Positions 1 through 11,676 of a DNA stretch of 11,676 bases are shown here, piece after piece. Under the pieces are notes generated by a model. It was not told the DNA's origin. It searched no databases and worked only from the letters and a program-made list of their open reading frames with translations. The stretch is taken from IMG/VR virus record IMGVR_UViG_2740892036_000002; one strand, 5' to 3'. How positions within the stretch are numbered: position 1 is the stretch's first letter; the number at the start of each line of letters is the position of its first letter. Origin of the DNA: a virus. Lineage: Duplodnaviria > Heunggongvirae > Uroviricota > Caudoviricetes. Position numbers and translations under genes: made by a program.

Positions 1-233
1 TCCGCATCACTGGTGGAAATGGAGGCGACGGTCAGTCCGGAAATATCAGCGTCAGCGGTGAAGGCGGAACATCGTACTGGGGTGGCGGTGGACGCGCAGG
101 CGCTGGCGGTGGCGTTAGCGGTAAGGCATATGGTTCAGGCGGAGGTGGTGCATACGATGCCGGTTATAGCGGAACCAGTATGACGGGCGGGAAAGGCGCT
201 GCAGGGATTTGTATTATCGAGGAGTTTGCATAA
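1..233 (+). CDS. Tail fibre protein, C-terminal fragment (5' end outside window), glycine-rich
   Basis: Open frame from the window edge (codons from nt 3) to TAA at 231-233, translating ...GGNGGDGQSGNISVSGEGGTSYWGGGGRAGAGGGVSGKAYGSGGGGAYDAGYSGTSMTGGKGAAGICIIEEFA*. It sits directly upstream of a tail-fibre assembly chaperone gene, with stop and start overlapping (TAATG). Gly-rich C-termini are typical of phage fibre distal domains. Assignment is by position and composition only. Confidence 0.5.
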   Translation, partial: RITGGNGGDGQSGNISVSGEGGTSYWGGGGRAGAGGGVSGKAYGSGGGGAYDAGYSGTSMTGGKGAAGICIIEEFA

Positions 234-646
234 TGAATGCGTCATATGCAGTTATTGAAAATGGGATGGTTGTGAATGTCATTGTCTGGGATGGTGAGGA
301 TGAATTCACTGTGCCGGATAATCTGCAGCTCATTAATATTTCTGATATCAGTGAGCAGCCCGGAATCGGCTGGGCGTATTCAGACGGGGTATTTACTGCG
401 CCGCTCCCTCCGGAACGTTCTCATGATGAACTGGTAGCTGACGCTGAACAGAAAAAACAGTCGCTGATAGACGCAGCAATGGTCAATATCAGCGTGATTC
501 AGTTAAAGCTGCAGGCCGGGCGCAAACTGACGCAAGAGGAAACTACCCGACTTAACGTTGTGCTGGATTATATCGAGGCTGTGACGGCAACAAATACCAG
601 CACCGCACCTGATATTATTTGGCCTGTTTTCCCTGCAAGCAGATAA
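233..646 (+). CDS. Tail fibre assembly chaperone (Tfa / gpG-like)
   Basis: 137-aa ORF starting at the ATG at 233, which overlaps the upstream stop. The C-terminal region (...LTQEETTRLNVVLDYIEAVTATNTSTAPDIIWPVFP) matches the conserved C-terminal motif of Caudovirales tail-fibre assembly proteins (...APDIeWP...). The upstream ATG at 209 given in the ORF track would run through the preceding gene's stop and is unlikely. Confidence 0.65.
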   Translation: MNASYAVIENGMVVNVIVWDGEDEFTVPDNLQLINISDISEQPGIGWAYSDGVFTAPLPPERSHDELVADAEQKKQSLIDAAMVNISVIQLKLQAGRKLTQEETTRLNVVLDYIEAVTATNTSTAPDIIWPVFPASR

Positions 647-657
647 ATACCGTCATT

Positions 658-677
658 TTGTGTGAATAACGGTACAA
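658..677 (+). promoter_or_regulatory. Candidate Ogr-dependent late promoter element (TTGT-N12-ACAA dyad) upstream of the sheath operon
   Basis: TTGT (658-661), a 12-nt spacer, then ACAA (674-677). P2-family late promoters carry a TGT-N12-ACA dyad centred near -55. Here the dyad centre is about 85 bp upstream of the FI start codon, in the only intergenic gap (647-752) ahead of the FI-FII-E-T-U-D operon. Confidence 0.4.
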
Positions 678-752
678 CTGCGCTTAGCTGCTTGTCAGAC
701 ACAATCACTTCAACATAGGGCGAAGCCTAATCCAATCAGGAGGTTCGCCACT

Positions 753-1925
753 ATGGCTCAGGATTACCACCACGGAGTGCGCGTTGTTGAAGTCAACGAA
801 GGCACTCGATCCATTACCACGGTGAGCACCGCCATCGTGGGCATGGTCTGCACGGGCGATGATGCCGATGCAAAAATGTTCCCTCTTAATAAACCCGTGC
901 TGATCACTGATGTGCTTACTGCCAGCGGTAAGGCGGGTGAATCCGGTACGCTGGCCCGTTCGCTGGATGCCATCGCTGACCAGGCAAAACCCGTGACCGT
1001 TGTTGTGCGTGTGCCGCAGGGTGAAACGGAAGAAGAAACCACGACCAATATCATCGGCGCAGTGACTGCTGAAGGTAAAAAAACTGGTATGAAAGCCCTG
1101 TTATCTGCCCAGTCACAGCTCGGTGTTAAACCGCGCATTCTCGGCGTGCCGGGGCACGATAATAAAGCCGTTGCTACTGAGTTGCTGGGCGTGGCGCAAA
1201 GCCTGCGTGGGTTTGCTTACCTGTCAGCGTATGGCTGCAAGACGGTGCAGGAGGCGATCACTTACCGTAAAAACTTCAGTCAGCGTGAAGGGATGCTGAT
1301 TTGGCCTGACTTTACTGGCTGGGACACGGTGCTGAATGCCGACGCAACGGCATATGCCACCGCCCGTGCGCTTGGTCTGCGTGCCAAAATTGATGAGCAG
1401 ACAGGGTGGCACAAAAGCCTGTCCAACGTGGGCGTGAACGGTGTCACCGGAATTTCTGCTGATGTGTTCTGGGATCTGCAGGACCCGGCAACTGATGCGG
1501 GACTGCTTAACCAGAACGATGTTACCACACTTATCCGCAAAGACGGCTTTCGCTTCTGGGGTTCCCGCTGTCTGAGTGATGACCCACTCTTTGCCTTTGA
1601 AAACTACACCCGCACGGCGCAGGTGCTGATGGACACGATGGCAGAAGCGCCAATGTGGGCGGTCGACAAACCGCTGAATCCGTCGCTGGCCCGCGACATT
1701 ATCGAAGGTATCCGCGCCAAAATGCGCAGCCTGATCAGTCAGGGCTATCTCATTGGTGGCGATTGCTGGCTGGATGAGTCGGTGAACGACAAAGACACTC
1801 TGAAAGCTGGAAAACTCACCATCGACTACGACTACACACCAGTGCCGCCACTTGAAAACCTGATGCTGCGTCAGCGCATCACCGATCAGTACCTGGTGAA
1901 TTTCGCCAGCCAGGTCAGCGCGTAA
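753..1925 (+). CDS. FI: Contractile tail sheath protein (P2 gpFI family)
   Basis: 390-aa ORF with a strong Shine-Dalgarno (CAGGAGG, 737-743) 9 nt before the ATG. Size (P2 FI is about 396 aa), N-terminus [14 protein letters not shown]... and position immediately before the tube gene fit P2-type sheath proteins. Confidence 0.93.
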
Positions 1926-1934
1926 GGGGACAAC

Positions 1935-2450
1935 ATGGCTTTACCACGCAAATTAAAACACCTCAACCTGTTTAACGACGGGAACAACTGGCAGGGGATC
2001 GTTGAGTCGCTGACGCTGCCGAAATTTACCCGCAAATATGAGAAGTATCGCGGCGGCGGAATGCCGGGAGCAGTGGATGTGGATCTGGGGCTTGATGACA
2101 GTGCGCTGGACACAGAATTTTCCATTGGTGGTACTGAACTGCTGCTGTTTAAGCAGATGGGCAAAGCCACGGTGGATGGCATCCAGTTGCGCTTTACCGG
2201 CTCTATCCAGCGTGATGATACCGGGGAAGTGCAGGCCGTGGAGCTTGTGGTGCGTGGACGTCACAAAGAAGTGGATTCCGGCGAGTGGAAGACGGGCGAA
2301 AGCAACACCACCAAAGTGACCAGTACCAACAGCTACGCGAAGCTGACTATCAATGGTGAGGTGCTCTATGAAGTGGACCTTATCAACATGGTGGAAATTG
2401 TGGACGGTGTGGACCTGATGGAAGCGCACCGCAACGCCCTCGGCCTCTGA
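1935..2450 (+). CDS. FII: Tail tube protein (P2 gpFII family)
   Basis: 171-aa ORF starting 9 nt after the FI stop. Size (P2 FII is about 172 aa) and its place in the sheath-tube-E-T order fit a myovirus tube protein. Confidence 0.92.
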   Translation: MALPRKLKHLNLFNDGNNWQGIVESLTLPKFTRKYEKYRGGGMPGAVDVDLGLDDSALDTEFSIGGTELLLFKQMGKATVDGIQLRFTGSIQRDDTGEVQAVELVVRGRHKEVDSGEWKTGESNTTKVTSTNSYAKLTINGEVLYEVDLINMVEIVDGVDLMEAHRNALGL

Positions 2451-2504
2451 TGTATCTGAACGGCGCGGAATGCCGCGCCAGAACCTAATTTACAGGACAG
2501 CAAA

Positions 2505-2807
2505 ATGAGCGATAAGCAGACTGAAAAGACCATTCAACTGGATACCCCCATCATGCGTGGTAAAACTGAAATCACCGAAATTGTGCTGCGTAAACCGCAG
2601 TCCGGTGCGCTGCGCGGTACACGCCTGCAGGCCATTATGGATATGGATGTGAACGCGATGATGACCGTGATCCCCCGCATCTCCAGCCCGGCGCTGACTG
2701 CACAGGAAATTGCAGAGATGGACCCGGCAGATCTCACTGCCATGTCGGTTGAGGTTGTCACTTTTTTGTTGAAGAAGTCGGTGCTTGCCGGTTTACCGAC
2801 AGCCTGA
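2505..2807 (+). CDS. E: Tail assembly chaperone gpE (zero-frame product)
   Basis: 100-aa ORF between the tube and tape-measure genes, preceded by AGGA. It contains the slippery heptamer T-TTT-TTG at 2762-2768 near its 3' end. Confidence 0.85.
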   Translation: MSDKQTEKTIQLDTPIMRGKTEITEIVLRKPQSGALRGTRLQAIMDMDVNAMMTVIPRISSPALTAQEIAEMDPADLTAMSVEVVTFLLKKSVLAGLPTA

Positions 2808-2941
2808 CGGTTGATGATCTGGTGGCAGATATCGCCACCATTTTTCACTGGCCGCCATCCGTTACTGACGTTATGCCGCTGACCGAAGTGCTGGAATGGC
2901 GGTATAAAGCGATTCAGAGAAGCGGGGCCAACGATGAGTGA
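2505..2941 (+). CDS. E': Tail assembly chaperone gpE+E' fusion made by -1 programmed ribosomal frameshift at 2762-2768
   Basis: After a -1 slip on T_TTT_TTG (zero-frame codons ACT|TTT|TTG) the -1 frame stays open for 58 more codons (FVEEVGACRFTDSLTVDDLVADIATIFHWPPSVTDVMPLTEVLEWRYKAIQRSGANDE*) and stops at TGA 2939-2941, overlapping the T start at 2934. The predicted product is about 145 aa (P2 E+E' is about 142 aa). This is the conserved G/GT-type chaperone frameshift found in front of tape-measure genes. Confidence 0.75.
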
Positions 2942-5900
2942 TAATAACCTGCGCCTGCAGGTCATTCTTAATGCGGTTGACAAACTCACCCGCCCATTCC
3001 GTGCTGCACAGGCCAGTTCGAAAGAGCTGGCTGGCGCAATCAGAAACTCCCGTGACGCATTAAAGCAACTCAATCAGGCGGGTAACAACCTGGAAAAATT
3101 TCGCAAGCTGCAGGCCGATAACAAAAAGTTAGGCGACAGGCTGAACTATGCCAGACAGAAGGCAAATTTGCTTAGTTCTGAGCTGGAAGCGATGGAACAA
3201 CCATCACAAAGGCATCTTGTGGCTTTAGGTCGGCAAACGCTGGCAGTCCAACGCCTGGAAGAACAACAAAAATATTTGCAGAAGCAAACGGCGCTTGTGC
3301 GTGCAGAACTGTACCGGGCGGGAATTTCTGCGAAAGATGATGCGGGAGCAACTGCCCGTTTAGCCCGTGAAACATCACGTTATAACCAGGAATTGTCGAA
3401 ACAGGAGGCGCGGCTGAAGCGACTGGGGGAAGCTCAGCGCAGGATGAATGCAGCGCGTGCCAGTTATGCCCGTTCGCTGGAGGTGCGCGATCGCATCGCA
3501 GGAGCCGGAGCCACTACTACGGCTGCAGGGCTGGCAATGGGGACGCCAGTGATGGCGGCAGTAAAAAGCTATACCAGCATGGAAGATGCCATGAAAGGTG
3601 TGGCAAAGCAGGTCAATGGTCTGCGTGACGATAATGGCATCCGCACTGCACGTTTTTATGAAATGCAGGATGCCATCAAAGCTGCCAGCGAACAGTTGCC
3701 GATGGAAAACGGTGCGGTGGACTTCGCTGCACTGGTTGAAGGTGGTGCGCGTATGAACGTCGCAAACCCTGACGACAGCTGGGAAGACCAGAAACGTGAC
3801 CTGCTGGCCTTCGCCAGTACGGCAGCAAAGGCGGCAACAGCCTTTGAGCTGCCAGCGGATGAACTGTCAGAAAGTCTGGGGAAAATCGCCCAGCTCTACA
3901 AAATACCAACCCGCAATATTGAACAGCTCGGCGATGCGCTGAACTATCTGGATGATAACGCCATGTCGAAAGGGGCGGACATCATTGATGTGATGCAACG
4001 TCTGGGCGGTGTGGCTGACCGTCTGGATTATCGTAAAGCGGCGGCACTGGGTTCCACCTTTCTGACACTGGGCGCTGCGCCGGAGGTTGCAGCCAGTGCA
4101 GCAAACGCGATGGTGCGTGAATTGTCCATTGCCACCATGCAAAGCAAGAGTTTCTTTGAAGGAATGAATCTGCTGAAACTCAATCCTGAAGTGATTGAAA
4201 AGCAGATGACGAAGGATGCGATGGGAACTATCCAGCGCGTGCTGGAGAAGGTGAACGCACTGCCGCAGGACAAGCGTCTGTCTGCCATGACCATGTTGTT
4301 TGGTAAAGAGTTTGGCGATGACGCGGCGAAACTGGCAAACAACCTGCCGGAACTGCAGCGTCAGTTAAAACTGACAGCGGGCAATGATGCGCTCGGCTCC
4401 ATGCAGAAAGAATCCGACATTAACAAGGATTCACTTTCTGCGCAGTGGTTGCTGGTCAAAACCGGAGCGCAGAACACCTTCAGCAGCCTGGGCGAAACGC
4501 TGCGCCAGCCGCTGATGGATATTCTGTACACGGTGAAAAGCGTCACGGGGGCGTTGCGTCGCTGGGTGGAAGCTAACCCGGAACTGACAGGCACACTGAT
4601 GAAAGCATCGGCTGTTGTGGCTGCGGTGACCGTCGGCCTCGGCACCTTAGCGGTGGCGCTGGCTGCAGTGCTGGGGCCGCTGGCAGTGATCCGTCTGGGA
4701 TTCTCTGTGCTGGGTATCAAAACGTTACCTTCCGTTACGGCAGCAGTAACTCGAACCAGCAGCGCGTTGTCCTGGCTGGCTGGCGCACCACTGGTACTGC
4801 TGCGACGCGGGCTTGCTTCATCGGGCAACGCTGCGGGTTTACTTACTGCACCGTTGTCATCTTTGCGCCGCACGGCATCACTGACGGGAAATGTCCTGAA
4901 AACTGTAGCAGGTGCGCCGGTTGCACTTTTGCGGTCTGGATTATCCGGTTTACGTGCTGTTGCTGTGATGTTTATGAATCCTCTGGCGGTACTGCGCGGT
5001 GGACTGGTCGCCGCAGGCACGGTGCTGCGAGTACTGGCATCTGGTCCACTGGCGATGCTGCGCGTTGCCCTGTATGCCGTATCTGGTCTGTTAGGTGCTC
5101 TGCTCAGTCCGATAGGTCTTGTGGTTACTGCACTGGCGGGCGTGGCGCTGGTTGTCTGGAAATACTGGCAACCCATCACCGCATTTCTTGGTGGCGTGGT
5201 GGAAGGATTCAAAGCGGCGGCAGGTCCCGTCAGTGCAGCATTCGAACCGCTTAAGCCCGTGTTCCAGTGGATTGGCGACAAAGTACAGGCGCTGTGGGGC
5301 TGGTTTACTGATCTGCTGACGCCCGTTAAGTCGACCTCTGCCGAACTGCAGAGTGCAGCGGCAATGGGGCGGCGATTCGGGGAGGCACTGGCGGAAGGGC
5401 TGAATATGGTCATGCATCCGCTGGACTCCCTGAAATCCGGCGTTTCCTGGTTGCTGGAGAAGCTCGGCATTGTCAGTAAAGAGGCCGCAAAGGCAAAACT
5501 GCCGGAAAGCGTGACGCGTCAGCAACCTGCGACGGTGAATGCAGACGGTAAAGTGATGATGCCATCGGGTGGTTTTCCATCATGGGGATATGGCTTTGCG
5601 GGGATGTATGACAGCGGCGGCTATATCCCGCGCGGGCAGTTTGGCATCGTCGGTGAAAACGGGCCGGAAATTGTTAACGGCCCGGCAAATGTGACCAGCC
5701 GGAGAAATACAGCTGCACTGGCTGCCGTTGTTGCCGGAATGATGGGCGTTGCTGCCGCGCCTGCAGAGCTTCCACCGTTGCACCCTTTGGCACTTCCCGC
5801 GAAAGGCGGCGAAGCGATGGTGAGTCGTGCAGCCACTGTGCCGCCCGTTCAACGGATTGAGGCACCGATGCAGATCATCATTCAGACGCAGCCAGGACAA

Positions 5901-6011
5901 AGTGCGCAGGATATTGCGCGGGAGGTGGCCCGCCAGCTTGATGAACGTGAACGCAGGCTGAAGGCAAAAGCCAGGAGTAACTACAGCGATCAGGGGGGAT
6001 ACGACGCATGA
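2934..6011 (+). CDS. T: Tail tape measure protein (P2 gpT family)
   Basis: 1025-aa ORF immediately after the E/E' chaperone pair. It has a coiled-coil-like, charged N-terminal third, a central hydrophobic block with tandem roughly 22-aa repeats, and a Gly-rich C-terminal region. Position and architecture are diagnostic for a tape measure. Confidence 0.93.
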   Translation: MSDNNLRLQVILNAVDKLTRPFRAAQASSKELAGAIRNSRDALKQLNQAGNNLEKFRKLQADNKKLGDRLNYARQKANLLSSELEAMEQPSQRHLVALGRQTLAVQRLEEQQKYLQKQTALVRAELYRAGISAKDDAGATARLARETSRYNQELSKQEARLKRLGEAQRRMNAARASYARSLEVRDRIAGAGATTTAAGLAMGTPVMAAVKSYTSMEDAMKGVAKQVNGLRDDNGIRTARFYEMQDAIKAASEQLPMENGAVDFAALVEGGARMNVANPDDSWEDQKRDLLAFASTAAKAATAFELPADELSESLGKIAQLYKIPTRNIEQLGDALNYLDDNAMSKGADIIDVMQRLGGVADRLDYRKAAALGSTFLTLGAAPEVAASAANAMVRELSIATMQSKSFFEGMNLLKLNPEVIEKQMTKDAMGTIQRVLEKVNALPQDKRLSAMTMLFGKEFGDDAAKLANNLPELQRQLKLTAGNDALGSMQKESDINKDSLSAQWLLVKTGAQNTFSSLGETLRQPLMDILYTVKSVTGALRRWVEANPELTGTLMKASAVVAAVTVGLGTLAVALAAVLGPLAVIRLGFSVLGIKTLPSVTAAVTRTSSALSWLAGAPLVLLRRGLASSGNAAGLLTAPLSSLRRTASLTGNVLKTVAGAPVALLRSGLSGLRAVAVMFMNPLAVLRGGLVAAGTVLRVLASGPLAMLRVALYAVSGLLGALLSPIGLVVTALAGVALVVWKYWQPITAFLGGVVEGFKAAAGPVSAAFEPLKPVFQWIGDKVQALWGWFTDLLTPVKSTSAELQSAAAMGRRFGEALAEGLNMVMHPLDSLKSGVSWLLEKLGIVSKEAAKAKLPESVTRQQPATVNADGKVMMPSGGFPSWGYGFAGMYDSGGYIPRGQFGIVGENGPEIVNGPANVTSRRNTAALAAVVAGMMGVAAAPAELPPLHPLALPAKGGEAMVSRAATVPPVQRIEAPMQIIIQTQPGQSAQDIAREVARQLDERERRLKAKARSNYSDQGGYDA
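4785..5160 (+). repeat. Tandem degenerate ~22-codon repeats inside the tape measure gene (APLxxLRxGL...)
   Basis: The translation shows five to six successive units: APLVLLRRGLASSGNAAGLLT / APLSSLRRTASLTGNVLKTVAG / APVALLRSGLSGLRAVAVMFMN / PLAVLRGGLVAAGTVLRVLASG / PLAMLRVALYAVSGLLGALLS / PIGLVVTALAGVALVV. They are diverged at the nucleotide level. Boundaries are approximate. Confidence 0.6.
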
Positions 6012-6493
6012 TGATGGTGCTGGGATTGTACGTGTTTATGCTGCGCACCGTGCCGTATCAGGAACTGCAGTATCAACGCAGTTGGCGACATGCGGCAAAC
6101 AGCCGGGTAAACCGTCGTCCGTCCACGCAGTTTCTGGGACCGGAAAACGACATGCTGACGCTTTCCGGTGTTCTTATGCCGGAGATAACAGGCGGCAGGC
6201 TGTCGTTGCTGGCACTTGAGCAGATGGCAGAACAGGGGAAAGCATGGCCTCTGATTGAAGGCAGCGGCACGATTTACGGCATGTATGTGATTGAGGGACT
6301 GAATCAGACTAAAACGGAGTTTTTCCGCGACGGTATGCCGCGCCGGATTGAGTTCACCCTGTCGCTCAAACGGGTGGATGAATCCCTGTCCGATATGTTC
6401 GGTGATCTCAGTGCGCAGCTGAATAATCTGCAGGGAACGGCAACATCTGCCTTAAGCGATATCAGTAAAACGGTGGGAGGGCTTCTGTCGTGA
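6008..6493 (+). CDS. U: Tail protein gpU
   Basis: 161-aa ORF whose ATG overlaps the T stop (ATGA at 6008-6011). Size (P2 gpU is about 159 aa) and position after T fit gpU. Confidence 0.88.
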   Translation: MMMVLGLYVFMLRTVPYQELQYQRSWRHAANSRVNRRPSTQFLGPENDMLTLSGVLMPEITGGRLSLLALEQMAEQGKAWPLIEGSGTIYGMYVIEGLNQTKTEFFRDGMPRRIEFTLSLKRVDESLSDMFGDLSAQLNNLQGTATSALSDISKTVGGLLS

Positions 6494-7590
6494 ATTTCAG
6501 CTCTGAACTGCTTAACAAAGGCAACAAAACTCCCGCATTCAGCATCAGTATTGAGGGCAGGGATATCACCACTGTGCTGGACAACCGCCTGATTGGGCTG
6601 ACGCTGACGGATAACCGGGGATTTGAAGCGGACCAGCTTGATCTGGAACTCGACGACGCCGATGGAAAAATCGTGCTGCCGCGCCGTGGTGCGGTCATTA
6701 CGCTGGCGCTGGGCTGGAAGGGGCAGCCGCTTTTCCCGAAAGGGGCATTCACGGTGGACGAGATTGAACACACTGGCGCACCGGACCGCCTGACTATCCG
6801 GGCGCGAAGTGCTGATTTTCGGGAAACCCTGAATACCCGCCGTGAAAAATCGTGGCATAACACCACCATCGGGGAAGTGGTGAAGGAAATAGCCGCGCGG
6901 CACAAGCTGAAGATGGCACTGGGTAAAGAGCTGTCGGATAAGCCCGTGGAGCATATAGACCAGACTAATGAGAGTGACGGCAGTTTTCTGATGCGACTGG
7001 CGCGACAGTACGGTGCCATCGCGTCGGTGAAAAATGGCAATCTGTTATTCATCCGGCAGGGGCAGGGCAAAAGCGCCACTGGTAAACCACTGCCAGTGAT
7101 CACTATCACACGCAAGGACGGCGACAGTCACCGATTTACCCTGGCAGATCGCGGAGCCTACACGGGCGTAATTGCCAGCTGGTTGCATACCCGTGAACCC
7201 GCGAAGAAAGAAAGCACCACGGTGAAGCGTAAGCGCAGAACTAAGAAGCAGAAGAAAGAGCCGGAAGCGAAGCAGGGCGATTACCTGGTGGGTACGGATG
7301 AAAACGTGCTGGTACTTAATCGCACCTATGCCAACCGGGGCAACGCTGAACGGGCAGCGAAAATGCAGTGGGAACGTCTGCAACGCGGCGTTGCGTCATT
7401 CTCGCTACAACTGGCGGAAGGGCGGGCAGATCTCTACACGGAAATGCCTGTGAAGGTCAGTGGTTTTAAACAGCCGATAGATGATGCGGAATGGACCATT
7501 ACGACTCTGACACATACCGTCAGCCCGGATAACGGTTTTACGACCAGTCTGGAGCTTGAAGTGAGGATTGATGATTTCGAAATGGAATGA
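6490..7590 (+). CDS. D: Tail protein gpD (late tail gene D)
   Basis: 366-aa ORF with a GTG start overlapping the U stop (GTGA at 6490-6493), preceded by GGGAGGG at 6475-6481. It is the last tail gene before ogr, as in P2, and has a basic K/R-rich stretch (KRKRRTKKQKKEPEAK). Confidence 0.88.
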   Translation: MNFSSELLNKGNKTPAFSISIEGRDITTVLDNRLIGLTLTDNRGFEADQLDLELDDADGKIVLPRRGAVITLALGWKGQPLFPKGAFTVDEIEHTGAPDRLTIRARSADFRETLNTRREKSWHNTTIGEVVKEIAARHKLKMALGKELSDKPVEHIDQTNESDGSFLMRLARQYGAIASVKNGNLLFIRQGQGKSATGKPLPVITITRKDGDSHRFTLADRGAYTGVIASWLHTREPAKKESTTVKRKRRTKKQKKEPEAKQGDYLVGTDENVLVLNRTYANRGNAERAAKMQWERLQRGVASFSLQLAEGRADLYTEMPVKVSGFKQPIDDAEWTITTLTHTVSPDNGFTTSLELEVRIDDFEME

Positions 7591-7680
7591 TGCTTCGCAA
7601 TGGAGAACTTTTAAGTTTGCAAAATGGAATAATGCGGTATCATTATTGTGAATTTAGCAAAAATGGGGAGAACTCGAAAA

Positions 7681-7899
7681 ATGATGATTTGCCCACTGTG
7701 TGGAAGTGCCGCCCATACTCGCAGCAGTTTTCAGGTATCTTCATTGACCAAAGAGCGTTACAACCAGTGCCAGAACATTAACTGCAGCCATACTTTTGTT
7801 ACCCATGAAACTTTTGTTCGTTCGATTGCAACGCCAAAAGAGTCAAATCCGGTTCAGCCGCATCCAATGAAATCAGGACAGGTGGCGCTCTCTCTTTGA
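7681..7899 (+). CDS. ogr: Ogr/Delta-family zinc-finger late transcription activator
   Basis: 72-aa product from the ATG at 7681, with GGGGAG 10 nt upstream. It carries the C-X2-C-X22-C-X4-C motif (CPLCGSAAH...QCQNINCSHTF) characteristic of P2 Ogr, and 72 aa is the P2 Ogr length. The ORF track's longer version (7648) adds 11 N-terminal residues and cannot be excluded. Confidence 0.85.
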   Translation: MMICPLCGSAAHTRSSFQVSSLTKERYNQCQNINCSHTFVTHETFVRSIATPKESNPVQPHPMKSGQVALSL

Positions 7900-7985
7900 C
7901 GCTGCCGCCATTTTGTCGCCATCGTTAAAAAACAGTGCTTCTAACATCATGATTTTAAACAGCTTAAATTTCAGGCAACAAAAAA

Positions 7986-8022
7986 CCCATCAACCTTGAA
8001 CCGAAATGGCGGGGTTGATGGG
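7986..8022 (-). terminator. Candidate intrinsic terminator for ybjL, in the prophage-host junction
   Basis: Perfect 10-bp inverted repeat CCCATCAACC (7986-7995) / GGTTGATGGG (8013-8022) with a 17-nt loop. On the - strand it is followed directly by a T-rich tract (complement of CAACAAAAAA, 7976-7985). It lies 113 nt downstream of the ybjL stop. Confidence 0.4.
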
Positions 8023-8134
8023 CTCCACAAAATGGGGACATCAAAGAAAAGCAGTGGCACTAATTAAGACTGATGCCCTGCGGAAAAGTTCTGCGGTTGT
8101 GCAAAAAAATTTCATTTTCAGGGCAACTTCAGTT

Positions 8135-9820
8135 TTATCCTAATCCTGGCCATACCATGACGATGATTGTCCCTGCCAGCGTCAGCAGGACGTTGGCGAT
8201 TGCGTAGGTGCCCGCATAGCCCAGCGCAGGGATGTTACTGCGAGCTGTATCACTGATGATCTCCATTGCCGGCGCGCAGGTGCGTGCGCCCATCATTGCG
8301 CCGAACAACAGTGCGCGGTTCATTCGCAATACATAAGCACCGAACAAGAAACAGATAACCACGGGCACAAGACTGACAATTAATCCGGCAATCAACATCT
8401 GACCGCCAATCGCGCCCAGGCCGTTATTAATACCGCTACCGGCGCTCAGACCAACGCCTGCCATAAACACCATCAAGCCGAACTCTTTCACCATGCTTAA
8501 TGCACCTTGCGGAATGTAACCGAAGGTCGGGTGGTTAGCACGCATAAAGCCCAGCATAATTCCGGCGAATAACAACCCGGCAGCGTTCCCCATGCCGAAA
8601 CTGAATGTGCTGAACTGGAAGGTGATCATCCCGATCATCAGCCCAATAACAAAGAAGGCGCAAAATGCCAGCAGGTCAGTGACCTGGCTGTGAATCGAGA
8701 TAAAGCCGATGCGATCGGCGATGGTTTTTACGCGACGGGCATCACCGCTGACTTGTAAAACGTCACCTTTGTTAAGCACGACGTTGTCATCTATCGGCAT
8801 CTCAATCTGGCTACGAATGACGCGGTTAAGGAAGCAACCGTGATCGGTCAACTTCAGTTGTGCGAGACGTTTACCTACAGCGTTATGGTTTTTAACGACC
8901 ACTTCTTCAGTGACGATACGCATGTCGAGAAGGTCACGATCGAAAACTTCTTTACCGTTACGGAAGCTGGGATCGAGTCGGGCATGGGCGTCGGGATAGC
9001 CTACCAACGCTATTTCATCGCCCATTTGTAGCACGGCATCACCGTCTGGATTTGCCAGAATCCCGTTACGTCGAATACGTTCAATGTAGCAGCCGGTTTG
9101 TCGATAAATACCCAGTTCACGCAGATTTTTGCCGTCGGTCCAGGCCACCAGCTCCGGGCCGACGCGATAGGCGCGGATCACCGGTAAATAAACCTTACGG
9201 TTGGCATCAGTGTCCAGGCCACGTTCGCGGGCGATTTGCTGGGCGCTGGTCTGTAAGTCCTGATGCTGCAATTTCGGCAAGTAACGCGCACCAACAATCA
9301 AACTCACCAGACCGATTAAATAGGTTAAGGCATACCCGAGGCTCAGATTATCCAGTGCCAGTGAGAGCTGCCTGCTTTCCATGCCGAAATGACGCAGTGT
9401 ATCGCCAGCACCGACCAGAACCGGTGTCGACGTCATAGAGCCTGCTAACATACCGGCCGTCAGGCCAATATCCCAGCCAAACAGCTTACCTAACCCTAAG
9501 GCGATCACCAGCGCACTGCCAACCATCACCAGTGCTAACATTAGGTAATTTTTCCCATCGCGAAAAAAAATGGAAAAAAAGTTCGGTCCGGCTTCGACCC
9601 CGACGCAGAAAATAAACAGCATAAAGCCAAGATTAAGCGCATCGGTGTTAATGCTGAAATGTTGTTGGCCTAATAACAGCGATACGACTAAAACGCCAAT
9701 GGAATTACCCAGTTGGATCGAACCAAGTCGTAACTTTCCGAGACATAGCCCAAGCGCGAGGACCACAAATAATAACAGAATGTAATTCCCATTTAACAAT
9801 TCGGCGACGTTTATATTCAC
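8135..9820 (-). CDS. ybjL: Putative transport protein YbjL (AAE / YidE-YbjL family, two internal TrkA-C-type domains)
   Basis: 561-aa ORF with a GTG start. The translation ([34 protein letters not shown]...VMVWPGLG) is recognised as E. coli YbjL: hydrophobic N- and C-terminal membrane halves around a soluble central region. Confidence 0.93.
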
Positions 9821-10089
9821 GGAGGCTAACTTCTTGTTTACTAGTAAGCTGTTGAAAGAAATGGTAATTTACGATAATGTTTTTTACCAGAATTCAGGGC
9901 GCAGATTCATTCAGCGCACCTAAACGATAGTAAAGTAACAATATATTTTACTAGTGTAATCACATTAGGTATCAACGGCTATATGAATTGCGTTGGCCTA
10001 TATTAGCATGGAATGCGAAGCGGCTTTATCTTACTGAACGCCACACTGGCGAAAAATGTGTTCGATAGACGCAGTGTCAGGAGGAACGA

Positions 10090-10467
10090 GTGAAACATAA
10101 ACAACGTTGGGCGGGGGCAATCTGCTGTTTTGTCCTCTTCATTGTGGTGTGCCTTTTTCTGGCGACGCACATGAAAGGCGCTTTTCGGGCTGCCGGGCAT
10201 CCTGAAATCGGCTTGCTATTTTTCATTCTTCCTGGAGCAGTTGCCAGTTTCTTTTCACAGCGTAGAGAAGTCCTGAAACCTCTATTTGGCGCAATGCTGG
10301 CGGCACCCTGTTCAATGCTCATTATGCGGCTGTTTTTTTCACCGACGCGCTCATTCTGGCAAGAGCTGGCATGGTTACTAAGCGCGGTGTTCTGGTGTGC
10401 GCTGGGGGCACTGTGTTTCTTATTTATCAGTAGTTTGTTTAAACCACAGCACAGAAAAAATCAGTAA
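10090..10467 (+). CDS. ybjM: Inner membrane protein YbjM
   Basis: 125-aa hydrophobic ORF with a GTG start, preceded by AGGAGG at 10077-10082, divergent from ybjL. Gene order ybjL-ybjM-grxA-ybjC-nfsA matches the E. coli K-12 locus. Confidence 0.85.
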   Translation: MKHKQRWAGAICCFVLFIVVCLFLATHMKGAFRAAGHPEIGLLFFILPGAVASFFSQRREVLKPLFGAMLAAPCSMLIMRLFFSPTRSFWQELAWLLSAVFWCALGALCFLFISSLFKPQHRKNQ

Positions 10468-10487
10468 AGCCCTCAACGCGAGGGCTT
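10467..10487. terminator. Stem-loop between convergent ybjM and grxA (possible bidirectional terminator)
   Basis: AAGCCCTC (10467-10474) / GAGGGCTT (10480-10487) with a 5-nt loop, overlapping the ybjM stop codon and 10 nt beyond the grxA stop. The flanking U-tracts are weak on both strands. Confidence 0.35.
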
Positions 10488-10496
10488 GTCAGACGA

Positions 10497-10754
10497 TCAG
10501 GCGTCCAGATTTTCTTTCACCCATGCAGCAAAATCGGTATAGCCGCCGATATGTTGCTGATCGACAAAAATCTGCGGCACGGTTTCTACGGGTTTACCTG
10601 CCTTTTGTTGTAGATCTTCTTTAGTGATCCCTTCCGCACGAATATCTACATACTGATACTGAAAATCATCGCGTTCATTGCTCAATTTCTCAGCCAGATC
10701 TTTTGCACGCACACAGTAAGGGCAACCCGAACGACCAAAAATAACGGTTTGCAT
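10497..10754 (-). CDS. grxA: Glutaredoxin 1
   Basis: 85-aa product from the ATG at 10752-10754 (- strand), with AGGAG 8 nt upstream. It has the CPYC active site (MQTVIFGRSGCPYCVRAKDLAEK...) and is recognised as E. coli Grx1. The ORF track's start at 10769 adds MRREI and lies within the Shine-Dalgarno, so it is unlikely. Confidence 0.93.
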   Translation of the reverse strand: MQTVIFGRSGCPYCVRAKDLAEKLSNERDDFQYQYVDIRAEGITKEDLQQKAGKPVETVPQIFVDQQHIGGYTDFAAWVKENLDA

Positions 10755-10913
10755 TATTTCTCTCCTCATAGATTTATGCCTGTAATGATCACGCTAAAAT
10801 GTATTCGCTGAAAGTAGGTTTAACCTGTTGCATTAATTGCTAAAAGCTATAACTGTTAAACACAATACAGTGAAAAGTTTTAGACTGAAGGCTCACTTTG
10901 CAGAGGGAAGCGT

Positions 10914-11201
10914 ATGCGCGCGATCGGTAAATTGCCTAAAGGCGTGTTGATACTGGAATTTATCGGAATGATGCTACTGGCGGTGGCGCTGCTGTCGGTA
11001 AGCGACTCCCTGTCGCTGCCTGAGCCATTTTCTCGGCCAGAAGTGCAGATTCTGATGATTTTTCTCGGTGTTTTGCTCATGCTTCCCGCTGCGGTGGTGG
11101 TTATTCTTCAGGTGGCAAAACGTCTTGCCCCACAGCTGATGAACCGTCCACCGCAATATTCACGTTCAGAAAGAGAAAAAGATAATGACGCCAACCATTG
11201 A
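10914..11201 (+). CDS. ybjC: Small membrane protein YbjC (DUF1418 family)
   Basis: 95-aa ORF with two hydrophobic segments, preceded by GAGGGA. It lies immediately upstream of nfsA and overlaps it by 17 nt, as in the E. coli ybjC-nfsA-rimK operon. Confidence 0.85.
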   Translation: MRAIGKLPKGVLILEFIGMMLLAVALLSVSDSLSLPEPFSRPEVQILMIFLGVLLMLPAAVVVILQVAKRLAPQLMNRPPQYSRSEREKDNDANH

Positions 11202-11604
11202 ACTTATTTGTGGCCATCGCTCCATTCGCCATTTCACTGATGAACCCATTTCCGAAGCGCAGCGTGAGGCGATTATTAACAGCGCCCGTGCGACGTCCAG
11301 TTCCAGTTTTTTGCAGTGCAGTAGCATTATTCGCATTACCGACAAAGCGTTACGTGAAGAACTGGTGACGCTGACCGGCGGGCAAAAACACGTAGCGCAA
11401 GCGGCGGAGTTCTGGGTGTTCTGTGCCGACTTTAACCGCCATTTACAGATCTGTCCGGATGCTCAGCTCGGCCTGGCGGAACAACTGTTGCTCGGTGTCG
11501 TTGATACGGCAATGATGGCGCAGAATGCATTAATCGCAGCGGAATCGCTGGGATTGGGCGGGGTATATATCGGCGGCCTGCGCAATAATATTGAAGCGGT
11601 GACG
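11185..11604 (+). pseudogene. nfsA: Oxygen-insensitive NADPH nitroreductase NfsA, interrupted after codon 140 by an IS1 insertion
   Basis: The ATG at 11185 opens MTPTIELICGHRSIRHFTDEPISEAQREAIINSARATSSSSFLQCSSIIRITDKALREELVTLTGGQKHVAQAAEFWVFCADFNRHLQICPDAQLGLAEQLLLGVVDTAMMAQNALIAAESLGLGGVYIGGLRNNIEAVT, recognised as the N-terminal 140 residues of E. coli NfsA (240 aa). From 11605 the sequence is an IS1 terminal repeat and the reading frame continues into IS-derived residues (GSDSNLLIVFYVQIMPDDLVMQLH). Confidence 0.85.
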
Positions 11605-11676
11605 GGTAGTGACTCCAACTTACTGATAGTGTTTTATGTTCAGATAATGCCCGATGACCTTGTCATGCAGCTCCAC
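11605..11676. mobile_element. IS1-family insertion sequence, terminal inverted repeat and adjacent end (element continues beyond window)
   Basis: GGTAGTGACTCCAACTTACTGATAGTGTTTTATGTTCAGATAATGCCCGATGACCTTGTCATGCAGCTCCAC matches the IS1 terminal sequence as I recall it (GGTAATGACTCCAACTTATTGATAGTGTTTTATGTTCAGATAATGCCCGATGACTTTGTCATGCAGCTCCAC) with 3 mismatches in 72 nt. I take this to be the insB-proximal end, which would put insAB on the - strand beyond the window. Confidence 0.85.

Follow-up and report, generated by a model that had tools for sequence, protein, structure and literature searches.

Probable −1 frameshifting in a P2-type tail assembly chaperone gene pair, E and E+E', of an Escherichia coli prophage

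Genes and reading frames of the tail region

The DNA analysed here, a stretch of 11,676 nucleotides referred to as the window, belongs to a P2-like (Peduoviridae) prophage of Escherichia coli that lies beside rybB and ybjL. A Pfam scan gave the gene order sheath, tube, E, E', tape measure, U, D and ogr, and the PGAP annotation of the counterpart prophage agrees with this order. The sheath gene (753-1925, Pfam match) is followed on the plus strand by the tail tube gene (1935-2450), a homologue of P2 FII (PF04985 Phage_tube, E=9e-60) that is situated directly upstream of E. Its counterpart, in an E. coli prophage that is identical over a 511-bp query covering E and E' (2450-2960), was named 'phage major tail tube protein' by PGAP. 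Downstream of E and E' the tape measure gene T was found (2934-6011, plus strand, 1025 aa; PF10145 PhageMin_Tail, E=2e-18), together with Pfam matches for GpU (6008-6493), GpD (GPD, 6490-7590) and, after D, ogr on the plus strand within 7648-7899.

The 511-bp query showed 100% identity to several E. coli chromosomes and matched 1003 of the 5426 complete E. coli genomes. The nearest phage records were Klebsiella prophages of the 4LV2017 (Elveevirus) type, at 98-99%, and Salmonella RE-2010 (Felsduovirus) was also among them. In E. coli strain E189, ogr closes the prophage, and ybjL, ybjM, grxA, ybjC and nfsA follow directly. The window itself contains a full-length gene for the RybB sRNA at 7977-8055 on the minus strand (RF00110, 105 bits). 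Because the 3' end of this gene is 78 nt from ogr, the last prophage gene, the junction between prophage and host can be placed at about 7900-7977. Judged from this arrangement, the integration site of the phage seems to coincide with the 3' end of rybB or to adjoin it.

Two other elements were observed upstream of E. An open reading frame (ORF) at 209-646 on the plus strand matched the tail fibre assembly family PF02413, and its counterpart in the prophage identical over the 511-bp query is annotated by PGAP as an incomplete pseudogene without both termini. This may point to a degraded or mosaic tail fibre module. A GC-rich inverted repeat, GGCGCGGAATGCCGCGCC, is present at 2461-2479 (plus strand) in the 54-nt gap between the stop of the tube gene and the start of E. 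It has no T-run behind it and was not called by the terminator scan; an annotated terminator is found at the same place in a Mannheimia relative. The repeat could form an mRNA-stabilising or attenuating hairpin that sets the highly expressed sheath and tube genes apart from E-T-U-D.

Gene E occupies 2505-2807 on the plus strand and encodes the zero-frame tail assembly chaperone of 100 aa, which ends at the TGA at 2805-2807. By eye, AGGA was recognized 7 nt upstream of its ATG at 2505. Close to the 3' end of the gene the sequence TTTTTTG is found at 2762-2768 (plus strand; read by eye and checked by script). The E codons at this site are ACT (2760-2762), TTT (2763-2765) and TTG (2766-2768), which places the heptamer in the canonical phase for tandem slippage, X_XXY_YYZ, with TTT in the P site and TTG in the A site of a putative −1 shift. 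Twelve sense codons of E remain between the heptamer and the TGA at 2805-2807. The −1 frame is open from 2753 up to the TGA at 2939-2941, and the E' extension in this frame (2768-2941, plus strand) runs from the GTT at 2768 to the GAG at 2936-2938. A preliminary description of this DNA had reported T_TTT_TTG at the same position near the end of E, with 58 open −1 codons behind it. Position and phase were verified by script, and the number of sense codons is 57 when counted from GTT 2768 or 59 when counted from 2762, so that the figure of 58 lies within counting convention. The predicted E+E' fusion, join(2505..2768, 2768..2941) on the plus strand, comprises 88 residues in common with E and 57 residues of E', which amounts to exactly the 145 aa that had been estimated, beside the 100 aa of the zero-frame product. 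The −1 frame was also described correctly as ending just inside T: its TGA overlaps the T start (ATG 2934) by 8 nt, ATGAGTGA.

Homology, conservation and selection in both frames

Both parts of the predicted fusion have relatives in protein family databases. E matched PF10109 (Phage_TAC_7, 'tail assembly chaperone proteins E, or 41 or 14') with E=2.4e-18 and 66 bits, and the −1 extension alone matched PF06528 (Phage_P2_GpE) with E=4.4e-19 and 68 bits, the cut-offs of these models being 25 and 23 bits, respectively. PHROG tail families likewise cover both E and E': phrog_103 matches E (E=8e-44) and phrog_1756 spans residues 85-145 of the fusion, that is, the whole extension including the part that precedes a GTG codon at 2822. 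The comparison with P2 gpE' that had been proposed as a check of the −1-frame translation revealed 56% identity over 57/57 residues (E=6e-24, against Peduovirus P2_4B2), with SLTVDDL in E' here at the place of NLSVDDL in P2. E is 43% identical to the P2 E protein (E=3e-25, against a P2-type phage). No NCBIfam model matched E, the fusion or the 39-aa ORF that starts at GTG 2822, and a PDB sequence search with the fusion gave no match at E up to 1. The Pfam scan of the window detected only PF10109 and PF06528 for E and E', and no lambda gpG or gpT family.

A tblastn search with the fusion retrieved 419 phage records, of which 385 cover at least 80% of it. Among the matches listed, a match in two pieces, and hence in two frames, was seen in 57/57 rows covering both E and E'. 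For comparison, 15 annotated phage loci and 78 loci from bacterial contigs (one genome per species) were collected, and the 89 with both parts were counted. Their hosts range from Enterobacterales to Zymomonas, with Pasteurellaceae, Vibrio, Pseudomonas, Burkholderia and Ralstonia in between, and the identity of E goes down to 35% among the loci compared. E' is in the −1 frame relative to E in 89/89 loci, and an in-phase slippery heptamer is present at the homologous position within the frame overlap in 89/89 as well, which bears out the earlier designation of the frameshift as conserved. The heptamer is TTTTTTG in 70 loci, TTTTTTA in 12, TTTTTTC in 3, TTTTTTT in 3 and GGGAAAG in 1. The sole exception to the T-type heptamers, G_GGA_AAG, comes from a Mannheimia phage; it too is a canonical site of ribosomal slippage and is not a homopolymer. 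The T start overlaps the E' stop in 73 of the 80 loci that could be scored, 57 of these having the same 8-nt overlap as the window. This fits translational coupling; such overlaps are common in phage operons.

The Ralstonia phage RSY1 (L009, NC_025115) is annotated with a single 156-aa 'tail protein' at 752-1222, in the E' frame across the whole of E. In this phage the true E frame is unbroken, as is the TTTTTTG at L009:1049, and an A-run near the E start (L009:801-807) puts the apparent ATG out of the E frame. The 156-aa product is artefactual and stems from a long frame that is open in this GC-rich genome.

Nucleotide diversity by codon position was determined in 24 distinct sequences that have at least 80% E identity and share the geometry of the window. 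Before the heptamer, diversity in the E frame was 0.069, 0.042 and 0.352 at codon positions 1, 2 and 3. After the E stop, the corresponding values in the −1 frame were 0.053, 0.016 and 0.181. The third-position diversity switches frame after the E stop, and the coding signature therefore moves into the −1 frame where the frameshift model predicts it. At the level of the aligned sequences this shows that purifying selection acts on the −1 frame after the E stop. An antisense ORF across E and E' (2534-3073, minus strand, 179 aa, TTG start) was rejected as a gene; since it has no Pfam match and the codon-position pattern is that of the plus strand, it is most likely a shadow ORF.

Judged within the window, a heptamer followed by an open −1 frame is not exceptional. 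The six tail genes have five in-phase X_XXY_YYZ heptamers between them, and behind 11% of the in-gene positions the −1 frame stays open for 57 codons or more; the chance heptamers at 4835 and 4886 in gene T have 120-137 open −1 codons behind them. The window's own statistics for the combination are not significant. Similar pairs are thus at hand for the view that a chance heptamer at 2762-2768 merely precedes a chance open frame and that neither has a biological role. This coincidence is already refuted, and its probability is negligible, because the −1 frame matches Pfam and PHROG families, the −1 relation and the heptamer are kept in all 89 loci, and the codon-position signature reveals purifying selection in the −1 frame. 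It is from these same results that the site derives its significance, with synteny as a further independent line.

The shifted frame had been said to appear in no ORF list for want of a start codon. This statement did not hold, because the start-capable GTG at 2822 opens a 39-aa ORF inside the E' frame (2822-2941, plus strand), which annotators do call. In E. coli E189, PGAP has split the pair into a 100-aa 'phage tail assembly protein' and, as a CDS of its own, a 39-aa 'GpE family phage tail protein', so that automated annotation misses the fusion, as had been foreseen. The 39-aa ORF is annotated 'P2 gpE-like protein' in KY271398; in most phage records E' is split off likewise or omitted, and a joined E+E' CDS was found only in hand-curated Burkholderia records such as KS14 and FLC5.

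Taken at face value, the separate CDS in PGAP and in many phage records implies that E' is an independent small gene, which starts at GTG 2822, yields a free 39-aa 'GpE family' protein and makes a frameshift unnecessary. The equivalent codon is indeed a canonical start (GTG or ATG) in 69/89 relatives by alignment. However, in the other 20/89 it is ATC, ATT, ATA, GCC, TGG, GTC or CAR, whereas the heptamer is present in 89/89. No Shine-Dalgarno-like motif was seen by eye upstream of GTG 2822 (GACGGTTGATGATCTG). From the heptamer to the GTG, the 18 codons of the −1 frame are kept as protein, with a mean column identity of 0.60, and the phrog_1756 alignment runs across them. Moreover, P2 E+E' is reported to be made from the E start (work cited in PMC3091744). 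We consider an independent E' gene very unlikely; the 39-aa ORF is most likely an annotation artefact that has a false start and no independent gene status, and E' is to be read as the extension of the E+E' product.

The dual-coded overlap and candidate stimulatory elements

Between the heptamer and the E stop the C-terminal tail of E and the start of E' are encoded by the same nucleotides (2769-2807, plus strand). Diversity in this overlap was 0.02-0.08 at every codon position versus about 0.15 in the flanks, and among close relatives no other part of the locus is as conserved as the 36 nt after the heptamer (2769-2804). Third positions of the −1 frame had a diversity of 0.054 in the overlap versus 0.186 further on (Mann-Whitney p=0.02), and those of the E frame 0.077 in the overlap versus 0.362 (Mann-Whitney p=4e-5). 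Synonymous sites in 2769-2804 are three- to five-fold less variable than in either flank in close relatives. In distant relatives the E tail after the heptamer differs in both length (5-22 codons) and sequence. The conservation of 2769-2804 is in large part accounted for by dual coding.

No stimulatory RNA structure or Shine-Dalgarno-like element was demonstrated by these sequence analyses. The candidate hairpins downstream of the heptamer are weak (−4.5 to −12.1 kcal/mol) and start 6-8 nt behind it. They are a stem of 2775-2781 with 2788-2794, which has a 6-nt spacer and −4.5 kcal/mol, a stem of 2777-2782 with 2795-2800 in the dual-coded overlap, and an irregular stem within 2777-2808 of −12.1 kcal/mol. 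Folding was carried out on 82 nt and 206 nt around the site and on the 50 nt after the heptamer in 79 distinct relatives. The 82-nt fold had a z-score of −2.6. Compared with shuffled sequences, the 50-nt folds had z-scores of about −1 to −1.3 in the clade and −0.3 in distant relatives, and the predicted fold switched between alternatives across the relatives.

Covariation was assessed for two explicit hairpins in an ungapped alignment of 30 sequences with column-shuffled controls. For the first helix the observed values were reached by 63 and 302 of 500 shuffles, and for the second by 15 and 21 of 500, which is within the stated false-positive range of the tool. Covariation did not clearly exceed the shuffles for either helix, and the pairing potential is explained by column composition. 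With a modest folding z-score and covariation at shuffle level, a downstream stimulatory hairpin was rejected as a demonstrated feature. Rfam contained no frameshift element for this region, yielding only sub-threshold chance matches in 2650-3000. Upstream, GAGGU is found at 2751-2755, 6 nt before the heptamer, where it also encodes conserved E-V-V residues. Its role as a Shine-Dalgarno-like stimulator was unsupported: with a diversity of 0.148 the stretch is no more conserved than the rest of E, and it has synonymous variants in relatives.

That no stimulator was demonstrated at the site agrees with what has been reported for P2-like E+E' genes, which are described in PMC3091744 as lacking downstream hairpins. 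The low variability of 2769-2804, together with an E tail that differs in distant phages, makes it conceivable that this stretch is conserved beyond dual coding and could hold an RNA stimulator hairpin, 6-8 nt downstream of the heptamer, that is specific to the clade. We regard this as unlikely. If true, the hairpin would be an element that P2 itself is reported to lack (PMC3091744).

Further downstream, a terminator-like element lies within E' at 2820-2850 on the plus strand. It consists of a 7-bp stem (UGGUGGC/GCCACCA, −11.4 kcal/mol) with a 7-nt loop, followed by TTTTT. Its stem, composed of V-A...A-T codons, is retained within the close clade; P2-type sequences have other residues there. 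As 2820-2845 would be translated only by shifted ribosomes, it could be imagined, in a still more speculative variant, that this hairpin and U-run tie transcription of T-U-D to frameshifting.

Predicted mechanism and comparison with known systems

On the sequence anatomy of the site, the homology of both parts, the conservation of frame and heptamer and the purifying selection on the −1 frame, the region 2505-2941 very probably encodes a P2-type tail assembly chaperone pair, E and E+E', produced via a −1 frameshift. We infer the occurrence of slippage, its frequency and the roles of the two proteins as follows. Ribosomes would start at ATG 2505, and most of them would terminate at the TGA at 2805-2807 to give the 100-aa E. 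A minority would slip at U_UUU_UUG, where the P-site tRNA-Phe (on UUU) and the A-site tRNA-Leu (on UUG) would both re-pair one base back. These ribosomes would read on from GUU 2768 and end at the TGA at 2939-2941, giving the 145-aa E+E'. The examples of P2 and lambda G/GT suggest that both proteins may bind the tape measure protein T via their shared N-terminal domain, and the E' domain may recruit the tail tube protein. A fixed slip frequency would set the ratio of E to E+E', and neither protein is expected to stay in the finished tail.

The same fusion frame would arise if one nucleotide were inserted in the mRNA. If RNA polymerase were to insert a surplus U while copying the homopolymeric run, which counts 6 T here and 7 in 3 relatives, some of the mRNAs would encode E+E' in a single frame. 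Productive polymerase slippage, however, uses runs of about 8-9 or more, and six residues are short for an efficient event of this kind. In addition, the property that is conserved among the relatives is the X_XXY_YYZ phase and not the length of the run, and one relative has the non-homopolymer G_GGA_AAG. Published work on P2 also reads the event as translational (PMC3091744). Transcriptional slippage is for these reasons a highly improbable source of the fusion, and translational slippage is the reading compared below with the known systems.

In P2 the −1 frameshift that gives E and E+E' in the FETUD tail operon was described by Christie et al. (2002, J Bacteriol 184:6522; summarised in PMC3091744). 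PMC3091744, citing Christie 2002 and Xu 2004, gives TTTTTTG as the site and lengths of 91 aa for E and 142 aa for E+E', which have one start; it also reports that E+E' is produced by frameshifting and that both proteins are needed in tail assembly. Two P2-type loci of the present set (L002 and L007) gave 91 aa for E and 142 aa for the fusion by script, equal to the published values. The window has all the sequence-level features that define the P2 pair, as the preliminary description had proposed in likening it to P2 E/E'. The two share T_TTT_TTG, with its phase and its location near the 3' end of E unchanged; E' has 57 codons in both; the overlap with the T start is the same 8-nt ATGAGTRA; both parts are homologous, at the identities given above; and the order FI-FII-E-E'-T-U-D is alike. 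The window differs from P2 in the length of E (100 versus 91 aa) and of the fusion (145 versus 142 aa), E being longer here because its zero frame continues for 12 codons after the heptamer instead of 6. Furthermore, the prophage belongs to another lineage of Peduoviridae, nearest to Klebsiella phage 4LV2017 and Salmonella RE-2010. In P2 itself the frameshift is reportedly about 10% efficient, and E' is said to be essential.

The likeness to lambda G/GT is one of arrangement. Both systems have two overlapping frames behind the major tail or tube gene and ahead of the tape measure gene, the −1 slip, predicted in the window, falls near the end of the first frame, and the long product ends at the start of the tape measure gene. 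The second frame in this class has no conserved start of its own, as is the case here, where the start is absent in 20/89 loci. In contrast, the Pfam scan gave no sequence similarity to gpG or gpT, the lambda heptamer is G_GGA_AAG, unlike T_TTT_TTG here, and the tail of lambda is non-contractile, whereas that of the present phage is contractile with a sheath. In lambda the shared part is reported to bind the tape measure protein and the extension the major tail protein (PMC5009743, Figure 4 legend). The same logic is presumed for the window, with the shared domain directed to the tape measure and the extension to the tube protein. By this analogy, the feature would work like lambda G/GT and is not its relative in sequence.

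A further comparison can be made with the tau and gamma products of E. coli dnaX, for which A_AAA_AAG is accompanied by an upstream Shine-Dalgarno-like element and a downstream hairpin, and the shift depends on both stimulators. At stimulated sites of the dnaX and IS911 type, the hairpin or pseudoknot is expected 5-9 nt behind the heptamer. As in dnaX, the window would have a bacterial tandem-slippage −1 shift that gives, in a fixed ratio, two products sharing their N-terminus. Unlike in dnaX, neither a conserved upstream Shine-Dalgarno-like element nor a downstream structure supported by covariation was found here.

The conservation of the tail-chaperone frameshift across the dsDNA tailed phages was reported by Xu, Hendrix and Duda (2004, Mol Cell 16:11; reviewed in PMC5009743). 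The E/E+E' frameshift of the window is thus an ordinary, textbook feature of a common E. coli prophage and is already known, for P2 since 2002 and for tailed phages since 2004. The practical value of its recognition lies in annotation. The E-E' region of this prophage (the 511-bp query) matches about one in five complete E. coli genomes, and for this prophage and most related phage records the standard annotation has no 145-aa product. Because this product is absent from standard annotations, proteomic databases that are built on these miss the junction peptide. For the phage, the frameshift would be important because it would set the ratio of two chaperones that are required for a tail of the right length.

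Follow-up and report, generated by a model that had tools for sequence, protein, structure and literature searches.

A P2-like prophage with a 186-type integrase, very probably integrated at the 3' end of the small RNA gene rybB

The analysed stretch of DNA, called the window below, comprises 11,676 nucleotides. P2-type tail genes on the plus strand lead to ogr, the last gene of the prophage, and the first host protein gene beyond it is ybjL on the minus strand.

753-1925, plus strand: tail sheath, P2-type tail gene
1935-2450, plus strand: tail tube, P2-type tail gene
2505-2807, plus strand: E chaperone, P2-type tail gene
2934-6011, plus strand: tape measure, P2-type tail gene
6008-6493, plus strand: U, P2-type tail gene
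6490-7590, plus strand: D, P2-type tail gene
7681-7899, plus strand: ogr, late-gene activator of the ogr/B type (Pfam PF04606, Ogr_Delta zinc finger, 6.7e-22)
8135-9820, minus strand: ybjL, aspartate:alanine antiporter family, 561 aa (Pfam Asp-Al_Ex and TrkA_C; RefSeq)

The longest reading frame of ogr begins with the GTG at 7648, and the RefSeq start is equivalent to the ATG at 7681; in occupied genomes the gene is annotated as WP_000972391.1. Beyond ybjL follow ybjM, grxA, ybjC and nfsA. The closest relative of the window was strain 98208 (99.9% identical over 1-11604, with the same attL). In STEC1587, CFT073 and 98208 the occupied locus has the order rcdA-attL-int-cI...ogr-attR-ybjL, spanning about 33.5 kb in STEC1587. 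The empty locus of K-12 reads rcdA-rybB-ybjL.

Both ends of the window showed features of their own. Positions 1-646, the end of a tail-fibre gene plus an assembly gene (209-646, Pfam Caudo_TAP), had no near match in the phage collection and differ from STEC1587, which carries a DNA invertase at that position; the segment is a swapped host-range module. At the other end, nfsA (ATG at 11185) is broken after 11604 by the end of an IS1 element, with IS1 termini matching 11605-11676 at 100% identity. The nfsA::IS1 joint recurs in isolate F437, where rimK comes directly after it, and in 98208 nfsA is cut elsewhere by IS4. Nitrofurantoin resistance is known to arise through the loss of nfsA.

Between the end of ogr (7899) and ybjL (8135) lies a gap of 235 bp, inside which phage DNA meets host DNA. 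RefSeq records hold no feature there. The following elements were placed in it.

7903-7924, plus strand: P arm with tandem 186-type integrase arm sites (motif scan)
7942-7954, minus strand: candidate IHF-like site AATCATGATGTTA, between the arm sites and the core
7965-7990, no strand: att core (three-way comparison, population breakpoints, allele survey, att annotation in Klebsiella phage 4LV2017)
7980-8058, minus strand: rybB, 79-nt sigma-E-dependent, Hfq-binding small RNA (RF00110 match)
7984-8024, minus strand: intrinsic terminator hairpin of RybB, with the U-tract at 7980-7985 (fold and structure line of the Rfam alignment)
8059-8091, minus strand: rybB promoter of sigma-E type (pattern match, kept in the Klebsiella flank)

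To locate the junction, attR was compared with attL from occupied genomes and with the empty loci of K-12. The window contains attR only; attL was taken from related genomes that are 99.9% and 97.9% identical over the shared part. Aligned to empty E. coli loci, positions 7600-8500 of the window showed no homology to the left of 7965 or 7977. The converse comparison took the empty K-12 locus, from the end of rcdA to past the hairpin, as the query, which was split in occupied genomes: the left piece stops at the T of CCCAT, the right piece begins with AACAAAAAACCCAT, and the two overlap by 14 bp. The break against the empty locus and the reciprocal split with its 14-bp overlap thus place a real junction inside 7900-8134, and this junction is far beyond chance.

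The sequence-only reading had proposed a prophage-host junction with ogr as the final phage gene, separated from ybjL by 235 bp that should include the right attachment site. The proposal held: tail genes and ogr lie on the left and ybjL on the right, the gene calls end at 7899 and start again at 8135, and the core was found at 7965/7977-7990. The alignment to the unoccupied K-12 locus that it had suggested showed the break in homology at 7965/7977, and a direct repeat of the core beside the integrase, at the far end of the prophage, was present at the attL of related genomes. Neither host homology extending through ogr and the tail genes nor a break well outside 7900-8134 was seen.

The three-way line-up of attB, attL and attR gave an exact common core of 14 bp, AACAAAAAACCCAT, at 7977-7990. 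It extends imperfectly to the left over 7965-7976, where 8 of 12 positions agree with the K-12-type attB (TAAATTTCAGGC on the phage side, TAAGTTTTAGAT in K-12) and all agree with the allele of the O157/CFT073 type. In STEC1587, AACAAAAAACCCAT is repeated at attL, 88-101 bp past the int stop codon; it also occurs at the attL of 98208 and CFT073, there with a cargo gene between attL and int. This cargo is a DUF4917 gene in 98208, whose prophage also carries a retron set of the Ec78 type with reverse transcriptase, AAA ATPase and PtuB HNH protein (L014 9655-10638 and 18988-22237), and a 270-bp open reading frame in CFT073 (L005 2505-2774). In strain 2c3 a 363-bp open reading frame with no Pfam match lies between ogr and the P arm (L006 2447-2809).

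As attL retains the host-type left flank and attR the phage-type left flank, both strand exchanges are deduced to fall within the 14 bp, and an overlap of 6-8 bp, probably at the int-proximal end as annotated for 186, is predicted inside them. A GTTTT...AAAAC dyad in the K-12 attB was considered as the overlap region and rejected, as its 7-bp centre differs between attP and attB; lysogens hold the host type of this centre at attL and the phage type at attR, which puts the crossover to the right of the dyad. No clear inverted core-type Int sites were found around the 14 bp. The functional core is best put at about 26-27 bp (7964/5-7990), with only the right-hand 14 bp invariant.

An Rfam scan of the window returned one match, RybB (RF00110) on the minus strand at 8055-7977, scoring 105.3 bits (gathering score 40; E = 2e-21) and covering model positions 1-79 of 79. 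The RNA runs from its 5' end GCCACUGCUUUUCUUU (8058) to the U-tract (7980) and includes the 5' seed GCCACTGCTTTTCTTT, a 12-pair stem and UUUUUU. The 5' seed is the functional region of RybB. The same match was obtained in the empty K-12 locus (L002 4013-4091), between rcdA (ending at 3996) and ybjL (ending at 4171), and again in the record of Klebsiella phage 4LV2017, at the end that derives from the host. The promoter fits the sigma-E consensus and the sigma-E promoter form known for rybB: it comprises a -35 element GAACTT (8091-8086), a 16-nt spacer and a -10 element TCTTA (8069-8065), with +1 at the G at 8058, so that GAACTT-N16-TCTTA, as a pattern match, stops 6 nt before +1.

The perfect 10-bp stem hairpin noticed at 7986-8022 is real: CCCATCAACC (7986-7995) pairs with GGTTGATGGG (8013-8022). 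In the fold of the minus-strand RNA the stem lengthens to 12 pairs, with UUUUUUGUU after it. For the 81-nt segment with the hairpin the folding energy was -24.1 kcal/mol (z = -2.6), a value reached by 4 of 200 shuffled sequences. A simple terminator scan of 7600-8300 found nothing, though folding and Rfam both show the terminator; it was missed because its loop exceeds the 8 nt allowed by the loop rule of the scan. On the minus strand the 14-bp core reads ATGGGUUUUUUGUU: the final five stem bases of the RybB terminator, then the U-tract.

The hairpin had been taken simply for the terminator of ybjL, an assignment that follows from the blank between ogr and ybjL in RefSeq, and the integration target for an anonymous intergenic terminator without a separate gene. 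Part of this is well founded, for the hairpin lies on the ybjL strand, 113 bp downstream of the ybjL stop codon, and no other terminator-like site was found in between, so that read-through from ybjL probably also stops at it. However, the full-length covariance-model match covers exactly the hairpin and the 45 nt upstream of it, a promoter of sigma-E type stands with correct spacing between ybjL and the 5' end of the RNA, and the literature names the site rybB (PMC3032704). An anonymous target is therefore very unlikely, and the hairpin belongs to a separate gene with a promoter of its own. As read from the covariance model, the fold and the promoter pattern, the hairpin is RybB's own terminator and the target of integration is the 3' end of the small RNA gene. 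The link to rybB was derived from Rfam and the E. coli W genome paper.

The integrase shares 56% identity with 186 Int and 35% with P2 Int. It contains the Pfam domains Int_N and Phage_integrase, and the residues invariant in all three integrases include R207, H281, R284, H307 and Y316. The lysogeny module is likewise of the 186 type (CI, CII, Fil). A candidate excisionase at the position of apl had no Pfam match and a weak likeness to 186 Apl over 20 residues.

Directly after the ogr stop codon lie the arm sites TGCCGCCATTT and TGTCGCCATCG, 11 bp apart. The other arm carries the same pair, TGCCGCCACTT and TGTCGCCACTT, inside the 3' end of int (L001; L014 of strain 98208; L005 of CFT073). The four sites match the 186 arm consensus YAYCGCCAYTY, as annotated in NC_001317, at 10, 8, 10 and 10 of 11 positions, and all four have G where the consensus has A. 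The arm motif has been given as tgccGCCActt (PMC3448106). The pair is conserved in phage KP12 and in the diverged phage ESSI2_ev129, whose Int is 86% identical and whose attP flanks are 72% identical, with the same core and both arm pairs kept. The 25-bp repeat after ogr was also considered as the relic of an old int 3' end. This was rejected in favour of arm sites because of the likeness to the 186 consensus, the internal 11-bp periodicity and the conservation in a phage with 72% identical flanks.

An exact search of the arm with the IHF consensus gave no site; the candidate at 7942-7954 has one mismatch (12 of 13 positions against WATCAANNNNTTR). At the aligned position ESSI2_ev129 has AATCAATAGATTA, a perfect match, and P2 and 186 have an annotated IHF site at the same relative position; binding of IHF at 7942-7954 is predicted from these likenesses. 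The order of elements equals that of the annotated attP of P2 and 186, namely late activator, P arm, IHF site (here a candidate), core, RDF region and a P' arm overlapping int.

The structural genes and their order are P2-like, and P2 uses imperfect secondary sites, so that canonical integration with P2 Int specificity at a secondary site like P2 locI was weighed as well. The tests refuted it and leave it next to no likelihood. The 27-bp core of P2, AAAAAATAAGCCCGTGTAAGGGAGATT, reached at best 15 of 27 positions in 7850-8134 and 16 of 27 in the whole window, and the P2 arm motif TGTGGACA (tgTGGaCa) is absent, with no TGTGGAC(A) on either strand of 7850-8134. Int shares just 35% identity with P2 Int, and the lysogeny module has CI, CII and Fil of the 186 type. 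The sequence-only reading had seen no canonical P2 core and had suspected an integrase of different site specificity; on both points it was right, the enzyme being of the 186 type.

Compared with P2, the layout of ogr, P arm, IHF site (here a candidate), a core of the 27-bp class, Cox/RDF sites and a P' arm overlapping the int 3' end is the same, whereas core sequence, arm motif (TGTGGACA in P2) and integrase differ. The system shares with 186 the integrase clade, the arm-site sequence, the tandem 11-bp arrangement on both arms and the order of elements. The attB of 186 is the 3' end of the tRNA-Ile gene ileY, and the logic is again that a small RNA gene has its 3' end restored. In contrast to 186, the target here is the terminator of an Hfq-dependent small RNA and not a tRNA, and attP contains no tRNA-like sequence; the core has 14-27 bp here and 36 bp in 186, and int contains the P' arm sites, as it does in P2.

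Taken with a probability of roughly 0.93, 7900-8134 is the attR of an inducible-type Peduoviridae prophage of about 33 kb, with P2-like structural genes and a 186-like lysogeny module and integrase, that is inserted at the 3' end of rybB between rcdA (ybjK) and ybjL.

The attP rebuilt from the two halves was found intact in the virion-derived Klebsiella phage KP12 (96.7% over the full 275-bp query), where ogr, P arm, core, P' arm and int are contiguous. Phage 4LV2017, the Kp48xx series and vB_EcoM-813R9 are prophage-derived records with the attL half, the attR half or both, 96.6-98.5% identical; 4LV2017 was deposited with annotated attL and attR and ends in Klebsiella rybB. Int was at least 99% identical in 15 phage records, and at this level it is shared by the Klebsiella phages 4LV2017 (Elveevirus), KP12 and Kp48xx and by Escherichia phage vB_EcoM-813R9. 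The Klebsiella phages differ in host genus and in the length of exact identity, which amounts to 19 bp (CAGGCAACAAAAAACCCAT) in Klebsiella and to 14 bp with the K-12-type allele of E. coli.

In a survey of 5,426 complete E. coli genomes, about 22% were occupied at the rybB site. All of 7600-8500, that is, the same ogr-attR-ybjL junction, was covered in 1,115 genomes; the empty site was undivided in 4,227 and split with the 14-bp overlap in about 1,196. A rearrangement scar or defective remnant in place of a functional att site is extremely unlikely, even though the window has another insertion-sequence event (IS1 in nfsA) and one record places the region on a 42-kb 'plasmid': those 1,115 genomes all have the identical junction, related genomes have the complete prophage with intact int, the KP12 virion genome holds an intact attP, and the prophage of E. 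coli HS at the same site is inducible and re-integrates (bioRxiv 10.1101/2024.06.12.598711).

The empty site was found in two alleles of the 12 bp that separate rybB from the rcdA stop codon, GATAAGTTTTAGATAAC... in K-12 and GATAAATTTCAGGCAAC... in O157:H7 (for example the empty attB of genomes H164-H188, compared with K-12 L002 3999-4026). The O157 allele equals the phage side. The attL of CFT073 (L005 2358-2384) has the O157-type form and gives a direct repeat of 27 bp; because the phage-side core has the same sequence as this allele, the repeat in lysogens of that background measures 27 bp instead of 14 bp. The O157-type empty attB may be the footprint of an earlier excision, in which case the site records past lysogeny; alternatively, it may be ancestral.

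Prophages at this site have been described before. 'rybB ncRNA' is listed as a P2-like insertion site in E. coli W, B and Crooks, and Rybb*W, Rybb*B (with retron Ec86) and Rybb*Cr are the prophages found at rybB (PMC3032704). Nilsson and colleagues reported one common site, with rybB unnamed, for PhiECO1 (HS), PhiECO2 (ATCC 8739), PhiECO3 (CFT073) and PhiSEN1 (PMC3448106); the CFT073 prophage was confirmed here between rcdA and ybjL with the same core. NC-MV of strain NC101 was placed between ybjL and rcdA (PMC12803456). In the Phollow study the HS prophage was deleted with an arm 'starting 77 bp downstream of ogr', and the inducible prophage was brought to de novo lysogeny with a rebuilt attB (bioRxiv 10.1101/2024.06.12.598711). 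A distance of 77 bp past ogr corresponds to 7977 in the window, the first base of the exact core. Bobay and colleagues already pointed to small RNA genes as integration targets (PMC3603311), and a P2-family insertion beside the small RNA gene cyaR (ryeE) is known (PMC3032704; PMC3603311).

The expectation that defining this att site would identify a new insertion locus thus did not hold, as rybB was already listed (PMC3032704), is the site shared by PhiECO1, PhiECO2 and PhiECO3 (PMC3448106) and has been re-lysogenised in HS. The insertion site, its use and the general logic are already known, and the junction is a common prophage junction. The prophages at rybB (Rybb*, PhiECO1-3, NC-MV) share the site between rcdA and ybjL, CI, CII and Fil of the 186 type, and int and ogr as end genes, and differ only in cargo, tail-fibre modules and single bases beside the core. 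PhiECO3 of CFT073 has the same core and arm sites, with the 27-bp repeat against 14 bp exact here.

According to the mechanism proposed here, attP would consist of the ogr stop codon, two arm-type Int sites, the IHF-like site, the core, about 95 bp with probable RDF and IHF sites, and two arm-type Int sites within the 3' end of int. Strand exchange by the tyrosine integrase would take place within AACAAAAAACCCAT, and the recombinant joints would be ...TTTCAGGC-AACAAAAAACCCAT-TTATGTAAACGGG... in attP and ...TAGAT-AACAAAAAACCCAT-CAACCTTG... in the emptied attB. Since the phage carries the same core bases, attR rebuilds a complete rybB, and only the DNA past the U-tract becomes phage. The RNA-coding sequence in the lysogen was unaltered through the whole U-tract; beyond it GUUAUC is changed to GUUGCC. 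With rybB rebuilt and its RNA unchanged, integration should be neutral for rybB, ybjL and rcdA.

At attL a small hairpin of the phage itself, AACCCGUUUACAUAAAUGGGUU, would join the shared U-tract and could terminate transcription of int. It has 9 pairs followed by the U-tract, and the whole attL segment folds no better than shuffled sequences (z = -0.19); judged by the form of the hairpin, it probably ends int transcription. The proposed logic would be the same as that of phage insertion into the 3' ends of tRNA and tmRNA genes, the usual targets of 186-type integrases. The locus is a further clear example, not new in kind, of a 186-type integrase that uses the terminator end of an Hfq-dependent small RNA in a restoring manner. 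Its value lies mainly in annotation: a well-studied regulatory RNA occupies the seemingly empty 235 bp, along with its promoter and an entire attachment arm of the phage. With the core known exactly (7977-7990, extended to 7965), prophage boundaries can be drawn cleanly, and clean deletions and re-integrations can be designed, as was done in E. coli HS.

The prophage might also be less than fully neutral, if transcription of ogr and the late operon ran antisense into rybB at attR and induction or leaky ogr expression lowered RybB. This is unlikely; if true, the envelope-stress feedback of sigma-E would be altered in about one-fifth of E. coli strains. The plus strand has a bulged hairpin (GGUGGCGCUC...GACGCUGCCGCC) with AUUUUGU behind it at 7881-7915, a stretch that shares bases with both the ogr stop codon and the first arm site. 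The segment folds no better than shuffled sequences (z = -0.7) and is a weak, possible candidate for the ogr terminator, whereas the terminators of P2 and 186 are clear and separate.

Two further observations were made in comparison records. The 'terminator of the lysogenic operon' in the P arm of 186 (L009 431-458) starts with AGGCAACAAAAAGGCC..., and the core here (7972-7990) reads CAGGCAACAAAAAACCC...; this likeness may be due to chance, or the core of the lineage may have grown from the phage's own int terminator. Record L008 (NZ_CP148327.1, 'plasmid pZ1323HEC0475-2', 42,418 bp, circular) carries in 1-17088 the invertase, tail genes, ogr, attR, rybB and ybjL up to potH; this chromosomal DNA in a plasmid record may reflect either a misassembly or a circle that was really excised.

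What the first reader, a model, noticed from the sequence alone, without database searches (positions are those of the whole stretch)
11185..11676. IS1 insertion truncates the nitroreductase gene nfsA at codon 140
The nfsA frame is intact for 140 codons and then runs straight into an IS1 terminal inverted repeat at 11605. NfsA is the major oxygen-insensitive nitroreductase that activates nitrofurans, and its loss is the classic first step to nitrofurantoin/nitrofurazone resistance. The insertion should also affect expression of the downstream rimK-ybjN part of the operon, either by polarity or through IS1 outward transcription. This is a concrete, phenotype-predicting lesion rather than a new system.
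Basis: partly seen in the sequence, partly recalled or inferred. Interest (0 to 1): 0.65.

Follow-up and report, generated by a model that had tools for sequence, protein, structure and literature searches.

The report
IS1 insertion knocks out nfsA
The E. coli nitroreductase gene nfsA is cut after codon 140 by an IS1-family insertion sequence, a real but already published first-step nitrofurantoin-resistance lesion carried by an ST58-related lineage.

Summary
Window 11185-11604 is nfsA codons 1-140, identical to solved E. coli NfsA. From 11605 the sequence is the right inverted-repeat end of an IS1-family element, oriented opposite to nfsA. It matches K-12 IS1A at 69 of 72 bases.

The same junction occurs at 100% identity in 23 of 5,426 complete E. 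coli genomes. One is ST58 strain EC0880B, where interruption of nfsA by IS1X2 at this position is published, with a nitrofurantoin MIC of 64 mg/L and heteroresistance. The junction is therefore not an assembly chimera, and the finding is already known.

The window ends 72 bases into the IS, so the far side is unseen. Relatives show three states:
nfsA resumes after it.
- 6 genomes have lost nfsA nt 421-713 next to the IS, so nfsA does not resume.
- 1 genome has a deletion on the other side that removes nfsA 5', ybjC and the start of grxA.

Which state the window's genome has cannot be told. Effects on rimK-ybjN are untested, and a simple scan found no outward promoter.

In passing: IS1 has hit this same nucleotide independently in an avian O1:K1:H7 strain, and two more hits lie within 25 nt.

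The parts
10914..11201 (+). ybjC (DUF1418), first gene of the ybjC-nfsA-rimK-ybjN operon; its 3' end overlaps the nfsA start
   Evidence: Pfam PF07214, E=1.6e-42. Annotated ybjC in the matching genomes. The operon is as curated in PMC4207228.
11185..11604 (+). nfsA 5' fragment, codons 1-140 (nt 1-420), now a pseudogene
   Evidence: Translation. It is 140/140 identical to NfsA, PDB 1F5V. The PF00881 domain is truncated. PGAP annotates the fragment as 'nitroreductase NfsA, incomplete, missing C-terminus' in relatives.
11597..11604 (.). IS1 target site CGGTGACG (nfsA nt 413-420), the left copy of the 8-bp target-site duplication seen in relatives
   Evidence: In D5 the same 8 bp recur directly after the IS1 IRL end. 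Wan et al. give EC0880B nfsA as '1:421int413:723'.
11605..11676 (-). First 72 nt of an IS1-family element (IS1X2-like), entered through its IRR end. The terminal inverted repeat starts at 11605. About 11620-11676 is the 3' end of the insB reading frame on the minus strand. The window ends inside the element.
   Evidence: 69/72 to K-12 IS1A and 72/72 to the 768-bp copy in Ec1115, F437 and others. The transposase CDS on the minus strand starts 15 nt inside the IS end in relatives. The element is named IS1X2 for EC0880B in PMC10569738.
11185..11676 (+). Predicted fusion reading frame: NfsA 1-140 plus an IS-encoded tail (GSDSNLLIVFYVQIMPDDLVMQLH...). In relatives the tail ends 2 codons past the window (..RF*), giving 166 aa.
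   Evidence: Translations of the window and of Ec1115.

Best explanation
The window holds the left junction of a 768-bp IS1-family element (IS1X2-like, about 94% identical to IS1A). It transposed into nfsA after nt 420, in the orientation opposite to nfsA, and duplicated the 8-bp target CGGTGACG. This allele is inherited within an ST58-related phylogroup-B1 lineage. It is the one already described in bloodstream isolate EC0880B.

Shown: the junction, the identity of both halves, the orientation, and the occurrence of the identical junction, with an IS copy identical in the six relatives compared base by base, in independent complete genomes.

Inferred:
- The gene product is a 166-aa NfsA(1-140)-IS fusion. 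It lacks the excursion domain (residues 165-210) and the ligand and NADPH-binding residues Lys167, Tyr200, Arg203, Arg208 and Arg225, so it is inactive.
- The cell therefore activates nitrofurans only through NfsB. This gives a first-step ('pre-resistant') rise in MIC, and a second hit in nfsB would give full resistance.
- rimK-ybjN are cut off from the SoxS-regulated ybjC promoter.

Unknown from the window: whether the IS is followed by the rest of nfsA (form i) or by the IS1-adjacent deletion of nfsA nt 421-713 (form ii).
For: - Sequence and translation.
- NfsA 1-140 is identical to PDB 1F5V, and the Pfam domain is truncated.
- The IS1 end matches IS1A at 69/72 and the lineage copy at 72/72.
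- The identical 277-bp junction is in 23 of 5,426 complete genomes.
- Seventeen of them match the whole nfsA::IS1 locus in one piece.
- The IS copy is 768/768 identical in six lineage genomes, and D5 carries one extra C.
- The backbone at 7965-11604 shows 0 differences to D5, Ec1115, F437, EcPF20 and C51, against 9 differences to the non-lineage strain 98208.
- EC0880B is ST58, its nfsA is interrupted by IS1X2 at nt 413-421, and its MIC is 64 mg/L with heteroresistance.
- STN0717-20 is the closest relative of an ST58 isolate.
- The residues lost are described in PMC8286842.
- The operon structure is given in PMC4207228.
Against: - Only 72 nt of the IS lie in the window, so the completeness of the element, the duplication and the downstream state are taken from relatives, not observed.
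- No phenotype, nfsB status or sequence type can be read from the window.
- The window's P2-like prophage differs by 1-2% from those of the lineage genomes and is identical to that of strain 98208, which has a different nfsA lesion. The lineage assignment therefore rests on about 3.6 kb of backbone plus the IS variant.
- The same site has been hit independently in another lineage, so site identity alone does not prove common descent.
Confidence: 0.93

Rival explanations
1. The window's genome carries the derived form (ii), not a simple insertion. After the original insertion, an IS1-mediated adjacent deletion removed the right-hand duplication copy and nfsA nt 421-713. The IS1 IRL end now abuts the last 10 nt of nfsA, 70 nt upstream of rimK, and codons 141-240 do not resume.
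For: Six of the 23 genomes with this junction have exactly this structure with identical breakpoints: Ec1115, F437, CFS3313, EcPF20, C51 and Eco_70239. The two IS1-bearing genomes most similar to the whole window, F437 at 99.0% and Ec1115 at 98.9%, are both of this form. Ec1115 is the only genome with 0 mismatches over 7900-11676. All six carry a P2-like prophage next to ybjL, as the window does.
Against: Seventeen of 23 genomes have the simple insertion, which is about 12 of 18 after collapsing the four EC0880B derivatives and the three near-identical pig isolates. No backbone SNP in the window separates the two forms. EcPF20, also form ii, is only 98.0% identical over the window.
Confidence: 0.33
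2. The junction is an assembly artefact, with a contig wrongly joined to, or ended in, a collapsed IS1 repeat, and nfsA is intact in the real genome.
For: The window stops 72 nt into a multi-copy repeat, as short-read contigs typically do. A metagenome contig with the same left junction (L010) has a right-hand flank that belongs to a common plasmid IS1 copy, so such chimeras do occur.
Against: The identical junction is present in 23 independently assembled complete chromosomes from different laboratories, hosts and countries. It was reported for EC0880B from both short-read and hybrid assemblies. A chimera would not reproduce the same nucleotide, orientation and IS variant.
Confidence: 0.02
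3. The window's allele arose by an independent IS1 insertion at a hot spot and was not inherited from the ST58-related lineage.
For: APEC O1:K1:H7 strains E16002 and E18006 carry a different IS1 variant at the very same nucleotide, with the same 8-bp duplication and orientation, in a divergent backbone. Two further IS1 insertions lie after nt 398 and nt 445.
Against: The window's 72 IS bases match the lineage copy 72/72 but differ at 3 positions from the IS1A-like or IS1B-like copies used in the independent events. Its backbone is identical to the lineage genomes over about 3.6 kb.
Confidence: 0.05
4. The lesion is a largely neutral passenger mutation of the clone. It is real, but it was not selected by nitrofurans and has little clinical effect on its own.
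For: Loss of nfsA alone is reported to give MIC <=32 mg/L, below the breakpoint (PMC10569738; 'pre-resistant' in PMC12554031). The carriers come from dogs, pigs, cattle, a turkey, lettuce, a street pavement and humans, with no obvious link to nitrofurantoin use.
Against: nfsA is hit repeatedly and independently in E. coli genomes: IS1 at three nearby sites and IS4 in strain 98208. EC0880B with this allele had MIC 64 mg/L and yielded resistant subpopulations by IS1X2-mediated nfsB deletion. Past veterinary nitrofuran use has been proposed as the selector of such clones.
Confidence: 0.3

Closest known systems
nfsA::IS1X2 allele of E. coli ST58 bloodstream isolate EC0880B (Wan et al. 2021, PMC8767348; Wan et al. 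2023, PMC10569738)
   Same: Same gene, same nucleotide position (reported as nfsA '1:421int413:723'), same IS variant and same orientation. The four EC0880B-derived complete genomes match the window junction at 100%.
   Different: The window's P2-like prophage next to ybjL is not the same variant. EC0880B was not among the 40 best whole-window matches. The state to the right of the IS is unknown for the window.
Other IS-mediated nfsA and nfsB knock-outs in nitrofuran-resistant E. coli, for example IS1R between nfsA nt 693 and 694 in IN01 and IN02, and an IS10R-like element in nfsB (PMC8767348)
   Same: Same mechanism: insertional inactivation of an oxygen-insensitive nitroreductase by an IS1-family element with a short target duplication, as a first step in stepwise nitrofuran resistance.
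   Different: Different insertion site, a 9-bp duplication there against 8 bp here, and IS1R rather than an IS1X2-like copy.
Nitrofurantoin 'pre-resistant' E. coli clones across one-health compartments (Sealey et al. 2025, PMC12554031)
   Same: A clone-wide inherited nfsA loss-of-function allele found in animals, food and humans in several countries. ST58 is listed there among the STs with nfsA mutants.
   Different: That paper's text and the one supplementary file held as text do not mention this IS1 allele. Its worked examples are frameshift and stop alleles in ST665, ST919/8874, ST69 and ST752.
IS1-mediated adjacent deletions (abortive or intramolecular transposition; IS1X2-driven nfsB and capsule-locus deletions in EC0880B, PMC10569738)
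   Same: Forms (ii) and (iii) of the locus keep the IS end intact and lose the DNA directly next to it, as in the published IS1X2 deletions.
   Different: Here the deletions are small (301 bp and 881 bp), lie at the nfsA copy itself, and are fixed in natural isolates rather than selected in the laboratory.

Membership tests
IS1 family insertion sequence (IS1X2-like) | Terminal inverted repeat of IS1 (GGTxxTGxxxCCAACTTAxTGAT) at the boundary | tested here: met
   Window 11605-11627 reads GGTAGTGACTCCAACTTACTGAT. Over 72 nt it matches K-12 IS1A IRR at 69/72 and the complete copies in relatives at 72/72.
IS1 family insertion sequence (IS1X2-like) | Element of about 768 bp encoding InsA and InsAB' through a programmed -1 frameshift | not testable with these tools
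   The window holds only 72 nt of the element. In relatives with the identical junction the element is 768 bp and PGAP annotates 'IS1 family transposase, programmed frameshift'. It is 723/768 identical to IS1A.
IS1 family insertion sequence (IS1X2-like) | Short (8-9 bp) direct duplication of the target | not testable with these tools
   The right end lies outside the window. In D5 and the other form (i) genomes the 8-bp CGGTGACG is duplicated. It is lost in form (ii).
IS1 family insertion sequence (IS1X2-like) | Assignment to the ISfinder entry IS1X2 | not tested
   No ISfinder reference was available here. The name is taken from PMC10569738, which reports 96-98% identity of the EC0880B copies to IS1X2.
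NfsA, oxygen-insensitive NADPH nitroreductase (Pfam PF00881, NfsA subfamily) | Sequence identity to E. coli NfsA | tested here: met
   Residues 1-140 are identical to PDB 1F5V chain A (window translation).
NfsA, oxygen-insensitive NADPH nitroreductase (Pfam PF00881, NfsA subfamily) | Complete 240-residue subunit with the excursion domain (165-210) and Lys167, Tyr200, Arg203, Arg208, Arg225 | tested here: not met
   The frame leaves nfsA after residue 140 and ends 26 IS-encoded residues later. The residues and domain are as described in PMC8286842. It is a pseudogene, not a functional member.
First-step ('pre-resistance') nitrofuran resistance allele | Loss of function of nfsA with raised nitrofurantoin MIC | not testable with these tools
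   Loss of function is inferred from the truncation. The MIC is known only for EC0880B with the same allele: 64 mg/L, and 256* with heteroresistant colonies in the earlier test.
First-step ('pre-resistance') nitrofuran resistance allele | nfsB, ribE and oqxAB status, which decides between pre-resistant and resistant | not testable with these tools
   These loci are not in the window.
ST58-related lineage carrying nfsA::IS1X2 | Same site, same IS variant and same backbone as known members | tested here: met
   The junction is 100% identical in 23 genomes. There are 0 backbone differences over 7965-11604 to five of them. EC0880B is ST58, and STN0717-20 is the nearest relative of an ST58 isolate.
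ST58-related lineage carrying nfsA::IS1X2 | MLST profile ST58 for the source genome and for all 23 carriers | not tested
   The MLST loci are not in the window, and the sequence types of the other carriers were not found in the papers searched.

The most novel reading that the evidence does not exclude
The nt-420 nfsA::IS1X2 allele marks an internationally spread, multi-host ST58-related clone that is one mutation from nitrofurantoin resistance. Carriers include humans, dogs, pigs, cattle, a turkey, salad and a street surface. They come from the UK, Germany, France, USA, Russia, Tunisia and Japan. The clone keeps remodelling the locus by IS1-adjacent deletions, giving three structural forms. 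In addition, nfsA nt ~390-445 is an orientation-biased IS1 hot spot, with four independent insertions, two of them at the same nucleotide. As far as the papers searched show, neither the clone-level spread of this allele nor the hot spot has been described.
Probability: 0.45. Interest if true: 0.3.

Novelty: already known. Interest (0 to 1): 0.15.

Why it matters
NfsA is the main activator of nitrofurantoin. Strains that have already lost it need only one more event, loss of nfsB, to become clinically resistant. In EC0880B that event is itself driven by the same IS1X2 element, at frequencies around 1e-6. Recognising this allele in a genome flags a 'pre-resistant' isolate. Short-read pipelines can miss this, because the gene simply runs off a contig end. 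Scientifically it adds nothing new in kind: insertional inactivation of nfsA by IS1 is textbook, and this exact allele is published.

Tried and rejected
- Assembly chimera: rejected, because the junction recurs in 23 complete genomes.
- Telling form (i) from form (ii) by SNPs in the window: not possible. The backbone is identical to members of both forms, and the prophage part differs from all of them.
- Outward or hybrid promoter from the IS1 IRL end towards rimK: a simple sigma-70 scan of Ec1115 found only the inward IS1 promoter on the minus strand and nothing on the plus strand between the IS end and rimK. This is weak negative evidence only.
- Counting form (ii) genomes with a junction query: the ranking put two-piece matches first, so it was uninformative. 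I resolved it by fetching each locus.
- Sequence types of the other carriers: papers naming Ec1115 and CFS3313 give no ST for them. Only EC0880B (ST58) and STN0717-20 (nearest relative of an ST58 strain) could be tied to ST58.
- Looking for this allele in the 'pre-resistant clones' paper: no hit in its text or in the one supplement held as text.
- Scan of GTDB species-representative genomes for the junction: no hit.
- Metagenome scan: one 1.35-kb contig has the left junction, but its right flank is a common plasmid IS1 flank. It is probably a repeat-collapse chimera and says nothing about the right side.
- No protein-database, structure-prediction or RNA searches were needed.

Full report
**1. 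The observation**

The last 492 bases of the window were read and translated.
- An ATG at 11185, overlapping the end of ybjC (10914-11201), opens a frame that encodes NfsA.
- The first 140 residues are identical to the solved E. coli enzyme, PDB 1F5V.
- Pfam sees a nitroreductase domain that stops at profile position 144 of 167.
- Wild-type nfsA continues ...GCGGTGACG|AAACTGCTT.
- In the window, GTGACG at 11599-11604 is followed instead by GGTAGTGACTCCAACTTACTGATAGTG..., the right inverted-repeat (IRR) end of IS1.
- Over the 72 bases available it matches K-12 IS1A at 69/72.

The IRR end faces the 5' part of nfsA, so the transposase genes lie on the minus strand, opposite to nfsA.

**2. The junction is real and has been seen before**

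A 277-base query across the junction finds it at 100% identity in 23 of 5,426 complete E. coli genomes. PGAP annotates a split nfsA and an 'IS1 family transposase' in each. Hosts and sources include humans, dogs, pigs, cattle, a turkey, lettuce and a street pavement.

This rules out an assembly chimera.

Four of the 23 records are derivatives of EC0880B, an ST58 bloodstream isolate.
- Wan et al. list its nfsA as '1:421int413:723' (PMC8767348).
- They later state that nfsA is interrupted by the IS1-family element IS1X2 at that same location. The nitrofurantoin MIC is 64 mg/L, and resistant subpopulations arise by IS1X2-associated deletion of nfsB (PMC10569738).
- Another carrier, STN0717-20, is the closest relative (ANI 99.93) of an ST58 sepsis isolate.

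The exact allele is therefore already published.

**3. What lies beyond the window end**

In strain D5 the element is complete.
- It is followed by a second copy of CGGTGACG, nfsA nt 413-420.
- After that come the rest of nfsA, rimK and ybjN.

Seventeen genomes match this whole locus in one piece. I call this form (i).

Six genomes differ: Ec1115, F437, CFS3313, EcPF20, C51 and Eco_70239.
- The IS1 IRL end is joined directly to GACGCGCTAA, the last 10 nt of nfsA, 70 nt upstream of the rimK start.
- nfsA nt 421-713 and the right-hand duplication copy have been lost, 301 bp in all.

I call this form (ii).

One further genome, WP5-W18-ESBL-11, keeps the right junction. On the left it has lost 881 bp: nfsA 1-420, ybjC and the start of grxA, equivalent to window 10724-11604. 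I call this form (iii).

The IS copy is 768/768 identical in the six form (ii) and (iii) genomes compared. D5 has one extra C in a C-run and is annotated as frameshifted.

This pattern fits one ancestral insertion followed by IS1-mediated adjacent deletions. That behaviour is already documented for IS1X2 in EC0880B.

**4. Which form the window has**

This cannot be decided.
- From 7965 to 11604 the window has no differences to D5 (form i) or to Ec1115, F437, EcPF20 and C51 (form ii). It has one difference to Eco_70239.
- The non-lineage strain 98208 differs at 9 positions there.
- The two IS1-bearing genomes most like the whole window are both form (ii), but the differences lie in the prophage, which varies independently.

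I put form (i) at roughly 0.6 and form (ii) at roughly 0.33.

**5. Mechanism and consequences**

Shown: the gene is split, and the reading frame runs 26 codons into the IS and stops (..MQLHRF*). This would give a 166-aa product.

Inferred: that product cannot be active.
- It lacks the excursion domain (residues 165-210).
- It lacks Lys167, Tyr200, Arg203, Arg208 and Arg225. These form the nitrofurantoin and NADPH-phosphate binding sites (PMC8286842).
- Loss of NfsA leaves NfsB as the only activator of nitrofurans.
- According to the literature this alone gives MIC <=32 mg/L, a 'pre-resistant' state. EC0880B itself measured 64 mg/L.

The four genes ybjC-nfsA-rimK-ybjN are curated as one SoxS-activated operon (PMC4207228), so the IS separates rimK-ybjN from that promoter. 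Whether this lowers or raises their expression is untested. A consensus scan finds the inward IS1 promoter in IRL on the minus strand but no plus-strand promoter-like site between the IS end and rimK.

**6. Comparison with what is known, and novelty**

This is a member of a well-known kind: IS1 knock-outs of nfsA as the first step to nitrofuran resistance (PMC8767348 and references therein). It is the same allele as in EC0880B. Novelty is 'already known' and interest is low.

The only points I did not find in the papers searched are three:
- The allele is shared by a multi-host, multi-country set of complete genomes.
- It exists in three structural forms.
- The site is used recurrently (next section).

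**7. Things seen in passing**

- **IS1 hot spot.** APEC O1:K1:H7 strains E16002 and E18006 carry an IS1B-like copy after the very same nucleotide. That copy has 46 differences from the lineage copy and 7 from IS1A. It has the same 8-bp duplication and orientation. It sits in a backbone that differs from the window at 28 of 1,920 positions, so it is an independent event. STK78-E has IS1 after nt 398 (duplication GGCCTGCG). WS3294A has IS1 after nt 445 (duplication CGCAGCATG). Both are in the same orientation. The sites flank the AT-rich AATAATATTGAA.
- **IS4 in strain 98208.** Its P2-like prophage is identical to the window's over 1-7900. It has IS4 in nfsA after nt 618 instead.
- **Prophage.** Window 1-7964 is the tail end of a P2-like prophage, abutting ybjL: sheath, tube, E/E', a 1,025-aa tape measure, gpU, gpD and ogr. 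Lineage genomes without this prophage start matching at window 7965.
- **Mosaic IS.** The IS copy is 90.7% identical to IS1A in the IRR-proximal 450 nt and 99.1% in the remaining 318 nt.
- **Metagenome contig.** A contig with the same left junction has a plasmid-type IS1 right flank and is probably a repeat-collapse chimera.

**8. Verdict**

The finding is correct, precise and phenotype-relevant, but ordinary and already described. What the window cannot show is the right-hand side of the IS. Relatives warn that the 3' part of nfsA may be gone.

Noticed in passing
L011 1501-2999 (APEC E16002); L012 (STK78-E); L013 (WS3294A); equivalent to window 11575-11604 and beyond: IS1 has hit nfsA independently at the very same nucleotide (after nt 420, same 8-bp duplication, same orientation). 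The second event is in O1:K1:H7 avian strains with a different IS1 variant and a divergent backbone. Two more IS1 insertions lie after nt 398 and nt 445, also in the same orientation. This suggests a local, orientation-biased IS1 hot spot next to AATAATATTGAA.
   Followed up: partly
L003 7180-7260, L004, L007-L009 (Ec1115, F437, EcPF20, C51, Eco_70239; also CFS3313): Six carriers of the same junction have lost nfsA nt 421-713 plus the right duplication copy, 301 bp in all. The IS1 IRL end sits 70 nt upstream of rimK. The breakpoints are identical in all six, so this is one inherited IS1-adjacent deletion.
   Followed up: yes
L006 4350-5140 (WP5-W18-ESBL-11, Japan); equivalent to window 10724-11604: The same IS copy with the right junction intact but an 881-bp deletion on the left. 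It removes nfsA 1-420, ybjC, the grxA-ybjC intergenic region and the first 31 nt of grxA, which is re-annotated as a shorter GrxA-family gene.
   Followed up: partly
L005 11185-13345 (strain 98208, Egypt): The strain whose P2-like prophage is identical to the window's over 1-7900 has nfsA broken by IS4 after nt 618 instead of by IS1. Its backbone differs from the window at 9 positions in ybjL-ybjM. The same prophage variant therefore sits in two different backbones, each with its own nfsA knock-out.
   Followed up: partly
window 1-7964: Right-hand end of a P2-like prophage: a tail-fibre assembly remnant at about 317-634, sheath 753-1925, tube 1935-2450, gpE/E' 2505-2941, tape measure 2934-6011, gpU 6008-6493, gpD 6490-7590 and ogr 7681-7899. 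It abuts ybjL. Lineage genomes without this prophage start matching at 7965, so the attachment-site boundary is near 7964/7965. The prophage differs by 1-2% among carriers of the nfsA::IS1 allele, with differences clustered in the tape-measure, gpU and gpD genes.
   Followed up: partly
L003 6421-7188 against L002 97-864: The IS1 copy in nfsA is a mosaic relative to K-12 IS1A. It is 408/450 identical in the IRR/insB-proximal part and 315/318 in the IRL/insA-proximal part, 723/768 overall.
   Followed up: no
L001 4206-4974 (strain D5): D5's copy of the element is 769 bp, with one extra C in a C-run, and is annotated 'frameshifted'. All other copies examined are 768 bp. It could be a sequencing error or a genuinely dead copy.
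   Followed up: no
L010 1-1351 (metagenome contig ERZ1106919 NODE-22567, coverage 4.7): This contig holds the identical nfsA-IS1 left junction. Its right-hand IS flank matches an IS1 flank common on large E. coli plasmids, so it is probably a chimera formed through the repeat. It illustrates why the far side of the IS cannot be trusted in short-read assemblies.
   Followed up: yes
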